From a virus, in IMG/VR virus record IMGVR_UViG_3300025012_000047, positions 1-64,000 of that record: a DNA stretch of 64,000 nt. One strand, written 5' to 3'. A program made the translations under genes and the position numbers. Under the pieces are notes generated by a model. That model was not told the origin of the DNA, searched no databases, and saw only the letters and a program-made list of their open reading frames with translations. Positions 1-64,000 of the stretch are shown one piece after another (positions within the stretch are counted from its first letter, which is position 1; every line of letters starts with the position of its first letter).

Positions 1-531
1 GTTTCTGTATTCATAAGGTTGAAGTTCTGAAGAATATTCAAGTGTTGAATAGTTATATGGACTTTGCTTAATTGTTATACTGATATGACTATGGTCTGAG
101 GTTATAGAAAATTTGACTTCTGGGAATTGACATTTTAAAAGTTTTCTGACTTCTGCTGCAGTCTCTTTTGTGCTTAATCCAGTGTAATTACTACCAACAT
201 ATTTAAACCTGTTTGACACAATTGAACCTTCAACAAATTGAACACGATCCCACAAAGGAAGAATAATATTATTTTTTACTTCTTTCGTGACTTTAGCAAC
301 TGGTGCAACGAGTGTTAATGGTTTAAGTTGTGGTTGTTCTGTTCCTTGCTCTAAAGTGTATTTTTGAGCTTCTGCCATAGTTTTTTCGGACTGTTTTGCA
401 TACCAACACTTTTTACCATTGTGCCATCTAAAACCATTGCTTTTTAATCCATCAAGAATAGTTTGTTCTGGTTTTTCTTCAAAATAAAGTTCGACTCCTT
501 TTAGTTTGTCATTTAATAATAATTTAGTCAT
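1..531 (-). CDS. Polyvalent-protein-type early protein with LPD29-like domain (3' end runs off the window)
   Basis: Not in ORF track. ATG at 531 with AAGGAG RBS; MTKLLLNDKLKGVELYFEEKP...GFRWHNGKKCWYAK...YVGSNYTGLSTKETAAEVRKLLKCQFPEVKFSIT resembles LPD29. Confidence 0.7.
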   Translation of the reverse strand, partial: MTKLLLNDKLKGVELYFEEKPEQTILDGLKSNGFRWHNGKKCWYAKQSEKTMAEAQKYTLEQGTEQPQLKPLTLVAPVAKVTKEVKNNIILPLWDRVQFVEGSIVSNRFKYVGSNYTGLSTKETAAEVRKLLKCQFPEVKFSITSDHSHISITIKQSPYNYSTLEYSSELQPYEYRN

Positions 532-699
532 ATGTAACACGCTCCTTTAGATTTTTAAAGAGTTTTAAATACTTTCGATACAGAACTATTTTATATTTAC
601 ATTATAGCACAGTATAGAGAATATTTAAACATCATAGAGCGAGAAATAAAAAAAAGATTTATCTCGCTCTATCATATAAAAGTTTGGTTTTATTTGGAA

Positions 700-987
700 T
701 TACTTTTTACTTTCATAGTAACAATTCAAATGATACATTTTACCTTCAACTGCTACAAAATTTGTTCCTTGAAAAACAGTTTTCCCACATTGTGGACAAT
801 TATTTTCTTCGATAATCTCATAGGCAACATTATCTGATATGCAATCACTATCAAACAATGTTTCTTTATCTTCTTGATTAGCATCAATTTGAGCCATTTG
901 TTCAATAGTCGAACCGTCTGGATAGTTCGCTGGTTCTGGAACATATTCAATAATAGTAGTTCTAGTTAATCTAATTTTCTTCATCAT
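700..987 (-). CDS. Hypothetical protein with C-terminal zinc finger (CxxC...HxxC)
   Basis: ORF, AAGGAG RBS, CPQC...HLNC. Confidence 0.7.
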   Translation of the reverse strand: MMKKIRLTRTTIIEYVPEPANYPDGSTIEQMAQIDANQEDKETLFDSDCISDNVAYEIIEENNCPQCGKTVFQGTNFVAVEGKMYHLNCYYESKK

Positions 988-1046
988 AATACACTCTCCT
1001 TATAATTGGGAATTTTTATCCCTGTACGCCATAACTAAAGAATATA

Positions 1047-1475
1047 TTAACCGTGTTTTGAGTACCATTCGCTTTGTGCATGTCTGGCTTTTCTAAAAAT
1101 TGCTGCCATTCTTGCATCATTTTCGACTTCATCCTCTGTCATTCCTAGAGCCTCTAGTGTAGGTTCTACGTCCCATGTTATGCAGTATTCGTGATTTCCT
1201 AATTCATAATCAAAAGCATCATAAAGGAATTGATCGTCTTTCATTGCTTGTTTCATTTCTTCCTCATGATTGTTAATGATTGAATGAAGTTCTTTAGCAT
1301 CAGTTTTTCTGTAATAGCCACCGCTACCAGTTTTATAAATTTGATCCGTATCAGTGGAATTTAACCCTAGTTTGTTCATACCTTCTTCGAATTGAGCATT
1401 GGAGAAAGCAAAGAACATAGGGAAATTATTGATATCCTCTTGGTGTTGGTCTTTCATGGTTTTGTATAAATTCAT
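1047..1475 (-). CDS. Conserved phage/ICE hypothetical protein (FFAFSNxQFEEGM type)
   Basis: ORF; AAGGAG RBS favours ATG 1475. Confidence 0.75.
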   Translation of the reverse strand: MNLYKTMKDQHQEDINNFPMFFAFSNAQFEEGMNKLGLNSTDTDQIYKTGSGGYYRKTDAKELHSIINNHEEEMKQAMKDDQFLYDAFDYELGNHEYCITWDVEPTLEALGMTEDEVENDARMAAIFRKARHAQSEWYSKHG

Positions 1476-1706
1476 GATATACACGCTCCTTCAAGTATTC
1501 TAGGTCAATTGTTATAAGTATTATCCACAATTGCCTTCTAAACTTACAACCCTTTGATCTATTATAGCACTATTGTTATAGGTTTAGAAGAGAATTAAGG
1601 CTAATTCTCTAAATAATTATTTTACGATTCATGTAATAGATTTTATTAATTAAAAAATCCCTCTTGATACATATTAGAATAAATACCACGCTCCCACTGT
1701 TTGAAC

Positions 1707-1937
1707 TCATAAAATATCAAGCCAGTTATCAGGGAATTGAGCTTGCAACCTTTCGAGATACATATTACTAACTGAATAATGTACTCGTTTGTCTTCATGC
1801 TCTAATTGGAAACCAATTAAGGAAGAATTATGATTCATAAATGAGTTGTTTAAGGCTATAAAATTAGATTGTGGCATTATTTGACGTTGCTCCCATTTTG
1901 ACACGTTATGACGCTCGTAGTGGGTTAAGAATTGCAA
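1707..1937 (-). CDS. Hypothetical protein
   Basis: TTG start with AAGGAGG RBS. Confidence 0.65.
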   Translation of the reverse strand: MQFLTHYERHNVSKWEQRQIMPQSNFIALNNSFMNHNSSLIGFQLEHEDKRVHYSVSNMYLERLQAQFPDNWLDIL

Positions 1938-2024
1938 TTGTTATTCCTCCTTTAGTTTATACACTCTCGACAACGTTTCAACCATTTTGTTATGGCTGAA
2001 ACGCTCTGAGAACATACACGCTAG

Positions 2025-2204
2025 TTAAAATCTTTTAGGTAATTTAAACTGCTTTTCAATCTCTTGATAGTTAATTTTTACAGCATCTAATAAATCTCTA
2101 GCTCCTTGTAACCTGTAATAATTTGGACATCGATATGATTCTTTAGCATGGATATAATATCCAATACAGAGTGATCTAAATTCTGCTAATAATTTTTCTT
2201 CCAT
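2025..2204 (-). CDS. Hypothetical protein
   Basis: AAGGGG RBS before ATG 2204. Confidence 0.55.
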   Translation of the reverse strand: MEEKLLAEFRSLCIGYYIHAKESYRCPNYYRLQGARDLLDAVKINYQEIEKQFKLPKRF

Positions 2205-2249
2205 TTTTAACCCCTTCCATAATCCCATAAGTACATGATTTGAAGGCAA

Positions 2250-2507
2250 TTAATCAATAAAAGCAATTTGTTTGATAAAGAATATCTCCTTTTTGATCCT
2301 GCGTTCTTCTAGTTGCTCCTTCATTAAATGGTTTTCTGGATTTTCTTTGACTGCATTCTCCCAAAATTCAATGGTTCTTAATCTTTCTCCTTCTTCGTAC
2401 TGGTCTAATTTTGCTTTTTCAACTTCTAGAGGATTTTTAGATATATTCATTTCAAGCACCTTAACACTTCCGTTATCGGATACACACAATAATGCAAACA
2501 TATTCAT
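2250..2507 (-). CDS. Hypothetical protein
   Basis: ORF with AAGGAG RBS. Confidence 0.65.
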   Translation of the reverse strand: MNMFALLCVSDNGSVKVLEMNISKNPLEVEKAKLDQYEEGERLRTIEFWENAVKENPENHLMKEQLEERRIKKEIFFIKQIAFID

Positions 2508-2588
2508 TAATTACAACTCCTTTGAATATCTCCTTTAAGCAAAGGACTTTTTAATTTCCTTTGCTTAATAATAAAACTCTTTAGGATA

Positions 2589-3878
2589 TTAAGCAACATT
2601 GTCAATAATATTAAGAATTGCTTTAGCATCTTCATGGTCTTGGTCTGGTGCTTCAGTTTGTTCTGATTGTTCTTCTTGCTTTTCGCTGAACTCTTCTGCG
2701 GTCACTGTTATGGGAGAATCGAGGTTTTCAGTTTGAACCTCTTCAACTTTTACTTCAGCAACCTTTTCCACAATTTTAAATTCAGAAACAAAAGCATTAT
2801 TTAACAATTCGATTCTTTCCTTAACTTTAGATGCTTCCGAGCAACCTTTTTCTGTTTTGCTCTTATATTTTCCAGAAACATTTTCAAAGAATTTAGAAAC
2901 AAACTTGGCAAAATCCTTTACGTCCACATCGTTCAGAATAGCCTTATACGCTGTGTTATAGATAATAGGAACATTCACCTTCTTGAGATAGTCAATTGAC
3001 TTCAGATACTTCTTAAGCTCTTTGGGTTCGAGTTTTGCGGTAGCGTCCGATTCTTCAAGTTTTTGAAGTTCGACAGGAAGGGAATACTTCTTGATAAGTT
3101 TTACAACTTCATTGAGATATTCCGTAATTGATTCGACTTGAGCCATAATGTCTTCAGTGACCATTATAGAATCCTCTGAAAAATCTTGAAGAGATTTGCC
3201 GGAAAGATCAAATTGATTAGACATAACCATTAGAACCTGTTGCATAGTCTCAAATTTTACTTCTCGGTTCGCTGAAACATTAATGAATTTATTAGTCCAA
3301 AGGTCTGTTGCAAGTTGTTTGTATATAAACTCTCTTACAGTGCTACCAATGCGAACCTTGTTAACTTCCGCATTACTTAATTTCTTTCCTCCCTGGAGTT
3401 TGATGAACTGCAATTCTCTTTCAGTTTGTGTCATGTCCTTAAAATAAACCATTTGGATCTTACAATTCTTGAAAACTTGCTTTGCTCTGTCCGGTAATTC
3501 GCTCCACTTTTTACCTGCAACTATGTATGTCTCGACTGTATCGTCTTCGTTCTCAATGACAACAGGCCGAATGTTATGGCCTAGTTTTATTTCATCATTC
3601 AAGAATTTTTCTAGGGTTGTGCTGCGCTGCTTTCCATCCAACAAGTCGATAACCTTTTCTAGTTTTCCTTTGATTTCGACTTCTACTTCAGTTTCAGCAC
3701 CAATTAAGGGAGGAATATAAGTCGTTAGAGCTTGAAAAACACTGTCAATTAGGTCTGTTTGCTCCTTGTTACCCCACACAAACGAGCGTTGCATTTCAGC
3801 GTCCCTGTTGATTTGACCTGATTTTAACTGACCAACTAAACCCACGATTCCGAAAGTTTTTACTAGCATTTCTTTCAT
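2589..3878 (-). CDS. DUF262 (ParB/Srx-fold, GmrS-like) domain protein
   Basis: QRSFVW, YIPPLI and LLDGKQR motifs. Confidence 0.8.
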   Translation of the reverse strand: MKEMLVKTFGIVGLVGQLKSGQINRDAEMQRSFVWGNKEQTDLIDSVFQALTTYIPPLIGAETEVEVEIKGKLEKVIDLLDGKQRSTTLEKFLNDEIKLGHNIRPVVIENEDDTVETYIVAGKKWSELPDRAKQVFKNCKIQMVYFKDMTQTERELQFIKLQGGKKLSNAEVNKVRIGSTVREFIYKQLATDLWTNKFINVSANREVKFETMQQVLMVMSNQFDLSGKSLQDFSEDSIMVTEDIMAQVESITEYLNEVVKLIKKYSLPVELQKLEESDATAKLEPKELKKYLKSIDYLKKVNVPIIYNTAYKAILNDVDVKDFAKFVSKFFENVSGKYKSKTEKGCSEASKVKERIELLNNAFVSEFKIVEKVAEVKVEEVQTENLDSPITVTAEEFSEKQEEQSEQTEAPDQDHEDAKAILNIIDNVA

Positions 3879-3994
3879 TTAATACCACTCCTTAATTTTA
3901 GTCTACGACAACAAACTGAGATTTGTTATAGTGTATCTCAGTTCATAAGGTCTACTAAAATCCCAAGAAATGTCTTTTTCGTTGGATTTAGACA

Positions 3995-4228
3995 TTATAC
4001 CAGTTCGTTAGTTAACGTCTTAGAATTAACCGGAATACTCCATGTATCGTTTTGGCCTTGTAATAGCGTATAACCTATTCTACCTTGCATCGTGCTCCTG
4101 TAGGATTCGATAACATTTTTAATAAAACTATTAATAGTTTCCTTATGAGTTTCGGCAGAGAATTCTTTTTCTCCGATAATATAATTGAGGCCATCTTCTT
4201 TACGTTGGGTAAATTGTATTTTATACAT
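3995..4228 (-). CDS. Hypothetical protein
   Basis: ORF with RBS, in an operon. Confidence 0.6.
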   Translation of the reverse strand: MYKIQFTQRKEDGLNYIIGEKEFSAETHKETINSFIKNVIESYRSTMQGRIGYTLLQGQNDTWSIPVNSKTLTNELV

Positions 4229-4234
4229 GTTAAA

Positions 4235-4609
4235 TCAACCTTTCAAATAATCTAATGTAGACACTAGACCATTATACGAGCAATCAATACTATCATGATT
4301 TAGAATCAATTTAGCTAAGTATCTGTGATTCCCGTCAATGATTTGTACATTTCCGCAACAATTGTCATCAATTGTTATAGGAGTAATTAGGTCAGGATTA
4401 TTGACAAAATGCTTGATACGCCCTAAATGCCACTCCCTAGACTGCTCTGAAAAGTCTTCAAACATGGTTTTTATTTCTTCAACTTCATCAATTCCATTTC
4501 TAGCTTCAGACAAAGTAATAGTCGATCCTATCCAATAACACTCTTCACCTACGATTCCTTTTAATACGTTAAGGTTTATGGAGTCCATTGGATTTGGTTC
4601 GCTACTCAT
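4235..4609 (-). CDS. ParB/Srx N-terminal-like domain protein
   Basis: PITI...IIDGNHRY motif. Confidence 0.7.
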   Translation of the reverse strand: MSSEPNPMDSINLNVLKGIVGEECYWIGSTITLSEARNGIDEVEEIKTMFEDFSEQSREWHLGRIKHFVNNPDLITPITIDDNCCGNVQIIDGNHRYLAKLILNHDSIDCSYNGLVSTLDYLKG

Positions 4610-4769
4610 GTTTAACTACTCCTTTCTTTTTATTCAATCCGGCGTATTCCTTGTTAATTTCCTTTAATGTTTTTGCGCCTACTGGATTGCATTCTTTGCA
4701 AAATGCATGATTAATAACCACATAGACCATTTTACCACAATTCGGACATTCTATAGAACTTTTTGCCAT
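4602..4769 (-). CDS. 55-aa zinc-finger protein
   Basis: Not in track; AAGGAGG RBS; MAKSSIECPNCGK...CKEC. Confidence 0.65.
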   Translation of the reverse strand: MAKSSIECPNCGKMVYVVINHAFCKECNPVGAKTLKEINKEYAGLNKKKGVVKHE

Positions 4770-4950
4770 TTTATCAAATCCTCCTTTGGTAAAATTTTAA
4801 CTAATTTACCCCTTAACCTAGAATAAGTGTAACATATCTTAGCCAATAAGTCAAATAAATTATTTTACAATTTACAAGAGAGTTTTCACGACAATACACT
4901 GAGCGTTATTATCATTATATCTCAGTGCATTAATTCAAAAACTCTAATGT

Positions 4951-5181
4951 CTATTCGACAACTTGATAAGGAATACAATAATTACTACATACACCAAGTA
5001 ACCAGCGTTTGTTTCTCTGGATATTGTTGTGAATAATAACCGTTAGTGTCCTATTGTCACCTTGAAGAGTTACATCCGGCTCATTTTGGCTGTCTAGGCG
5101 TATTCCATTCAATCCCTCCATCATTGACCCTTTCAGGAATTTCTCTGTGATCTTTGATGGTTTTGATAAGATAATTTTCAT
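4951..5181 (-). CDS. Hypothetical protein
   Basis: AGAGG RBS before ATG 5181. Confidence 0.6.
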   Translation of the reverse strand: MKIILSKPSKITEKFLKGSMMEGLNGIRLDSQNEPDVTLQGDNRTLTVIIHNNIQRNKRWLLGVCSNYCIPYQVVE

Positions 5182-5335
5182 ATTAATAACCTCTTTCACT
5201 CTTTTATTAAGGATTATATCCTTTTCAAAGATCCCTGAAACCCTTGCTACAAAGGCACTTTAAAAAAGACATAATACTATAAAAGATAAGTTTTATCGAC
5301 TCTTCAATCTAGCATAGAACATAGCATAATTTAAT

Positions 5336-5461
5336 TTAGTAAGCCAAAACTATTCTATAAAATTCTCCATCTTTATTAGCTGAAATTACAAGTGGTTTAT
5401 TATGACTAAAAAATTTTTCTGCATCATGCAAAGATTTAAAAAGATAATGTTTTATTCTCAT
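5336..5461 (-). CDS. 41-aa hypothetical protein flanked by inverted repeats
   Basis: Not in track; AAGGAG RBS; MRIKHYLFKSLHDAEKFF... Confidence 0.55.
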   Translation of the reverse strand: MRIKHYLFKSLHDAEKFFSHNKPLVISANKDGEFYRIVLAY

Positions 5462-5978
5462 TTTTACAACAACTCCTTAAATTTTAATTTAATTTGTTGC
5501 TATGCTCTAAGCTAGACTAAAAAGTCTATATTCAATTTTCAAAGATCATTTGATAAGTTTGCTCCTTATGTATTAGTGCTTAGTTAGATTATAAACGATT
5601 TACGTCTTCCTGTCAACATTTATTTTTGCATTGTGTAAGTTGTTGACTTGTGCAAGTGGTAAGAGGTTTTATGTCTGCTCTGTGTTTGTGTGCTCCTCTA
5701 TGTACCCTATTTTATAGCAAGATGAATGCAATTGCAATACCCTACAAGGCCATTTTAAAAATAAATTTTATATTGGTATTGTTGGCGTGATTTTGTGCAC
5801 TGAATTGTACCGGAATAAGCCAGAACACAAGGAGAAAAACGAAAATAGGCATTTAAGACGTTTATAAGTGTTTGGTATGGAATTCTATTAGGGAATGTAG
5901 TTTGTGGCCTTAGAAGGGCATTTGTGAAGGAGGAAATTGGTGCTGGCGTGGAATGGGCAAAGAAAAAGACTAGAATTA

Positions 5979-6566
5979 TTATCTAGTCTTTAAAAACATT
6001 CCGTAATCATATTCAGTTTTAGTAATTATATAAAAAGTATTGTCTGGGAAGTTCAGTCGGTACTCATTGGCCTTTATTTTTAATTCTCCCGACTTATCAT
6101 AGTATTTTAAATCTTTCTTATGTTCCAAACTATAACCTTTATCCAACATTAATTTTATAAAATCTTTCCTTGCCATTGTACCTAAACCTTCACCACCATC
6201 TTGATAATAATTCTCTTTTTTGTTTAGCGTTTTCAGAAGTTTACCTCTAGCCATTGGAGTTAATTCAATACTTTCAGCGTAACCATAGGTATTATTATAA
6301 ATGAATTCTTCCTGCTGTAGCTTTTCATTCTCCAAGCGTTCACGTTCCAGTGATCTTTTATGTGATTCTACCCATTCAGTTTGTTTTGATAAGTAAAATT
6401 CAATTTCTTCAGCTTGCATAATGCCACGGTAATTTTCTGGCATACCCTCTTCAGATACTAAATAACCTTTATAGCGTTCGCTATACTCCGTAACCTCCAT
6501 TTGCTTTATTTGAGCAGAAAAAAATTTTAAACCAGTGTAATCCTTTTGAATTGTTGCAGTTGTCAT
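5979..6566 (-). CDS. Hypothetical early protein
   Basis: 195-aa ORF, GGAGG RBS. Confidence 0.75.
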   Translation of the reverse strand: MTTATIQKDYTGLKFFSAQIKQMEVTEYSERYKGYLVSEEGMPENYRGIMQAEEIEFYLSKQTEWVESHKRSLERERLENEKLQQEEFIYNNTYGYAESIELTPMARGKLLKTLNKKENYYQDGGEGLGTMARKDFIKLMLDKGYSLEHKKDLKYYDKSGELKIKANEYRLNFPDNTFYIITKTEYDYGMFLKTR

Positions 6567-6568
6567 AA

Positions 6569-6748
6569 TTATTTTACCTCCATTCCATAACTATATTTTG
6601 TGTATGCTTGCGCCATTGTATGAAGTTTTCTGGCAGTTAAATACTGGAACTGCTCAATGTATTCCTTTGTTTCATTGCTCCAGTATCCAGTTTGATCCAA
6701 GATGGTTTTTAGTTCGGAAATAACCTTTTTAGTGATTGCCTTTTTCAT
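6569..6748 (-). CDS. 59-aa hypothetical protein
   Basis: Not in track; AAGGAG RBS; stop abuts next gene. Confidence 0.65.
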   Translation of the reverse strand: MKKAITKKVISELKTILDQTGYWSNETKEYIEQFQYLTARKLHTMAQAYTKYSYGMEVK

Positions 6749-6950
6749 GTTTAAAACTCCTTCAATTCCTTAATTAATCCGTTAATTTATTTTAACATAA
6801 TGGAATTACTTTGTATATATTATTTTTACCTTTACACAAAATAAATATTTTAACTAAAAATAGCGTTCGCTCCATTTTACCATTTATTTTACTGTTGTGT
6901 CAATGGGTTTTAGAAAATTATTTTAACGTATTATACTAAAAGGGTAAAAT

Positions 6951-7030
6951 TTATTATAAGATCCACAAAGGTTATAAAAGGTCTGTATAGGTATGTAAAG
7001 GCCATAAAAGGGTATATAAGGGTTTAAACA
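6951..7030. repeat. Degenerate 10-bp tandem repeat, about 8 units (g-n5-(a/t)aag-like)
   Basis: ttattataag atccacaaag gttataaaag gtctgtatag gtatgtaaag gccataaaag ggtatataag ggtttaaaca. Confidence 0.55.
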
Positions 7031-7070
7031 GTATTAGATATATGGATTATACCAGATAAAAAAAAGATGC

Positions 7071-7226
7071 TTATTCGGCATCTTCCTGTAACTCCTGGTC
7101 TATGATCCATTCCGCGTCTTCTAAAGTGTTCGCAGAGCTTATGGACGTTTTATTGCTACTCCAATGGATTATATAGCATTCACCTTTTTTAGTGATCTTA
7201 TAACCTCTATATTTTATCGCTTTCAT
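7071..7226 (-). CDS. 51-aa hypothetical protein
   Basis: Not in track; AAGGAGG RBS; MKAIKYRGYKITKKG... Confidence 0.65.
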   Translation of the reverse strand: MKAIKYRGYKITKKGECYIIHWSSNKTSISSANTLEDAEWIIDQELQEDAE

Positions 7227-7263
7227 TATTTTCCTCCTTTTATCTCTGCTTTAATTTCCTTTA

Positions 7264-7422
7264 CTAATTCTTTTGCTTCTCTGAGATCAGATCACCTTTA
7301 GCTCCGTCAAGTTGTTCTTTAAGTTCTTCTATCTCTTCTTTAATTCGGTTTATTTCTTCCTGAGCGTTAATCACCGCTTGCTCTGCATCTTCTAGTTCTT
7401 CCCGGAGTTTTTTAGTTGTCAT
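7264..7422 (-). CDS. Small coiled-coil protein, probably frameshifted near the C-terminus by a 5-bp duplication
   Basis: AAGGAGG RBS; heptad pattern; TGATC TGATC duplication at ~7285-7294. Confidence 0.6.
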   Translation of the reverse strand: MTTKKLREELEDAEQAVINAQEEINRIKEEIEELKEQLDGAKGDLISEKQKN

Positions 7423-7458
7423 TTTGCTACCTCCTTAAAAATTATGTAATTACTTAAT

Positions 7459-7500
7459 AGTATAAGGGATGATGACCACATTGTCAATAAAAATTATTTT
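7459..7500 (-). promoter_or_regulatory. sigma-A promoter with A/T-tract upstream element (representative of the early cassettes)
   Basis: Minus strand AAAATAATTTTTA-TTGACA-17 bp-TATACT. Confidence 0.7.
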
Positions 7501-7550
7501 TGACTTTAAATACTTTGAATGGGTAATTTTATTAGGAGGAAATCGAAAAG

Positions 7551-7573
7551 AAAAAGATCCCTTTCAGGATCTT
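7551..7573 (-). terminator. Intrinsic terminator
   Basis: AAGATCCTGAAAGGGATCTTTTT on minus strand. Confidence 0.7.
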
Positions 7574-7582
7574 AATAATTTT

Positions 7583-7807
7583 TTATTTTTCCAACGCATT
7601 TTTCATAGGATATTCGTCCCAAAACCTACCATCTTTTAACTGGAATTGGCCTGTCACATAATCGATTTTAATTAGTTTATGTTTTTTATAAACTGATAAT
7701 ATTTTTTCTGCTTCATTTTTAGTAAAATTAAATTGTTCCATAACCGAATTAATGAAATTGTTTTCTGCATTAATTGACCTTTTAGCAATGTTTTTGCAGG
7801 CTTGCAT
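7583..7807 (-). CDS. Hypothetical protein
   Basis: GGAGG RBS before ATG 7807. Confidence 0.7.
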   Translation of the reverse strand: MQACKNIAKRSINAENNFINSVMEQFNFTKNEAEKILSVYKKHKLIKIDYVTGQFQLKDGRFWDEYPMKNALEK

Positions 7808-7980
7808 TTTCAAAACCTCCAAATAAATTATTTACTATTGATAGAATATCACACAAGACACACAAACGTCAAACATTAATTATATTCAATTCTAAGACCA
7901 GGAAAGGCACTTTTAAGGCACTGGAATGTAGTTTAGGTAAAATAGGTAGCAAGGAAAGAAAAAAAAGAACCTTTAGGCTC

Positions 7981-8250
7981 TTAATAATTTTTATTTTGTA
8001 TGTTTAAGTATGATATTATTTCTCGTGCTATTCTCTTTAACATCGTAATTTGTTTCGCGCTTAACTCTTTGCCGGATCTTATTTGATTTTGAAAACTTAC
8101 TATGTAGTCTTGACCTTTTGCGAATTGTCTAAAAGTATGTTTAGTAGTATCGATTAACATTAGATCATGTATACAATCCTCTACACTGGTATATAGATCA
8201 TTAAATTTGTAAGTCTCAAAAGATACAATTCTAGTTTTTAAAGCTTTCAT
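7981..8250 (-). CDS. Hypothetical protein
   Basis: AAGGAG RBS before ATG 8250. Confidence 0.7.
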   Translation of the reverse strand: MKALKTRIVSFETYKFNDLYTSVEDCIHDLMLIDTTKHTFRQFAKGQDYIVSFQNQIRSGKELSAKQITMLKRIAREIISYLNIQNKNY

Positions 8251-8372
8251 TCGCGCCAACTCCTTATATTTGATCTTGATTAATTATAGCATTATTTTGT
8301 ATCAGATACAACAATTATATTTATATTCATAAGACATAAAAGCGTGTTTTTAAGACAAAAAGAAAAGAGGCT

Positions 8373-8633
8373 CTATGCCTCTATATTCTCAAAAAAGTAT
8401 TCATTCATTTCTTGAATTTTTTGTTTTGTGACTGAGGATAATTTTCCTTTCCCATTTTTCATCCAACCTATACCTATTAAGTCTTGTCTGACCTCTGTAC
8501 TATTTATTATCCCCCTAAATGCTTTCCATTTTAGATCATCGGGATAATACATATATCGTAAATAATTTTCATCGTTTTTTATTTCGGCCAAATTATAACC
8601 ATCGGAATCAATTTTTATAATTTTAATTTCCAT
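8373..8633 (-). CDS. Hypothetical protein
   Basis: ORF with RBS and its own promoter. Confidence 0.7.
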   Translation of the reverse strand: MEIKIIKIDSDGYNLAEIKNDENYLRYMYYPDDLKWKAFRGIINSTEVRQDLIGIGWMKNGKGKLSSVTKQKIQEMNEYFFENIEA

Positions 8634-8904
8634 TCCCTCTAACTCCTTATTTGATTTATGTACTAAATACAGTATATCAAAATATTGAGCAATTGCAATA
8701 TATTTGTAAAAATTATTTTTATACAGACTACGAATAATAACCTTATTTGATTCTGTGACATTAGAAAAGTATCTCAGGTAAGATTGTATAGGGTAATAGA
8801 TTCTAAACGCTTAGAAGGCCGTTTCTGTGGCAGTAAACTGGTTCTGGCATTTGTTTTTAATGTGAATAGGAATAGACAAAAAGAATAAGCACTAGAAATA
8901 GTGC

Positions 8905-9081
8905 TTATTTGTTTTTATTACTATTCCTTTTTTCGGTTTTCTCTTCTGCCTCTTCTTTACTGGCGTATGATGCAAACGCGAACCCTGTTTTGTAATCCGT
9001 ATGGAAGATGCACCAAGATCCTGATTCCTCATCATAGTCTGCAAAATATTCACCTTTTGCCAATTGTTCTTTAATAGTCAT
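8905..9081 (-). CDS. 58-aa hypothetical protein
   Basis: Not in track; GAGGAG RBS; MTIKEQLAKGEYFADYDEESGSWCIF... Confidence 0.65.
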   Translation of the reverse strand: MTIKEQLAKGEYFADYDEESGSWCIFHTDYKTGFAFASYASKEEAEEKTEKRNSNKNK

Positions 9082-9082
9082 T

Positions 9083-9535
9083 TTATTTCGCTCCTCTCAT
9101 TCCTACCATTTTTTCAAAGTAACCTGCTGCTTGACTGTTGGCTCCGTCAAATTTATATGCAATTGTACCGACCAAGCAGGAATCAAGGGAATCATAGGAT
9201 ACAGAAATATTTCGATAATTAATATAAGCGTGAAAGCAAATATTTGTTATTCCTTCGTTTTTGAGATCATAACCATTGATATACTCAAATATTACATATT
9301 CGCCAATACTGTGAACCTTGATGATTTCTCCCCATGAAAAATCCTGTTTGAGATATTTCACTTTTTCATCGTGGGTAGTTTCTTCAATGTTTTCCTCTGT
9401 AGCAATGGTTAATTCAGAATAGGAGTACCGACCAAAACCAGCAGGATGGAAAAGTAAATCTTGATTTTCCCCTTTGACTAATTGGCCTAGTTGGTTTTCA
9501 TGTTTGACAATTGCATGGTAAACTAATTTTTTCAT
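9083..9535 (-). CDS. Hypothetical protein
   Basis: ORF; RBS before ATG 9535. Confidence 0.7.
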   Translation of the reverse strand: MKKLVYHAIVKHENQLGQLVKGENQDLLFHPAGFGRYSYSELTIATEENIEETTHDEKVKYLKQDFSWGEIIKVHSIGEYVIFEYINGYDLKNEGITNICFHAYINYRNISVSYDSLDSCLVGTIAYKFDGANSQAAGYFEKMVGMRGAK

Positions 9536-9670
9536 AATATGTATACCGCCTTTCAATTCCCCGAAACTTGATCTTGATTTAGTATATCACAGATATTATA
9601 TAAATATAACCCATTAATAAAAATTATTTTTACATGCTGGAACAAAGAAAAAGAAGTCCTTTCAGACTCC

Positions 9671-9976
9671 TTAATATTCAACTTTAAATGTTTTAAACAA
9701 ACTACCATTTTTGCTCCATACCTGTATTTCGTTTCCGTCGATTACTACAGACTTTTTTGGATATTTAGCACTGATTTCATTTAACATTTTTCCTTCAACT
9801 TCTTGTCTATGCCAGTATTTTTCTGCTTTTGCTTGTGCAAGTGTTTTTACTTCTTCTGTTTCAAGATATTCTCTTTTCCCTTCTAAGACCATTACTGCAT
9901 TTCTATTTTCAAGTGTTACCCAAAGACCTCGAACTTCAGAACGTCCTTGCAAAGAGCTAATTTCAAATTTAATCAT
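9671..9976 (-). CDS. Hypothetical protein
   Basis: ORF with AAGGAG RBS. Confidence 0.7.
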   Translation of the reverse strand: MIKFEISSLQGRSEVRGLWVTLENRNAVMVLEGKREYLETEEVKTLAQAKAEKYWHRQEVEGKMLNEISAKYPKKSVVIDGNEIQVWSKNGSLFKTFKVEY

Positions 9977-10190
9977 TTTTAAACACTCCTTATGTATTTA
10001 CTAATTGATTTATTATAGCACAGATTTAGTGTGAATAGTACATATATATAATAATTATTTTTACTTAATATAGAGGTTTAAAGGGTTATATTTTGATAGT
10101 GTATAGATGTTAGGAGCATATACAGTAAACGTCTTAGAGAGTGCTTTTTGTTGGTCTCAGTGTGGTTTAAAATACTAGGAAATATAGGTT

Positions 10191-10691
10191 TTATTCTTTT
10201 TTATATTTTCTCCCCTTTAATGGTAAACCAGTAACATGATTCCAGTTAGTGCCATATATAATTCCGATAATTACACCACGACTAACATTATACTGTTTTG
10301 CCAATTCCATTTGCGTAATAAGTCCAGAATTATACAGTTTAAATATCTCTAGTGCTATTTCTTCTGTAATTATTGCTCTACCATGTTTAGATCCTTTGGC
10401 ACAATTTTCTCTTAATGCTATTTTAATTTTAGTAGTTTCTTTTAGATTTAATCCTTTGTGAGATTCTGCAATATTCCTTTTATGTTCCTCTGTAAACTTT
10501 CTTCCTAACAAAGATGTCGTTTTTCCAGTTCTGATTAACCTTATTTTTTCTATAGTTTCTGGCGTAGGCTTTTTACCTTTATTAGCCCTACTTATCTTTT
10601 CTTTGTGTTCGTCAGATATTTTGTAATTATCGCGCTCTTTTCTAGTTTTAACTATTTTAGCTGCCCATTCTTTAGTATATCTTTTAGACAT
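10191..10691 (-). CDS. NUMOD3-repeat plus HTH DNA-binding protein (homing-endonuclease-derived, no nuclease domain seen)
   Basis: SDEHKEKIS, TPETIEKIR and TEEHKRNIA repeats; C-terminal TQMELAKQYNVSRG HTH. Confidence 0.75.
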   Translation of the reverse strand: MSKRYTKEWAAKIVKTRKERDNYKISDEHKEKISRANKGKKPTPETIEKIRLIRTGKTTSLLGRKFTEEHKRNIAESHKGLNLKETTKIKIALRENCAKGSKHGRAIITEEIALEIFKLYNSGLITQMELAKQYNVSRGVIIGIIYGTNWNHVTGLPLKGRKYKKE

Positions 10692-10764
10692 TTTTAAAAT
10701 CTCCTCCTATTTAATTTACTGTTTGTATTATACAATAATTAACGCAAAAAAGAAAAGATGCTTT

Positions 10765-11163
10765 TTATTCAGCATCTTCTAACATTTTATTAACTGTATT
10801 TTTAAATTCTTGCATATTCCATATTTCTAAAATTTGATCTATATCTGCTAATGTTTCGCCATCGTGACCAGTTCCAGCGTCCCAACCGGAAAAAACTAAT
10901 ATCACTGCTTCAGGATCTATTGTACCATTATAGAATCGAAGTTCTTTTGCTGTGCCAAAACATGATTTACCTTCTAATACTGTGCTACCATCTTCTATGG
11001 CTTCTTCTGCACTAGTATAAATCATTCCCCAACTTTGTGTACCAATTTCTAATGTCGGATCTTGAAAGCGATAGAAGATATTAGAATTATAATTATAGTT
11101 CTCAATTTTATCTGGCGTTGGTGTATTATTTACAGGATAGAGTATAGGGTATTTGTTAGTCAT
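10765..11163 (-). CDS. Hypothetical acidic protein
   Basis: GGAGG RBS before ATG 11163. Confidence 0.7.
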   Translation of the reverse strand: MTNKYPILYPVNNTPTPDKIENYNYNSNIFYRFQDPTLEIGTQSWGMIYTSAEEAIEDGSTVLEGKSCFGTAKELRFYNGTIDPEAVILVFSGWDAGTGHDGETLADIDQILEIWNMQEFKNTVNKMLEDAE

Positions 11164-11293
11164 AATCGACAACCTCCTAAAATAATTGAATATGTAATTA
11201 CTTATTATAATACAGAAATTTATACGCAATGTCAACTAAATATAATAATTTTTATACCCATAAAATGGGCAATTTAAGGAAAGAAAAAGGAGC

Positions 11294-11575
11294 TTATTCA
11301 GCTCCTACATCTTTTAACATCCTTATGGCGTTTTCAAGTTCTCTTATCTCTTTACAGTCAGACTGTATTCTTTCAGGGTTCAAAGGTTTATTGGTTGAAC
11401 TACTATTTATGGAAATCCTTTTCACTATTGCAAGTTGTTTTTTGAGTTTTTTAGAAATATCTTTTAGTTCATTGTCTGATATGTGAAGTTCTAAAAGTTG
11501 ATCGGCGTCCAGGATATTTTCATAAGTTTTTGCAACCTCTAAAATTTGTTCAATCGACTCGGTAATAATTAACAT
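11294..11575 (-). CDS. Hypothetical protein
   Basis: AAGGGG RBS before ATG 11575. Confidence 0.65.
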   Translation of the reverse strand: MLIITESIEQILEVAKTYENILDADQLLELHISDNELKDISKKLKKQLAIVKRISINSSSTNKPLNPERIQSDCKEIRELENAIRMLKDVGAE

Positions 11576-11770
11576 ATGTATTTCCCCTTTCAAAATTGAA
11601 CTCTTTACACTCTTAATTATATAGAGTTTTAATCATATTACAAGTGGTTTAATAAAATTATTTTACCTTTATACATGCCACATAAAACAAGGGATTGATA
11701 GTGGGATAGAGGATTATATCCGATTTGATTTATAAGGGCTTATATGCCCTCGTAGAAGGTCTGAGGGCAT

Positions 11771-11796
11771 AAAAAAGAGAACCTTTGCAAGTTCTC
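11771..11796 (-). terminator. Intrinsic terminator
   Basis: AGAGAAC-TTGCAAAG-GTTCTCTTTTTT on minus strand. Confidence 0.65.
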
Positions 11797-12203
11797 TACA
11801 TCATGATTATTTCATTCTCTAAGTTGTTTGCTATGAGATATTTTTCTAGTTCTGCTGCCCAACTAAATAATTTTTTAAGTATTTCGTCGGAATAGTTGTT
11901 TTCTGATTTTAACTTTCTAGCTACCTCTTGATAATCCCATATTTTCTTTTGATGTTTCATCGCTTGTTTTCCTGCTTGTTTGCATTTTTCAATAATTCTG
12001 AGGTTTATCCCTAGACTTAATTTAGGATTATCTTTCCATAGTTTATTTTCTAAAGTTTTGAAAGATTTTAGGTCTTTGTCTTTGTAAGATCCTTCATTGT
12101 ATTTAAAGTTATAACGTGCTATTCGCTCAACTTCGAATTCTGATTTTACCATGTAAATATCTAGTGTATAGCCGTCTGATAGGATTTCCTCTCGTATGTA
12201 CAT
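11796..12203 (-). CDS. Hypothetical protein
   Basis: ORF, AAGGAG RBS, TTGCAA-16 bp-TATAAT promoter upstream. Confidence 0.7.
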   Translation of the reverse strand: MYIREEILSDGYTLDIYMVKSEFEVERIARYNFKYNEGSYKDKDLKSFKTLENKLWKDNPKLSLGINLRIIEKCKQAGKQAMKHQKKIWDYQEVARKLKSENNYSDEILKKLFSWAAELEKYLIANNLENEIIMM

Positions 12204-12269
12204 AATTTATTCACTCCTTGTATTTAGTTTTCTACTCTTTATTATAATGATTTACTGGAGGATTGCAAG

Positions 12270-14400
12270 ATATTTTATATTTTATATTGTGTTTGTGTTG
12301 ATAATGGTATAGTGATTTTATTATGATAAACTGTATTAGTATAGATGTGATTTATTAGCGTTTGTTTATAATCTGTATTACTACAGCAAATTGTATGCCA
12401 ATGTAAAAATTGATTAGATTTGATGTATAAGTGTAAATATAAAATTATTGTTTGAGACGCGCAGAAAGTGCCTTTTAAGACGTTTGAGGTTTGGAGTGTT
12501 ATATTAGTATGTAAAACTTTATTTTAAGGTTTATACTAAAATTTTTCTACACGTTGTCGGGTGTGTCGTGATTTAGGTGTTTTGGTATGGGATTTGATTA
12601 GAATTGTTTTAATTTGTTTGGCTTATAGTGTAGTAAATTAATTGGGTATAATTAGATTTATATCTTATGTAATTAGTATGATATAAATAAGATTAATGTA
12701 TAGTTATTTAGTATGGATTAAAATGATTTAATGCTTAGTAGTTTAGTTTAGTTTAGTATAAATTTATTTATAGAAGAGTATATTAGTGTGGATTAATGTA
12801 GAGTATAATTGTATGATATAAAATTTAATATGGTTATTATGATCATGTAATGTGATTAATTTGATGGTATCTGTGGGATATGGCATGGTGGCAGTATATA
12901 ATTGTTGTAAGTATGTTTTATGTAGTTAGTATCTTTTATATATTAGATATACATTTGTATACTGTAAGTATTGTAGCGCGTATTGTTAGATTATGAGTGT
13001 AACATTGTTACGTTTAATGTTTACAGCGTCAACATTAGTAAGTGTTCAATAATTCCGGCCATGTTATAGATTCCGACTATTTTGGACGTTATAACGCACA
13101 ATAGTATCAAGGTCCAATAATTTACTCATTAACTCCATTTAACTCCATTTTAACCCAATCAAATCAATTCGACAAATCATTACCGACTGCAGCCGATACA
13201 ATCCCAGGACATTATCCGATCATAATTACCTGCCTCATATTTGCCCTTCTAAGTTCCTCAAAATCATTCCGAGTATAAAAGTAAGGCCCAATTCTTCTTC
13301 AATGTGACACAAGTGGATACTGTAACATTCAGTAAATAGTAAAAACCCTTGGATAATGCGGGTTGTAGGGTTCGGCAGTTAATCGGCCCATGATGTTTTC
13401 AGTTGTTCATAAGCAAAGCTAATAGACAAAACATGTGCTAATGTTAGCTTTCAAAAACCATGCCAACTTTAGCATAGGTGGGGCATAGATTACAAATTAT
13501 GTTCCGACATGATTCGACATTATGTGCAGAGTACATGAAGGCTTAGACCAATTTTACTCCGATAATCGATCACACTTTAACAAATTTGTCAATAGTAAAT
13601 ATAAAAATTATTTAAAATATTTTTATTCTCTTAAATTTTCATCCTCTTAAAAATCTCTAATTTCCCTTTCGTTCTAACATCGCAAAAACATAATCATCAC
13701 AACAATTTCCAACATAATAAATCCACATTCAAAATCACAAAACTTCATAAAAGTCAATCAATTTTACAAATAAATCTCATAAAATAATATAAAATCTTAA
13801 CAAATCTCTCACGATTAAAACAACCAATAATTCCTACTATAATAATGTTTTTCTGGCATATCCAATTACCATAAATCAATCATAAATTACATCTCAAAAT
13901 AACCCTCCATATTAAAATCAAAATCTAATTATCATAAAATTAATAAATTCCATCGAACAAAAATATCATACACAAATTCATAATTATTCACTCAAACAAA
14001 TCACAAATATCCCATCAATATAATCCAATAAACAACTTCTAAACCCTTGATCCTACAGCATTTTCAACCCATCATAATATTCCTTCTACTATATGTTTAC
14101 ATTATAAATCGAATCAATTATCTCTCATATACGACACTCTAAAAAAATTGGTGAAAATATTTTTCCTAATCAAAATAAATTTAAAATCTAAAAATAATCC
14201 ATCTCAAATCATTCATAAAAATTTACCACAACCCAAAAAATCTAATAATCCCTATACCCTTACTCTCACAACCATTACAGCAAATCACTCGGACAAAGTG
14301 CTATACTAATAATACTTCATCCGTACAAATCTCTGTAATACTACTCTAACAATACATTCAAGGATTTATAAAATAATTCCTTTGGTAAAAATTCCTGTAT
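12270..14400. other. Large non-coding divergence region with GT-rich left arm and CA-rich right arm (possible genome end, pac site or origin)
   Basis: No ORF of 60 aa or more; transcription diverges here; composition flips near 13050-13100. Confidence 0.5.
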
Positions 14401-14434
14401 AATAAAATTTATTAAATACTAAAATAAATTTTTA

Positions 14435-14463
14435 TTGACATCAACAATGTATAATGATATTAT
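14435..14463 (+). promoter_or_regulatory. sigma-A promoter for the MazG/rSAM/SerRS-like operon
   Basis: TTGACA-17 bp-TATTAT with extended TG. Confidence 0.65.
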
Positions 14464-14517
14464 ATTCACAGGTACAAATCTGAACAAAATAAGTATCTAG
14501 AAAGGAGCAATCCCTAA

Positions 14518-14718
14518 ATCATTCAATATCCACAAAACAACTATAAATTTCAATTACATTCTCAATAATATATTCTGTACATATTCATTCCATAAAGACA
14601 AAACATATCTACTGAAATTTATCATGTAGAATCTGGTCATGGAATAGATCAAGCAAGATTAGCAGTAAAGAGTGAGATGGAAAAGTATCTTGAGTATTTG
14701 ATATCAGCAAACATATAA
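14518..14718 (+). pseudogene. Small stop-interrupted ORF (two in-frame TAA)
   Basis: AAGGAG RBS, ATC start; IIQYPQNNYKFQLHSQ*YILYIFIP*RQNISTEIYHVESGHGIDQARLAVKSEMEKYLEYLISANI*. Confidence 0.4.
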
Positions 14719-14752
14719 ATAAAAATTAATAATATCTAGAAAGGAGTTAATC

Positions 14753-15004
14753 ATGAAATTCCACAAAGCAATAATACAAAAAGGAATCTATGGCGAATTA
14801 TCAAAAATTAAAGAAGAACTAGATGAAGCATACGATGCAGAGTCTCAAAACCAAGACTTAATGCTATTAATAGAATTATCAGATATTATTGGTGCAGTAG
14901 AGGGAGTATCTAAGAAATACGGTTTTACATTAGAACAATTAATGGTATTTGCAAGACTTAGAAGTTTGGTTGCAATAGAAGAAATGAAAGTTGAGGAGAA
15001 TTAA
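14753..15004 (+). CDS. MazG-like all-alpha NTP pyrophosphohydrolase
   Basis: KIKEELDEA...IELSDIIG (EExxE...ExxD). Confidence 0.65.
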   Translation: MKFHKAIIQKGIYGELSKIKEELDEAYDAESQNQDLMLLIELSDIIGAVEGVSKKYGFTLEQLMVFARLRSLVAIEEMKVEEN

Positions 15005-15005
15005 A

Positions 15006-15788
15006 GTGGAATACAAAGACTTTATCATAATATTATCATCTTATAAATGTAATAAGGATTGCCCATATTGTATAGCTAAAATAGAAAAATTACCTGAAGT
15101 CAATGAAGATTTGATTAAATTTAAAATTCAAATTGATAAACTCATTCAAAATAAAGCAAAGTTCAAATACTTTGTATTAAGTGGAAATGGTGAACCATCC
15201 TACTATACATATGAATTCCTAAAAGAAATTATATCAATCGTGACTAATTCAGGAATATTTGAAGATTATAGAATCCAAACATCAGGTAATCTATTTCACA
15301 ATGATAAATTATTTGACCTATTCCAAGATTGGCTTATAGAAATTACAAGAGTAAGTCAATCATATGAAGTTGATAGTTCTGTTTTACACTATAAAAATGA
15401 TTATATTTTAACTCAAAATTTCTATAATGCAAGAATTAGATTGAATTATGTGTTGCTTAGAAATTTATCTTCTAATATTAATCGCGATATTAAGAAATAT
15501 TTAATTCAATATAGAAATATTGAAACTATTGCTTTAAAAATATTAGATACACAAGAAACCCAAGATGATAAATATACTAAGTGGATATCTGAAAATGGGT
15601 TAACATATAATGATGTTGACACAACCAGATTTGTTTTAGATACAAGTTTTGATTATTTAGGATATGAATTTAATAATCATATCTGGAATCACAATGGAAA
15701 ACAAATTTCAATGTTTAGTAACAAAAACTACAACAAAGATAAGACAATTCATAACTTAGTATGGTATGGAGATAAATTAATCTACTAA
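15006..15788 (+). CDS. Radical SAM enzyme
   Basis: CNKDCPYC (CxxxCxxC), LSGNGEP, IQTSG; GAGGAG RBS before GTG 15006. Confidence 0.85.
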   Translation: MEYKDFIIILSSYKCNKDCPYCIAKIEKLPEVNEDLIKFKIQIDKLIQNKAKFKYFVLSGNGEPSYYTYEFLKEIISIVTNSGIFEDYRIQTSGNLFHNDKLFDLFQDWLIEITRVSQSYEVDSSVLHYKNDYILTQNFYNARIRLNYVLLRNLSSNINRDIKKYLIQYRNIETIALKILDTQETQDDKYTKWISENGLTYNDVDTTRFVLDTSFDYLGYEFNNHIWNHNGKQISMFSNKNYNKDKTIHNLVWYGDKLIY

Positions 15789-15807
15789 AAGAAAGGAAGA
15801 ATATAAA

Positions 15808-16479
15808 ATGAAATATAAAGTAGAAAGTGGTGTCTATAATTTAGGATTTGAATTATCTCTATTAGAAAAGAAACTATTTATAGAATTTGAAGATATGTTA
15901 GATGGTAAGGGGTTTAGATATTTATCCATCCCAAGTTTGACAAGATGGAATAATTTTGAAAGACAAAGTATTGAAGATATTTTTAAATCTCTTTCTGTAG
16001 ATCATATACATAATTTATCAGGTTCGGCAGAGCAAGGAATATTACAATATTTTTCAGATTCTATTGTTGAACTACAACTTATTTATTCTAAAAACCAATG
16101 TTTTAGACATGAGAATTATGGTTATGAAGGATTAAAGAGATGCAAAGAATTTGTTAAACTTGAACAATTTTGTTTTTGTAATGATTATGATTGGAAAGAA
16201 AATTTTGATTTATTGCTTACTAATGCAACATCTTTTCTTAATAAATATAATATTGAATTTAGAGTTGTAGATGTTAGCAAATTAGATTTAGGATATCACA
16301 TTAAGAAATATGATATAGAAGTAAAAACAAAACAATATGGTTGGATGGAGACTCATAGTTGTACTTATTTTGGTGAAGAACAAAGTAAAAGATTTGGGAT
16401 TACAGGAGCAACCCATACTATATCAAACACTGGTATTGCGTCTCCTAGAATATTGATACCATTTATTGAGATGATGTAA
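15808..16479 (+). CDS. Seryl-tRNA synthetase-like catalytic core (class II aaRS paralogue without the tRNA-binding coiled coil)
   Basis: SAE (TxE), CFRHE...GLKRCKEFVKLEQF (motif 2), KYDIEV, ETHSC, HTISNTGIASPR (motif 3); only 223 aa. Confidence 0.85.
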   Translation: MKYKVESGVYNLGFELSLLEKKLFIEFEDMLDGKGFRYLSIPSLTRWNNFERQSIEDIFKSLSVDHIHNLSGSAEQGILQYFSDSIVELQLIYSKNQCFRHENYGYEGLKRCKEFVKLEQFCFCNDYDWKENFDLLLTNATSFLNKYNIEFRVVDVSKLDLGYHIKKYDIEVKTKQYGWMETHSCTYFGEEQSKRFGITGATHTISNTGIASPRILIPFIEMM

Positions 16480-16525
16480 GTAGTAAATATATTTAAATTT
16501 ATGTAAATATATAAATAAAAATATG

Positions 16526-16554
16526 TTGACATAATTATTTTTGTATGGTATACT
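16526..16554 (+). promoter_or_regulatory. sigma-A promoter
   Basis: TTGACA-17 bp-TATACT with TG. Confidence 0.7.
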
Positions 16555-16745
16555 TATTAAGTGAGGGATAAATATCAAATAAATTCAGAAAGGAGGGAGA
16601 TTGTATTGATGATACAAATTATTCTATTGCATATATTCCTATTACAATTACAAATTAATATTGTTGCTAGTGGTTTTACATAAGTATAAAAATAAAATAT
16701 TCCTAATAAAAATAAAATAATAATTGATAGAGGAGAGAAGATTAA

Positions 16746-17435
16746 ATGACAATAGGAATATATGGAATCACAAACAAGGAAAACAATCTAATCTATATTG
16801 GTGAAAGTAATAACATAGAAAGACGTTGGGAAGAGCATGTAGATGATCTAAACAATAATTCTCATTGTAACTATAAACTTCAAACAGCATGGAATACATA
16901 TGGTAAAGATAATTTTACTTTTGAGATATTAGAAGAAATACAAAAAATAGACAATAACCATTATAAAACAATTATGCAATTAATATATCTAGAAGGAAAA
17001 TACATAGATCAATATGACTCAATTAATAAAGGATATAATATTGAGAATACTATAGAGGAAGTCCTTAGTGGTAGGAAGATAATTACTAGCGGAAGTATTG
17101 ATAGAAAATATTTAGCAAGATTAATAAATAATAATGGTTTAAATGCTAAAGTAAATAAGTTCCCAAGTCTTACTAATACATATTCAGAATTAAAAAAGGA
17201 GGGCTATGTATTAAAATCTCCCACTCAAGAACTATTGTTGAAAGGGGTAATAAAAGAATACAACGATAAATATTATATAAAAGAAGAACTTATAGAAGAT
17301 GGATATTTTATAAATGGAAAGAGTAGGCCTAAAGATAAATTTAAATATTACGTTTTTGTAACAACTAAAGGAAAGCAATTTATTATTGATACACTAGAAT
17401 TAAAAAATAATAAAATTAAACAAAAAACAAATTGA
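16746..17435 (+). CDS. GIY-YIG endonuclease with C-terminal KilAC-like segment
   Basis: GIYGITN...YIGES..IERRWEEH; C-terminal FVTTKGKQFI. Confidence 0.8.
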   Translation: MTIGIYGITNKENNLIYIGESNNIERRWEEHVDDLNNNSHCNYKLQTAWNTYGKDNFTFEILEEIQKIDNNHYKTIMQLIYLEGKYIDQYDSINKGYNIENTIEEVLSGRKIITSGSIDRKYLARLINNNGLNAKVNKFPSLTNTYSELKKEGYVLKSPTQELLLKGVIKEYNDKYYIKEELIEDGYFINGKSRPKDKFKYYVFVTTKGKQFIIDTLELKNNKIKQKTN

Positions 17436-17720
17436 TTTTGCGTTAGCAAATCTATAGAACTCTATATAATCTTTTACTCTATATTCTTCTTTTACTCTTT
17501 ATACTTATATAACTCTATATTCTATGTGATGTAGCTACTAAAAAGCGTTTACTTTCTAAAAGTGCTCACACAGTTTTGCGTACAAATGCAGAGAGTGCTC
17601 ACACAGAAAAGCGTTTACTTTCTAAAATACTATGAATTTGAACGCAAATGTGTGTGGGCATAACTTTAGAATTTGTACTCAAAATAGGGGGTATATTCTA
17701 GAATTTTAACGCAAAATTGT
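17436..17720. repeat. Iteron-like repeat cluster (putative origin or Rep-binding region)
   Basis: AAAAGCGTTTACTTTCTAAAA x2, AGTGCTCACACAG x2, GAATTT(G/T)(A/T)AC(G/T)CAAA x3 plus an inverted copy, ACTCTATA repeats. Confidence 0.65.
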
Positions 17721-17763
17721 ATACACATTACATAGCATTAATAAAAAGGTGGTTGATTTTGAA

Positions 17764-17937
17764 ATGAAATTTGATAAAGAATATGCAACTCAATGGAGTG
17801 TAGAGGTAGATTACTTATCTACCAAAGGAATAAAACCTGTATTTATAAAAAGAGATAATGCAATAAGAACTTACAAATTTACAAAAACAAAAGAATTGTT
17901 TAATGCTTTGACTGAATTCTATAATGGTCTAAAATAA
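17764..17937 (+). CDS. Small DUF5659-like protein
   Basis: EVDYLSTKGIKP...YKFTKTKELFNAL pattern. Confidence 0.65.
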   Translation: MKFDKEYATQWSVEVDYLSTKGIKPVFIKRDNAIRTYKFTKTKELFNALTEFYNGLK

Positions 17938-17971
17938 AATAATAAATATGATTGAGGAGATTGATTAAATT

Positions 17972-19120
17972 ATGAGTAGTATTACGCCAGAGGAATATTA
18001 TGTTAAATTACCTAATGATTTTTATGATAATCTAAGTATTTCTAATGAAGAGATGACCATATTAATATTATTGTATAGAAATTACCAACAATATAAAAAC
18101 CTTGGATTATGCTCTATTCAAATAATATGTGATCTCATGAGAATCAACGTATCAAATAATAGAAAATTAATTTCAACTATTAAAGATACAATAATAGAGT
18201 TAATGAATAAGGGTTACATAATAAAATTGTACAATCTATATTGCAAAGATCATGATAATAATGGCAACAAATTATCTATTAATTCTATAATTAAAGATAA
18301 GGATTCTACATTTTATGTTGAATTAATACCACCTCCTGAGAATGGTTATTTCAAAATATTTGATGAAGAAATTAATTACATATTTGAAGAATTAGCATCT
18401 AAAAATCTAAATAAGTTTAATATTATCAGATATTTTATCGCTTGCAGAAGAGTTTCTAGTAATGAGAGCAACTTTGGGTATTTAACTCAAGGAAAATTAA
18501 AAAAGTTAGTTAATGATTCAAGAACCATTCAGAGATACAATAAGATATTGCAAAATGATTTGCATTTGATTAGATTTAATAATAGTTATTTAACTCCTGA
18601 CAAAAATTATTGTACTACATACATAGGACATTGGGATGATGAAGCAAACTTTAATAGACAGTTGGAAACAGAAATTATTGGTAAGGGATTAATATATACT
18701 GATAAAACTCAATCTAATGAAAGAAGGAGTGTTCAACAAAAGATAAATAATATAGATAATTTAACATTAGAAGAATTGGAGGAATTGATAAAAAAGAAAA
18801 AGGAATTAGAGTATAAAATGGTTGTTAAAGAGGAAAGTAAAGATAATAAGGTTGATATCAAAGGGAAAGGACTTCAAAATAAGAAACATAAGCCATTACT
18901 TATACCAAAAATATATAATAAAGATAATGAAGAACCTGATATATTTGAAGATTTATTTGGTGATGAGGAAGAAAATGATTATTGGGATATGAGTAATCTA
19001 ACAATTGAAGAACAAAAAGCATTACAGGAAATAGAAGACTTAAATTGCTCACAAATACCTTTAGATGTATTACAAATGATTGAGAATGAATTGAATGAAA
19101 TAAAAGAGGATGAAGAATAA
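17972..19120 (+). CDS. Putative replication initiator / winged-helix protein
   Basis: YVKLPNDF N-terminus, two wHTH-like blocks, next to iterons; acidic tail. Confidence 0.55.
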   Translation: MSSITPEEYYVKLPNDFYDNLSISNEEMTILILLYRNYQQYKNLGLCSIQIICDLMRINVSNNRKLISTIKDTIIELMNKGYIIKLYNLYCKDHDNNGNKLSINSIIKDKDSTFYVELIPPPENGYFKIFDEEINYIFEELASKNLNKFNIIRYFIACRRVSSNESNFGYLTQGKLKKLVNDSRTIQRYNKILQNDLHLIRFNNSYLTPDKNYCTTYIGHWDDEANFNRQLETEIIGKGLIYTDKTQSNERRSVQQKINNIDNLTLEELEELIKKKKELEYKMVVKEESKDNKVDIKGKGLQNKKHKPLLIPKIYNKDNEEPDIFEDLFGDEEENDYWDMSNLTIEEQKALQEIEDLNCSQIPLDVLQMIENELNEIKEDEE

Positions 19121-19896
19121 TGAGTAGTAATTATATTTATAAAATGTTTGATAAGAATAATGAAATTATATACATAGGTAAGACAATTGATATTGATCAA
19201 CGTATAAGGCAACATTCGTTAGATAAAGATTGGTTTAAAACAGTTAGTAAAATATATTATGCGGAGTGCTTAAATAAAACTGATATGGATATTTATGAAA
19301 TATATTATATAAATAAATTAAAACCATTACATAATAAACAATTAGTAAATGGTGTTGGGTTTAGTATATTATTGGACGAACTTGATTTTATTGAGTACAA
19401 AAAAATAATAAAACAAAAATCAAATGTTAAACAAAATAATTACGGTAATACTTATTGCTATAATGTAGGAGAAAATTTTATAGAAAGTGATAATATTTTA
19501 AAATTTTACAAAAATAATCCCGTATTATCTAAAGAGTGGGAAGAATTATTAAAAGAAAAACAATTTTTAAGAGGAAAATACCATCCTTGTACTTTTGATC
19601 GTATTGAAATTAATAAAGGATTATTAATTTTTATTCCATTTGATAAAATGGGAATGTATGATATATCATTTGAACGTTTTATTAAGGATATATCTAATAA
19701 AAATATGCTATCATTAAAATATCTTCCGCGTGATATTGTTGATTATATAAATTATGATTTGATTGATCAAATGTCTAAAATTAAAGTAACAAACATGTTG
19801 AAAATCGATATAGAAGAAGATTGGTTTCTTGGTGAAAAATCAAAATGTGTACATAGTATAAACAATGTAGTTGTTGATGTATTTTATAAAATATAA
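19120..19896 (+). CDS. GIY-YIG nuclease domain protein
   Basis: YIYKMFDKNNEIIYIGKT..IDQRIRQH. Confidence 0.75.
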   Translation: MSSNYIYKMFDKNNEIIYIGKTIDIDQRIRQHSLDKDWFKTVSKIYYAECLNKTDMDIYEIYYINKLKPLHNKQLVNGVGFSILLDELDFIEYKKIIKQKSNVKQNNYGNTYCYNVGENFIESDNILKFYKNNPVLSKEWEELLKEKQFLRGKYHPCTFDRIEINKGLLIFIPFDKMGMYDISFERFIKDISNKNMLSLKYLPRDIVDYINYDLIDQMSKIKVTNMLKIDIEEDWFLGEKSKCVHSINNVVVDVFYKI

Positions 19897-19943
19897 ATCA
19901 TTATTTATTATATAATCAATAAAATAAAAAGGAGAAAACAATA

Positions 19944-21565
19944 ATGGCATATGAATTAAGACCATATCAATTAGAATCAGTAGAAGCAGTTAAAAATCTA
20001 CAACCAAATTTTAATGGTATATTATCATTGAGCACAGGTACAGGTAAGACGGTAATAATGGCATCAATTGCAAATGAAGTAAAAACTCGTTGTTTGATTG
20101 TTGTTCAATCTAAGGAACTTCGTGATCAGACAAAGGAGAAACTTCATAATACAAATCCTAATTTAGACGTTGGATTAGTTCAAGCATCATTAAATCAAAT
20201 ATCCAATAAGGTGGTTATAGCTACTAGACAGTCACTCAGTAGTGCCAAATCAACTAGATTAGAAAGAATGTCAGAATATGGTGATTTTGAATTGGTTTTC
20301 TTTGATGAATGTCATGTGGCAATTGGACAAATTAAAAAGATACTAGATAAACTTAATCCTAATATAAAAGTTATTGGTCTCAGTGCTACACCAATAGCCC
20401 AAGATATGAAAAAAGTTTTTCATAGATAATTCCATGAAAAGGGTTTATTGGAAATGATTAATAGTAAATATCTTTGCGAACCTAAAGCAATTTATGTGTA
20501 TTCAGATGTTGATTTGTCCAATGTAAAAACAGTAGCAGGTGAATTTAACCAAAGACAACTAGAAGACGCAGTAAACACTGAAAATAGAAATGATATAATC
20601 ACAGATGCTTATATTAAATATGCTTCTGATAGGAAATCAACAATTGTATTTGCATCAGGTATTGCTCATGCAAGAGATATTTGTCAAAGTTTTAAAGATA
20701 AAAATATTGTTTGTGATTATATTGATTCTACAATTGAGGACACTCAAAGAGAATTGGTGATTAGTAATTTTAAATCAGGTAAACTTCCTGTGATTGTAAA
20801 TGTAGGTGTGCTAACTACGGGCTTTGATTTTGAACCAACTGACTGTATACTGATGTGTCGGCCAACAAAATCTAAAATACTCTATACTCAAATAATTGGT
20901 CGTGGACTCAGAACATCAGAAGGAAAATCTAACTGTCTAATAATTGATGTTGTCGATATTGTACGTAAACATGACTTAATGACAATGACTGATATTTTTG
21001 GTGTAGAAATTAAAGATCAAGAAACATTAACTGAAGCAATAGAACATGAAGAAAAAAATAAGGCAGAGAAATTAGAAAGAGAAGAATTAGCAAAACAAAA
21101 AGAAATTGAGAGATTAGCATTAATTGCAGAAGAGTTGAAACTATTCAAAATAAATATGAGTGAATATTTTGCTGAAAGTTATTATGATTGGTATAAATGT
21201 GATAGAGATACATTCGCACTATCTATAAACTCTGATTTACATCATGTAATTTATAAGAATCTACAAGAGAATATATTTGAACTGTACATAGTAGACACCA
21301 CAAATAAAGTTAATAGAAAAGAATATGTGTCTGAAGATGATAATTTAATAAATCTTATCGAAGAAGCAGAAAAATATGCTTCAAGAAAATATTCTACATT
21401 CCTAGACAGAAAAACAAAACAGTAATATAAACCTGCAACTCAGAAACAATTAGAATGGCTAAAATCTCAATGGTGGGTGAATGGTAAGGTATTGAGAACT
21501 AAGTTTGATGTTCATACTGTTGTAAAAGCAAATAAGATTAGTTGGATATTGAAAAGAAGAAATAA
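19944..21565 (+). pseudogene. SF2 DExH helicase (Irc3/YejH-like) interrupted by two in-frame TAA codons
   Basis: STGTGKT, DECH, SAT, TGFD and QIIGRGLR all in one frame; TAA at 20427 and 21423; frame continues YKPATQKQLEWL to 21565. Confidence 0.75.
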
Positions 21566-21597
21566 TATATAATATAGTATAGAAGGAGATAAATAGA

Positions 21598-23007
21598 ATG
21601 ATAAAGAAAGTATTTTTAGGAGATTTGCCAAAGAAATTAGGAGTTGGTGCTAATGCAAATAAAGAATGTATAGATTGGAATAAAAGTGTTGGATATAAAG
21701 TTAAGTTTATTTACGATGACATTGAAGACTATGTAGAAATAGTTAATCAATATAAAAAATTGGGTCAGAACTATTTAGAGATTAAATATAATGATAGAAT
21801 TGTACATATAAGTGCATATGGGTTTTCTAAATGTTCCATAGGTAATGTATTAAATAAATATGTCACTAGCTATAAATATAATATCAATAGTGTAATTAAT
21901 TTAAAATTTAGTGATATACAAATATTAGAACAAATTAAAATACCTCGTAAAAATGATGAGTTAAAAGGATATAAGTATAAATGTTTAAATTGTGGTAATG
22001 AAGATGTTATGAGTGAGAATCACTTAGATAGAGGCAGAGGTTGTAATGTATGTTGCGTTCCTTCAAAAAAGATTTTAATTGGATATAACGACTTATGGGC
22101 AACTCATCCTCATATAGCAAAACTACTTAAAGACACACAAGAAGGATATGAAATTACTCAAGGAAGTGATAAGTACAAAACATATATTTGTCCAGATTGT
22201 GACTATGAAAAATCTTATATTGCTCATAATTTAATTGTTTTTGGTTTTAGTTGTCCAAGGTGTGGGGATAAAATATCTTTTGGTAACAAGGTTGGATTTA
22301 GTTTGTTAGAGCAGTTAGGGGTTGATTTTATACCTGAATACAGTTTTCATGATTATAGATTTGATTTTTATTTTGAATTTAAAAATGTAAAATATAATTT
22401 AGAAATGGATGGTCGTCTTGGACATGGAAATACTAATACATTAACTAAACAATCTGCACAAGAAACAAAAGAATATGATGAAATAAGAGATCGTTTTTCA
22501 AATAAGTATGAAATAGAAGTAATAAGAATTGATTGCTTGAAAAGTAATTTAAATTTTATAAAGGAAAATATTATGCAGAGCAAATTAAAGGACTTATTCG
22601 ACTTATCAATTATAGATTGGAGTAAATGTGAAGAGTATGTTAATAAAGTTCTAATTAAAACAGCTTGTGATCATTGGAATAGTGGTATAAAAAATAGCCC
22701 AAAGATAGCAAAAGTAATGGGTTTAGCTAATACTACAGTTGTTTCCTATCTTAATAGGGGCGTAGAATTAGGACTTTGTGATTATAATAAAAATAGAAGA
22801 AAGATAATTCAATTATCTAAAGACAATAGTTTTATAAAAGAATGGGATGGTATTGCACAAACTGAAAGAGAATTAGATATTAATAATATTAGTTATTGTT
22901 GCTGGAAACATAATAATGATAAAACAGCAGGTGGTTTCAAGTGGATGTACAAAGAAGATTATGATCTATTACATACTACATCTAACCCACAACCCATACA
23001 AAACTAA
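21598..23007 (+). CDS. Homing-endonuclease-like protein (zinc ribbons, PD-(D/E)xK/Vsr-like nuclease, NUMOD1)
   Basis: Multiple CxxC, YRFDFYF...LEMDG.LGH, TAGGFKWMY. Confidence 0.75.
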   Translation: MIKKVFLGDLPKKLGVGANANKECIDWNKSVGYKVKFIYDDIEDYVEIVNQYKKLGQNYLEIKYNDRIVHISAYGFSKCSIGNVLNKYVTSYKYNINSVINLKFSDIQILEQIKIPRKNDELKGYKYKCLNCGNEDVMSENHLDRGRGCNVCCVPSKKILIGYNDLWATHPHIAKLLKDTQEGYEITQGSDKYKTYICPDCDYEKSYIAHNLIVFGFSCPRCGDKISFGNKVGFSLLEQLGVDFIPEYSFHDYRFDFYFEFKNVKYNLEMDGRLGHGNTNTLTKQSAQETKEYDEIRDRFSNKYEIEVIRIDCLKSNLNFIKENIMQSKLKDLFDLSIIDWSKCEEYVNKVLIKTACDHWNSGIKNSPKIAKVMGLANTTVVSYLNRGVELGLCDYNKNRRKIIQLSKDNSFIKEWDGIAQTERELDINNISYCCWKHNNDKTAGGFKWMYKEDYDLLHTTSNPQPIQN

Positions 23008-23138
23008 TAAATAATTAAACTTGCATTATTACCACCAATATGCTATAATCATCTTAGAGGTAGGAGGGGTACATTTTACATATCAATAAAAATCATCCCT
23101 CCTACTATACCCTATATAGAAAAGAGGTGAAAATATAA

Positions 23139-23345
23139 ATGGAATACATAGTCATAGATAATCTTGTGAAAGTAACTATTGGACTGTCCTTAATTGTAAC
23201 CAGTGGTGTTTTATTAATTACTATATTAAAAATATGGGAGAAAGCATTTGATCTAGGTTTGCAAATGTTTAATATGAAAAAGGAATTTTTTGATTTTATT
23301 ATTAAGAAGTATCGTGCTAAGAATGTAAAAATGAAGATGGAATAG
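23139..23345 (+). CDS. Small membrane protein
   Basis: One hydrophobic helix; GAGGTG RBS; TTGCAT-17 bp-TATAAT promoter at 23021-23049. Confidence 0.6.
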   Translation: MEYIVIDNLVKVTIGLSLIVTSGVLLITILKIWEKAFDLGLQMFNMKKEFFDFIIKKYRAKNVKMKME

Positions 23346-23440
23346 CATACAAAACACAAAACTAAAATATAATTTATTATTTGCACAAATACTATATCCA
23401 TGATATAATAATTACATAGAGAGGAGGTGGATATAAAAAT

Positions 23441-23776
23441 ATGTTTCATAAAAACCACATCAACAGCAACTTTGAAAATCTCCCAGAAGTAAAAGAACTA
23501 ATTAAAGTATTTAAAAGCAATAACTACGCATTATGGGATTGTAGCAATAATGGCCTAAGAATGCAAAAACATTTCACAGAAATTCATTTGATTCCAGAAG
23601 ATAATAGATTAAGATTATGTATTCATGATGATGGAATGGGAGAAGAAATGACAAACGTAGCATGGAATTTAGGTAAAGAAATTGTACTTAAACATGGATA
23701 TAAGCAAGGTGTAAATATTCTAGATGGAAATAATGGATTTATTGAGCATGAAAGTGAATTTTATAAGGGATTGTAG
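23441..23776 (+). CDS. Hypothetical protein
   Basis: GGAGG RBS; promoter TTGCAC-17 bp-TATAAT at 23381-23409. Confidence 0.7.
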   Translation: MFHKNHINSNFENLPEVKELIKVFKSNNYALWDCSNNGLRMQKHFTEIHLIPEDNRLRLCIHDDGMGEEMTNVAWNLGKEIVLKHGYKQGVNILDGNNGFIEHESEFYKGL

Positions 23777-23930
23777 ATGTGATTTGTGATTATTATGGTA
23801 TTTAATATATGAAAGGATGTGAGAAAGAGTTTTTAAATACATAGCAGTTTATTATGTTGAATAGTAATTGAATTTGTACGATAAGTTTTATACATAAGGA
23901 AAACTAAAAAATAATTAAAACAACTCCATA

Positions 23931-24028
23931 TTTCAATTCTAAGCGTTTTAAATCTAATACCCTAACACTTATACTATAAATATATTCAAACATCTTAGAA
24001 GTGCCTTCTCGTGTCTTAGAATTGATTT
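23931..24028. repeat. Dispersed ~90-bp element with TCTAAG/CTTAGA boxes, also present in the early region
   Basis: Reverse complement matches 7885-7920 and 8790-8818; related copies at 5846, 10080 and 12451. Confidence 0.6.
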
Positions 24029-24087
24029 TAATCAATTGATACATAAACATTAATAAAATAATTTAAAATAAGAAAGAGGTAAATAAA

Positions 24088-24480
24088 ATGAAAACTATAT
24101 ACCTAAATGGTAAACTTATTCTCGATGAAACAAATACATCAAAAATGAATTACATAATCAAAGATTCAATAACAAATGTGGAAACATCAATAACCAATAT
24201 TCTAGAAGAAATATTTAATAGAGATGTATCAGTTAGTAAATTAATAAGAGTAATTGGCAGAGTATATGATAGCCAAATTTCATTTAATGGTATGGGTAAT
24301 TTACATATGTGCAGAGATAAATCACATAATATTGAAGGATATTGTATTGGAAGGATGCAGTTAGAAAATCGTTTATTTGAAAATATTGGGGAGGACTTGG
24401 AATTCTTATTGGAAGATTACACTAGTTTTGAAATTGTGGAGGAATTAATGGGTAATGACAAAGCAAAAAGTATTTCATAA
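24088..24480 (+). CDS. Hypothetical protein
   Basis: ORF with GAGG RBS. Confidence 0.7.
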   Translation: MKTIYLNGKLILDETNTSKMNYIIKDSITNVETSITNILEEIFNRDVSVSKLIRVIGRVYDSQISFNGMGNLHMCRDKSHNIEGYCIGRMQLENRLFENIGEDLEFLLEDYTSFEIVEELMGNDKAKSIS

Positions 24481-24652
24481 GGAGGCAGAGGATAATAATG
24501 ATTTAGATTATATTAGTGAAAACTGTAATAATTGTAAAGAAGAATTAATTAGAGTTGAAGATATTTTTGTTGGAGAAAATAATAATTATTATTGTGAAGA
24601 TTGTGCTAAGTATAATAATATTAGGGTAGTGGAATGTAAGGAAATATATTAG
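24455..24652 (+). CDS. Small zinc-finger protein
   Basis: CNNC...CEDC. Confidence 0.6.
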   Translation: MTKQKVFHKEAEDNNDLDYISENCNNCKEELIRVEDIFVGENNNYYCEDCAKYNNIRVVECKEIY

Positions 24653-24815
24653 AAAGGAATATAATAATGAAATTTATTTACTATATAATACATACTTTTA
24701 CAGGTTGTGATAATAAAGATTTAGATTGGTTTAAAACTCATAAGGGAACTTGTAGGAAGTGTGGTAGAGTTTATTTTGGTTGGAATAGTTAGAAGTAATA
24801 AATTGAAAGGGGTTA

Positions 24816-25400
24816 ATGATGGAAAATAAAGTAATAAATTCCGCAGAGAGAGAGAGAGAGTAAAGGTAAATATAATATAATTTATGCAGATCCACCTTGG
24901 AGCTATAAAGACAAAGCACTTGCGGGCAATAGGGGGCAGGTTGCAAATATGATGTAATGGATTCTAAAGATATTGTAAATCTGCCTATAAAAGAATTGTC
25001 AGCAGATGATTGTGTTTTGTTTATGTGGGTGACAATGCCAAAACTTAATGAATGTTTTGATGTAATTAAAGCATGGGGATTTGAATATAAGACTTGTGCA
25101 TTTACGTGGGTAAAGAAAAATAAAAAAGCTGATAGTTGGTTTTGGGGAATGGGTAGATGGACTAGGGCAAATGCTGAAATTTGTTTATTGGCAACAAGAG
25201 GTAAACCAAAAAGAATGTCGGCTAGTGTTCATTCAGTAATAGATGAAAGGATAGAGCAACATAGTAAGAAGCCAGATATTGTGAGAGATAAGATAATTGA
25301 ATTATGTGGAGATTTACCAAGAGTGGAATTGTTCGCTAGACAAAAGGCAGAAGGATGGTCTTCATGGGGAAATGAAATTGAATCAGATATACATATATAA
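24816..25400 (+). pseudogene. MT-A70 family adenine methyltransferase, out of frame at an (AG)8 tract and a G5 tract (phase-variable OFF or decayed)
   Basis: MMENKVINSAERERE*; IIYADPPW in the +1 frame; LFMWVT, HSKKP and ELFAR downstream. Confidence 0.75.
24845..24860 (+). repeat. (AG)8 simple sequence repeat in the MTase 5' end
   Basis: Seen directly. Confidence 0.95.
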
Positions 25401-25436
25401 CAGTTTGTAATAAATAATAAAGGAGTGTAACAATCG

Positions 25437-26138
25437 ATGGTGGAAGATATGGTAAATCAAATTTTCGGAAGGTTAACTGTGTTACAAAGAGTTGAAAATA
25501 AAATATATAAAAATTCACAACACTCACAATGGTTATGTGAATGTTCTTGTGATAATAAAACTCAAATAAAAGTTACTAGAGATAGTTTAAAATCTAGTAA
25601 TACAAAATCATGTGGTTGTTTACAAACAGAAATTCAGAGAGAACGTGCAATTAATCGCAATACTACACATGGGTATGGAAATTCACGAATATATAAGACC
25701 TTAAAAAATATGAAAAGAAGGTGCTATAATCCTAAATGTGAAGCATATAAAGATTATGGAGGAAGAGGAATAATTGTTTGTGAAGAATGGTTGAACAACA
25801 TTGAATCATTTTATAACTGGGCAATAAGTAATGGCTACGATGATAATCTCACAATTGAAAGAATTGATGTAAATGGTAATTATAGTCCAGAAAATTGTTG
25901 TTGGATACCGCAATCTAAACAAAACCTCAATCGTCGCAATAGTATAAATATCACTATTGATAATATTACAAAAAATTTAGTTGATTGGGCAAAAGAGTTT
26001 AATATAAATCAAAATACTATCAAGGGGAGATACCAACAAGGAGTCCCAATAGAAGATTTATTTAAACCAATTAATAAAAGTAAAAGCCGAATAAAGACGA
26101 ATATTTGTCAAACAGACGCTGTATTGGAAGTGGTTTAG
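25437..26138 (+). CDS. HNH-type homing-endonuclease-like protein
   Basis: FGRLTV, WLCECSC, TKSCGC, YGGRGI.VCEEW, TIERIDVNGNYSPENC. Confidence 0.8.
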   Translation: MVEDMVNQIFGRLTVLQRVENKIYKNSQHSQWLCECSCDNKTQIKVTRDSLKSSNTKSCGCLQTEIQRERAINRNTTHGYGNSRIYKTLKNMKRRCYNPKCEAYKDYGGRGIIVCEEWLNNIESFYNWAISNGYDDNLTIERIDVNGNYSPENCCWIPQSKQNLNRRNSINITIDNITKNLVDWAKEFNINQNTIKGRYQQGVPIEDLFKPINKSKSRIKTNICQTDAVLEVV

Positions 26139-26219
26139 TTTGAGATACATGGGTGGTAAGTCGAAATTGTCTGGTCGAATATCAAGTTATATTAATAATA
26201 TCATAGAGGAGGAATTAAT

Positions 26220-26987
<768 letters not shown>

Positions 26988-27110
26988 TACTACAAAAGGT
27001 GAGTTTTAAGGGATAATATAGTTTGAAAAACGTAGTATATAAGAGCATATGGAAGTATGAGTGAGATAATTATTAAGGTTTGCTACCAAATAGCAAGAAG
27101 GAGAAATAAT

Positions 27111-27551
27111 ATGATTGATAAAAACTTTATAATTACAGAACTAGACTTAGATGAATTAGAAGTTGACTTACAAGAAAGAATAGAAGAATTTATTGAAGAA
27201 AAGTTAGGAGTATTAGCATCCAGACAAACAGAAGTATCAGTTGAGTATCAAGAATATATGGATGAAGGTATGAGATGTTTTAAGGATGAAATGAGATGTG
27301 AATTGTTTGTAGAGGTTAAGTTTAATCAGTATAAATATACACTTAAACCAGAGTATGGTGAACAAATAGAGAGCATTGGTGCTGTATTTGAGTATAAAGG
27401 GCAGAAACCATTCTATATTGATGGTAAATTTGTAAGTAGAAGTGTATTTGAGTGGACACAAGGTATGGTTAGTCAAAAGAGTGATGTAATTTATGGAGTA
27501 AAGAAGAATGAATTGTATGATATGATTCAGGATTTGATTATGGATTGTTAG
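27111..27551 (+). CDS. Hypothetical acidic protein
   Basis: AAGGAG RBS before ATG 27111. Confidence 0.65.
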   Translation: MIDKNFIITELDLDELEVDLQERIEEFIEEKLGVLASRQTEVSVEYQEYMDEGMRCFKDEMRCELFVEVKFNQYKYTLKPEYGEQIESIGAVFEYKGQKPFYIDGKFVSRSVFEWTQGMVSQKSDVIYGVKKNELYDMIQDLIMDC

Positions 27552-27652
27552 GATTTAGTAGGATAAATAATAAGTAGGGAGTGTAAAAACTCCCTAACCT
27601 TAAATTAATAAATAATTATTATAATAATAAAATAAATAGGAGGAAATAATAA

Positions 27653-28654
27653 TTGGGAGTAAAATTACAGTCTACAGATATATATAAACAGAAAGTTTTT
27701 GCAAAGCGTGGTGATAAGGTTGAGATATTGAGTGAATATCTAGGAGGTACAGAACCAATAGATTTTGTTTATCATTGTGAAAAACATGGCGATACATATA
27801 AGACTTTAAATGCTAAGAATGTATTAGCAAGTTGTTTTCAACCTTGTAAACAATGTGATATTGAATTGAAAAGTTCGAAGGGCAAAAGTAAAAACATGAA
27901 TAAAGATTATCAATATAATAGACTAAAACAATTTTGTGAATCTAAAGGAGGTAAATTAATAAGTACAGTATGGACTATTGCTAAAGATACATATGAAATT
28001 CATTGCGGAAATCCTGAACATCCGAATTTCTTTAGCAATGCAGACGGAGTATTGAATAGTGCAGAAAATTGGTGTCCGTATTGCTGTGGTAGAAAAGGTA
28101 ACTTTGAGAAAGAAATAACAGATATCATAAATAGTAAAAATGGCATATTGCTTACTCCTTATAAATTATCTACAGAACATGTATCTATTAAATGTAATAT
28201 ACATAATTATATTTGGCCTATGATGCCATTGAACATAAAGAAAGGTAGGTGGTGTCCGGTATGTAATTTGCCATATTCAGAAAAAGTTCCTTATGACTAT
28301 CTTGTAGATAATTATCCGAGTTACAATATTAGAGTACAATATACTTTTGATGATTTGATGGGAGAAAACGGAGAACATTTAAAATATGATTTAGGAATAT
28401 TAGATGATACTGATAAATTGTTAGGCATAGTAGAAATAGATGACGATGAACATAGATACAATCATACACAACCAAGAAGAGTAAAAGCAAGAGAAAGAGA
28501 TAAAACAAAGGATAAATATTGTAAAGATAACAATATACCATTGTTTAGACTTGAATATTATAATGGTAGGAAAATGTTCAAAGATCGTGACTGGTACTAT
28601 AATTACATACATAAAAATTTGAATGAGTTCCTTAATTCTATAATTAATAAATAA
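27653..28654 (+). CDS. Homing-endonuclease-like protein (zinc ribbons plus PD-(D/E)xK/Vsr-like nuclease)
   Basis: WCPYC/WCPVC repeats; LKYDLGI...VEIDDDEH...DKTKDKYC. Confidence 0.75.
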   Translation: MGVKLQSTDIYKQKVFAKRGDKVEILSEYLGGTEPIDFVYHCEKHGDTYKTLNAKNVLASCFQPCKQCDIELKSSKGKSKNMNKDYQYNRLKQFCESKGGKLISTVWTIAKDTYEIHCGNPEHPNFFSNADGVLNSAENWCPYCCGRKGNFEKEITDIINSKNGILLTPYKLSTEHVSIKCNIHNYIWPMMPLNIKKGRWCPVCNLPYSEKVPYDYLVDNYPSYNIRVQYTFDDLMGENGEHLKYDLGILDDTDKLLGIVEIDDDEHRYNHTQPRRVKARERDKTKDKYCKDNNIPLFRLEYYNGRKMFKDRDWYYNYIHKNLNEFLNSIINK

Positions 28655-28670
28655 TTTATTAAAAAGGAGA

Positions 28671-31298
28671 GTGGAAAATATTAGTTTAAATAAACAAATA
28701 CATATTTATAGTGTCGATACGAGTTGTTTTTATAATAAAAGAGAAATGAAGATACATAATAAATTAAACGAATTATATAGGTATAGAAATGAATTAAATT
28801 TATTAAAAACAAAATTTAAAGACAATGATATTGAAGCAAAAGAATTAGATGAATATATTGCTGATATAAATAGATCAATTAAATACAATAAAGAAGGAAT
28901 ATATTCTATTTTTAGTCAACATAAAGGAATTAGAAAGTTAAATACTAATTCCTTTAATGAAAAAAATATAATCTCAGTATTTGATTCTGTGCTAACTAGA
29001 ACTATACAAATACCAGAAAATAATTTATCAACCGATTTTATAATTGTTCAAACATATTTTTTTGATGTGATTGAGGATATAATCCTTGATGGGTTCATGT
29101 ATAAAAAAGATAAATATGTTTGTCTTACAGCTAGTGCAGGACAAATACGAACCAAAAAGACAGTTTTTGTTAGAGAAAGGGTTTTAAATAAATATCAGAA
29201 TACCCTTATGTGTGGATTAAATATTAATAAGATTAATGAATTTGGTGGAGTAAATATTAATAAATATTTAGCGTACTTAGCTCTAAGCAATAGTGCAACA
29301 GATGCTTGGGAAGATTTTGATATTACTAAATCAATAGTTGTTGAAGATTTTGAAACCAACATTAGCGGTTTAGTAGATATAATTAATGATAAAACATATA
29401 CAATAGTAAGAGATGTAATAGCCGTACCAGTTACTCATACTGATGGGTGTGGAATTTGTTTACCAAAAGTAAGTAAGAAGAACATGATGGTCAGATTGCC
29501 ATGGATAAAAGGGTTAATTTCTCCATTTTCTTATGATATTTTTATAAAAGAAGCAAATAAATTAAATCCAGAGAAAAATCATGGAATTGTAAAAGATATT
29601 TACAATAAAGAACACGATATTATAAAAGAAGGGATAGAAATTATTTTTACAAAAAGTCAATTTAAGATGTGGAAATATTATAAGAGTTGGGAAGATTATA
29701 TACGTTATTATAATTTATATAATTGTCAAGCAGGAAAATGTAATGAGGAGGAAGACGAATTTTCAGATGCGAAAATAAATTACCAAATGTTACAAACTCT
29801 TATTGATATGTCTGATGAGGAATTAAAAACTTTAAGTGTAAAAACAATATATAATATACGCAATATTGGTAAGGATAGAAAGACAATGCTTAAGGTGTTA
29901 GGCGTAAAAAAATCTAATTTAAAGAAAAACTATTTCCAACAAGCTTTAGATGTTTATCCTGAATTATTAAATGATACATATAGCAAACAAATTTTAAGAG
30001 AAACTAAAAAGAGTATGGTTAAAGAGGCCAGAGCAGGGAAACTTGAGTTGATGTCTTCATATACATTTATTATTCCTGATTTATATGCTTTTTGTGAGAA
30101 TTTATTTTTAGGAGAAAATAAACCAAGGGGTTTACTAGGAGATGGAGAAGTACATTGCAAAATATATAAGGGGGTAGATAAATTAGATTGTTTGAGAAGT
30201 CCACATTTATTTAGAGAACATGCTGTACGAAATAATGTGATAGATGAAGCAAAAAACAAATGGTTTATCACAAATGGATTATATACTAGTTGCCATGATT
30301 TAATAAGTAAAATTTTACAATTTGACGTAGATGGGGATAAAAGTCTTGTCGTAGCTGATAATAATTTAGTTGAAATATCTGAAAGAAACATGGAAGGTAT
30401 AGTTCCTTTGTATTATAAGATGAAAAAAGCAGAAGCAGAATTAATAACAAATGAAAGTATATATAATGGTTTAAAAACTGCTTATACAGGTGGAAATATT
30501 GGAATGAAAAGTAATGATGTCACAAAAATATGGAATAGTGAAAATGTCAATTCTGATGCCATAGAAGCAATTAAATTATTGTGTATGGAAAATAACTTTA
30601 CAATAGATTATGCAAAAACTTTGTATAAACCAAACAGACCGAAAAACAAAAAAGAATTAATAACCAAATACACAAAGTCAAAAACACCACATTTTTTTAT
30701 TTATGCTAAAGACAAAATAAAGGATAAAGTTGAGAAAAAGAACAATAGTGTTGTGAATAGATTGGAAAAAATAATACCAAATCCAAATATTAAATTTTCT
30801 TCAACTAATATTGGGAAATTTAATTATAAGATGCTTTTAAAGAATAGGAGTATTGAATTAGATAAAACGATAATAGACAAATATATTGAATTAGATTTGA
30901 AAAAGCATTTTATAATTAATAAAAATGGTAATGATGGGAAGATTGGAAATATTTTATATTTGTATAAACTTATCAGATATGAAATTTTAAAAATTAATGA
31001 TGATATTGATTATGTTACAGATGTTCTTGTAGAATATTTATACAAGCACAAGGAATCTAATTATAAAACAACGCTATGGGAGTGTTTTGGAGACATTATA
31101 GTTAATAATTTGAAAAACAATATCGGTCATACGATTATTTGTGACATTTGTGGAAAAAGAATACGTCCATCTAATCTAACTCATAAATATTGCAAGGAAT
31201 GTGCAAAGGAAATTCATCAAGAACAAGAAAAGAATAATGCTAAATTGAGAATGAGGAAGATGAGAGAGAAAAATGTTACGCAAACGGAAAATCTCTAA
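28671..31298 (+). CDS. yonO: YonO-like single-subunit (two-barrel) DNA-dependent RNA polymerase
   Basis: SAGQIRTKK, HTDGCG, RLPWIKG, RSPHLFREH and catalytic FDVDGD; SPbeta synteny; true start may be ATT 28680. Confidence 0.9.
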   Translation: MENISLNKQIHIYSVDTSCFYNKREMKIHNKLNELYRYRNELNLLKTKFKDNDIEAKELDEYIADINRSIKYNKEGIYSIFSQHKGIRKLNTNSFNEKNIISVFDSVLTRTIQIPENNLSTDFIIVQTYFFDVIEDIILDGFMYKKDKYVCLTASAGQIRTKKTVFVRERVLNKYQNTLMCGLNINKINEFGGVNINKYLAYLALSNSATDAWEDFDITKSIVVEDFETNISGLVDIINDKTYTIVRDVIAVPVTHTDGCGICLPKVSKKNMMVRLPWIKGLISPFSYDIFIKEANKLNPEKNHGIVKDIYNKEHDIIKEGIEIIFTKSQFKMWKYYKSWEDYIRYYNLYNCQAGKCNEEEDEFSDAKINYQMLQTLIDMSDEELKTLSVKTIYNIRNIGKDRKTMLKVLGVKKSNLKKNYFQQALDVYPELLNDTYSKQILRETKKSMVKEARAGKLELMSSYTFIIPDLYAFCENLFLGENKPRGLLGDGEVHCKIYKGVDKLDCLRSPHLFREHAVRNNVIDEAKNKWFITNGLYTSCHDLISKILQFDVDGDKSLVVADNNLVEISERNMEGIVPLYYKMKKAEAELITNESIYNGLKTAYTGGNIGMKSNDVTKIWNSENVNSDAIEAIKLLCMENNFTIDYAKTLYKPNRPKNKKELITKYTKSKTPHFFIYAKDKIKDKVEKKNNSVVNRLEKIIPNPNIKFSSTNIGKFNYKMLLKNRSIELDKTIIDKYIELDLKKHFIINKNGNDGKIGNILYLYKLIRYEILKINDDIDYVTDVLVEYLYKHKESNYKTTLWECFGDIIVNNLKNNIGHTIICDICGKRIRPSNLTHKYCKECAKEIHQEQEKNNAKLRMRKMREKNVTQTENL

Positions 31299-31559
31299 AC
31301 TCCTTGGTACAAGCGGATTACAGCGATTATGAAAAACTTTATAAAACTAAATAAGTACCTCAAACCCGCCTGTGCCAACGGTTTGATGGGTTTTTTCAAT
31401 AAATGTCTATAAAGGAAATGGTCTGATATACAAAGTTAAGAGATGTCGTACCCTAATCAACGTTTTATAAGATGTGGTCGATCATCTTATATAATGTAAC
31501 AAACAAAAACAAAAACAACAAATAAACTCCAAACTAAAAGGAGCATCAATAACAAAACA

Positions 31560-31817
31560 TTGGAAAAAATCACAAAACAAGAAGCACAGTACCTAATCTC
31601 TAAAAACATCATTAAGCAAACACACGGCAACTATGGAGATAATCTAGTAGTAATAGGAAAATTCAGTAGCGGTAGACGTAAGCAACGCTATATTACAGAT
31701 CCATACTATAATTATTTGCTCAGATTAAAGTTAAATGATAAAAATAAACAGACTATTAATGATGTAAAAGATAATCAGAAGTATTTGTTTATGGATGATA
31801 TGGATAGTATCTCATGA
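31560..31817 (+). CDS. Hypothetical protein
   Basis: ORF with AAGGAG RBS. Confidence 0.65.
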   Translation: MEKITKQEAQYLISKNIIKQTHGNYGDNLVVIGKFSSGRRKQRYITDPYYNYLLRLKLNDKNKQTINDVKDNQKYLFMDDMDSIS

Positions 31818-31856
31818 TAAATCACAGTAAAATAAATAGTAGAGGATTGGTTTATA

Positions 31857-33149
31857 TTGCCCGATAAACCATATATAAATTCAAAAGTATTTGTTGATAC
31901 TAACGTCTTGTTAAAACCAAGTTTTCACCCAGATAATTATCTTCAAGTGGCAACAAGTATAACTACAATTGAAGAAATTGATAATCTCAAAACTAAACCT
32001 GATATTGGTTATTATGCTAGAGATGCAACAAAGAAAATTAAAAATGCTACAAATGTAGATGTTGTATTAGATTATGATTTCTCGTTTGAAAATAGATTTC
32101 TGCAAAATAAGAATGATAACTGGATATTAGGTTTTGCTTACCAAGTATGGAAAAATGATAATGAATTTGTATTTCTTACAGATGATTTTTGTTTGTACAT
32201 TAAGGCAAAAGCATTTAATATTCCATGTGATTTGTTTGAGTTTAAGGAAATTGAAGATGATTATTATAAAGGATATAGAGAAGTAATATTATCAGACAAT
32301 GAATTAGCTTTATTCTATGAAAATCCATCTAATTGTTTTGATTTATTAAATAATGAATATCTCATTATAAAAAATGAAGATGGTGAAATAATTGATAAAC
32401 AAAGATGGAATGGAACTGAGTTTTTTGATTTAGTTGATATTACAATTATGCCTAAAATTCCATTCTCTTATAAAAGTAAGAAACCTAAATATGAAAAGTT
32501 TGAAAAACAACCTGATTCTTTTTCTTTTACTGGAAAATTGAAACCTAGAAATTTACAACAAGAAATAGCTTTAGATTTATTTCAGAATAAACTAATTACC
32601 TGTAAGGCAATTTTCGGAAAATATGGTTCAGGCAAAGACCTGATTATGGCTACCAATGCTATTTCTATGGTAAAACAGGGGATTTTTGATAAAATAGTAT
32701 TTGTGAGAAATATGTATGAAGTTTCCAATACAAAATCAATCGGATATCTTAAAGGTTCTGAATTTGAGAAAATGTTGCCATATGTCATGCCCTTAGCAGA
32801 TCATGTTGGAGGAATAGAAGGTTTAATCAAACTAATTGATGAAGGAATAATTGAACTTCAACAATTAGCAACTATTAGAGGAAGAGATTTAAAACGTAGT
32901 CTAGTGTATGTTACAGAAGGTGAAAATCTTACCAAACAACATATACAATTACTTCTTGGTAGACTTGCAGAAGGTTCTGCATTATGGATTAATGGGGATT
33001 TTAAACAAGTTGATGATACTTTATTTGAGAGAAATTCAGGATTAAAGAAAATGATAAATAGTTTAAAAGGCAATGAATTGTTTGGATGTATAGAATTATG
33101 CACCACAGAGAGAAGTAAAACTGCGCAATTAGCAGATTTGTTAGATTAA
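31857..33149 (+). CDS. phoH: PIN-PhoH family protein
   Basis: VDTNVLL (PIN), GKYGSGK, IGYLKG, IRGRDL, EGENLT, GDFKQVD. Confidence 0.9.
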   Translation: MPDKPYINSKVFVDTNVLLKPSFHPDNYLQVATSITTIEEIDNLKTKPDIGYYARDATKKIKNATNVDVVLDYDFSFENRFLQNKNDNWILGFAYQVWKNDNEFVFLTDDFCLYIKAKAFNIPCDLFEFKEIEDDYYKGYREVILSDNELALFYENPSNCFDLLNNEYLIIKNEDGEIIDKQRWNGTEFFDLVDITIMPKIPFSYKSKKPKYEKFEKQPDSFSFTGKLKPRNLQQEIALDLFQNKLITCKAIFGKYGSGKDLIMATNAISMVKQGIFDKIVFVRNMYEVSNTKSIGYLKGSEFEKMLPYVMPLADHVGGIEGLIKLIDEGIIELQQLATIRGRDLKRSLVYVTEGENLTKQHIQLLLGRLAEGSALWINGDFKQVDDTLFERNSGLKKMINSLKGNELFGCIELCTTERSKTAQLADLLD

Positions 33150-33282
33150 TAAATAATAATATCACAGATACTCCTTCAGACTGTTTCTCTGTGTGGAGTT
33201 GGGAATAGTATGTTTCACTATTTTCTCTTTTATATTAATTCAAGGAGGGAAGATTATTTAATGGATTTTGGTTAGCGGAAAT

Positions 33283-33337
33283 TAAACAATACTTAAAATA
33301 TAATATAAACAATACTTAAAATATAATATAAACAATA
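33283..33337. repeat. 23-bp tandem repeat, about 2.4 copies
   Basis: TAAACAATACTTAAAATATAATA x2 plus TAAACAATA. Confidence 0.8.
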
Positions 33338-33404
33338 ATAAAAACACAGGTCTGGCATCAAAGATGTGCAGATACTATTAAAAAAATAAAAGGGGATAAT
33401 AATT

Positions 33405-33683
33405 TTGAATAAAATGGAATTAATTTCGGCAGTAGCAATTAAGGGTGAAATGTCCAAAAAGGCAGCAGAGCAAGCAATTGTAGCAGTATTTGAAGTAATT
33501 GAGGAAACTCTTGCACGAGGAGAAAAAGTATCATTGGTGAATTTCGGAACATTTGAAGTAAAAGATCGAGCACAACGACAAGGAAGAAATCCTAAAACTC
33601 AAGAAGTTATTACTATTCCTGCAACAAAATCTCCAGCATTTAAGGCAGGTAAAGGTTTGAAGGATAAAATCAAGGGAATCTAA
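33405..33683 (+). CDS. hup: HU-family DNA-binding protein (YonN-like)
   Basis: MNKMELI...FGTFEV...GRNPKT...PAFKAGKGLKD. Confidence 0.95.
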   Translation: MNKMELISAVAIKGEMSKKAAEQAIVAVFEVIEETLARGEKVSLVNFGTFEVKDRAQRQGRNPKTQEVITIPATKSPAFKAGKGLKDKIKGI

Positions 33684-33767
33684 AAATAATCAATTTTGTG
33701 CTACTACAGTAAGTCCTTATATTTAATAGATATCTTTAAATAAAGGCAAAAGTAGCACACTCACAAT

Positions 33768-33831
33768 AAAGTCGGAATGGAGACTTTAAACCCATCTCCA
33801 TAAGTCGGGATGAAGACCTAAAACTCATCTT
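33768..33831 (+). ncRNA. Two tandem H-type pseudoknot units (33-nt period)
   Basis: AAGTCGGAATGGAGACTTTAAACCCATCT / AAGTCGGGATGAAGACCTAAAACTCATCT with a compensatory change. Confidence 0.45.
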
Positions 33832-33866
33832 AGTAAAAATAAAATAAAAAGGTGGCAAACAAATAT

Positions 33867-34067
33867 ATGTCAGTAAAAACAGAAAAAGTAGAGAGTGTTA
33901 AATTTAGTGCAAAAGGAATTCTAACAATCGTCAATACAACTGGTTTCTCTATAGAAGATGAGAAAACAGGAGAAGTCGAAATATTGTCTATGGATGACAT
34001 TAAAACATTAATTGGTAAATCTGTAACAATTGCATTTGCAAATAAAGAAAGTATTGAAGAAGATTAG
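33867..34067 (+). CDS. YonK-like protein
   Basis: Size, KG...IE.EK.GE...GKSVTI pattern and position after HU as in SPbeta. Confidence 0.6.
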   Translation: MSVKTEKVESVKFSAKGILTIVNTTGFSIEDEKTGEVEILSMDDIKTLIGKSVTIAFANKESIEED

Positions 34068-34149
34068 TTTCTAATAGATATTAATTTCTTTATAATAAAT
34101 ATTACAGAGTAAGATAAAAAGTGTTATGACTAGAAGGTTTTGATGCCTA

Positions 34150-34387
34150 ATTATATTAATTAATAATAACATAATCCATCTCACTTGACTACTATCTAAC
34201 TTAAAGAAATGGTGGGACATCGTTACCTTTAGGATTGAGAGTCGAGTTTTATAAAAATAGCATAATGGATTTTATGATAAGAGATGGAATTTTGTTTAAT
34301 ATTATTATTAATTTTATGAAGGAATTGTAGAAGATTTATCTTCCTCGAATTATAACTAATTCGGTTTCAAGTGCAATTTCTTCATAA
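34150..34387 (+). ncRNA. Putative structured RNA(s) upstream of the 227-aa gene
   Basis: AATTAATAATAACATAATCCATCTC pairs with GAGATGGAATTTTGTT...TTATTATTAATT; ATGAAGGAATTGTA/TGCAATTTCTTCAT closes a two-hairpin junction. Confidence 0.4.
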
Positions 34388-34440
34388 TAAAAAATAATCT
34401 ATCAAACAAATAAATACAAATTGAAAGAAGGAAATAATAA

Positions 34441-35124
34441 ATGTCTAATTCACAAAACACTAATACATCAATCTCACTAAAGGAATCATTTAGAATCCTA
34501 AATATCCTTGATCAACATACATCTTCTCTTCTATCTTATATTTCAAACAAATCAAATTCATTAAAAGTGGAAGAAATCCATTTAAAGTCAAAGGTAACAG
34601 AAAATCCAGATGAAACAATCGACCAAACTACAGAACGTCAATACAATTGTTCTGTAACTGATATTTCATTTCTAATTTCTCAATTAATAGATGAGAAACT
34701 TGTCTTATCCCTCGCTATAGAAAAAGCTAAAAAGAATCTATTTCTTGATTGGAAAGAAAATGGTGAGAACTTAATAACATTAGATACTGGAATTTTATAT
34801 GCTAAAAAGAGTAGAGAATTATCCAATAGTCTTAAATATTTATTGGATTTAAAACCATCGGAAGCAAAGTCATTTGGGAAAGACTATATTTTCAATATGG
34901 AGAAAAATCAGGTTGAATATAAATATCCAATTGAGAAAAAGACATCTTTAGATTTTGATAGAAATGAGATTAATTCTTTATACAAGCAACTTTTAAATCG
35001 CTCAAATACTTTATCAACTCAGATAGAGGGAGCAATGTTAAAAGAAATCGTAGAGTTTGCACCTATTTATGACATATTATCATCTACATCGGAAATTGTT
35101 GAAGAATATTTATCTAATAATTAA
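34441..35124 (+). CDS. Conserved helical hypothetical protein (possibly related to DIP1984/septicolysin-like proteins)
   Basis: SLKESFR...HLKSK...EKLVLSLAIEKAK...YIFNMEKNQVEY...DFDRNE; family recalled from memory, not searched. Confidence 0.75.
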   Translation: MSNSQNTNTSISLKESFRILNILDQHTSSLLSYISNKSNSLKVEEIHLKSKVTENPDETIDQTTERQYNCSVTDISFLISQLIDEKLVLSLAIEKAKKNLFLDWKENGENLITLDTGILYAKKSRELSNSLKYLLDLKPSEAKSFGKDYIFNMEKNQVEYKYPIEKKTSLDFDRNEINSLYKQLLNRSNTLSTQIEGAMLKEIVEFAPIYDILSSTSEIVEEYLSNN

Positions 35125-35197
35125 TATTTATTTAACAATAATTAACTATGACAATAATAAGGGGATTACCTAACCACAGTCTCCTTATTAAAACAAA

Positions 35198-35622
35198 CTA
35201 ACCAGAAGCAAAGCAAGATATAGACTATTTATCCAAACATCTGAAATTAGATGTTAAATCTTATTTCAAAATTAAAGCTAAAATAATGCAAGATTGTGTA
35301 GATTTACTTTACATAACTGGAAACATGAAGAACAAGCAAGTTTTACTTTGATAGTAAAATAATAAATCGCTAATCATTTTCGTAAAACGTAAAATCATTA
35401 TTCACAAATTCGATATGACATTATTCATTATAAAGCAAATACGATAATCGTTTCGCTAATCACTCTATGAATAAATTTTAGGATTAAATTCTAAAGAACA
35501 AATAATAAAGAAATTATAGTATTTTAAAAATACTCTCTTAGAAATAAGAGGATAGTGATTTTAATAATAAATACAACTCAATTACTCATAAAATAGTCCT
35601 ATTTTGCTTGCTTTTTGGTTAG
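35198..35622 (+). ncRNA. ~425-nt putative structured RNA closed by a 35-bp terminal stem
   Basis: CTAACCAGAAGCAAAGCAAGATATAGACTATTTAT (35198-35232) complements ATAAAATAGTCCTATTTTGCTTGCTTTTTGGTTAG (35588-35622); six internal hairpins including a GAAA tetraloop. Confidence 0.6.
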
Positions 35623-35728
35623 ATATATTTTCAATTAATGGATACATTGAAGAAATACGAAAAGTTATGACTCAATGTTGAAATAGTAGGAGAACTACTA
35701 AAAGTTATTTTCCTGCAAGAATTCAAAT

Positions 35729-36013
35729 AAGGCAACTGCAATAACACATAGTGGTTGCCTTCATACATTACGACAAACAGGGAGCAAATGACCGTCTCCC
35801 TTACATATCAATATGGAAGTAGTTTCGTAAACTGACTTCATCGAGGCACATGGTAAATATCCTCTAATAATACTGATTAGTCCTTTATGGACTTCACGTT
35901 GACTACGTGGTAACTGATTTGGCATTACGCCAGTGGTTTGCTCATTTATCCATTTAAAAAATGAGTATATTATACTAAATAGGTTTTGCCGTATAACCTA
36001 GATAAAAACGGCA
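35729..36013 (+). ncRNA. GC-enriched multi-hairpin region ending in a pseudoknot (putative ncRNA)
   Basis: About eight consecutive stems, e.g. AAGGCAAC/GTTGCCTT, GGGAG/CTCCC, AGTCC/GGACT, CACGT/ACGTG; TAGGTT/AACCTA with TGCCGT/ACGGCA. Confidence 0.4.
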
Positions 36014-36105
36014 TTAACAATCAAAGAAAAACTGTATTTTATTGGAGGAGTCGATATTCTCTTACTGTAGAGTCGATGAAATTTAAAAAGGAGATGGTTA
36101 GATTA

Positions 36106-36789
36106 TTGTTAAATACTAAAAATAACATTGGCATAATTAAAGTTGATGATAATCACAAAAATATTGTTTATGAAATCAAAGATAATGGATGTCATGAAAT
36201 AATAAGTCATGCTTCAAGTGGCAATAGTGGATATTTCAAAATTAAAATCAATGGTAAGGCGTATGATATACATAGATGGTATTATATTAAAATACATCCT
36301 GAAATTGATATGACAAATTTGGATGTCAGACATAAATGTGATAATAGACAATGTATTAATCCAGATCATTTAGAACATGGTACTAGAAAAGAAAATGTTA
36401 ATGATATGTTGATAAGAAATAGACAATATTCCGAGTTGTCTGAACAAGAAGTTTTTGACATTATTAATAAATATAACACAGGAATTTATAATTATGCTGA
36501 TTTATCTAAAATTTATGGAGTAGTAAGTAACACAATCAGACATATTTGTATGGGGAAAACTTGGAAGCATTTAACAGGAATTAAATTGGATGATTATCAA
36601 TCAATACATAATAAATCAGAAAAACAATCTGACGAAAAATATATTTATTGGGATAAGATTAATTATAGATGGAGGGTAGTTATCTTAGTGAATGGAAATA
36701 AAATAAATATAGGACGATTTAAAGATTTGAGAGAAGCAATTACAGAAAGAGATAAAGGTTTGCTTAGATATAACAATATCATATTATAA
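36106..36789 (+). CDS. HNH homing endonuclease with HTH and AP2-like domain
   Basis: VRHKCDNRQCINPDHLEHGTRKENVND; YIYWDK...WRV...IGRFKD; RBS favours TTG 36106. Confidence 0.85.
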   Translation: MLNTKNNIGIIKVDDNHKNIVYEIKDNGCHEIISHASSGNSGYFKIKINGKAYDIHRWYYIKIHPEIDMTNLDVRHKCDNRQCINPDHLEHGTRKENVNDMLIRNRQYSELSEQEVFDIINKYNTGIYNYADLSKIYGVVSNTIRHICMGKTWKHLTGIKLDDYQSIHNKSEKQSDEKYIYWDKINYRWRVVILVNGNKINIGRFKDLREAITERDKGLLRYNNIIL

Positions 36790-36824
36790 TTTATTCTCTA
36801 CAAGGAGGATTAAACAATAATAAA

Positions 36825-36965
36825 ATGAAAGAAACTAATATTATAGATTCAATTAATGAAGATACATTATGCCCTGTATGCTTCAAAAATAGGTTCTGGT
36901 TAAAGTTTTATTGTGGTAAGACAATATTATGGTGTGCTGATTGTGGTTATTTTATAATAATTTGA
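36825..36965 (+). CDS. 46-aa zinc-finger protein
   Basis: Not in track; CPVC...CADC. Confidence 0.45.
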   Translation: MKETNIIDSINEDTLCPVCFKNRFWLKFYCGKTILWCADCGYFIII

Positions 36966-37014
36966 TTTACAATATATAAATAATATTTTATAAATAACTA
37001 TGAGGAGGAATATA

Positions 37015-37767
37015 ATGCTAGAAATAAATCAAGTATATAATTCTGATTGCATTAAAGAAAATGGCATGTGTTTGATAGATGATAAGAGTATTGACTTAAT
37101 CCTCTGTGACCTACCATATGGAACAACTGCAAGAAATAAATGGGATCATATTATTCCTCCTGATAAATTGTGGGAGCAATATGAGAGAATAATTAAAGAT
37201 AATGGAGCAATAGCTCTAACAGCACAAACTCCATTTGATAAGGTGTTAGGTGTTAGTAATTTAAAATTACTCAGATATGAATGGATTTGGGAAAAAACAT
37301 CTGCAACAGGACATCTTAATGCTAAGAAAATGCCAATGAAAGCTCATGAAAATATTTTAGTATTCTATAAGAAACTTCCTACATATAATCCACAGAAGAC
37401 ATTTGGGCATGAAAGAAAAGTAAGTAAAGCAGAACATAAAGTTAATTGTGTAATGACATCAAATTATAATGAACATGGATTGACTACTTATGATAGTACA
37501 GAGAGATATCCTAGAAGTGTTTTGCTGTTTCCAACTGATAAGCAAAAAGAGGCAATTCACCCGACACAAAAACCTATAGCATTATTTGAATATCTAATAA
37601 AAACTTATACAAATGAAAATGATTTAGTATTAGATAATTGCATGGGGTCATTTACAACTGCTGTAGCATGTGAAAATATTAATAGAAATTACATAGGGTT
37701 TGAGAATGACGAAAAGTATTATGAGTTAGGAATGAAGAGGTTAGAGGAATTACATAAATTAAACTAA
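37015..37767 (+). CDS. N4-C/N6-A DNA methyltransferase (beta class)
   Basis: ILCDLPYG, HPTQKP, VLDNCMGS. Confidence 0.9.
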   Translation: MLEINQVYNSDCIKENGMCLIDDKSIDLILCDLPYGTTARNKWDHIIPPDKLWEQYERIIKDNGAIALTAQTPFDKVLGVSNLKLLRYEWIWEKTSATGHLNAKKMPMKAHENILVFYKKLPTYNPQKTFGHERKVSKAEHKVNCVMTSNYNEHGLTTYDSTERYPRSVLLFPTDKQKEAIHPTQKPIALFEYLIKTYTNENDLVLDNCMGSFTTAVACENINRNYIGFENDEKYYELGMKRLEELHKLN

Positions 37768-37845
37768 TAAATAATTATTTGCATTATTATACTAAGTATG
37801 ATATTATTAGGTAAATAAATAATATGATTAAAGGAGTTGATAATT

Positions 37846-38049
37846 ATGCCTGAAGAAAATATGAAATATATTTATAACGTAGATCAAGCCAATTACTATA
37901 TTTCTGAAGGTTGTAGAGTTCTAGGTACTGGTAGACACCATCAAACAAAGAATGTATTTTTTATGTTTAATCATAATGATACACAAATCGCATATGAAAA
38001 ATGGTGTAAAAAATGTCAAGAATATAAATTGCAAAAGGTTTGTAAATAA
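37846..38049 (+). CDS. Small DUF5659-like protein
   Basis: YIYNVDQANYYISEG...TGRHHQT..FFMF; paralogue of 62357. Confidence 0.65.
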   Translation: MPEENMKYIYNVDQANYYISEGCRVLGTGRHHQTKNVFFMFNHNDTQIAYEKWCKKCQEYKLQKVCK

Positions 38050-38149
38050 ATATTACAATAATTAAATAAGAATTCAAGCAAACACTTGGTTAAGTTAAAC
38101 TAAGTGTTTATTTTGTTGTGCCAATATAGGATTAAGGATGGTAAAATAT

Positions 38150-39613
38150 ATGAAAAAGAAACTAAGAGTAAGTGATGTTGTAACAGGAGAACAAATAAAA
38201 ATATGGGACTTAGGGGACATTATAACAATAAAAGCAGGTACAGGTGTAGGGAAAAGTTGGTTAATCAAGAACACGCTTTATAATATTGCAAAAGCTGAAA
38301 ACAAGAAAATATTAATGCTTTTACATAGAAGTAATTGCACAGAACAATTTATTAACGAAATATCAAGAGATAATAAATCAGATGTAATAGATATAAAAAC
38401 ATATCAAAAATTAGAATACAAAGAACTGAAGCAATATTTCAATGATTTAAGTGAATACAAATACATTGTCTGTGATGAATTTCATTATTTTATGAGTGAC
38501 GCATCTTTTTCAAAAACAACAGATATGTCATTTGATTTGATATTAAGCCAATCATCAGCAATAAAGATATTTATGAGTGCTACTGGTGATCAAATGAAAA
38601 GATTTATCAATGAAAACAAGGGAATAGAAACAATAGATTATGAATTACCAATTGACTTTGATTTCATTGAGGATTTATTTTTCTTCCATAATGATGAGAC
38701 ATTTGATATGTTTATGGACGAAATAATTACAAGAAACGAGAAAGCAATATTATTTATTCAGTCTGCAAAGAAAGCATACGAATTAGTTAAGAAATATAAA
38801 GATTATTGTTTATTTAATTGTAGCAAACATAATAGTGATTATTATAAATATGTGGATAAAACAAAAATTAAGGAAATGTTAAAGAGTGAAAAATTTGAGG
38901 AATTAATACTTATTACAACGACATGTATGGATGCAGGGGTTAACTTGGTTGATAAGGAAATACTACATGTCATATGTGAGGTAGAGGATACAGGAGTTTT
39001 AATTCAGTGCATGGGTAGAAAACGGATACAAGATGAAGATGATAAAATTCATTTGTATATTAAAGTCATTAGCAATAATTCTTTAGGAGGAAAAGAAACT
39101 CAATTAAAGAAAAAGATACATATGGCTAATTTTCTGAAAGAACATACAGTTAAAGAATTTATAGAAGAATTTCCAAGACAATATGATTATTCTAATATGG
39201 TTTATGACAATGTTGTATCAGAAAATAATAAAGGGACAAAGAAAATAAATGAGTTAATGTTTTTCAAATGCGAAGAGGATTTATCTGAAATATTAACTAT
39301 AAAAGGATATGGAAAATATGGTTATTGTAAATATATTCAATCTATATTTGGAGTTGAATTTTACAATATGATTGAAGAACAAAGTGCAATTGACGAGTTA
39401 GAGAAATATTTAGAAAGTATTATAGGGAAAAAATTATACAAAGAAGAACAAAAAGAATTAATTGAGAAAATTGATTTAAAAGTGAACAGAAGACTACAAA
39501 AAAGTTATGATAAATTAAATGATGGGTTAAAAATGATTGAATTAAATTATATAATATTACCAAAGAAAAGTAATAATAAGAGATATTGGATTGTTGAAAA
39601 AATAGATTTATAA
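38150..39613 (+). CDS. SF2 helicase-like protein (origin-binding/Rep-type)
   Basis: AGTGVGKS, DEFH, MSAT, DAGVN, QCMGRKR. Confidence 0.8.
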   Translation: MKKKLRVSDVVTGEQIKIWDLGDIITIKAGTGVGKSWLIKNTLYNIAKAENKKILMLLHRSNCTEQFINEISRDNKSDVIDIKTYQKLEYKELKQYFNDLSEYKYIVCDEFHYFMSDASFSKTTDMSFDLILSQSSAIKIFMSATGDQMKRFINENKGIETIDYELPIDFDFIEDLFFFHNDETFDMFMDEIITRNEKAILFIQSAKKAYELVKKYKDYCLFNCSKHNSDYYKYVDKTKIKEMLKSEKFEELILITTTCMDAGVNLVDKEILHVICEVEDTGVLIQCMGRKRIQDEDDKIHLYIKVISNNSLGGKETQLKKKIHMANFLKEHTVKEFIEEFPRQYDYSNMVYDNVVSENNKGTKKINELMFFKCEEDLSEILTIKGYGKYGYCKYIQSIFGVEFYNMIEEQSAIDELEKYLESIIGKKLYKEEQKELIEKIDLKVNRRLQKSYDKLNDGLKMIELNYIILPKKSNNKRYWIVEKIDL

Positions 39614-39615
39614 TA

Positions 39616-39830
39616 TTTTAGGGACAAAATTGTTGCAACCCTTCTTTAAGAGGCTTGCACCATAATTGTCCCTAAAATAAAAAATAAATTAAATAATGTC
39701 TTCCCGACTAGGGACAAATTTAAAAATGATAAATTATAATAGAACGAAACGAAGTAAGGTCTTGTAACGCTTTGTCGCGTTACGCTTGCATAATTTCTAG
39801 CTATCGCGTCGAAATTCTGGAAATATTCTT
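39616..39830. repeat. Large inverted repeat and GC-rich hairpins downstream of the helicase (origin-like)
   Basis: TTTTAGGGACAA...TTGTCCCTAAAA, a third TAGGGACAAA copy, GTAACGC/GCGTTAC. Confidence 0.55.
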
Positions 39831-39892
39831 TAATCTAATTTTTCTTTTTGTATGTAATAAAAATAAATATATAGGGTGGTATTAATAACACA

Positions 39893-40774
39893 TTGGATAG
39901 TAAATTGATTGACATCTGTTACCAGAAATATAATAAGAAAATATCTGATTCATGGGATTATTTGGCAAAAACTTGGAATTATACCAGTGGAGAAGCTTTA
40001 AGGAGCAAATTCAAGAAATATCGCAAAGCAAATGGAATATTAAAAGCAAAAGATATTATTAATAGTGTAATTATTGGTAATGGTGATAGAGAATTAATTA
40101 CTCCTGCTCCTGCTCCTATTAATAATTATAAAGAATCTGTAGAAATTAAAAGTGATAACTCTCAAATTTCTGATAAATTATTAGAAATGAGTCTTGCAGA
40201 ATCTAAAGATGTTGATTTTGTTTTAAAATCACATGGTTATGATTGTAACTTATTCGAGTTGGTAAGTGCTAAGAACAGTATGTGGAATATGAATACTAAG
40301 GCAGATGGGATAAAGACTCTTTATGCTAGTAAAATTGCTGTAAAGCCTAAAACAGAATATCAATGGAATGAAGCAGATGCAAAAAAGATTTTTACTAAAT
40401 TAAAAACATATACAAGAAATAAATCTAGTATTAAACCATTGTAATATAAACAAAATGGAAAATTACTTATTATTCCTATTTGCGACTTCCGCTTAAATCT
40501 ATTATCAGACAAATTATCAACAGGAAATGAATATAATATGCAAATTGCAGAAGATATATTCTTTCAGGTAATTAATGATGTAATTGATAGAGTTGAAGAA
40601 AAAACTTTTGAGAAGATTTTATTTGTAGTTGGAAACGATTTTATTACGGCAGATAACACAAATGGAACCACAACTCGTTTCACACCACAAGAAACAGCGG
40701 AATCATGGTTTAAAGCAGTCCATAAGGCTACAGAATTAATTAATGGAGTTCATCTAATAAAAAATGGTATGTAA
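39893..40774 (+). pseudogene. YonJ-like metallophosphoesterase, decayed (in-frame TAA, motif changes, 3' truncation)
   Basis: KPL*YKQNGKLLIIPICDFR (DxH altered)...VGNDF...TTTRFTPQ, then truncated. Confidence 0.7.
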
Positions 40775-41704
40775 ATAAAGGTTATGTTTATACTAAAATG
40801 AGTGATGAGTTCGAAGTGAAAGTAGATGATTTATCTAATGGTTCTCATGTATTAGTTGAAGTGAGATGTGATGGTTGTATGGGGTATAGATACTTTTGGT
40901 AAAGATTTTCTTGATAAATATTGGGATTATAATAAAAACACAGTTAATCCTTGGGAGATATCAAGATGTGCAAACAAACCAAAAGTATGGATTAAGTGCC
41001 AAGAAAAAGATTATCATGGAAGTTATCCAATAATTTGTAATGGGTTTATAAATAAAGTTAGATGCCCTTATTGCCATAGTAGAGGTAGTGTACATAAGAT
41101 ACATAAATTAGATAGTTTAGGATCATTATTTTTAAAATCTGCTGCAGTTTGGTCTAATAAAAATGAAAAAACACCTTTTGAATATTCCCCTTTTAGCATT
41201 AAAGAAGTTTGGTGGAAGTGTCCTGATGGTAAACACGAAGATTATAAAAGAAAAATATCTGACTCAAATACTTACAAATTTAGATGTCCTGAATGTCAAT
41301 ATTCTAAAGGAGAAGATAGAATAGGAATACATTTAATAAATAATAATTGGAAGAAAATCATACAAGAAGAGTATGAAAAATTATTAAAAATAAATGAAGA
41401 TAATTATTATATTCCACAAAAAACTTTTAATAGATTATTAGGTTTAGGAGGAAAATTATTATCTTATGATTTTTATATCCCTAAATTAAATTTACTTATA
41501 GAATATCAAGGAGACCAGCATGAAAAACCTATAGATTTCAAAGGTAAAGGTAAAAAATATGCAGAGGAACAATTTGAAATTCAAAAAGAACATGACAAAA
41601 GAAAGAAAGAATATGCATTGCAAAACGGATATAATTTTCTAGAAATTTGGTATTGGGAATTTGATAATATTGAAGAGATTATAAATAATTATATTAATGT
41701 ATAA
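40744..41704 (+). pseudogene. Zinc-ribbon PD-(D/E)xK endonuclease with deleted and frameshifted N-terminus
   Basis: Orphan N-terminal frame WSSSNKKWYVNKGY...EVRCDGC joins out of frame to ORF 40868-41704 (SYDFYIP...IEYQGDQH). Confidence 0.6.
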
Positions 41705-41741
41705 TAAAATTAAAACCGAAAGATTTATGAGGTATACTTAA

Positions 41742-42227
41742 ATGAGTTTTCAGAAAATAAAATTTGAAAAAATTATTAACAATAGTGAAGTACAACATTT
41801 GATAAATGGGAAATATGTTGATAAAGAAACTTATGAATCTTTACTAAATGACGACACCTTATATGTCATGCCTCCATTACCTAAAATGAATGGTTCTCCT
41901 GAAAATAGTAATCCACCCAAACCAAGCAATGTCACTAATATTAATAAATATAATTCTAGTGATTCAGAATATGAATCTAATGAAGAATGTGATTGCCCTC
42001 AATGTCAAGAATTGTTAGATATAATTTATACCATTAGAGAAATGGATAATTATGAAGCAAAGGAATTATTAACTAATTACATAGACGCGATAAAAACAAA
42101 AACTGGTTTAGAAACATCTACTGAAATATATAGTCAACTTGGTAATGGAATGATTAAGGTTTCTGCTCAGTTAGATGTGCAATTAGATAATTTTATGAGT
42201 CAATTTGATGTTGTTGAAGAAGAGTAG
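41742..42227 (+). CDS. Hypothetical protein
   Basis: ORF with GAGG RBS. Confidence 0.75.
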   Translation: MSFQKIKFEKIINNSEVQHLINGKYVDKETYESLLNDDTLYVMPPLPKMNGSPENSNPPKPSNVTNINKYNSSDSEYESNEECDCPQCQELLDIIYTIREMDNYEAKELLTNYIDAIKTKTGLETSTEIYSQLGNGMIKVSAQLDVQLDNFMSQFDVVEEE

Positions 42228-42300
42228 TTAGAGTTTATTGAATTAATTTATGTTAACTTTATAATAATAAAAATAAATAATAAAGGCAGGAATATTAACT

Positions 42301-43050
42301 ATGCAAATTAATAAACAAAAATATACATTATCTCAAGTTGAAGAAATTATCGACAACCACTTAGACTCTGAACAAAATTTAATGTTTATTTGTGACTTCT
42401 CAGTAGCACATTATATTTATGATTATATCCATAATGACTATGGAATAGATGCTGAGTGTATGGAATTGTCAAGTAATGTTGATGAATATTATGTAAGTTT
42501 ACAATTTTATAAAGATGAAGAAATTGGTTTCTTTTGTGAATTTGCTAGATGTAATGATGGAACTTATAAATATGACGAAGTTGATAATATAGATTACTAC
42601 GTGATGTCAAATATGTCGTTCGGAGATGTTAGGGAATTCTTAGCAGGTAAGGGAAGAGTAATATTTTGTGAGTTTGATGATGAGAGTAATGTGGAAGAAT
42701 TGGTTACTGAGGATGAATCATATCTCTGTAAGTGTTGTTCTTGCGATAATGATGATTGTGATGAGTATAATTGTACATGTGGTAAACCTGATTGTTGTGA
42801 TAATGAGTTATTAGAAGATGAGAATTGTGTTCCTTGTCCTTGCGTCTCATGTAAATCTGCTAGAGGTGAATTTACTCCAGAGGAAGAATATGAAATTGGA
42901 TTAGTAGAACATTATGCTCAGTATATTGAAAATAGTGAGTGTGAGTGCGGATCGCAATTAAGGAATATTCTTTATAGTATGTTACAGGAATGTATGTCTA
43001 TGGGGTATGAAAATGCTAAGGATGAGATGAGGGAGTTTTTAAAGGATTAG
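42301..43050 (+). CDS. Acidic, cysteine-rich hypothetical protein (YonH-like position)
   Basis: CKCCSCDNDDCDEYNCTCGKPDCCD...CVPCPCVSC. Confidence 0.75.
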   Translation: MQINKQKYTLSQVEEIIDNHLDSEQNLMFICDFSVAHYIYDYIHNDYGIDAECMELSSNVDEYYVSLQFYKDEEIGFFCEFARCNDGTYKYDEVDNIDYYVMSNMSFGDVREFLAGKGRVIFCEFDDESNVEELVTEDESYLCKCCSCDNDDCDEYNCTCGKPDCCDNELLEDENCVPCPCVSCKSARGEFTPEEEYEIGLVEHYAQYIENSECECGSQLRNILYSMLQECMSMGYENAKDEMREFLKD

Positions 43051-43093
43051 ATAATATAAAATCTAAGTTTTAAATGGGAGGGAATTATTATTA

Positions 43094-43261
43094 ATGAATA
43101 AAATGACTAAGAATATTATAGATGGAATAATTGGTGATATTACCATGAGAAGTGGTCTTGGCGATGTGTGGGATCAAATAGACGAAGGAACAAAAATAGA
43201 TATTACAAAAGAATGGGAAAGAATTATTACAAAAGAATTGAAATTTTATGGATTGATTTAA
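43094..43261 (+). CDS. 55-aa hypothetical protein
   Basis: Not in track; GGAGG RBS. Confidence 0.55.
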   Translation: MNKMTKNIIDGIIGDITMRSGLGDVWDQIDEGTKIDITKEWERIITKELKFYGLI

Positions 43262-43297
43262 TGTTTTGGTAATTTAATATTTATTTTGCTATAGATA

Positions 43298-43328
43298 GTA
43301 CTCCTAGCTTTTAGTTAGGAGTATTTTT
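43298..43328 (+). terminator. Intrinsic terminator
   Basis: TACTCCTAGC-TTTTA-GTTAGGAGTA-TTTTT. Confidence 0.65.
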
Positions 43329-43412
43329 GTGTAACAAAATAAGTTATACAAATAAGGTAGTGTCTTACCACTAAAATATTGGGTCATGTCCTACCATGAG
43401 AAGGAGAAATAT

Positions 43413-44519
43413 ATGATAACTAAGGAACTATTAAACAAAAATAGAGTATTAACCATGTCAAACAATCGTAAATGTGATTATCTAATTGTGGATGTATCTT
43501 CCACCACAGGTAATAATAGAGACATTACAACTATGATGGCAATTAATACACAAGGAAATAGGAAAGATATTCTAGTCATCAAAACATTTATAGGAAAATC
43601 TTTTGCAGAACTTGTAGATGAAGCATATTGGTTGTGTTGTGAGTTCGGTATACAGATTATTTTAGTAGATAAATCAGGTATGGGATTAGGATTTATTGAA
43701 CAATTTGAGATGAATATAAATCCAAATAATGTTTCTGTAAGAGGATTAGATGGAAGAAAAATATATCAAAATATAAATATTAATGAAATAAAGAAAGATT
43801 TACAATATGGTAATTTGAGATTCTTACAAACACCAGAATTAGCTATGGTTAGTTATATGAAACCATTTTTAGGATTATCAAATATTATGGATTCACATAG
43901 AGAAACTAGTGAATTAATTAATGAGATAAATAATCTTGAGATCAAAATGAGATTAGATAAAATTGTTTTAAGTGGTTTAGATGAAACTATTGGTAAAGGA
44001 AGATTGAATTGTTTATTAGCGTTTTATTCTTATCCAATGAATATGGCATCAGAATTAGAAGATGACAGTAAGGGGAATAAAGAAAGATATGATGTTGCTA
44101 AAAGGAATAATAAATATGAAATAATTCATGGTATTTTTTATAAGTATATGTTTAAGTGTATTGAAAATAAGCATATTAAGGTAATATTTTATCATAATGG
44201 TCAGCACAAAATACAGAAGTTTCAAGATATAACTGAAGAAGATCAATTTAGAAGTTTATTTCTAAAAGATATAAAAAGTATAAGTAAATCAAAAGATCGT
44301 TTTGAGATTATTTTTTATAATGGAAGTATAATACAATTTATGTACGCTAGTGATAATGCAAGGGGATATAGAAGTCATTATGCTGTTGTGGATACTGAAA
44401 TTGATAGAGAAACATTTGATAATGTAATTAGATTTAAAACTATGTTGTTTGATGTGGAAAAAGAAAAAAGTTATGGGAGAATAGAGAATATTTATAATAT
44501 TGATTATATAGAGATGTAG
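43413..44519 (+). CDS. Degenerate, domain-permuted terminase large-subunit paralogue (nuclease-like N-terminus, ATPase fragment at C-terminus)
   Basis: IVDVSS...D, ILVDKSGMG and LINEINNL match the TerL nuclease; FYNGSII...ARGYRSHYAVVDT matches the TerL Walker-B region. Confidence 0.65.
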   Translation: MITKELLNKNRVLTMSNNRKCDYLIVDVSSTTGNNRDITTMMAINTQGNRKDILVIKTFIGKSFAELVDEAYWLCCEFGIQIILVDKSGMGLGFIEQFEMNINPNNVSVRGLDGRKIYQNININEIKKDLQYGNLRFLQTPELAMVSYMKPFLGLSNIMDSHRETSELINEINNLEIKMRLDKIVLSGLDETIGKGRLNCLLAFYSYPMNMASELEDDSKGNKERYDVAKRNNKYEIIHGIFYKYMFKCIENKHIKVIFYHNGQHKIQKFQDITEEDQFRSLFLKDIKSISKSKDRFEIIFYNGSIIQFMYASDNARGYRSHYAVVDTEIDRETFDNVIRFKTMLFDVEKEKSYGRIENIYNIDYIEM

Positions 44520-44718
44520 ATATATGTAATTTAATGTTTTGTGGATAAGTCGATAATCCAAGCAGAAATGTTTGGATTATTTGTTATTCACAGGAATATT
44601 GTGGATCAAAGTTGAGAGGTAATTTGGGAGTAGCTACCCATCTCTACACGCCTCTCTTCTTTATATTTTTAAGTTTTAGTGTAGAGAGAAATAAATGTGT
44701 AGAAAGAAGGAAATAAAG

Positions 44719-45909
44719 ATGTTACTAACAAAAGAAGTAGAGGTTACTTGTCTGTCAAATAATAAGAAATATATTGAAAGTTTAGGTCATAAGTGGAAAT
44801 ACAAAAAGATTTTTACTATCGATGTTCATAAATTATTAGATGGTAGCAATGCACCAATCCAATGTTTATGTGATTATTGCTTAGAAGAAGGAATAGAAAC
44901 AGTTATATCTAAACCATATTATAAATATACAAAGAGTCATAAAAATCAACCTATAATAAAAGACGCATGTGATAAATGCAGGCATAAGAAACAAGAAGAA
45001 TTATGCTTAATTAAAAATGGAGTCAGGTATAGCCCACAGATAAAAGGTGTAGGTAGCAAAATTGCAGTTGCTAAAACTAAATATAATATTAATGGAATAG
45101 ATGAAGAGTTCAAAGAAAGAGACTTAGTATTATTAACTAAAACTTATAAAAATGCAGAATCATATATGGAATTCATTTGTAACAAACATATAGATAAAGG
45201 TGTTCAGTCTATAAGATATGGAAATTTCAAATATAAAGATCAAGATTGCAAATATTGTTCTTGGGACAAATTAAGCAAAGATAAACGAAGAGATTTTAGT
45301 GAAGTTCAAGATTTATTTAAAGATAAAAAAGTAATTCTTCTATCAAAAGAAGAAGATTATATTAATAATCAATCACCATTGGAATATGAATGTCCAATAC
45401 ATAAGGGAATAATTCAAACAAAAACATATGAGGCAATGCTTCATTCTTATGGTTGTAATCTATGTAGTTATGATATGCATAAAGGAGAAAATAACCCAAT
45501 GTGGAAGGGTGGTTTCTCTGAGATAAATTCAATTTTAAGAGATTCTATTGCAGAATGGAAGAAAGAATCGATGATAGCATCAAATTATAAATGTGTTGTA
45601 ACAAATAAACGATTTGATGTAATTCATCATTTATATGGATTTGATAAAATATTTAATGATATATTTGATAACTTAAATATTGAAAAAAGAAGATTTATTA
45701 ATGAATATTCGGACGAAGAATTAGTATTGATTAGAAATGAATGTAGTAGATTACATAAAATTCATGGTGTCGGAGTTTGTTTAACTGGTGATATTCATGC
45801 ACTTTTCCACAAAATTTATGGGTATGGTGAAAATAATATAGAACAATTTAATGAATTTAAGGAAAATTATATTAGTGGTAAATATAAATATTTAGAAGAA
45901 GTTGGTTAA
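44719..45909 (+). CDS. HNH-like homing endonuclease
   Basis: CDYC N-terminus, GENNPMWKGG, CVVT...IHHLYGF...GVCL...HALFH. Confidence 0.75.
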   Translation: MLLTKEVEVTCLSNNKKYIESLGHKWKYKKIFTIDVHKLLDGSNAPIQCLCDYCLEEGIETVISKPYYKYTKSHKNQPIIKDACDKCRHKKQEELCLIKNGVRYSPQIKGVGSKIAVAKTKYNINGIDEEFKERDLVLLTKTYKNAESYMEFICNKHIDKGVQSIRYGNFKYKDQDCKYCSWDKLSKDKRRDFSEVQDLFKDKKVILLSKEEDYINNQSPLEYECPIHKGIIQTKTYEAMLHSYGCNLCSYDMHKGENNPMWKGGFSEINSILRDSIAEWKKESMIASNYKCVVTNKRFDVIHHLYGFDKIFNDIFDNLNIEKRRFINEYSDEELVLIRNECSRLHKIHGVGVCLTGDIHALFHKIYGYGENNIEQFNEFKENYISGKYKYLEEVG

Positions 45910-45943
45910 ATATCAACTTCTTCTATTAAGGAGTCAATTAAAT

Positions 45944-46786
45944 ATGGTAACTACTCAAAAATCTAAAACAAAAGTAAAAATTAAACGTAATGAAATTACT
46001 TGTACTAAATGTGGATTAATTAAATCTATAAATATAAGTAATTTTTTTAAGACAGATAACCCTTTGTATAGTGAATTTTTCCCAACGTGTAAGGATTGTA
46101 TTTATGAATTATATAACGCACATATACAAAATGGTTCTGATATTAGAAATGCTACTATACAGATTTGCGAATTATTAGATAGACCGTACATTGAAGATGT
46201 ATTTTTTACAACATATGAAAAAGAAAAAGACAGTATTAAAATTTTAGGTTTGTATCTTAAAAATTCATCCATGCAACAGTGGAAAAAACAAGGAATTATA
46301 AGATATAAAGATAGTATATTTGCTAAAAACACCTCACAGGGGATGCAATTAGTATTTGAAGATCAAACAAGAATATATAGCGAAGAGTGGAACGGGAGAT
46401 ATACCCAAACAGATATAAATTATCTTAATCAATATCTTACGGGACTACATTCTGATTTTAAAATTAACACAACTAGTTATAAAGATTATGCAAAGAAAAT
46501 TTGTTGTGCTAGTTTAGCTGTAAATAAAGCTTATCAAGATATGTTAGATGGTGTAAACGGAGCAGATAAAAAATATAAAGATTTACAATCAACTTTTGAT
46601 ACTCTATCGAAATCTGCTCAATTTAGTGAGAATTCTAGATCAAGTATGAGTGCAGGTATCAATAGTATTAGTCAAGTTGTTGATAAAATTGAAAGTAAAG
46701 AGTGGATATATGAAGCAGAAGAATATGAAAAAGATGCTATTGAACATTTATTAGATCAATTTAATAACATCCAGAAATCTTTGTAG
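45944..46786 (+). CDS. Putative terminase small subunit (YonG-like)
   Basis: CTKC...FF...PTCKDC zinc finger; directly upstream of TerL. Confidence 0.6.
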   Translation: MVTTQKSKTKVKIKRNEITCTKCGLIKSINISNFFKTDNPLYSEFFPTCKDCIYELYNAHIQNGSDIRNATIQICELLDRPYIEDVFFTTYEKEKDSIKILGLYLKNSSMQQWKKQGIIRYKDSIFAKNTSQGMQLVFEDQTRIYSEEWNGRYTQTDINYLNQYLTGLHSDFKINTTSYKDYAKKICCASLAVNKAYQDMLDGVNGADKKYKDLQSTFDTLSKSAQFSENSRSSMSAGINSISQVVDKIESKEWIYEAEEYEKDAIEHLLDQFNNIQKSL

Positions 46787-46794
46787 GTGATATA

Positions 46795-48531
46795 ATGGCA
46801 GTATTTAAAAACTTTAGTAAGAAAAGTAGACATATAAAAGATGGTGATTATGATAATTTAGACAGTAGTTTTAGTTATGATCCAATTATAGGAGAAGGGG
46901 AAAATTTAAATGATGAAGAATGGAAGAAATTCATTGCATATTATAGAATTCATATCGACAAATTTTGTATTGAAATTCTATGCTTAAAGCTTCATTTTTT
47001 TCAACGATTGATACTAAGAGCAATGGCAAGATATCAATATATAATGCTTATCTGTTGTCGTGGTCTTGGAAAATCTTGGATAGTGGCTTTATTTTTTGTT
47101 TGCTCTTGTATTCTTCACAAGGGGTTAAAATGTGGTATAGCTTCAGGGCAAGGACAACAGGCTAGGAACGTAATTATTCAAAAAATTAAAGGAGAATTAG
47201 CTAACAATCCAAATATAGCAAGAGAAATAATATTCCCAATTAGTGTTTCTTCGGACAATTGTGTTGTAAATTTTAGAAATGGTAGTGAAATTAGAGCTAT
47301 CGTATTGGGAAGAAATCAAGGTGACGGAGCTAGAAGTTGGAGATTCCATTATTTGGCAATTGACGAAGCTAGGCTCGTGCCAGATAGTATAATATCAACC
47401 ATCTTAATACCGATGACAAAAACTAAAAGACCAGTTGCAATTGAACATATGCAACCAGAAAAAGGCAAAGTAATTTTTATATCTTCAGCTTTTTTAAAAA
47501 CAAGCGATTTGTATAAAAGATTTACTTATTTTGCTGATAAAATGAAAGAAGGTAATAAAAATTATTTTGTTTGTGCGTTAGATTATAAGGTTGGAATTGA
47601 AGCTATGATATTTGATGCAGAAGATATTGAGGAAGAAAGAAGTAAGCCAGACACAACTGAAGAAATTTTTCTTTATGAGTATTGTGGACAGTTCGTAGGT
47701 TCTAGTGGTGAAAGTTATTATCCTTATGAAATAACATACCCATGTAGAATATTAGATCAGTGTGAATTAATTCAACCAAAAAAGAGTAAAAGTCAATATG
47801 TAATTGTACATGACGTTGCTTTATCTAATGCTAAAAACTCTGATAATGCATGTACCCATGTGATTAAACTTAAAGAAAAAGCCAATGGTACATATTTTAA
47901 AGACGTTGTTTATACAAAAACTCATAATGGAGCAACTCTTCCAGAACAAAGAGATTTCTTAAGAGAATTATATCATCTTAAATTTCCTAATGCAATAAAA
48001 ATAATTATTGATATGCGTGGAAACGGAGAACCTTTGCCTTCACTTTTTTATGAAGCTTGGGAATATAGAGATGAAAAAACAAAAGAAACGATTGAATTTC
48101 CCCCATTAGTTTTAGATGATGATGATAAAGGTAAAGAAATAAAAAATTCTCTACCTATAATTAGAGGAATCACAGCGACTCAAAGTAGTAATAATACAAT
48201 GTATACTTATCTTAAAGCGTCTTTTGAGAATAATTCTTTAAGATTATTAAAACATTCTACAGAGGTAGACGAAGAATACAAAAATGATCAAATAACAGTT
48301 GAAGAATATTCTATGTTTGTTCAGACAGATTTATTGATTCAGGAGTTATCTAATATCAAACAAATTTTAAGTGGCAATAATAATATAATTTATGATCGTA
48401 TTGTAAAAACCCATAAACGCGATAGAGCAACAAGTTTGGCTTATGGTTTGTCAGTAATTAATGAAATGGAAGAATATAATAGAAAAAATCAAACAGATGA
48501 TGACTACGATTTCGTATTTACTTATTCATAA
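46795..48531 (+). CDS. terL: Terminase large subunit (YonF-like)
   Basis: CRGLGKS Walker A, LAIDEA Walker B, VHDVA, IIDMRGNG, RDRATS. Confidence 0.9.
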   Translation: MAVFKNFSKKSRHIKDGDYDNLDSSFSYDPIIGEGENLNDEEWKKFIAYYRIHIDKFCIEILCLKLHFFQRLILRAMARYQYIMLICCRGLGKSWIVALFFVCSCILHKGLKCGIASGQGQQARNVIIQKIKGELANNPNIAREIIFPISVSSDNCVVNFRNGSEIRAIVLGRNQGDGARSWRFHYLAIDEARLVPDSIISTILIPMTKTKRPVAIEHMQPEKGKVIFISSAFLKTSDLYKRFTYFADKMKEGNKNYFVCALDYKVGIEAMIFDAEDIEEERSKPDTTEEIFLYEYCGQFVGSSGESYYPYEITYPCRILDQCELIQPKKSKSQYVIVHDVALSNAKNSDNACTHVIKLKEKANGTYFKDVVYTKTHNGATLPEQRDFLRELYHLKFPNAIKIIIDMRGNGEPLPSLFYEAWEYRDEKTKETIEFPPLVLDDDDKGKEIKNSLPIIRGITATQSSNNTMYTYLKASFENNSLRLLKHSTEVDEEYKNDQITVEEYSMFVQTDLLIQELSNIKQILSGNNNIIYDRIVKTHKRDRATSLAYGLSVINEMEEYNRKNQTDDDYDFVFTYS

Positions 48532-48788
48532 ATAATTCTGATGAAGATATGGAAATGGAAAATTATTAAGTTTCCTTGAATGAGAATTTTGATTCCAATT
48601 TAATAAGAAAGGAATTGTGATATGACAAGAACTATAGATTACGCCAAATGTCCTAAATGTGGTAAGAAATTTGAAATGGGATTCAATAATTATTAATTAT
48701 GGATGGATTGGTTTATTGGAGGTATTAGGTTATGAAGTTGAAATAAAATGTATTTCTGATGAATATTATAAAGAAAGGAGGTTTCTTC

Positions 48789-50378
48789 TTGGAGGAGGAA
48801 TATAATAATATATCGCCACTTAAACTTGAAACTTCTCATGCAATTGAATTGAATTCAATGTCTTTAACCACATATATGTTTCAAGAAGCATTAACGACTG
48901 GCATCTCACTTGAACAGCTAAAACTTTATTGTAAATATCCAATGAGATATAATATGCAATTACGTAAATTAAGTAGAGAAATGTATGGAATGAATGGAAT
49001 TATGTCGAATACAACAGATTATTATGTATCTATTGCGTCATTAGATAAAATTACAACATGCTATGATAATACAACTCAAAATCAAAAAAGAAGAAAATTA
49101 TATGATTTAATGACAGATAAAATTAATCATAAATTAACTTCTAGAGATATTTTACTTAGACTTTGTATAGACGGAATGTATGTAGGGTTTATGAGAAATT
49201 CCAAAGCATCTAATAAAGATGCAGTAATTCAACAAGGATTGGTTGACAGTATGCAGATTCTTGAAGGATTGTCTATGGATGATTCCATGATGATTCAACC
49301 ATTAAATTTAGATTATTGCAGAATATTGGGTTTTCAAAATAATGATTATGTCGTTGGTTTTGATATGCTATATTTTAATGCTTTTGTTGGTAATGATTTA
49401 TTAGGTGAAATTAAAAACTTCCCACCTGAATTTGTAAAGGCATATTTAGATTATAAAAAAGATGGCAGTAAAAGATGGTTTAAATTAGATCAATCTAAAA
49501 CTGTTGTTTTAAAAATAAAAAGTAATATTGATGAACCATTTGGTAGAGGGTTGGCTGTTGCTGCTTTGTCAGATATGTTTTTCTCTGATCAATATACTGA
49601 TAGTCAAAGAGCAAATATTATTGAAAATGCTGGAACTATAAGGTGGCTCAAACAACCAAGTGGTGAAAAACAAGGAACTTGTGCATTAAATAAAGATGCA
49701 CAGCAAAATCAATATGATAATTTTAAGAATGCAGTTTCATCTAATTCATCTGGAAGTGATAGAAGAATTGGAAAGACCACTACTTTAGTTTTAGCTCCTG
49801 GGACTGAAGTTGGAAAACTTGAAACAAATACTAATGATACAATAAATACCTTAACTGATGAGAATATGAAAAGAATTTCAACTGATTTAGGGTTTGCTTC
49901 TGGAGCATTAAATGGTGAAGGGAATGCTACATATAGTAGTTTGCAAGTTAATATCGACCTAGTATTGACACAAATTTATCAATGGTTAGAACAAATTTCA
50001 TGGCAATATACTAAAGTATTTAATAATCTAATTAATTCTAAAGGCAAAGATATAATTAAATTTATATATTTAAAAACATCTTCATTGAATAAGAAAAATG
50101 AATATGATATTGCCAAAGAAATGTTTACGTTAGCAAGTGGAAGTAGATTATGGTTGTATGCTGTTGGTAGTGGCGATATAGATACATATATGTCATTAAT
50201 GGAATATGAGAAGGTAATGGATATGGATGCCCTCTATCCTCCCCACTTAACTAGTTTTACCTCAAATAATGAAACTGGAGATAAAGGTGGAAGACCATCT
50301 GGTGATTCGCAGAATACCAATACTCAAAAATCGAAATCAGCTAATACTAATAAAACACCAAAACCATCAACCAAATAA
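48789..50378 (+). CDS. Portal protein (YonE-like)
   Basis: Position after TerL, size, EPFGRG motif; AAGGAGG RBS before TTG 48789. Confidence 0.75.
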   Translation: MEEEYNNISPLKLETSHAIELNSMSLTTYMFQEALTTGISLEQLKLYCKYPMRYNMQLRKLSREMYGMNGIMSNTTDYYVSIASLDKITTCYDNTTQNQKRRKLYDLMTDKINHKLTSRDILLRLCIDGMYVGFMRNSKASNKDAVIQQGLVDSMQILEGLSMDDSMMIQPLNLDYCRILGFQNNDYVVGFDMLYFNAFVGNDLLGEIKNFPPEFVKAYLDYKKDGSKRWFKLDQSKTVVLKIKSNIDEPFGRGLAVAALSDMFFSDQYTDSQRANIIENAGTIRWLKQPSGEKQGTCALNKDAQQNQYDNFKNAVSSNSSGSDRRIGKTTTLVLAPGTEVGKLETNTNDTINTLTDENMKRISTDLGFASGALNGEGNATYSSLQVNIDLVLTQIYQWLEQISWQYTKVFNNLINSKGKDIIKFIYLKTSSLNKKNEYDIAKEMFTLASGSRLWLYAVGSGDIDTYMSLMEYEKVMDMDALYPPHLTSFTSNNETGDKGGRPSGDSQNTNTQKSKSANTNKTPKPSTK

Positions 50379-50416
50379 TCAATAATCATTCATTTAAAGG
50401 AGGTGAAAAAGAAAGA

Positions 50417-52057
50417 ATGGGACGTATAATCGAGATTTCTAAAAAAGACTCTGTAGCAGGTCGTGCGAATGTAAAATTTGTACTTCATGAAATCTATAAT
50501 AATGATACAGAGTTTAATAAAAACGGCATAAGTTGGCAACAGCCATATGTAGAACAAAATTCACATACAGTCCGTGGAATGCCTCTGGTTACTCAGTTTT
50601 TAGATGATGAAAAAACAATTCCTTTTGGTGGTCATGGAGAAATGAATGTAAGTGAAGGGATTGTAACTTTTGAAAATAGCCTTGTTGTTGGTTCTTTTGA
50701 AAACGCTTATATAGGAGAAGTTGAGGTTAACAATAAAAAAATAAATGCTCTTATTGGAGAAGCGTATGTTTACGAACAAAGATTCCCTCATCTTGTGGAA
50801 TATATGAGAGAAGAATTTGAAAATGGACGTGCTGTTGAAAGTTCAATTGAAATATGTGCTAAAAAAGCTGATGGCAATGATCAAATTATATATGCTACAG
50901 GTTATAAACCACAAGGGAGAATTCCTGAGAATTATGACTACAGTGGTCATGCAATTCTTATAGGGCAAACACCATCTGATGATTCTGCTTTAATGATTGA
51001 ATTAAATCATTATAAAGAAGAAAATAAAATAGTTGATGATATTCCAATAGAAGTTCCAAATCTACCAGATATTTCAATAGAACAAAATGCTATAAACATT
51101 ATCATAGAAGATGAGGTGAAAGAAGAATTGAGTAAACAAGTAAAAGAAAAAGTAATTGTAAAATCTAAATCTTTCGAAATCAATGAATTGAGTTATGATG
51201 ATATAGCAACTATCATTTCAAGGGCTTTTAATGCTGCAATGTCAATGAAAGAACCTAATGAATATTGCTATTATTATATGTACAAATTTTATCCACAGAG
51301 TCAAACAATTATTATGACTGACTATAATACTCCATCTGAATATTATAAAACATCATACAATATTACCAACAATGATGTCACCATCGGGGATATCGTGGAA
51401 GTAGAGCAAGCATGGACTCCTCTCAATGATGAACCTTCTGTAGAAGTTAATTCATCATTGATTAAGGATATATTATCAAAAAAGAAAGACAAAGGAGGAA
51501 AAGAAAAAATGGATGAAAAACAAATTGCTGAAATCAATGCAAAATTAGATGATTTAACAGCAAGACTAACTGACTCAGATTCTAAAATTGTAGAGTCTAA
51601 TACTAAAATTGATGAATTGAATTCCACTGTTACTGAATTAAATAGTACGATAGTTGAAGCAAATAAAACAATCGAAGCAAAAGCTACCGAACTTAATTCT
51701 ATGACTGAAGAATTAAATTCTTTAAAGGCGTTTAAGGAAGCAAAAGACATCGAAGCAAAAGAGGCAGAAGTACAGGCAAAAATAACAGAAATTAATACAT
51801 ATTTTGAAGTAGAGATTAAGAAAAATGGGTTTAGTGAAGTAGAACTTAATTCTTTAAAAACTGAATATGTAGAAAAGAATGATATGGAGGGACTTAAAGC
51901 AAAAGAAGCAGAATTATGTGTCAAAAGAGTTAAGGAATTAAATTCTTTGAAAACCAACGTGGATATTGAATTGAATGCAAAAAACGACACTACTGATCTA
52001 TTTATGGCGATCCATAACACTGAAAAATCCGAAGAAGATATTTCGGATTTATTTTAA
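50417..52057 (+). CDS. Prohead protease/scaffold protein (YonD-like)
   Basis: N-terminal NKNGI...GHG...SSIEI...SGHAIL protease-like domain; long coiled-coil C-terminus. Confidence 0.75.
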   Translation: MGRIIEISKKDSVAGRANVKFVLHEIYNNDTEFNKNGISWQQPYVEQNSHTVRGMPLVTQFLDDEKTIPFGGHGEMNVSEGIVTFENSLVVGSFENAYIGEVEVNNKKINALIGEAYVYEQRFPHLVEYMREEFENGRAVESSIEICAKKADGNDQIIYATGYKPQGRIPENYDYSGHAILIGQTPSDDSALMIELNHYKEENKIVDDIPIEVPNLPDISIEQNAINIIIEDEVKEELSKQVKEKVIVKSKSFEINELSYDDIATIISRAFNAAMSMKEPNEYCYYYMYKFYPQSQTIIMTDYNTPSEYYKTSYNITNNDVTIGDIVEVEQAWTPLNDEPSVEVNSSLIKDILSKKKDKGGKEKMDEKQIAEINAKLDDLTARLTDSDSKIVESNTKIDELNSTVTELNSTIVEANKTIEAKATELNSMTEELNSLKAFKEAKDIEAKEAEVQAKITEINTYFEVEIKKNGFSEVELNSLKTEYVEKNDMEGLKAKEAELCVKRVKELNSLKTNVDIELNAKNDTTDLFMAIHNTEKSEEDISDLF

Positions 52058-52091
52058 TTTAACAAAAAATAAGAAATAGGAGGAATTAATA

Positions 52092-52916
52092 ATGAGCTTA
52101 TTTAAATTTGGAAGTCTCGGAGCATCCATGAACACAGTTAATAACCCTAGAGTCCAAGCAACTGCTGCTACAAAAAATGGTTATGTCTTTAAAATTACCG
52201 ATAATTATACTTCTGGTGGAAGTAAATCTAAAGTAGTTATTGTAGTAGGATCTGACACTATTGCAGATGGAGTAGTACAATTTAATATTGGTGGTCAAAA
52301 TATTTATACCACTATTGTAGCCTTAACACAAGATACTGATGCAAAAGTTGCTGCATTAATAAAAACTAATTGCGATGCAGTTTTACTTGGATTGGGATAT
52401 ACAGTAGCAATTGACACAGCAACACTTACAATTACTGCACCAGCAGTTGGATCTTCTACCTCAGTTGTTCTTTTAGATAATATCAGTGTGGCAGACAGCA
52501 CCGTTACTCTTACGCCTACTTATACTGCTGGAACTGATGCTACAGCTTATAAAGAAGCAGCAGTACCTTCTGCCAACGATGCTGGTGCAAAAGCTGATAA
52601 ACTTTATGTAGCAATGAATATCATTGATACACCTGAATTGTGGAATCAAGCAGATTTTGTCATTCCTGCTGGAAGTTATATCAGGGCATTTAATCTTAAT
52701 GATTTGGTAGGTTATCCTGTTGAATTGTCAAGTGACTTGGTAACAACTGCTTATGGTAGTGTTGCTGTTGGAGAATTTTTAGTTCCTGTTCCCGCTGGAG
52801 CAAATGCAATGATGTGGAAAAAAGCGACAGACACTGGATACGCTTGCGTCTTAAAAGTGATAGAGAAAACTACTTTTGGTGGGACTGGGTTATACTGTAA
52901 AATTACAAACAACTAA
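52092..52916 (+). CDS. Head decoration protein (YonC-like) with probable inserted beta-rich domain
   Basis: Lies between scaffold and capsid genes; T/A/V/G-rich. Confidence 0.6.
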   Translation: MSLFKFGSLGASMNTVNNPRVQATAATKNGYVFKITDNYTSGGSKSKVVIVVGSDTIADGVVQFNIGGQNIYTTIVALTQDTDAKVAALIKTNCDAVLLGLGYTVAIDTATLTITAPAVGSSTSVVLLDNISVADSTVTLTPTYTAGTDATAYKEAAVPSANDAGAKADKLYVAMNIIDTPELWNQADFVIPAGSYIRAFNLNDLVGYPVELSSDLVTTAYGSVAVGEFLVPVPAGANAMMWKKATDTGYACVLKVIEKTTFGGTGLYCKITNN

Positions 52917-52947
52917 TAAATAATATTTAGAAGGAGGATTAATAATA

Positions 52948-54069
52948 ATGAGTAACAATGTTTTAGGATTAGAGAATTTTACACCAAGTGTTGAATTGAA
53001 TAACATTCAACCTGAACATAAATATACAGAAAAATCACCTATTATTGAGATTTTTAGTGCAATGGTTAAGGGCGAAGATACTGGTAGATTTGGAGATAAG
53101 GCTAATAAGGCGAATGCTTATATTAAGAAATTGGGTGCTGATGCGCTTGCGGGTGATGGTAGAGCGAAGGTAGAGTTGAATACGATTACCAGTATTATGA
53201 TTCAAGCACCGTTGTTACAACGCTTAAATTTATTTAACTTTATGGGAAACGTAACAAGTGTTGGATTTAATGAGCGTTTGCTTTATAAAGTATATAAATT
53301 ACAAGGCAAAATGTCTGGGTTGCAAGCTAATCAAGGTGATGTGCCGTTCGCAACTTCCACTTGGAATTATCGTGAAATGACTACTAAAACTATTTCAGGA
53401 GGTACAAGTTTAAATTATAGAGAATTAAGTACGGGAAACCCTGATTCCCTTGCCCCTCTCATGGAACAGGTTTTGACAGATATGCAAAATAAAATTTTCT
53501 ATTCTGTAATGAATGCTCTTTATAGTGGAGTAAAAAATGCTACAGGAATTAAAAATTTTACAGAAGCAGCAGGATTAACAAAAGCATCTGTTCAAGACAT
53601 GATAAAAACGATTCGCAGATGGGGAAAAGTTGGTATTTTCGGGGATTACAGTGTAGTTTCTCAAATCAATGATATGACGGGATTCAATACTGACACTGCA
53701 GGAGTCCTTGCAAAACAACTTCCTATATCCGTAATTGAAGAAATTATGAAAACTGGTTTGATCTCTTCATTTTATAATACGATCATCACTGAAATTCCAA
53801 ATAGTTATAATTTACTAAAATTAAATTCTGCTGGCACAATGTATGATACTTATTTGCCTGAAGGACTTCTTTTCTTCTTGGTATCAGGAGAGCAAAGTTG
53901 CCTTCAAATTGGATATCGCGGTGGACTACAAAGTGCGACAGGATTTGATGTAATTACAGGACAAAATATGACACGTTTCGACCTAGAATTTGGCACAGAA
54001 ATTATACCTGAATATATCCCACAAATGGGTATAATTTCTGACTCTAATTTCCCTGTCGATAAACTGTAA
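52948..54069 (+). CDS. Major capsid protein (YonB-like)
   Basis: Position, 373 aa, strong RBS, followed by a terminator. Confidence 0.75.
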   Translation: MSNNVLGLENFTPSVELNNIQPEHKYTEKSPIIEIFSAMVKGEDTGRFGDKANKANAYIKKLGADALAGDGRAKVELNTITSIMIQAPLLQRLNLFNFMGNVTSVGFNERLLYKVYKLQGKMSGLQANQGDVPFATSTWNYREMTTKTISGGTSLNYRELSTGNPDSLAPLMEQVLTDMQNKIFYSVMNALYSGVKNATGIKNFTEAAGLTKASVQDMIKTIRRWGKVGIFGDYSVVSQINDMTGFNTDTAGVLAKQLPISVIEEIMKTGLISSFYNTIITEIPNSYNLLKLNSAGTMYDTYLPEGLLFFLVSGEQSCLQIGYRGGLQSATGFDVITGQNMTRFDLEFGTEIIPEYIPQMGIISDSNFPVDKL

Positions 54070-54100
54070 TTAAATATTCAATCTTAAATTTAAATATCTA

Positions 54101-54162
54101 GAGGAAGGTAAGAAAATCATGAATATTATTGAAAATAAACAATCTTACCTTCCTTTATTTTT
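54101..54162 (+). terminator. Probable terminator after the capsid gene
   Basis: GGAAGGTAAGA...TCTTACCTTCC followed by T-rich tract. Confidence 0.5.
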
Positions 54163-54230
54163 ATATTTAATTTATTAAGTTATTCAATTAACAATTAAAA
54201 AATTTAAGGAATAAATGGAGGAATAAAATA

Positions 54231-54776
54231 ATGGCGGTAAAACCAACAGAAACAAAAACAGAGGAACAAATTAGTATAGAACAACAATCCAATCAGCAAC
54301 AACACACTTATACTCCACCACTCATGGATTCATATTCAAGTTTACAAAATCTTGCTGATAATGATATTTATTTTTCTTTAGTTCAAGGTGGTGACTTATC
54401 AATTAAAGCAAATGGATACTTAGACCTACTTAATCGAGATATTGTTTCTCTTCGCAACAATTCAAATATCTTTTTTGTAGGAACAGGGAATGGAGCAAAT
54501 GCTCGAATTTACATTCAAAATCCTGATCTTCGTATTTATGTAGGTTTTGATTCAGCAGATGGAAAAGTAAAACAACAAGTCTTAACTGATGAACTATGTC
54601 AAGAAATATTGGATTCAAAAAGTCAAAAACAATTCGAAAAACTTGTTAACGAAAAAGTTGTTTCTTATCATGAAAAAGTAAGAATTATGAATTATGCTAA
54701 GAAAGTAAAACTTGATAGTTTTGAAAAAATTACTTTTCTTGAAGAACATTCTGGCAAAAAATTTAAAGAAATTTAA
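54231..54776 (+). CDS. Virion-module hypothetical protein (YonA-like position)
   Basis: ORF and synteny. Confidence 0.7.
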   Translation: MAVKPTETKTEEQISIEQQSNQQQHTYTPPLMDSYSSLQNLADNDIYFSLVQGGDLSIKANGYLDLLNRDIVSLRNNSNIFFVGTGNGANARIYIQNPDLRIYVGFDSADGKVKQQVLTDELCQEILDSKSQKQFEKLVNEKVVSYHEKVRIMNYAKKVKLDSFEKITFLEEHSGKKFKEI

Positions 54777-54788
54777 GGGGGTTAAAAT

Positions 54789-55223
54789 ATGTCTACCCCT
54801 ACAACGCTACAAACGGTATATAATTTATTTTTATCTAAATCAGATGAAGATTTTACCGGGAAAGAATCATTGATTTTTCAATGGTTAAATTCAGCAATAT
54901 CTAAATGCAAAAAATACGTAAGAAATTCTTTAGATTATACATTGGACACTCCTATAGTTCCTGCAATTGTGTCATATGATGGAAGTTTTGTTAATACTCT
55001 TGAAGATGACGAAATAGAACTAATTGCAATGCAAATGCAATATGAAAATTATAATAAGAAAGAAGCATATTTAGTTGCTTTGAAAACTCGTATAGGAACA
55101 AAAGATTTTAATTCTCTTCCGAGTAAAAAACAAGAATTAGATGGTATTCAAAATTCTAAGAATTTACTAAAAGAAGATATTAAAGAATTGCAACAAGAAT
55201 TTAATACGTATAAGTATTCTTGA
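54789..55223 (+). CDS. Head-tail adaptor (YomZ-like)
   Basis: T.LQTVYNLFLSK...LEDDEIELIA pattern; synteny. Confidence 0.6.
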   Translation: MSTPTTLQTVYNLFLSKSDEDFTGKESLIFQWLNSAISKCKKYVRNSLDYTLDTPIVPAIVSYDGSFVNTLEDDEIELIAMQMQYENYNKKEAYLVALKTRIGTKDFNSLPSKKQELDGIQNSKNLLKEDIKELQQEFNTYKYS

Positions 55224-55235
55224 GGAAGTGATTAA

Positions 55236-55478
55236 TTGAAGAATCAAATAATAATTAAAAATTCATTAGGAGAAATGGATATTAATTTTTGGGCAGAGAA
55301 AGAGTATCGAAGAGTTGTATTAATAATGAAACTTATAGAAGATACTTTTTCAGTTGATTTAAATAAATATCCTGAACTAAGAAAATCAATTCTTGATACA
55401 GGAAATTTTATACGTAGACTTCCTTCAACTATTTCAGAAATTATTGAAGTAAAAGATGATAGAAGTGATAGTAAATGA
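55236..55478 (+). CDS. Hypothetical protein (YomY-like)
   Basis: ELRKSILDTGNFIRRLP; synteny. Confidence 0.6.
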   Translation: MKNQIIIKNSLGEMDINFWAEKEYRRVVLIMKLIEDTFSVDLNKYPELRKSILDTGNFIRRLPSTISEIIEVKDDRSDSK

Positions 55479-56671
55479 ATCTTCATCAAGAATGGATGAC
55501 AGATAGTAGTTTATTCGGAGATGACTATGCTAAGAATGTACAACTCCAACAGGCAAAGGATAGATATGATATTCAAAGATATCAATCAAACGAAGGTTCT
55601 CCTGCAATAATTGATACCATTGCAACACAAGTAATAGTTCAATCACATTCAAACCCATTAAATGAAGGTAAATATGATAAGAAAATTCATATGCCAATTG
55701 ATACAATAGTCAATACTGGATCAATAGTTGAATGGGAAAATAATAAATGGATTATAGTAAGTAATATTGATAATTTACAAGCATATAAAACAGCTAGTAT
55801 GATTAGATGTAACAACACCATCCAATTCTACTCTTCATCCTCAACTCTACACACAATCCCTTGCATAATCTCAAAAGGTTCAATCTCTCTAGATGAACAA
55901 AAAATAATATCAACTTTAGATTCAGAAATTGCAGTACAAATAAGCAATACTTCAATAACAAGACAAATTGAGATTAATGATGTGTACAAAATTGGATTGC
56001 GTTCGTGGCAGGTAACAAATATTGATGACATTACTGTGAATGGTTTGCTGATTTTGAGAATGGTATATAGCGAAGTTGAGCAAGTATTTCCTGTTTATAG
56101 TGTTGAGATTTTGAATGGAACAACTACAAGTACTCAACAGGGCAATAATATCCAATTAAATGTTCAAGTAAAAGATCATGATATGATTTTAAGTCCTACT
56201 CCATCTGTAATTTATACTAGCTCAGATATAACAAAAGCAATGGTTTCAAGTACAGGTCTAATTTCAACTTTATCAGTTGGAACTTCAACAATAACATGTA
56301 AATTACAAAGTGATAATAACATTTTTGATACATTTGTTGTTAATGTTGAAGCAATTCCTGTTGTTGAGACGTATACATTGGAATTGACAGGTAGTATTCA
56401 ACCTGATAGTGAAATTAAGAGTGGACAAGTGAAGACATATGCTTGTGTTAAGAAAAATAGTTTAGGTGTTGTGGTTAGTGGAACAATGTTTGATTTTAGT
56501 ATTGTAAATGGGACTACTTTATCGAGTGCATATACTTTTACAGTTTTGAATGATACTCAGGTAAGTTTGAAGGCTAATCAGTATACTTATTATATTGATC
56601 TTGTTGCAGTAGATAGAAGTGATAATACATTAACTGTTTCTAAACATATTAAATTGAGATCAGTGATGTAA
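55475..56671 (+). CDS. Head-closure/connector protein with Ig-like (Big_2) domain (YomX-like)
   Basis: YTSSDITKAMVSSTGLI...VGTSTIT. Confidence 0.7.
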   Translation: MNLHQEWMTDSSLFGDDYAKNVQLQQAKDRYDIQRYQSNEGSPAIIDTIATQVIVQSHSNPLNEGKYDKKIHMPIDTIVNTGSIVEWENNKWIIVSNIDNLQAYKTASMIRCNNTIQFYSSSSTLHTIPCIISKGSISLDEQKIISTLDSEIAVQISNTSITRQIEINDVYKIGLRSWQVTNIDDITVNGLLILRMVYSEVEQVFPVYSVEILNGTTTSTQQGNNIQLNVQVKDHDMILSPTPSVIYTSSDITKAMVSSTGLISTLSVGTSTITCKLQSDNNIFDTFVVNVEAIPVVETYTLELTGSIQPDSEIKSGQVKTYACVKKNSLGVVVSGTMFDFSIVNGTTLSSAYTFTVLNDTQVSLKANQYTYYIDLVAVDRSDNTLTVSKHIKLRSVM

Positions 56672-56705
56672 TTATAAATTTTTAGTCTAGAGGTGGTGTA
56701 TTAAC

Positions 56706-57203
56706 ATAGAAAAATCTTTCAAATTTAAGCATATAGAAAATAATCTTGTGAAACTATTATCTTTATTACTTGAAAGTAAAAATATCTCAAAATATATTTA
56801 TCATTTAGTAGATGATCCTTTGTCTGAATCAGATGTTACAGAAGACTTAATGGGAAATGGTAATATAATATTAACCCTATTTGATGAAACAGTATTAACA
56901 AATTCTCAGGTTAAAGTATTCTTAAATCCATTTAATGGTTCTCTTAAATCAATGCCTACTAGCGATATAGTTTTTACTTTAGACATAATTGTTCCAAATC
57001 TATATTGGAAGTTAAATGGCATGGGTCAGATTCGTCCATATCGTATAGCAGATGAATTTGCACAATTAGTTGATGGACAAAAAGTTGCTGGCATGGGTGA
57101 AGTAAATATTACAAATTTTAAAGCATATAAAGTTAATACCACCTATTCAGGTTTAACTTTATTTATTGAAGTTAATTCTTCGACCACTAAAGGACTGAGA
57201 TAA
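56706..57203 (+). CDS. Tail terminator-like protein (YomW-like)
   Basis: FTLDIIVP..YW...RPYRI; GAGGTGG RBS favours in-frame ATA 56706. Confidence 0.6.
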   Translation: MEKSFKFKHIENNLVKLLSLLLESKNISKYIYHLVDDPLSESDVTEDLMGNGNIILTLFDETVLTNSQVKVFLNPFNGSLKSMPTSDIVFTLDIIVPNLYWKLNGMGQIRPYRIADEFAQLVDGQKVAGMGEVNITNFKAYKVNTTYSGLTLFIEVNSSTTKGLR

Positions 57204-57944
57204 ATGGCAGAACTTAAATACATATTTGCTCAACCTGATTATGTGGAAGGAATTGATAAAGATAATCCAATATGTATTTATCCAGTCAGATTAAAAGATT
57301 ATGATAAATTTAGTGAAGTATCACATCTTTTACACATATCAAAAAATCATTTTGAGGAAACAGAATATCCATTATTAATGTTAGTTTTTATGTGTATGCC
57401 ACAATTAAATTTAACACAAGAAGAGTTGATTAAAAAATTAGAAGATACTTTTTCAATTATAACAAGAAAAGATGTTAAGTTTATTTCTGATGAAAAAACT
57501 AAAATAGAAGGTTTTGTAGTTGATAATACAAATATAATTACAACTCAAAATTATGAACAAATCAGAGACATAACAATGAAACAAAATTTGATATTCGAGC
57601 AAAAAGTGTATAAGAACAAACTAGTACAAGAATGGGCTAATAAGGTATTGGAATCTAGGTCTAAAAATTCATCAAAAATTACTATGGAAGATATCACTAC
57701 CACTGTTTCAGTGTATAAAGGAAAAGATTATTGTGAATTGATTGAATATACTATTTATCAAATATATGCTGATTTTTATAGAATTCGCAAGATGAAAAAA
57801 TATGATACAGATACCTTATTTGCAACAGTTGCGGAAAAGATCACTATTGAGGATTTTGCAGAAGAGATAAATATGTTTAAAAGTCCATATGATGACTTAT
57901 TTGTTGATTCTAGCAAGTTAAATAAATTTAATGGGATAACGTAA
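57204..57944 (+). CDS. Tail-module protein (YomV-like)
   Basis: IYPVRLKDY...YTIYQIYADFYRI; synteny. Confidence 0.65.
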   Translation: MAELKYIFAQPDYVEGIDKDNPICIYPVRLKDYDKFSEVSHLLHISKNHFEETEYPLLMLVFMCMPQLNLTQEELIKKLEDTFSIITRKDVKFISDEKTKIEGFVVDNTNIITTQNYEQIRDITMKQNLIFEQKVYKNKLVQEWANKVLESRSKNSSKITMEDITTTVSVYKGKDYCELIEYTIYQIYADFYRIRKMKKYDTDTLFATVAEKITIEDFAEEINMFKSPYDDLFVDSSKLNKFNGIT

Positions 57945-57977
57945 AATAACAAAATAAAATAAAAAGGAGGAATTTAA

Positions 57978-58724
57978 ATGAGTTTGGTTGCAGACGTATT
58001 TGATATTTTGCTTCAAACAGATACAGGAAGTTTGATTGCATCAACAACTTTGTCAAGTGCTGATATTAAGATCAGTGTAGATGAAAAAGAAGTTCGAGGT
58101 GGAAAAGGAGATAATTTGATTGCGATCCTTCATAGCGCACGAAAAGTAGAAATTTCTACTTCTGAAATGCTTTTTAAATGGGATTGGATTGCTAATCAAC
58201 TTGGTCAAACTGCTGTTGTAGGGGCAACCACGGCTTGGGCAATGCCTACTTTCTATACTGCCGCAACGACTACAGGGGTAACTATAACCTTATCGCCAAA
58301 GCCTTTAGCTTCTGCTAGTGGCATAGAAATTTATAAAACAGATGGTACATTAGTAGCACCTGCCAATTATACTGTCGTCGCAGCAACAGGAGTAACCACA
58401 TTTAGTTCTGGCGTAGTTGCAGGAGATATTGTTGAAGTAAGAGGATATAAATATACCACTGCAGCAACGGCAAGCACAATCACTATTAATAATACTTCTT
58501 TTGCTGAAGGTGTAGTTTGTATTTTATCGACAGTTGAAATTGATGAGGATGAAACGCCTTTAAATGTAATTCAAATTCAATTAGATGAAGTTTTACCAAG
58601 TGGCAATTTTGATATTTCTACTAAATCTGCTAGAGATGCAAGTGTGTCTAATTTTACATTTAAAGCAATCAAACCTACGACAAGCAATACTATTGGTCGG
58701 ATGATTAAGACTCCGATTGTCTAA
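57978..58724 (+). CDS. Major tail tube protein (YomU-like)
   Basis: EVRGGKGD..IA.L...VEI; strong RBS; synteny. Confidence 0.7.
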   Translation: MSLVADVFDILLQTDTGSLIASTTLSSADIKISVDEKEVRGGKGDNLIAILHSARKVEISTSEMLFKWDWIANQLGQTAVVGATTAWAMPTFYTAATTTGVTITLSPKPLASASGIEIYKTDGTLVAPANYTVVAATGVTTFSSGVVAGDIVEVRGYKYTTAATASTITINNTSFAEGVVCILSTVEIDEDETPLNVIQIQLDEVLPSGNFDISTKSARDASVSNFTFKAIKPTTSNTIGRMIKTPIV

Positions 58725-58857
58725 TAATAAAAAATAAACTAAATATGGTTTCTATAAATAGATAGCTACTATTTATAGAGTAATTAAAAGACACCTTGCC
58801 GATACAGGGTGTCTTTCCCATTGCATCAATCTCTAATATCGGAAAGGGGAAAATAAA

Positions 58858-60567
58858 ATGATACAAGAAATAGAAGTTTTGGTTAATGTTACGCATAGAA
58901 ATAAAACTTATTATAGAAATAAAGAATATATTTGTGAAAACGGAGATTCAATATTAGTAAAAATTAATGATTTAAATCCAAATGGTATTACTATGGTTCA
59001 TGCTGAATGCCAAGGATGTAAAGTTATATTCCCTATGGAATATAGAACATATCTAATAAATATAAATTCTACAGAAATTAATGAGTATTATTGTAACAAA
59101 TGTAATCACATTAAAAAAGGGAAAATAAATTCAATAAAACAATCTGAAGGCAAACTTACTCGAAAAGATCGTGGATACTGGACTTTTAAAGAAAATAGAA
59201 CCAATGAATTGTATGATTACATAGTAAAGCATGACAATAACTTAAACAACATGATAAAATTTGACCCACATTTATTTAATGCTATATATGAATACGATAA
59301 GGGTATTCCTAATTTGTTAAGAGAATTAAATCTTAATCCGGAAGAATATCTTCCAGAAAAAATGTCAAACTGGAATAATTCTCAAGAAAGTATATCAAAT
59401 AAAATAAAATCTTTCATTAATGAAAATAAAAGATTCCCTTCACAGCAAGAGATGGGAGGCGTTTTAAGAATTTCTTCAAGAGAATTCCAGAAATACTTTA
59501 AGAACTTTGAAGAATGTAAAAAATATATAGGATACTATAATAAAGACGATTTAATAGATAATAGAGGAGATTTAAACAGATCACATTATGAGTTATTTGT
59601 AGCAAATTATTTAATTGCACAAGGACTAGGTGATTATTACAAAAGAGAAGAGTCTCCATTTAAAAAATATGATACAAGTCTAAATTATAGAAGTGATTTT
59701 ACATTTTACTTAAAAGATAAAGAGATTCATATAGAGGTATGGGCAAGTAGTTATGATAATAAATTCCTTGGAATATATAGAGATTATCTTAACAAAAGAA
59801 AAATTAAAGAAGATTTATACAAGAAAAACAAAGATGATATAATTTTAATCGGTATTGAACCAAAGACTTTTGCCTGTAGTTATAAACAAATAGAACGAAA
59901 TCTATATGAAATATTTAAAAATTATTTGGAATTAAATTATTCAAATATTGATTATGAATTATTATTAACACCAAATAATTTAACAGAAGATGAAGTTTTA
60001 AACTTGCTGATAAAGTATAGTTCTAATGCAAATAAAATTCCTAGTAATCAAGAAGTGCTAAAGCATAAAGGTGGCTATGCTTTATTAAATTATATAAATA
60101 AAAGATTTGGTGGTTTGACTTATTTTGCTGTTAAATATGGAAAAGATATAGGACATAAGAATCAATATTGGAACGATAATACTGTATTTAAATCATTTGA
60201 TTATATGCTAGAAAAGTATAATCAGTTTTTAAGTAAGACGGAGTATAAAAAAATAGACGATTGTAGATTACAAGGATTATATGCATATATAGATAAGACA
60301 CATTCTCTAATTGACTACAAAATAAAATATATAAATAATTTAATTAACAATCATTTAATTTTAAGTGAATATTTATACAAAACATTATGTGATATCGCAA
60401 ACAATTCTATAAAAAACTTTTACAATTTAAAATTAGAAACACAAGAGAAAGCACAAAGAGTATTAGAAAATTATAAACACTTAAAATATGAGGAAGAATA
60501 TGATTTTGGAGAATTAAGAAGTGCTTATATACTTAAAAAAGAAATTGATAGTTTAGTAGCAAAATAA
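58858..60567 (+). CDS. Homing-endonuclease-like PD-(D/E)xK protein
   Basis: CQGC N-terminus; RSHYELFVANYL...YRSDFTF...IEVW. Confidence 0.7.
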   Translation: MIQEIEVLVNVTHRNKTYYRNKEYICENGDSILVKINDLNPNGITMVHAECQGCKVIFPMEYRTYLININSTEINEYYCNKCNHIKKGKINSIKQSEGKLTRKDRGYWTFKENRTNELYDYIVKHDNNLNNMIKFDPHLFNAIYEYDKGIPNLLRELNLNPEEYLPEKMSNWNNSQESISNKIKSFINENKRFPSQQEMGGVLRISSREFQKYFKNFEECKKYIGYYNKDDLIDNRGDLNRSHYELFVANYLIAQGLGDYYKREESPFKKYDTSLNYRSDFTFYLKDKEIHIEVWASSYDNKFLGIYRDYLNKRKIKEDLYKKNKDDIILIGIEPKTFACSYKQIERNLYEIFKNYLELNYSNIDYELLLTPNNLTEDEVLNLLIKYSSNANKIPSNQEVLKHKGGYALLNYINKRFGGLTYFAVKYGKDIGHKNQYWNDNTVFKSFDYMLEKYNQFLSKTEYKKIDDCRLQGLYAYIDKTHSLIDYKIKYINNLINNHLILSEYLYKTLCDIANNSIKNFYNLKLETQEKAQRVLENYKHLKYEEEYDFGELRSAYILKKEIDSLVAK

Positions 60568-60758
60568 TAAATAAATAGCATAAAATAATTATAGGAAATG
60601 TACAATCCTATAATTATCCCAAAATCATAATTCCTAACAATCAAAAATAAGGAGAAGACAGACAACACCAATTGTCTTCTTCTCCTTATTTTTTTACTAT
60701 CCACAATCCAAAATCCCACCGACCAATAATCCCAAAAAGAAAGGAAGTGCTCCAAACA

Positions 60759-61703
60759 ATGGCAAATGAATCAGGCAACATGGAACAAATATTAGGGACA
60801 TCAAACCTCAACAACGAAACACGCTTTATAAAAACAACAGATACAGGCACTCTTCTAACTCAAACTTCTATCACAGATCCTATCCCATCAGGCAATAATC
60901 TCATAGGAGCAACAATGACTCATGGTGATATCGCTATGGTAATGAGAGATTCAAAATTAGATCCTTCTCATTTACTACTTGCTAATGCAACTTATACATC
61001 ACCTGTAATTGACAGACCTCGACAACCTGTTCCTGATGGAATGATTAGAATTTATGTTAAATCAAGTTCTACAGGACTTTTGACATTACAACAAGCAGAT
61101 ACATATAATCCTCTTAATCCAGACGTTGGATGGACAACGCTTGCAACTTTAAGTTGTAGTGCAACAATATCAGCATTAATGCCTTGGACAACACCTACAA
61201 AACAATATATTAGATTTATTTTTGTAAATGGTGCTGTAGCTCAAACGGAGTTTTTATTAAATCATTATACCCAAGGTGTTGGAATTGTACCAGTTATGGA
61301 AGCAGATGGTGCTAATATTACATTAGGAACAAATTCAGCAACTCCTGTAACTGATCCAAATGCACCAGGTTCAGTTAATGCTAATTTAAAAGGAATAATG
61401 AAGTCAATTCAAGGAACTCTAATAAATAACCAAACAAATAAAGCAGTAACAGCAAGCACTAATATATTAACAGCAAATTATACAGCTATAAATTATCAAC
61501 AATCAACTTTAATGGTATCAACAAGTGCTACAGGTATTTTATCTCTTGCGGTGGATGGTGTTCTTAGTACATTAAATAGTGGTGTTGCTCTAGATATAAA
61601 TAAATGGTATGCATTTGATGTGCTTTTATTAACTGGGTCAACTTATAATCTTCAATTATCTGTTGATGCAACGATGCAAATTAAATGGGTTGGAGGTGCT
61701 TAA
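60759..61703 (+). CDS. Putative virion structural / fibre-associated protein
   Basis: T/S/A/N-rich beta protein; RBS favours ATG 60759. Confidence 0.55.
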   Translation: MANESGNMEQILGTSNLNNETRFIKTTDTGTLLTQTSITDPIPSGNNLIGATMTHGDIAMVMRDSKLDPSHLLLANATYTSPVIDRPRQPVPDGMIRIYVKSSSTGLLTLQQADTYNPLNPDVGWTTLATLSCSATISALMPWTTPTKQYIRFIFVNGAVAQTEFLLNHYTQGVGIVPVMEADGANITLGTNSATPVTDPNAPGSVNANLKGIMKSIQGTLINNQTNKAVTASTNILTANYTAINYQQSTLMVSTSATGILSLAVDGVLSTLNSGVALDINKWYAFDVLLLTGSTYNLQLSVDATMQIKWVGGA

Positions 61704-61705
61704 AA

Positions 61706-62215
61706 ATGATTAAATGGCCTCCACAAGGAATAAATAATATTAGTGGTAATTTAACTGGAATAATTCAAATGTTTGCAGGGTTAACAGCACCTGATGGGTG
61801 GAAGATTTGTGATGGATCAGCAATATCTAGAACTACATATTCAGCTTTATTTAATGTAATTGGAGTAAGTTATGGTGCTGGAGATGGAGCAACAACTTAT
61901 AATATCCCAAATCTCAATGGGAAAGTCCCAGTCGGTTTAAATTCTTTAGAACCTGAATTTGACACGCTAGGGAAATCTGGCGGTGAAAAATCTCATTTAC
62001 TTACCTCTGCTGAGAGTGGATCGCCAGCACATAATCATCCAATAACTGCAAAATTGCAAGCTTATGGAACAACGTATAATGAACCAAATACTGGTAGTGA
62101 TGGTCAAGGTAATTGGGGGACTACTTATACAAATAATAGTACTGCTACAGATGCAAGTTCTGCCCATCAAAATTTACAGCCTTATTGTACCATTAATATG
62201 ATTATAAAATATTAA
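61706..62215 (+). CDS. Phage tail collar domain protein
   Basis: GIIQMFAG..APDGWKICDGSAISRTTYSALFNVIG..YGAGDG.TTYNIPNL. Confidence 0.9.
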   Translation: MIKWPPQGINNISGNLTGIIQMFAGLTAPDGWKICDGSAISRTTYSALFNVIGVSYGAGDGATTYNIPNLNGKVPVGLNSLEPEFDTLGKSGGEKSHLLTSAESGSPAHNHPITAKLQAYGTTYNEPNTGSDGQGNWGTTYTNNSTATDASSAHQNLQPYCTINMIIKY

Positions 62216-62356
62216 ATTAGAATCCGCATTTCCAAGGATTGTTTAGTTTAGTAATTTTAATATTTTTCATTAGATTGAATCTCATTCTTTAATTAGGATG
62301 AGATTTTATGTGTTGAAAAACACACAAATTTAAAATGAAAGGAAGTGAAAACTAAA

Positions 62357-62563
62357 ATGACAGAACAATCAAAAGAACAAAAAGAACAAGAAGGATTTAT
62401 TTACGTTTACAACCCACTTCAAGCCAATTTCTACGCCTATAAAGGTGTTATGATTAAGGCTACAGGCGTACATCCCGAAACAAAGAAAGTATGGTATAAG
62501 TTCAGTCGCTCAGAATGCTATGAAGCATATTGCGAGTGGTGTGATAGATCAAAGAAGAAATAG
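62357..62563 (+). CDS. Small DUF5659-like protein
   Basis: YVYNPLQANFY..KG...TGVHPET. Confidence 0.65.
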   Translation: MTEQSKEQKEQEGFIYVYNPLQANFYAYKGVMIKATGVHPETKKVWYKFSRSECYEAYCEWCDRSKKK

Positions 62564-62610
62564 TTTTATAAGTGATTAATATTAAAATTAAGAAAGAAGG
62601 ATGATTTATA

Positions 62611-63516
62611 ATGATGGAAAATAATAATGAATTAACTGTAAGTGGAGTTACTATAGTTAATGGTGCGGAAATACATAATATATTTGGTGAATTTGGAGAA
62701 AATCAAAAAAGCGTATTAGCAAAGGAAATAGCCAATGTTCATGGTATTGACGTAGGAAGATTGAATGAGAAAATAAATAGAAATATTAAAAGATTTAGGC
62801 CAGAAATTGATATAATTGATATAAAGACTAATGAAAATTCCGTTAACGCACTTTGCGAAAGCGGAATATATACTAGAAATGCGTTAAATGCTAGTAAAAA
62901 CATATTTATTTTTAGTAGAAAAGGATATCTAAAATTAGTTGGAATTATGGAAGATGATTTAGCTTATGATATTCAAGATCAAATGATTGATGAATATTTT
63001 GAATTAAAAGAGTTGGAAATTACCAAAGAAGATAAATTATGTTTAAGTATTATTAAAGCCAATTCTCAAGAAGGTAGAATGGTAGCAGTAGGAGAATTAG
63101 TTGAATATAAAAATCAACAAATTGCAGAGAAAGATGAATTGCTACAAATCCAAGCACCAAAAGTAGCAATGGCAGATAGATTTGCTGTTACAGATTCATT
63201 AATGGGAATTAGGAAAGTTGCAAAGATATTTAATGAGAGAATTAAAAATAACAAAACAATTGGTGAAAAGAAGCTATTTGAGATTTTAAGAAATGAGAGC
63301 ATATTACAAGATAGTGATGGAGAATGGAATATTCCTTATCAAAGATATATTGATGCAGGGTATTTTGAACTTAAACCAAGTACTCATAGTAATGGATTTG
63401 GAAGTATTATTACAGATTTTACAACAAAGGTTACAGGTAAGGGATTAGAGTGGTTGTGGAAACAATTACTTAAAAAGGGTTATGTGATGAGTGATGATGT
63501 AAAGTTGTTGAGTTAG
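62611..63516 (+). CDS. Phage antirepressor (ORF6N N-terminus plus ANT/KilAC C-terminus)
   Basis: VLAKEIANVHG...INRNIKRF; APKV...IGEKKLFEILR...NIPYQRYI..GYF...TKVTGKG. Confidence 0.85.
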   Translation: MMENNNELTVSGVTIVNGAEIHNIFGEFGENQKSVLAKEIANVHGIDVGRLNEKINRNIKRFRPEIDIIDIKTNENSVNALCESGIYTRNALNASKNIFIFSRKGYLKLVGIMEDDLAYDIQDQMIDEYFELKELEITKEDKLCLSIIKANSQEGRMVAVGELVEYKNQQIAEKDELLQIQAPKVAMADRFAVTDSLMGIRKVAKIFNERIKNNKTIGEKKLFEILRNESILQDSDGEWNIPYQRYIDAGYFELKPSTHSNGFGSIITDFTTKVTGKGLEWLWKQLLKKGYVMSDDVKLLS

Positions 63517-63571
63517 TTGTTTGGTGATTGGATAAGTAGTTTTAAAATAAACAAATAAAATATAATTAATT

Positions 63572-63608
63572 AACAAAGGTATGTGCTCATTGTGCATACC
63601 TTTGTTTT
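63572..63608 (+). terminator. Intrinsic terminator
   Basis: AACAAAGGTATGTGC-TCATT-GTGCATACCTTTGTTTT. Confidence 0.7.
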
Positions 63609-63630
63609 GATATGGAGTGAAATGTGAAAA

Positions 63631-64000
63631 ATGGCAAGATCAAAATTCAATGTAAATACTAGTAAAAAAGCGAAAGAAAAACGTACATTAAACGGATATA
63701 CATTTGATTCAGATATCGAATACAAGTTTTACGTCTATATCTTATCTCAACAAGAAGAAGGATTAATTAAAGAAATTCTCATTCAACCAAAATTTGAATT
63801 ACAACAAAAGTATGAGAAATTAGGCAAGAAGATTCGTCCTATCCAATACATAGCCGATTTTCAAGTCGAATACACAAATGGTGAAATTGTAGTTTTTGAT
63901 GTCAAGGGAATGGTTACACCAGAATTTAAATTGAAGAGAAAGATATTTGATTTTGTGTTTCCTGATAAAGTATTGAGGTGCGTTAATTATAGCAGGTTGG
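63631..64000 (+). CDS. DUF1064 family endonuclease-like protein (3' end runs off the window)
   Basis: Not in track; FDSDIE...QPKFEL...YIADF...DVKGM.T.EFKLKRK. Confidence 0.8.
   Translation, partial: MARSKFNVNTSKKAKEKRTLNGYTFDSDIEYKFYVYILSQQEEGLIKEILIQPKFELQQKYEKLGKKIRPIQYIADFQVEYTNGEIVVFDVKGMVTPEFKLKRKIFDFVFPDKVLRCVNYSRL

Follow-up and report, generated by a model that had tools for sequence, protein, structure and literature searches.

A phage gene module that couples a MazG/HisE-like protein to a minimal seryl-tRNA synthetase core, with a radical SAM enzyme in some lineages

We analysed a 64,000-nt stretch of viral DNA (the window; positions 1 to 64,000 of IMG/VR record IMGVR_UViG_3300025012_000047) and found the following features around three packed genes on its + strand:

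14435–14463, + strand: putative sigma-70/sigma-A-type promoter (TTGACA, 17 nt, TATTAT, TG extension); consensus match 11/12, the top-scoring site in 13800–17000
14477–14709, + strand: remains of a decayed upstream ORF of 103 aa, making up most of the 290-nt leader (tblastn and alignment)
14753–15004, + strand: MazG/HisE-like all-alpha NTP pyrophosphohydrolase-like protein, 83 aa (profile, fold and motifs)
15006–15788, + strand: radical SAM (rSAM) enzyme with a single [4Fe-4S] motif, 260 aa, viperin-sized (motif, profiles and fold)
15808–16479, + strand: minimal SerRS-like class II catalytic core (mini-SerRS), 223 aa, without the tRNA-binding arm (profiles and alignment)
16526–16554, + strand: putative promoter (TTGACA-17-TATACT with TG; consensus match 11/12), the downstream boundary of the unit

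An earlier note on this DNA had described three tightly spaced genes behind one promoter, and the description held. The reading frames were confirmed, with 1 nt between the MazG-like and rSAM genes and 19 nt between the rSAM and mini-SerRS genes, and one strong promoter-like site, the putative promoter at 14435–14463, precedes all three. Because promoter-like sites in 13800–17000 were overall no more numerous than in shuffles, only this site and the one at 16526–16554 stand out; the latter follows the third gene and lies upstream of a GIY-YIG homing endonuclease gene (16746–17435). The mechanically called rSAM frame opens at TTG 14991 (265 aa), and the true start is most likely the alternative GTG at 15006 (260 aa), which lies 1 nt past the MazG-like stop and 7 nt past GAGGAG, and at which the homologue clusters and the ESM Atlas record begin. 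The 103-aa ORF of the leader is intact in close relatives, and an intact copy used as a tblastn query (L021:3603-3911) matched the window's leader in two pieces that lie in different frames, with 49% and 92% identity. A T-box or other known RNA in the leader was ruled out, as an Rfam search of its 290 nt (E ≤ 1) gave no match and the leader is a decayed ORF. The sequencing datasets listed for the stretch include no RNA, and the DNA datasets all come from one groundwater study.

We found that mini-SerRS matches PF00587 (3.5e-11), SerRS structures in the PDB (8e-9) and TIGR00414 (5.7e-17, 61.8 bits, far under the cut-off of 301.65), and that it aligns to residues 159–393 of T. thermophilus SerRS. 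Its TxE-like (GSAEQ), motif 2 (FRHE) and motif 3 (SPR) signatures are present and its coiled-coil tRNA arm is absent, both as the earlier note had read them, and about 55 further N-terminal core residues are missing; aligned with 26 canonical SerRS, the protein leaves the first ~165 canonical columns empty. The family alignment (A1) has 46 invariant columns; in its 22 members the invariant positions include P42 (motif 1), F99-R100-x-E102 (motif 2), S212-P-R214 (motif 3), GSAEQ (TxE), E119, E181, S184 and T208. The invariant residues S73, E75, R100, E102, F115, E119, E181, S184, T208 and R214 correspond, in the same order, to T225, E227, R256, E258, F275, E279, E345, S348, T380 and R386 of the T. 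thermophilus enzyme, residues with roles in the SerRS active site, Ser-AMP contacts among them. By this mapping, every mappable Ser-AMP-contacting residue appears to be kept.

Mini-SerRS thus shares class II motifs 1–3 and the Ser-AMP-contacting residues with canonical bacterial SerRS (TIGR00414), but unlike them it is armless and always comes with a MazG-like domain, either as a partner or by fusion. Relative to those enzymes it has also lost 5 aa of the motif-2 loop and 8 aa ahead of motif 3, and the loop, nearly invariant in the 26 canonical SerRS, is variable in the mini-SerRS family. The missing arm and core residues, the short and variable loop and the low TIGR00414 score indicate that this is not a canonical synthetase, in agreement with the earlier view that it is no canonical translation enzyme. 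Truncated synthetase paralogues such as EpmA/PoxA, GluQRS/YadB and the SerRS-like carrier-protein ligases aminoacylate non-tRNA acceptors, and they too are bare catalytic cores with co-encoded partner enzymes; EpmA/EpmB, like the window's trio, even pairs a synthetase core with a radical SAM enzyme. Unlike in these paralogues, however, the core here is of the bacterial SerRS type rather than LysRS, GluRS or methanogen-type SerRS, and in place of a carrier-protein gene or a link to EF-P its partner is a nucleotide pyrophosphohydrolase-like protein.

The 83-aa protein matched phrog_6408 (8e-24), and its family profile found HisE 2a7w and MazG 1vmg as its two best matches in the PDB. Pfam PRA-PH was matched by 13 of the 15 family members (best E 0.0011). 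Foldseek searches with a model of the protein (pLDDT 94.6) placed HisE (2a7w, 1yvw), E. coli MazG, HISN2, M. tuberculosis MazG and SSO3215 in the top ranks, with rmsd 1.1–1.8 Å over 49–56 residues at 20–25% identity. Each single line for a MazG-like identity appears weak when taken individually: the window's protein scores 15.7 bits against PRA-PH, where the gathering cut-off is 21.3, and the Foldseek matches have E values of 0.085 or more. In an alignment of 15 sequences E21, E22, E25, E41 and D44 are invariant, as are S17 and K18; the acidic EExxE and ExxD motifs align with those of 2a7w and 1vmg, and the invariant residues, the Lys included, coincide with the MazG/HisE catalytic motifs. The protein thus has the helical fold and acidic motifs of MazG and HisE (PRA-PH) pyrophosphohydrolases, and differs from them in having only three helices, a sub-gathering Pfam score and a dedicated synthetase-like partner. 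A split SerRS, with the 83-aa protein serving in trans as the tRNA arm, was ruled out because sequence, motifs and fold are MazG/HisE-like.

The rSAM carries its cluster motif, CxxxCxxC, on its only three cysteines (C20, C24 and C27) and a GNGEP SAM motif; the three cysteines and G65-N-G-E68 are invariant across homologues. The window's protein scores below the cut-off of PF04055 (5.4e-5, 23.9 bits versus 29.5), which homologues do carry, and an ESM Atlas search returned generic radical SAM clusters only. Matches to viperin profiles were weak for PADLOC pVip (1.8e-5) and far under the cut-off for NF038283 (viperin/pVip; 16.2 bits versus 180). In Foldseek searches with its model (pLDDT 90), MoaA (1e-9) and viperin-like enzymes (2e-8) ranked first, while VIA Z scores of 16–18 were reached by many radical SAM structures, among them GDGT-MAS, MoaA and viperins; GDGT-MAS was top (17.7), with MoaA, viperin-like enzymes and SuiB tied. 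The likeness to MoaA and viperin is therefore tied (Z within 1) with that to GDGT-MAS and SPASM enzymes, whose substrates are not nucleotides. Among these structural neighbours, the single cluster and the size are shared with viperin alone, and the fold match to viperin and prokaryotic pVip gives Z 16.5 and rmsd 3.2 Å over 222–228 residues. Unlike viperin, the rSAM belongs to a phage-encoded family with fusions to MazG-like and SerRS-like domains. It may work like viperin, though its family score does not class it as one. A role as an NrdG activase was ruled out (NrdG2, 19.5 bits versus a cut-off of 131). For all three proteins, then, the searches bore out the domain identities first proposed.

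We then looked at how the three genes are coupled elsewhere. The MazG-like gene lies directly upstream of mini-SerRS in 20 of the 21 non-redundant lineages obtained by clustering at 80% identity (the 20 include L002 and L090, where the two genes overlap), and an overlap of a few bases is seen in many lineages. Eight of the 21 have the rSAM. Fusions join MazG to rSAM (P0142, P0144, P0146), rSAM to MazG in the reverse order (P0189, P0200, P0234, P0239) and, in two lineages, MazG to mini-SerRS (P0118, P0264); in P0241 all three domains form one 564-aa polypeptide, rSAM+MazG+mini-SerRS. Purifying selection acts on each gene, with dN/dS of 0.10 for the MazG-like gene, 0.14 for rSAM and 0.12 for mini-SerRS. 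Gene order, fusions and purifying selection show that the three enzymes are physically and functionally coupled, and since the genes co-occur across lineages and are fused into single proteins in other phages, they form one functional unit. The low dN/dS values and the invariant mini-SerRS residues we count as support for all three being active enzymes.

The earlier note had taken the trio as the unit, with co-occurrence elsewhere as its check. The genes do co-occur, and co-occurrence and fusions uphold the unit; judged from the lineage counts, however, the conserved core is the MazG-like and mini-SerRS pair, to which the rSAM is an add-on, and the MazG-like protein appears as the hub of the module. 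That the rSAM is an unrelated insertion had been suggested by its presence at only 2 of 9 IMG/VR loci, with other inserts at the same spot elsewhere, and was dropped once the fusions and wider co-occurrence were found. Clustering of neighbours in 20 lineages showed only the MazG-like (with or without rSAM) and mini-SerRS families to be conserved, with no carrier-protein or YqeY-like gene or other conserved neighbour, which argues against the suggestion that mini-SerRS is a carrier-protein ligase.

Among relatives of the rSAM, one is fused behind cytidylate kinase (L162) and others carry a deoxyribosyltransferase-like domain after the rSAM (P0237, L140), and 57 of 80 bacterial loci have the order PnuC, NDT-like gene, rSAM. 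The fusion or adjacency of bacterial relatives to cytidylate kinase, nucleoside-deoxyribosyltransferase-like and PnuC genes points to a nucleotide as the likely substrate of the rSAM.

A more distant form of the pair was found in phi92-like, Acinetobacter T4-like, Caulobacter and Microcystis phages, with the mini-aaRS present in 273 phage records, where PHROG and GenBank name its relatives 'histidyl tRNA synthetase' and also seryl. The phi92 proteins gp197/gp196 (phrog_6408 and phrog_4806) are the same pair in the same order as in the window, and hhalign (E 3e-4) brings the SAEQ, C[FY]R.E and K.E motifs into register; the phi92-type core, at 190 aa, is more diverged than the window's mini-SerRS, and no rSAM lies between the genes. 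A YqeY-like gene follows the pair in phi92 (Pfam 5.3e-7), and in Caulobacter phage CcrBL9 the pair sits inside a tRNA gene cluster. One genome paper (PMC8953757) annotates MazG genes near a 'SerRS' and says no more, and a full-text literature search found no functional study of the module.

We propose that mini-SerRS puts serine onto a nucleotide processed by the MazG-like enzyme and, where present, by the rSAM, a reading to which we give a probability of about 40%. With its fully conserved SerRS active site, mini-SerRS would convert L-serine and ATP to seryl-AMP and, because it should be incapable of canonical tRNA-Ser recognition, would hand the seryl group to another acceptor. The MazG-like enzyme, judging from its conserved EExxE...ExxD metal site, would cleave an NTP to NMP and pyrophosphate; where present, the viperin-sized single-cluster rSAM would alter that NTP first, as its fold neighbours and its relatives' fusions to cytidylate kinase, MazG-like and deoxyribosyltransferase-like domains suggest. 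Given these steps, the likeliest acceptor would be the nucleotide delivered by the MazG-like enzyme and the product a seryl-(modified) nucleotide; an NMP is similar to A76, the terminal residue of tRNA. On this reading the module probably yields a serine-nucleotide compound and not a charged tRNA. Of the undescribed pathway that the earlier note had envisaged, the nucleotide direction stands as the best reading, since the rSAM is linked to nucleotide-handling domains; the pair itself is not rare, a more distant form being present in hundreds of cultured phages under misleading tRNA-synthetase names. The chemistry and the role, whether in host takeover, in counter-defence, in control of the nucleotide pool or as a source of nucleic-acid modification precursors, are read from sequence and so stay conditional. 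A bolder version is more doubtful: that the armless SerRS links serine by an ester or amide bond to an rSAM-remodelled, MazG-trimmed monophosphate, giving a previously unknown class of phage metabolite. Such an aminoacyl-nucleotide would imitate either the 3' end of a tRNA or an aminoacyl-adenylate and would help the phage to take over the host or to counter its defences, and a simpler two-gene version would operate in hundreds of well-known coliphages and Acinetobacter phages.

Several points weigh against the proposed serine transfer to a nucleotide. More than half of the lineages do not carry the rSAM, so the core chemistry must use an ordinary metabolite, and a free nucleotide esterified with serine at the 2'/3' position would be labile. 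The location in CcrBL9 and the neighbour in phi92 hint at tRNA; the YqeY-like domain has a known tRNA link. These two observations, with an active site that is very SerRS-like even around the acceptor pocket, favour the strongest competitor, namely that mini-SerRS, with the MazG-like and in some phages the YqeY-like protein in trans, charges or re-charges tRNAs non-canonically. Its targets could be phage tRNAs or tRNAs with 3' ends damaged by host toxins, and the MazG-like enzyme would take off a blocking pyrophosphate. We consider this rather improbable, because the core is armless with a short, variable motif-2 loop, because the 99-kb record that contains the window has no tRNA gene, and because 20 lineages of the window's family show neither a YqeY-like nor any other conserved partner. 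The fusion of the MazG-like domain to a viperin-sized rSAM, which has relatives joined to CMP kinase and NDT-like domains, also fits free nucleotides better than tRNA.

Two further alternatives seem to us very unlikely, and about equally so. Canonical SerRS reportedly makes Ap4A from seryl-AMP and ATP, as in work on the T. thermophilus enzyme, and mini-SerRS could by analogy be an Ap4A/Ap4N synthase, in which an NTP attacks seryl-AMP while the MazG-like enzyme limits or shapes the pool and the rSAM supplies an odd NTP. The action of MazG-family enzymes on NTP-type pyrophosphate bonds and the coupling of the three domains, fusions included, would suit such an alarmone pathway. Yet it would seem futile to fuse a synthase to a hydrolase acting on similar substrates, the serine-binding residues are kept more strictly than one would expect for a mere carrier of adenylate, and nothing in our data points specifically to Np4N.

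EpmA, a truncated class II synthetase that works with the radical SAM enzyme EpmB on EF-P, is the precedent for the second, in which a protein of the host or the phage, perhaps the 83-aa one, would receive serine or an rSAM-modified amino acid. That a small partner is always adjacent and that its S17 and K18 are invariant would agree with this. However, the earlier suggestion of the 83-aa protein as acceptor found no pointer in its favour, its invariant residues being those of the MazG/HisE active site; an acceptor fused to its own ligase and to an rSAM would moreover be unusual. The core is SerRS-like, not LysRS-like, and the rSAM, unlike EpmB, is viperin/MoaA-like rather than aminomutase-like (E 0.022 to an EpmB model; Z 12.7 to the lysine aminomutase LAM 2a5h, below viperin and MoaA). 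Least probable is a regulatory pseudo-synthetase, which would do no more than sense serine and ATP and would act allosterically on the MazG-like and rSAM enzymes, as HisZ is the regulatory synthetase-like partner of HisG: among known structures the small protein matches HisE enzymes best and relatives bear the histidyl name, but the motif 2/3 catalytic Arg and metal ligands are invariant across the family and the similarity is to SerRS, not HisRS.

The genes annotated as 'seryl/histidyl-tRNA synthetase' in hundreds of phages are thus very probably not translation enzymes, and are better seen as half of a conserved machine of two or three enzymes, with a nucleotide pyrophosphohydrolase as its apparent hub. 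Its carriers include tractable phages of E. coli, both phi92-like and phAPEC8-like, as well as T4-like phages of Acinetobacter; the fusions, above all the triple one, are ready constructs for biochemistry. Its product, once worked out, would define a new off-tRNA use of the class II synthetase core and possibly a new phage-made nucleotide, and would give a function to the viperin-sized radical SAM family of phages and gut bacteria.

That a bacterial rSAM relative substitutes for ribonucleotide reductase was ruled out by the presence of NrdD in each of the five genomes tested, even though a class I/II large subunit was not seen in them. The viperin-sized rSAM family is also common in gut bacteria, where it adjoins PnuC transporters.

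The genes for a MazG/HisE-like protein, a radical SAM (rSAM) protein and a mini-SerRS, a seryl-tRNA synthetase (SerRS) catalytic core without the tRNA-binding arm, belong together. Removing ordinary SerRS genes from 93 fetched loci left 21 lineages (80% identity) with sufficient upstream DNA. A MazG-like gene lies directly upstream of the mini-SerRS gene in 20 of these 21, frequently overlapping it, and an rSAM gene stands between the two or is fused upstream in 8/21. MazG and rSAM also occur as fusion proteins in both orders, MazG+mini-SerRS fusions are found in two separate lineages, and one 564-aa protein is a triple fusion, rSAM+MazG+mini-SerRS. The trio singled out in the earlier note recurs elsewhere, and these data show a coupling of the three enzymes that is both physical and evolutionary, the MazG-like domain being the partner shared by the other two. 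All three genes have a dN/dS of 0.10-0.14 in the window's own clade, and no further conserved gene family was found around them in the neighbourhoods of the fetched lineages.

In the window, the three packed genes form the first + strand unit past a switch in skew and a non-coding stretch, bracketed by the two best promoter-like sites of 13800-17000:

14435-14463, + strand, promoter-like site 1, top-two scoring in 13800-17000, 5' of the unit
14477-14709, 103-aa ORF remnant, two pieces in different frames
14753-15004, + strand, MazG/HisE-like gene, 83 aa
15006-15788, + strand, rSAM gene, 260 aa, GTG start
15808-16479, + strand, mini-SerRS gene, 223 aa
16526-16554, + strand, promoter-like site 2, top-two scoring in 13800-17000, 3' of the unit
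16746-17435, 19120-19896, 25437-26138, 27653-28654, 35986-36789 and 40868-41704, GIY-YIG/HNH homing-endonuclease genes

This layout agrees with the earlier proposal of three tightly spaced genes behind one promoter, the promoter itself being predicted from sequence. The mechanical ORF start of rSAM is TTG 14991; the GTG start matches homologue clusters and the Atlas record, and GAGGAG sits 7 nt 5' of it. A riboswitch in the 290 nt between the promoter-like site and the MazG-like gene was rejected, as the stretch is the broken 103-aa ORF. Only close relatives keep that ORF whole, 5' of their MazG-like gene (e.g. L021:3603-3911); all more distant lineages lack it, and it therefore falls outside the module.

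The window covers the initial 64 kb of a viral record of 99,170 bp (~54% complete by CheckV estimate) and is AT-rich, with 23-35% GC; the only DNA runs listed as containing the stretch come from one groundwater study. The window encodes helicases, methyltransferases, PhoH and numerous HNH and GIY-YIG homing endonucleases, the last unusually dense among the replication genes.

Mini-SerRS matches PF00587 (3.5e-11), TIGR00414 (5.7e-17) and PDB SerRS (8e-9), and its alignment with T. thermophilus SerRS covers residues 159-393 of the latter. In mini-SerRS, S73, E75, R100, E102, F115, E119, E181, S184, T208 and R214 correspond to T225, E227, R256, E258, F275, E279, E345, S348, T380 and R386, which we take to be seryl-adenylate and metal-ion contacts, and all ten are invariant in 22 members (52-90% identity). 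In an alignment with 26 canonical SerRS, the arm and ~55 further residues are missing from the family, its motif-2 loop is 5 aa shorter and now variable, and it carries an 8-aa deletion ahead of motif 3, bearing out the earlier description of a protein that keeps its catalytic residues without the tRNA-binding arm. At 90% identity the family falls into no fewer than 233 clusters; at 50% identity it has ~45 representatives (E <= 1e-30). Nearly all are of 190-250 aa.

For the MazG-like family, Pfam PRA-PH matches 13/15 members, and a profile search of PDB ranks HisE 2a7w and MazG 1vmg first with EExxE and ExxD motifs aligned. With the confident model (pLDDT 94.6) as Foldseek query, the top ranks are nearly all HisE and MazG structures, though their E-values are weak. 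Some partners are extended (150-244 aa) by stretches without a Pfam match (L006:5265-5999, L044:3870-4562, L052:3796-4248, L175:2357-2980).

The only three cysteines of rSAM form its CxxxCxxC motif, and a GNGEP motif is present. Its model (pLDDT 90) is similarly close to GDGT-MAS, MoaA, SuiB and viperins (Z 16.5-17.7); of these tied structures, viperin alone resembles rSAM in size and in having a single cluster. Among 185,579 species genomes scanned, 95 relatives turned up, and the best 80 loci were retained. Five of the 80 are phage-like rSAM-MazG fusions with mini-SerRS; ~75 encode 277-aa proteins of small-genome gut bacteria without MazG-like and mini-SerRS genes. There, in MAGs of Alphaproteobacteria, Bacilli, Clostridia and Gastranaerophilales (L095-L174), the conserved order is a PnuC-family transporter (Pfam 2e-38), a 174-aa nucleoside-2-deoxyribosyltransferase-like (NDT-like) protein (1e-6) and rSAM, often then an NrtR winged-helix-domain protein (e.g. 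L098:4931-8655, L101:2558-6834), apparently an uncharacterised operon for salvaging or modifying nucleosides. Natural fusions join rSAM to cytidylate kinase (L162:5338-6813, 492 aa) or to an NDT-like domain (L140:5932-7347 and P0237, about 450-470 aa). All the rSAM partners just named handle nucleosides or nucleotides. In the gut MAGs, genes for NMNAT-like, F420-ligase-like and RdgB proteins frequently lie close by.

Among cultured phages, Bacillus phages G and BpSp carry the window's mini-SerRS family, as the MazG-like/mini-SerRS pair only. In phage G (L001:1-3349) the pair lies just 3' of an NAD-salvage cluster (NAPRT, KptA-like, NMNAT, NAD synthetase); NAD-type contexts (PnuC, NrtR) also surround the bacterial rSAM relatives. 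In phage phi92, MazG-like gp197 precedes gp196, a distant 190-aa form (hhalign to the window's family E 3e-4, motifs aligned) that occurs in 273 phage records, among them 112 of Escherichia, 61 of Acinetobacter, 13 of Caulobacter and 8 of Microcystis phages. There, a YqeY-like gene (gp195, L012:4825-5256) and nrdD follow the phi92 pair. The window's MazG-like protein has relatives in 182 records. In Acinetobacter phage Lazarus, the pair lies in an nrdC/glutaredoxin region.

We judge most coherent, at a probability of roughly 0.4, a model in which the mini-SerRS core would make seryl-AMP, the MazG-like enzyme would cleave an NTP to NMP and PPi, and the NMP, resembling the terminal A76 of tRNA, would accept the seryl group; in rSAM-bearing lineages, rSAM may act on the NTP and modify it beforehand. 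This model leaves unexplained that the pair lies within a cluster of >18 tRNA genes in Caulobacter phage CcrBL9 (L176), and that the YqeY-like gene follows it in phi92. Both the tRNA cluster and the YqeY-like protein hint at a non-canonical tRNA function, the main rival, which we nonetheless consider unlikely. Np4N synthesis, protein aminoacylation and a HisZ-like regulatory role are the other rivals.

Literature searches found no functional study of the module. Truncated synthetase cores that act off-tRNA together with partner enzymes are already known as a general kind; this partnership, its fusions and its spread among model phages appear undescribed.

Several near-identical metagenomic copies (L053, L027, L032, L033, L015, L016) carry frameshifts or truncations in at least one of the three genes, which could reflect decay or assembly error. 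The MazG-like/mini-SerRS junction seems to be an insertion hot spot, with differing inserts in other lineages (L007:4717-5999, L051:4011-4968, L054:3940-4995): one holds a 202-aa Cys-rich ORF and small ORFs, another a 99-130-aa CxxCxGxG zinc-finger protein and a 217-240-aa protein without known family. In L006 and L052, mini-SerRS has 3' of it a gene for a conserved protein (199-230 aa) that matches no known family.

Follow-up and report, generated by a model that had tools for sequence, protein, structure and literature searches.

The 64,000-nucleotide window of phage DNA analyzed here carries, on its + strand, a protein gene and a large structured RNA that we propose, with moderate confidence, to be a two-part module: an acidic protein with a DIP1984-like fold (p227, 227 aa) and an RNA of ~470 nt, which would be co-transcribed, clamped and released through the RNA's long closing stem (P1), and assembled into a ribonucleoprotein. 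The gene and the RNA co-occur in every testable relative and belong to no catalogued family; we therefore regard them as the probable halves of a single protein-RNA machine that has yet to be described. To judge from its substitution patterns across relatives, the element downstream of the gene is a real and conserved RNA that is under selection as RNA on the + strand.

The source record is a 99-kb phage with an estimated completeness of about half, and the public sequencing runs that contain the locus are DNA metagenomes of groundwater and sediment only. A gene for a YonO-type single-subunit RNA polymerase occupies positions 28671-31298 of the window; its product shares 61% identity with a protein of Clostridium phage D-1873 and ~50% with YonO of SPbeta-like phages. 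Downstream of this polymerase follow, in order, a PIN-PhoH gene, an HU gene, the 227-aa ORF, a long non-coding stretch, and genes for an HNH endonuclease, a DNA methylase and a helicase. The HNH gene (35986-36789) is absent in all relatives and, on this comparison, is an insertion. The window contains no tRNA gene, and no strong sigma-70 promoter or terminator consensus was found in it around the gene and the RNA. Immediately 5' of the p227 gene, a non-coding leader on the + strand (34300-34440) retains 86-96% nucleotide identity to three relatives (L006, L009 and L010) in which the flanking proteins are far more diverged; we regard this leader as a putative promoter and 5' UTR. Clostridium phage D-1873 shares a layout of YonO, HU, PhoH, tRNA, a small gene and a gap. 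The 212-aa product of that small gene is not detected by the p227 family profile, and the gap is devoid of the pseudoknot motif described below. The SPbeta-like phage Goe11 has no copy of the module, while SPbeta itself has YonO and no detectable p227 copy. Searches of isolated phages also gave no match, either by tblastn with p227 or by DNA search with the intergenic region.

The p227 gene (34441-35124, + strand) starts with ATG and is defined by its ORF, an AlphaFold2 model and a family profile. At E≤1e-3 this profile recovers 520 cluster representatives, of which 277 remain at 1e-10, and p227 has zero matches in Pfam, PHROGs, NCBIfam, PADLOC and the sequences of the PDB. The AlphaFold2 model is confident (pLDDT 95) and shows four long helices together with long beta hairpins. 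The one clear structural match is PDB 3KDQ, a functionally uncharacterized Corynebacterium diphtheriae protein: VIA-align places 150 of the 152 residues of 3kdq_A on the model (Z 11.7, rmsd 2.6 Å, 13% identity), with the second-best match at Z 8.5, and Foldseek returns the same protein with a probability of 1.00 and a TM-score of 0.72 on the target. We take 3KDQ to be DIP1984 of the Pfam family DUF6847. The fold is shared over the whole domain, but p227 has ~75 extra residues and the PF20935 and NCBIfam sequence profiles miss it. Indeed, the DUF6847 profile (PF20935) found nothing in the whole genome at E≤10, and it was likewise absent from the results of a Pfam scan that covered 34 members of the p227 family. 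The link to DIP1984 suggested in the first-pass annotation thus holds for the fold and not for the sequence. No RAMP or Cas chain occurs among the top structural matches of the model, although a list of this kind may miss a distant kinship. Conserved residues of the family include Lys, Arg, His, Asn, Gln and two Tyr, which may together line a specific pocket. Members of the family are acidic (median pI 5.1, net charge −7); such acidity is unusual for an RNA coat protein and speaks against a simple RNA-coating role.

The RNA element begins 30 nt past the p227 stop codon and extends from 35155 to 35622. Consistent with the earlier description of a 227-aa ORF followed by an ORF-free closed-stem RNA, the ORF is present and no ORF longer than 29 aa occurs in 35125-35640, which also rules out a hidden small ORF. 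Compared with shuffled sequences, the element folds better on the + strand (z −7.0) than on the − strand (z −3.9). Its ends are joined by the closing stem P1, which starts 73 nt past the stop codon and pairs a 5' arm at 35198-35232 with a 3' arm at 35588-35622 (both + strand). In the centroid fold, P1 comprises 30 bp, i.e., 22 bp between 35198-35220 and 35600-35622 and 8 bp between 35223-35230 and 35591-35598. These arms had been called nearly perfectly complementary; this is correct for the RNA, in which G.U pairs complete the stem, but not for the DNA, where only 78% of the first 23 nt are Watson-Crick complementary and most of the remainder would be G.U pairs.

We used an alignment of 11 sequences from the close clade to determine the share of pairing retained by each helix. 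P0, P1 and six further hairpins had 78-97% of their cells paired, and compensatory changes occurred in P0, in P1 and in the last of the hairpins. The P1 5' arm was 92% paired and showed compensatory changes, and the 3' arm is placed by the same pairing and by the centroid fold. Upstream of P1, the 13-bp P0 hairpin (35155-35190, + strand) had 88% of its cells paired and four pairs changed on both sides. A heptamer in its loop copies the start of P1 (first 7 nt) and is complementary to the 3' end of the RNA; the loop word and the 3'-end word covary in three variants or clades, which places P0 within the RNA and hints at an alternative pairing. Inside P1, all on the + strand, lie the P2 hairpin (35237-35254; 97% paired and invariant in the close clade), which corresponds to stem B of the family pseudoknot, a 10-bp hairpin (35292-35317; 83% paired), an 8-bp hairpin (35340-35360; 86.5% paired) that is kept in L010 and L014 with a different stem sequence, another 8-bp hairpin (35477-35495; 78% paired) whose stem is retained in variants, and two adjacent hairpins within 35518-35550, namely 35518-35534 (82% paired) and 35535-35550 (88% paired, three pairs changed on both sides). 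The five hairpins that had been listed from the sequence by eye, at 35237-35254, 35340-35360, 35477-35495, 35518-35534 and 35535-35550, all appear in the centroid fold.

Substitutions in P1 distinguish between RNA and DNA and between the two strands. We aligned the P1 arms as DNA, scoring every mismatch alike, and then compared the transitions for their compatibility with G.U pairing on the + versus the − strand. The ratio was 54:14 in favor of the + strand across 31 loci and 128:16 across 30 independently found gut-phage elements; since the loci are related, p-values for these counts are only indicative, although the direction is clear. Moreover, 31 of 32 sequences retain one particular G.U pair of the pseudoknot. 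The asymmetry and the conserved G.U pair together exclude an inverted repeat acting at the level of DNA and identify the strand as that of the gene. A replication origin, iteron or other DNA site is ruled out by the same strand-asymmetric ratios. A MITE or transposon remnant, which the first-pass annotation had raised as a possible objection, is ruled out by the presence of one copy per genome, both in the 99-kb record and in 20 further contigs, always behind the same gene.

Close relatives of the locus show that gene and RNA are inherited together. Relatives of p227 were found in 10, and then in 31, viral contigs. A degenerate pattern of the P1 5' arm matched 20 contigs with one copy each, yielding 13 distinct variants, and the p227 gene was directly upstream of the element in all 13; in the 99-kb genome record, too, the element occurs once. 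Nucleotide identity of the RNA remains at 74-84% even where p227 falls to 42-46%, and in those relatives PhoH, HU and helicase show 21-68% identity. By these comparisons, the RNA is the most conserved stretch of its neighborhood. p227 occurs as two alleles, at 84-90% and at 42-46% identity, over an unchanged RNA. Such allele switching would be expected of loosely coupled modules, and equally of a binding surface that is conserved.

The middle of the RNA is of a different character. On the + strand, positions 35365-35462 form a G-poor core of ~13 quasi-heptameric units, each anchored on a conserved C, with a 10-nt direct repeat at the flanks. The core is probably unpaired: helices predicted across it from the single sequence were only 48-66% paired in the close-clade alignment, and the core is therefore conserved in sequence rather than in pairing. 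Seventeen C residues fall within 35363-35462 at spacings of 5-10 nt (median 7, three adjacent pairs left out). Among 17 sequences of the clade, the C of each unit is conserved (p = 0.009), as is the fourth base after it (p < 0.001), while the two bases immediately following the C are more variable (p about 0.1) and change mostly by transitions. Autocorrelation over 35360-35470 gave a single peak, at lag 7 (z 2.7, one of 20 lags), and across the family the lag-7 signal is small yet consistent (mean z 0.54, t 3.2). In contrast, Tandem Repeats Finder detected no array in the core, and its conservation track has no fixed-lag periodicity. The periodicity of the core is thus real and weak, with quasi-periodic units of 5-10 nt that are not evenly spaced. 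The earlier claim of a ~7-nt period, the weakest part of that description, is modestly supported by the lag-7 peak and the median C spacing, but the even spacing that accompanied it is not; dividing the core into about 14 units captures its loose quasi-heptameric pattern reasonably well. In L003, a natural variant, ~300 nt are missing, including the entire core, and the core is therefore dispensable for keeping the locus. Contiguous antisense targets of the core inside the window were limited to chance-level matches of 12-16 nt.

The module extends well beyond the clade of the window. Distant relatives of p227 (25-60% identity) occur in viral contigs and in 39 bacterial genome contigs, mostly from rumen and gut Clostridia and including an isolate of Intestinibacter bartlettii. 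Downstream of the gene, they share the plan of the element: a closing stem, a conserved motif just inside it, a G-poor middle and a terminal box. P1 in these relatives spans 24-51 bp, and its arm sequence is wholly different between loci while the pairing is kept. The G-poor middle carries short words punctuated by CG, and towards its end the core bears a conserved box in 8 of 30 elements compared to 0.3% of shuffles. The RNA is found in groundwater phages, in gut and rumen phages of ~90-230 kb, and in Clostridia genomes. Gut-phage members have an RNA of 392-537 nt, with P1 beginning 15-28 nt after the stop codon.

The conserved motif just inside P1 folds as an H-type pseudoknot in 32 distinct distant sequences. 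Its cells are 93.9% paired, compared to 31-42% when the partner is slid, and none of 500 shuffles matched its covariation score or its paired share. One pair of stem A occurs as GC in 13 sequences, CG in 12 and AU in 6, and all six pairs of stem B have changed on both sides. The window clade retains stem B only, as the hairpin at 35237-35254, and stem A is not recognizable; the element in the window is therefore a simplified and divergent member of the family. We also searched with a degenerate pattern of the pseudoknot that includes nothing of the gene. It matched 57 viral contigs, many of 90-215 kb, once each. Two of these had under 140 nt of upstream sequence and were set aside; in all 55 testable contigs, the p227 gene lay on the same strand and ended 57-74 nt before the motif. 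Together with the 13 close variants, this upholds the proposed tie between the gene and a structured RNA, since here the gene was recovered through the RNA motif alone. In the other direction, the motif lies downstream of the gene in about 29 of 38 distant genome loci. A pattern search found no pseudoknot motif in the other nine, one of which (L080) has a closing stem and a CG-word core that can be seen by eye.

We also surveyed the genes and RNAs that surround the element in 85 distinct loci. The commonest neighbor is a YonO homologue, on the same strand and ending a median of 751 nt upstream, in 22 of the 85 loci; this count is a lower bound because many flanks are short. Other recurring neighbors are HU, PhoH, a beta-CASP metallo-beta-lactamase (RNase J-like) protein, phosphoesterases and ClpP. 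Further non-coding RNAs lie close to the element in relatives, namely tRNAs, HEARO, skipping-rope, drum and an HDV-like ribozyme, and in four loci (L102, L107, L118 and L046) tRNA genes are immediately 3' of it. Several genome loci have hairpins resembling intrinsic terminators, with runs of T, 3' of the element on the + strand. The short gap between stop codon and P1, these downstream hairpins and the tRNA genes imply that the gene and the RNA are most simply one transcription unit. The frequent proximity of YonO-type polymerase and tRNA genes suggests that the module may contribute to the expression of phage genes or to conflicts with other genetic elements.

Searches for known RNA families returned no match on the element. 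Rfam 15, including the GOLLD, ROOL, 6S, Y RNA, RAGATH-27 and HEARO models, had no match between 33000 and 37500 at E≤1, nor on the element in 10 divergent loci (E≤1) and 10 more (gathering score). The same scans detected the neighboring tRNA, HEARO, skipping-rope and drum RNAs, which shows that the Rfam searches worked. In the literature that we searched on septicolysin and DIP1984, on GOLLD and ROOL, and in a 2026 survey of non-coding space, the gene-RNA pair is not described. A retron RNA is ruled out by the lack of an adjacent reverse transcriptase; PhoH, HU, HNH, methylase and helicase genes are there instead, and no reverse transcriptase occurs among the annotated conserved neighbor clusters or beside the element in the window.

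Several known systems nevertheless resemble the module in part. The ends of bacterial Y RNAs form a long stem around a structured module, and these RNAs are encoded beside the gene of their partner Ro60 (Rsr), also in phages. The p227-linked RNA shares the long end-stem and the position beside a protein gene, but p227 is not a TROVE/vWA ring and the Y RNA models do not match. TRAP on the trp leader and HutP on the hut leader of Bacillus are oligomers that read evenly spaced short RNA words, with HutP sites in a 7-nt register; a similar reading of spaced words is proposed here, although their targets are short cis leaders with strict triplet words and ours would be the loose units of a large closed RNA behind the gene. 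The stalks that flank ribosomal RNAs and are cut by RNase III are long duplexes of 5' and 3' sequence inside a longer transcript, in which the pairing is conserved and the sequence is not. P1, likewise a long duplex of the RNA's ends that is kept in pairing rather than sequence, differs in that it may instead stay in the mature RNA, and cleavage is here only proposed.

Among large phage RNAs, the nearest counterparts are GOLLD and ROOL, ornate RNAs of phages and prophages whose function is unknown (Weinberg et al., 2017, PMC5737381; cryo-EM in bioRxiv 10.1101/2024.12.08.627333). They likewise exceed 400 nt, have many helices and pseudoknots, occur in Firmicutes phages and often adjoin tRNA genes. 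In contrast to the p227-linked RNA, which is always behind one protein family, they have no dedicated adjoining protein gene, and neither covariance model matches our element. For a row of short units beside a small phage protein gene, the best precedent is VIPR. In that system, the phage protein Vipr (a RAMP with an RRM core, G-loop and thumb) is paired with a vrRNA of ~100 nt that has 9-16 strict 5-nt GGY/NN units with hypervariable NN (bioRxiv 10.64898/2026.04.26.720920,.720927). As described in these two preprints, Vipr protomers polymerize along the RNA repeats, and this small phage protein on short RNA repeats recognizes DNA. The p227 module is similar in combining a small phage protein with an adjacent non-coding RNA that has short units with conserved and variable positions and a pseudoknotted part. 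However, p227 has a 3KDQ-like fold of helical hairpins and beta hairpins, and its RNA is ~470 nt long and G-poor, with units of 5-10 nt, no tandem array and a core that is conserved between phages. Given these differences in fold, RNA size, unit length and composition, and the lack of hypervariable positions, the pair is not a member of VIPR.

In the two-part module that we favor, the p227 gene and the RNA would be made as a single transcript. The long P1 duplex would then clamp the two ends and serve as the stalk at which the RNA is processed and released, much as RNase III stalks release ribosomal RNA, and several copies of p227 would settle on the quasi-heptameric units of the core to give a ribonucleoprotein. 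Direct binding of p227 to the RNA is a proposed step of this module. Weighing against it are the acidity of p227, its allele change over a constant RNA, the loss of the core in L003, the weak periodicity, the lack of a sigma-70 promoter or terminator consensus in the window and the nine distant genome loci in which the pattern search found no pseudoknot. A more elaborate version, modeled on the logic of VIPR and improbable in our estimation, is that p227 polymerizes on the C-anchored quasi-heptads, exposes the two more variable positions of each and reads another nucleic acid by a gapped, non-contiguous code; this would use an unrelated fold and a 7-nt register, and its target may be the transcription carried out by the neighboring YonO-type polymerase, or else competing elements.

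The rival that we take most seriously, while rating it distinctly less probable than the protein-RNA module, is that the RNA acts alone in the manner of GOLLD and ROOL, for instance by self-assembly, and that the gene is merely co-expressed or functionally related with no physical binding. The large size, the many helices, the phage and prophage setting and the tRNA genes adjacent in relatives would all suit such an RNA, as would the acidity of p227 and the change of its alleles over a conserved RNA. Co-expression, however, does not usually produce linkage this tight, with perfect adjacency and a fixed distance over very wide divergence, and the GOLLD and ROOL models are without a match. It is also conceivable, though we think it unlikely, that the element is a cis-acting 3' untranslated region that stabilizes or regulates the p227 mRNA, either by blocking a 3' exonuclease or as a P1 switch coupled to translation. 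P1 starts so close to the stop codon (15-28 nt past it) that a terminating ribosome would touch its base, and the competition of the P0 loop and the P1 5' arm for one 3' heptamer is switch-like. Yet 400-540 nt of RNA with a conserved pseudoknot, core and boxes far exceed what protection of an mRNA needs, and this RNA is better conserved than the gene that it would serve.

We attach still less weight to the remaining accounts. A 6S-like function of the RNA, as a decoy, regulator or template of the YonO-type or host RNA polymerase, draws on the frequency of same-strand YonO homologues (22 of 85 loci) and on the long closing stem around an open region, and is in our view very unlikely: Rfam has no 6S match, the open region is a multi-hairpin domain rather than a two-sided bubble, SPbeta has YonO with no detectable p227, and the linkage to YonO can be measured in only part of the loci, many having too little flank. 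Slightly less credible than a decoy for polymerase is the pair of toxin and RNA antitoxin that the first-pass annotation had offered, or an anti-defense decoy. Type III systems of the ToxIN kind place a tandem array of ~36-nt antitoxin repeats in front of the gene for an endoribonuclease toxin. The tight linkage of a phage protein gene to a pseudoknotted RNA and the fast turnover of p227 alleles recall such loci, but the gene order is reversed, with the RNA downstream of the gene, there is no tandem repeat array, PADLOC defense models do not match and the fold of p227 differs from known type III toxins. Least probable of all, to the point of being nearly negligible, is an element that acts as DNA, i.e., an iteron origin, packaging site or MITE. 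The sequence is AT-rich, bounded by a terminal inverted repeat, contains short repeated words and is near replication genes, but it is present as a single copy, its G.U pattern is strongly strand-asymmetric, its pseudoknot covaries around a conserved G.U pair and its orientation relative to the gene is constant.

If the two-part reading is true, p227 and its RNA would represent a widespread protein-RNA module that is undescribed in Rfam 15 and in the literature searched. It would give the first functional handle on the orphan DIP1984-like fold, and a new class of large structured RNA would join the small set known to be borne by phages. The operon of gene and RNA is self-contained within ~1.2 kb. 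Given the precedent of VIPR, a second and unrelated particle that reads repeats is a concrete possibility.

Comparison of positions 34300–35124 of the window with the loci of its relatives (L002–L011) shows that the 227-aa protein occurs as two alleles, with identities of 84–90% versus 42–46%. Both flanks of the allelic segment are conserved: the structured RNA lies on one side, while the leader and the first ~50 coding bases, at 86–96% nucleotide identity, lie on the other. Judged from these sequences, the presence of two alleles between conserved flanks looks like the product of cassette exchange by recombination at the flanks. Locus L003 carries a natural deletion variant of the RNA (4277–4570) that lacks ~300 nt, including the entire G-poor core, and retains hairpin P0, the closing stem P1, and the first hairpin.

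Downstream of the RNA, a GC-richer stretch that is non-coding on the plus strand (35631–35985) has no match in Rfam, and parts of it are common to L007, L011, L037, and L043. This stretch is followed by a small hairpin (35987–36013) composed of a 17-nt conserved loop and a 5-bp stem, the sequence of which varies among relatives with compensation. The hairpin is present as a single copy within the window and occupies the same position, 3' of the RNA and 5' of the next gene, in seven relatives (L002, L003, L004, L010, L037, L041, and L042); its candidate roles are phage promoter, terminator-like signal, and processing site. None of the relatives of the locus has the HNH endonuclease gene at 35986–36789, their alignments skipping from ~36046 to 36782; the gene is an insertion of the free-standing homing type. 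Two further HNH genes are found in the window (27653–28654 and 40868–41704).

The window encodes a homolog (28671–31298, phrog_8308) of YonO, the single-subunit RNA polymerase of SPbeta; among gut phages, a YonO homolog is also the most frequent neighbor of the module. Clostridium phage D-1873 (L159, 12247–14118) shows the same synteny, with YonO, HU, PhoH, a tRNA, and then a 212-aa gene, downstream of which lies a gap of 1.2 kb without annotation. The family profile did not detect this 212-aa protein, and the gap contains no match to the pseudoknot motif typical of the RNA family in gut phages. In relatives, many tRNA genes and matches to HEARO, skipping-rope, drum, and HDV-like ribozyme RNAs lie no more than a few kb from the module. 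Such non-coding RNA matches are located in L045 (4545–4775), L046 (4531–4770 and 6497–6625), L080 (372–440), and L131 (14432–14544); these phages maintain a non-coding RNA island around the module.

What the first reader, a model, noticed from the sequence alone, without database searches (positions are those of the whole stretch)
43413..44519. Permuted, apparently dead terminase paralogue upstream of the real TerL (possible decoy)
Seen by comparison with TerL at 46795. The N-terminal part aligns to the nuclease domain (IVDVSSTTGNNRD vs VHDVALSNAKNSD; ILVDKSGMG vs IIIDMRGNG; LINEINNL vs LIQELSNI; KGR vs RDR, so the last acidic residue is lost). The C-terminal part aligns to the ATPase (FYNGSII...ARGYRSHYAVVDT vs FRNGSEI...ARSWRFHYLAIDE; Walker B Glu lost, no Walker A). 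Domain order is reversed, yet the ORF is intact with an RBS. Established: Avs/STAND defence proteins sense terminase folds. Inference: a decoy for such sensors, a packaging regulator, or a dominant-negative factor against competing phages.
Basis: partly seen in the sequence, partly recalled or inferred. Interest (0 to 1): 0.7.

Follow-up and report, generated by a model that had tools for sequence, protein, structure and literature searches.

The report
Domain-swapped, inactive terminase-like accessory protein
A large uncultured groundwater phage carries an intact, conserved gene built from the two halves of the DNA-packaging enzyme TerL in reversed order with key catalytic residues missing; it is optional among related phages, so it probably acts by mimicry rather than catalysis, but its function is untested.

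Summary
Window 43413-44519 (+) encodes a 368-aa protein, here called X. Residues 1-212 have the TerL nuclease fold (hhalign E 3e-12 to the phage's TerL family; Z 15.8 to T4 gp17 363-558). Residues 225-368 are a TerL ATPase core without a P-loop (hhalign E 5e-12; Z 8.8-9.0 to TerL ATPases).

Canonical catalysis is gone:
- There is no Walker A.
- The catalytic Glu position is T/S/N/K/R in 39/39 homologues.
- The third nuclease Asp is absent in 39/39, and the first in 4/39.

The gene is nevertheless kept: 55 homologues were found, most about 365 aa, and dN/dS is 0.15-0.5 in both halves.

- X is not a recent copy of the neighbouring TerL. A nearly identical X allele sits beside TerL types that are only about 23% identical.
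- X is accessory. It is absent upstream of TerL in 23 of 31 related loci, where Ant/Bro-like or unknown genes fill the slot.
- Its C-domain belongs to a diverse, undescribed family of small stand-alone proteins (E 8e-29). One relative carries only the C-domain in the same slot.

The function was not determined. I favour a non-catalytic TerL mimic used in a conflict, ahead of a modulator of the phage's own packaging. First readers of this scan also noted a relative of this gene in another genome.

The parts
43297..43325 (+). Terminator-like hairpin (13 pairs plus T-run) ending the upstream unit
43401..43406 (+). AAGGAG ribosome-binding site, 6 nt before the ATG at 43413
   Evidence: read directly from the sequence
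43413..44519 (+). Gene X, 368 aa plus stop. An alternative in-frame start at 43386 gives 377 aa.
43413..44048 (+). N-domain, residues 1-212: TerL-type RNase H/RuvC-like nuclease fold. D27 is present in 35/39 homologues and D86 in 39/39. The third Asp position (196) is S/L/G/T/A/N/V/I. E171 and N174 (TerL E517 and N520) are invariant. The N-terminal motif at residues 4-24 is nearly invariant.
44085..44516 (+). C-domain, residues 225-368: TerL ATPase core lacking the P-loop strand, with a long helix (221-251) in its place. The Walker B Asp D327 is present in 38/39; the catalytic Glu position (328) is never acidic. The R317-G318 motif is kept in 35/39 and 39/39.
44552..44581 (+). Terminator-like hairpin just after the stop codon; X looks like an insulated single-gene unit
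44695..45909 (+). Context: 404-aa zinc-finger/HNH-like endonuclease gene between X and the TerS-like gene. The occupant of this slot varies in family among relatives.
45902..46786 (+). Context: 294-aa TerS-like gene. The label rests on position only; it matches phrog_3314, of unknown function.
46795..48531 (+). Context: the canonical TerL (578 aa), with Walker A, catalytic Glu E191 and nuclease D340/D406/D543 all present
48759..50378 (+). Context: portal protein

Best explanation
X is an accessory pseudo-terminase. A TerL-type nuclease-fold domain is fused in front of a P-loop-less TerL ATPase core. That core is itself one member of a diverse family of small stand-alone proteins.

Shown:
- Both folds and both homologies to TerL.
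- No Walker A, no catalytic Glu and no third nuclease Asp.
- Purifying selection on both halves.
- X is optional among related phages, and its alleles shuffle independently of TerL type.

Inferred:
- X cannot act as a motor or as a canonical two-metal nuclease, so it works by binding rather than catalysis.
- It still presents TerL surfaces. These are the nuclease groove, with D27, D86, E171 and N174 kept, and the face that carries the R-G motif at the position of the P74-26 trans-arginine finger.
- I therefore favour a TerL mimic that competes for something that recognises TerL. It behaves like cargo rather than core machinery, so the most likely partner lies outside its own motor. Candidates are a TerL-sensing host defence, or the terminase ring of a rival phage or satellite, which it could cap because it can donate an arginine finger but cannot accept one.

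The confidence given is for this mechanism. That X is an intact, selected, catalytically crippled TerL derivative I hold at about 0.95.
For: Fold and homology: supported.

Catalytic residues:
- More divergent members lose still more. P0068 has D86 replaced by N; the N-domain-only protein P0081 has D27 replaced by E and D86 by N.
- PMC5389553 shows that the three matching Asp residues of G20c TerL are indispensable, and that metal A is held by the first and third.

Selection: omega is 0.15-0.5 in both halves. In the same genome pairs X has omega 0.22-0.44 against 0.01-0.13 for TerL.

Accessory behaviour:
- No X was found upstream of TerL in 23 of 31 related loci with at least 4.5 kb of upstream sequence. 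One of these is L040, whose TerL is 86% identical to the window's.
- In those loci the slot holds Ant/KilAC/ORF6N-type or unknown genes.
- Window and L004 share a 99.8% identical TerL but a 72% identical X.
- L011 and L013 share a 96-100% identical X but carry unrelated TerL types.
- Terminator-like hairpins flank the gene on both sides.

Autonomy of the C-domain: L080 and L081 carry a C-domain-only ORF in the same slot, and stand-alone small relatives exist.

Arg-finger position: PMC5727402 places the P74-26 finger R139 between alpha2 and beta3. X R317 and TerL R180 sit in that position, 11 residues before the Walker B carboxylates.
Against: - No partner was identified, and nothing here shows binding to anything.
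- Whether the unknown host carries TerL-sensing defences cannot be known.
- A TerL look-alike could trigger an Avs-type sensor rather than block it.
- Where present, X always lies just upstream of the endonuclease/TerS-like/TerL/portal block. This fits a packaging role equally well.
- Retention of D27, D86, E171 and N174, together with the X-specific invariant residues H162 and E164, leaves room for residual or relocated nuclease chemistry.
- Omega of 0.2-0.4 is ordinary purifying selection, not a signature of an arms race.
Confidence: 0.4

Rival explanations
1. X is a non-catalytic accessory subunit or regulator of the phage's own packaging. It could, for example, bind concatemer DNA or the portal, or restrain TerL's nuclease or ATPase until a procapsid is available.
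For: X holds a fixed position as the last gene before the endonuclease/TerS-like/TerL/portal block in all 16 loci that carry it. Dead paralogues often regulate their active relatives. The retained DNA-groove residues and R-G motif would suit binding to DNA or to TerL.
Against: X is absent from 23 of 31 related loci, including one with a TerL 86% identical to the window's. The same X allele pairs with TerL types that are about 23% identical. X is only 72% identical between phages whose TerS-like, TerL and portal genes are 97-99.8% identical. SPbeta-like phages have the homologous packaging block but no X.
Confidence: 0.3
2. X is still an active nuclease or nickase with a relocated third ligand such as H162 or E164. 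It could serve debranching, host DNA degradation or end processing, with the C-domain as a DNA-binding or regulatory module.
For: D86, E171 and N174 are invariant and D27 is present in 35/39 homologues. H162, E164 and T165 are invariant and specific to X. The RNase H-like fold tolerates relocation of catalytic residues.
Against: The third Asp, the metal-A ligand that is indispensable in G20c TerL, is missing in 39/39 homologues. The first Asp is N or T in 4/39, and the second is N in P0068 and P0081, yet these proteins remain intact. The natural C-domain-only variant L081 lacks the nuclease half altogether.
Confidence: 0.12
3. X is a decaying remnant of a terminase duplication or rearrangement and has no function.
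For: Catalytic motifs are lost and the gene is optional among relatives.
Against: 55 homologues were found, most about 365 aa, down to 44% identity. Omega is well below 1 in both halves. The N-terminal motif is nearly invariant while its synonymous sites vary. The models are confident.
Confidence: 0.03

Closest known systems
Large terminase subunit TerL (T4 gp17-type, Pfam Terminase_6N/6C), specifically the TerL clade of SPbeta-like phages and Clostridium phage c-st
   Same: Both domains of X are homologous to TerL domains in sequence profile and in fold. Motifs shared with the phage's own TerL family include R11/R318, D27/D340, D86/D406, E171/E517, N174/N520, the NGS motif, the R-G motif and the Walker B Asp.
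   Different: The domain order is reversed. TerL residues 1-101 (Q motif, Walker A), 225-293 (lid) and the C-terminal tail are absent. X has no catalytic Glu and no third nuclease Asp. It is 368 aa against 578 aa, is optional among relatives and is not linked to one TerL type.
Uncharacterised small stand-alone proteins of 110-170 aa (alignment A3). Their only library hit is phrog_15503, a family of unknown function.
   Same: The C-domain of X aligns over its whole length with this family (99.8% probability, E 8e-29). Shared features are the absent P-loop, a conserved Cys in the first helix, NGS, R-G, the Walker B Asp and a variable residue where the catalytic Glu should be.
   Different: These are single-domain proteins and seem to sit in other contexts. 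In the one locus I could read, L027, small zinc-ribbon ORFs follow the gene. Their function is unknown.
Gpi of the Vibrio satellite PLE, an inhibitor that binds phage ICP1 TerL (PMC11417361)
   Same: This is a possible functional analogue only: an accessory protein that blocks packaging by acting on TerL.
   Different: No similarity to Gpi was tested here. Gpi is encoded by a satellite, X by a phage. TerL binding by X is not shown.
RuvC-type and Ydc2-type Holliday junction resolvases
   Same: They share the RNase H-like fold with the N-domain (Z 7.4-8.7).
   Different: The match is much weaker than to TerL nucleases (Z 12-16), and the acidic catalytic set is incomplete in X.
Viral pseudoenzymes in general (reviewed in PMC7605207)
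   Same: X is a catalytically deficient relative of a viral enzyme that is retained under selection.
   Different: I found no terminase-derived pseudoenzyme in the literature searches I ran.

Membership tests
TerL (large terminase) | N-terminal ATPase followed by a C-terminal nuclease | tested here: not met
   The order is reversed: nuclease at 1-212, ATPase core at 225-368.
TerL (large terminase) | Walker A P-loop (R/G-x-x-G-K-S/T; R89 and K93 are invariant in this phage clade's TerLs) | tested here: not met
   No P-loop or beta1 strand. The model has one helix, 221-251, where they should be, and the alignment to TerL starts only at TerL residue 102.
TerL (large terminase) | Walker B Asp followed by the catalytic Glu (E191 is invariant in the clade's TerLs) | tested here: not met
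   The Asp is kept in 38/39 homologues. The Glu position is T, S, N, K or R in 39/39.
TerL (large terminase) | Three nuclease carboxylates (TerL D340, D406, D543), equivalent to G20c D294, D347, D429, which are indispensable | tested here: not met
   The first is present in 35/39, the second in 39/39 and the third in 0/39.
TerL (large terminase) | RNase H-like nuclease fold and ASCE ATPase fold of terminase type | tested here: met
   Z 15.8 for the nuclease fold and 8.8-9.0 for the ATPase core; hhalign E about 1e-12 for each half.
Small P-loop-less TerL-ATPase-core proteins (A3, undescribed) | A single domain of about 120 aa that starts at the helix after the missing P-loop, with conserved Cys, NGS, R-G and Walker B Asp | tested here: met
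   The X C-domain matches with hhalign 99.8%, E 8.4e-29 over 115 columns. A C-domain-only form occurs at the same locus in L081.
Anti-defence decoy for TerL-sensing STAND/Avs proteins | Binds the sensor and prevents its activation, rescuing the phage on Avs-positive hosts | not testable with these tools
   There is no host, no cognate sensor and no binding data. PADLOC gave no hit, which is expected for a phage gene.
RuvC-like Holliday junction resolvase | Complete acidic catalytic set on an RNase H fold, with closest structural kinship to resolvases | tested here: not met
   The acidic set is incomplete, and resolvases score Z 7.4-8.7 against 12-16 for TerL nucleases.

The most novel reading that the evidence does not exclude
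X and the diverse small stand-alone family that its C-domain belongs to would be a previously unrecognised class of phage-encoded terminase mimics. These P-loop-less ATPase cores keep the arginine-finger face. They would act in trans either to poison the packaging rings of competing phages or satellites, or to blind TerL-sensing immune receptors. In X the module is fused to a catalytically disabled TerL nuclease domain that would add DNA or sensor binding.
Probability: 0.2. Interest if true: 0.85.

Novelty: new variant of a known kind. Interest (0 to 1): 0.6.

Why it matters
TerL is the most conserved protein of tailed phages. It is both the packaging motor and a main target of bacterial pattern-recognition immunity. 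A selected, domain-swapped TerL derivative that has lost its canonical catalytic residues, together with a large hidden family of P-loop-less TerL ATPase cores, would be a new kind of terminase-derived factor. If these proteins modulate or poison terminase rings, or mask TerL from sensors, they would give new handles on packaging control and on phage-host and phage-phage conflict. Even without a known function, the family should be kept apart from true TerL in annotation and in TerL-based phage phylogenies. The TerL profile matches X at E 1e-5 to 1e-12.

Tried and rejected
- Complex prediction of X with TerL gave no verdict (score 0.01). This counts neither for nor against binding.
- The search for related loci found nothing usable for P0084, P0094, P0081 and P0068 in IMG/VR. 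Alignment A3 was too diverse to search with. The single metagenome scan returned one 1.2-kb contig.
- X has no match in Pfam, NCBIfam, PADLOC, the PDB by sequence, 50,697 cultured phage records or the representative genomes of 185,579 species.
- The 394-405-aa genes upstream of the packaging block in SPbeta-like phages are not X homologues.
- Hits of the small family in cultured phages were all inside true TerL genes.
- No RNA holder was listed among public sequencing runs.
- Literature searches for permuted, paralogous or inactive terminases and for TerL decoys found nothing relevant.
- I considered a DNA or RNA element as the cause of the invariant N-terminal motif and rejected it, because synonymous sites vary there (for example, five codons are used for R19).
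- I considered an assembly chimera and rejected it, because full-length homologues come from several independent sources.
- The TerS-like rows with omega above 1 are frame or alignment artefacts of my script and are not used.

Full report
**What is there**

Window 43413-44519 (+) is an intact ORF of 368 aa, here called X.
- An AAGGAG RBS lies at 43401-43406. An in-frame ATG at 43386 would add nine residues, and some homologues do carry such an extension.
- Terminator-like hairpins sit at 43297-43325 and 44552-44581. The scan found three such sites in the region, against 0.5 expected by chance. X therefore looks like an insulated single-gene unit.
- Downstream follow a 404-aa HNH-like endonuclease gene, a 294-aa TerS-like gene, the canonical TerL (46795-48531) and the portal gene.
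- The record is a 99-kb fragment of an AT-rich (about 28% GC) uncultured phage. The DNA is held in groundwater and sediment metagenomes.
- A related 178-kb contig carries X 1.8 kb from its end but has neither TerL nor portal. The genomes therefore exceed 178 kb.

**Check of the observation**

Profiles make the relationship solid.
- An alignment of 39 X homologues against 12 TerLs of this phage group gives X 3-221 to TerL 294-564 at 97.6% probability, E 3.4e-12.
- The C-terminal part alone gives X 246-355 to TerL 102-224 at 97.5%, E 5.1e-12.
- PHROGs agrees: phrog_15503, which covers the TerL ATPase region, matches X 246-342 at E 6e-9.
- Language-model features also place X among terminases.

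Structure prediction gives the same picture.
- The AF2 model has pLDDT 78.
- Against 48,161 PDB chains, residues 1-212 match 14 TerL nuclease domains at Z 12.3-15.8. The best is T4 gp17 363-558 (Z 15.8, rmsd 3.0, 177 aligned). The first different fold, the Ydc2 resolvase, scores Z 8.7.
- Residues 229-367 match the T4 gp17 ATPase 160-286 (Z 9.0) and the P74-26 TerL ATPase (Z 8.7).
- Foldseek against the PDB and BFVD also returns terminases first.
- The C-domain folded alone, with a deeper alignment, reaches pLDDT 90.9. Five of its six best matches are TerL ATPases, at Z 8.2-8.8.
- At that Z the fold alone is a generic ASCE core. The assignment to TerL therefore rests on the sequence profiles.

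**Catalytic state**

The TerLs of this clade keep Q70, R89, K93, R183, E191, D340, D406, E517, N520 and D543 invariant. The 39 X homologues compare as follows.

ATPase half:
- There is no P-loop. The model shows one long helix, 221-251, where beta1 and Walker A should be.
- The Walker B Asp is kept in 38/39.
- The catalytic Glu position is T, S, N, K or R in 39/39.

Nuclease half:
- The first Asp (D27) is kept in 35/39.
- The second acid (D86) is kept in 39/39.
- The third Asp position is S, L, G, T, A, N, V or I in 39/39.
- E171 and N174 (TerL E517 and N520) and R11 (TerL R318) are invariant.

More distant relatives lose still more. P0068 has D86 replaced by N. The stand-alone N-domain protein P0081 has D27 replaced by E and D86 by N. 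For G20c TerL the three equivalent Asp residues are indispensable, and metal A is bound by the first and third (PMC5389553).

Canonical ATP hydrolysis is therefore excluded, and canonical two-metal cleavage is very unlikely. A relocated ligand such as the X-specific invariant residues H162 or E164 cannot be ruled out without coordinates or an assay.

One motor feature is kept. The R-G motif (R317 in 35/39, G318 in 39/39) lies 11 residues before the Walker B position. That is where the P74-26 trans-arginine finger R139 lies, between alpha2 and beta3 (PMC5727402). This mapping is my inference.

**Is the gene functional?**

- The 5.8-billion-protein search found 55 homologues, most about 365 aa, down to 44% identity.
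- Nei-Gojobori dN/dS is 0.15-0.19 for the closest pairs and 0.2-0.6 overall. Both halves stay below 1.
- For the same genome pairs, TerL has omega 0.01-0.13 and X 0.22-0.44. X is constrained, but roughly three times less than TerL.
- The nearly invariant N-terminal motif (residues 4-24) is conserved at protein level, since its synonymous sites vary.

**Relation to the packaging module**

In all 16 IMG/VR loci that carry X, the gene order is X, a variable endonuclease-like ORF of 230-410 aa, the TerS-like gene, TerL and portal. X does not, however, track TerL.
- Window and L004 have a 99.8% identical TerL and a 97.6% identical portal, but a 72% identical X.
- L011 and L013 have a 96-100% identical X gene but carry TerLs 86% and 23% identical to the window's.
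- The two halves of X also recombine independently of each other.

I then fetched 80 loci through the TerL profile.
- Of the 31 with at least 4.5 kb upstream of TerL, 23 have no X by tblastn.
- For 21 of those 23, half-specific HMMs of X also matched no ORF upstream of TerL; apart from one weak, fragmented match downstream of TerL in L086, they matched only TerL itself.
- One of these loci is L040, whose TerL is 86% identical to the window's.
- In these loci the same backbone genes flank the slot. The slot itself holds Ant/KilAC/ORF6N/Rha-type or unknown genes.

X is therefore cargo in a variable slot at the left border of the packaging block, not core machinery. It is absent from cultured phages, including SPbeta-like phages that have the homologous TerS-like/TerL/portal block. 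It is also absent from the representative genomes of 185,579 species.

**Origin**

A profile search of 1.84 billion representatives shows how narrow the full architecture is. The full-length forms are P0020, P0053, P0058 and P0068, with fragments beside them. After these come true TerLs and more than a hundred small proteins of 110-170 aa that match only X 235-345.
- These small proteins start with Met and form a diverse family, with 25% mean identity. They share a conserved Cys, NGS, R-G and the Walker B Asp, and the residue after that Asp is variable.
- One of them is a clean stand-alone ORF on its contig.
- The X C-domain matches this family at E 8.4e-29. That is far better than its match to TerL (E 5e-12). 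The family itself matches TerL at E 1.7e-13.
- L080 and L081 carry a 156-aa C-domain-only gene in the X slot, preceded by an unrelated 239-aa ORF.

X is therefore better described as a fusion of two TerL-derived modules than as a circularly permuted duplicate of the adjacent TerL.

**Mechanism**

Nothing here identifies a partner. The one complex prediction, X with TerL, gave no verdict and is not used as evidence.

Several features point to a binding function that is not tied to the phage's own motor:
- the loss of catalytic residues alongside retained surface motifs;
- the optional, shuffled, insulated nature of the gene;
- its indifference to TerL type;
- the autonomy of the C-domain.

I therefore favour a TerL mimic used in a conflict, at about 0.4. 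It could cap foreign terminase rings, since it can donate an arginine finger but has no ATP site to receive one. Or it could occupy TerL-sensing receptors.

The alternatives are:
- a modulator of the phage's own packaging (about 0.3), supported mainly by the fixed position next to the packaging genes;
- residual nuclease activity (about 0.12);
- a functionless remnant (about 0.03).

Gpi of the PLE satellite shows that accessory TerL inhibitors exist (PMC11417361). I found no report of a terminase-derived inhibitor, decoy or pseudoenzyme.

**Verdict**

The description as permuted and lacking canonical catalytic residues is supported. The label 'paralogue of the neighbouring TerL' needs correction, and the proposed functions remain open. 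This is a new variant of a known kind: a terminase derivative with no described counterpart. First-stage readers of this scan flagged the same gene in another window of this genome and a relative in another genome.

Noticed in passing
proteins P0084-P0201; locus L027:116-454: A large, diverse and undescribed family of small stand-alone proteins (110-170 aa). They correspond to the TerL ATPase core without Walker A and mostly without the catalytic Glu. Their only library hit is phrog_15503, of unknown function. On one 1.2-kb contig the gene is followed by small zinc-ribbon ORFs rather than packaging genes.
   Followed up: partly
L081:5132-5602 (also L080:1553-2071): A natural variant carries only the C-domain of X (156 aa, about 71% identical) in the same slot upstream of the endonuclease/TerS-like/TerL block. 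It is preceded by an unrelated 239-aa ORF.
   Followed up: partly
window 44695-45909, also 21598-23007, 27653-28654 and 40868-41704: The phage is rich in HNH/homing-endonuclease-like genes. The ORF between X and the TerS-like gene differs in family among relatives and marks a recombination boundary: TerS-like, TerL and portal are near-identical between window and L004, while X and the endonuclease gene are divergent.
   Followed up: partly
window 48496-48528 (TerL C-terminus) and 44490-44516 (X C-terminus): The TerL C-terminal tail (consensus D-Y-D-F-V-F-S-Y-S) is the most conserved stretch across otherwise 22-26% identical TerL types. X ends in a loosely similar conserved N-Y-N-I-E-F-I-E-M, with the Tyr at the same distance from the C-terminus. 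This may be coincidence, because the model places this stretch of X as a strand of the ATPase core. Some TerLs (L010, L014, L081) end instead in ...SPSSYFAIANKSSRARR.
   Followed up: no
P0089 (1013 aa); L026:3741-7518 (Mammaliicoccus phage phi127): TerLs of this clade are hot spots for insertions. P0089 looks like a TerL with an intein inserted at the Walker A motif. In phi127 an annotated endonuclease gene sits just upstream of a 504-aa TerL-like CDS whose start aligns to the region after Walker A.
   Followed up: no
G001 (IMGVR_UViG_3300024999_000035, 178,304 bp): This contig is rated 100% complete by CheckV, yet neither the TerL profile nor the window's portal protein found a TerL or portal gene in it. 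It ends 1.8 kb after X, so the true genome is larger than 178 kb and the completeness estimate is wrong.
   Followed up: partly
window 42301-43050: A Cys-rich acidic 249-aa protein with no family match is conserved just upstream of the variable slot, both in relatives that carry X and in those that lack it.
   Followed up: no
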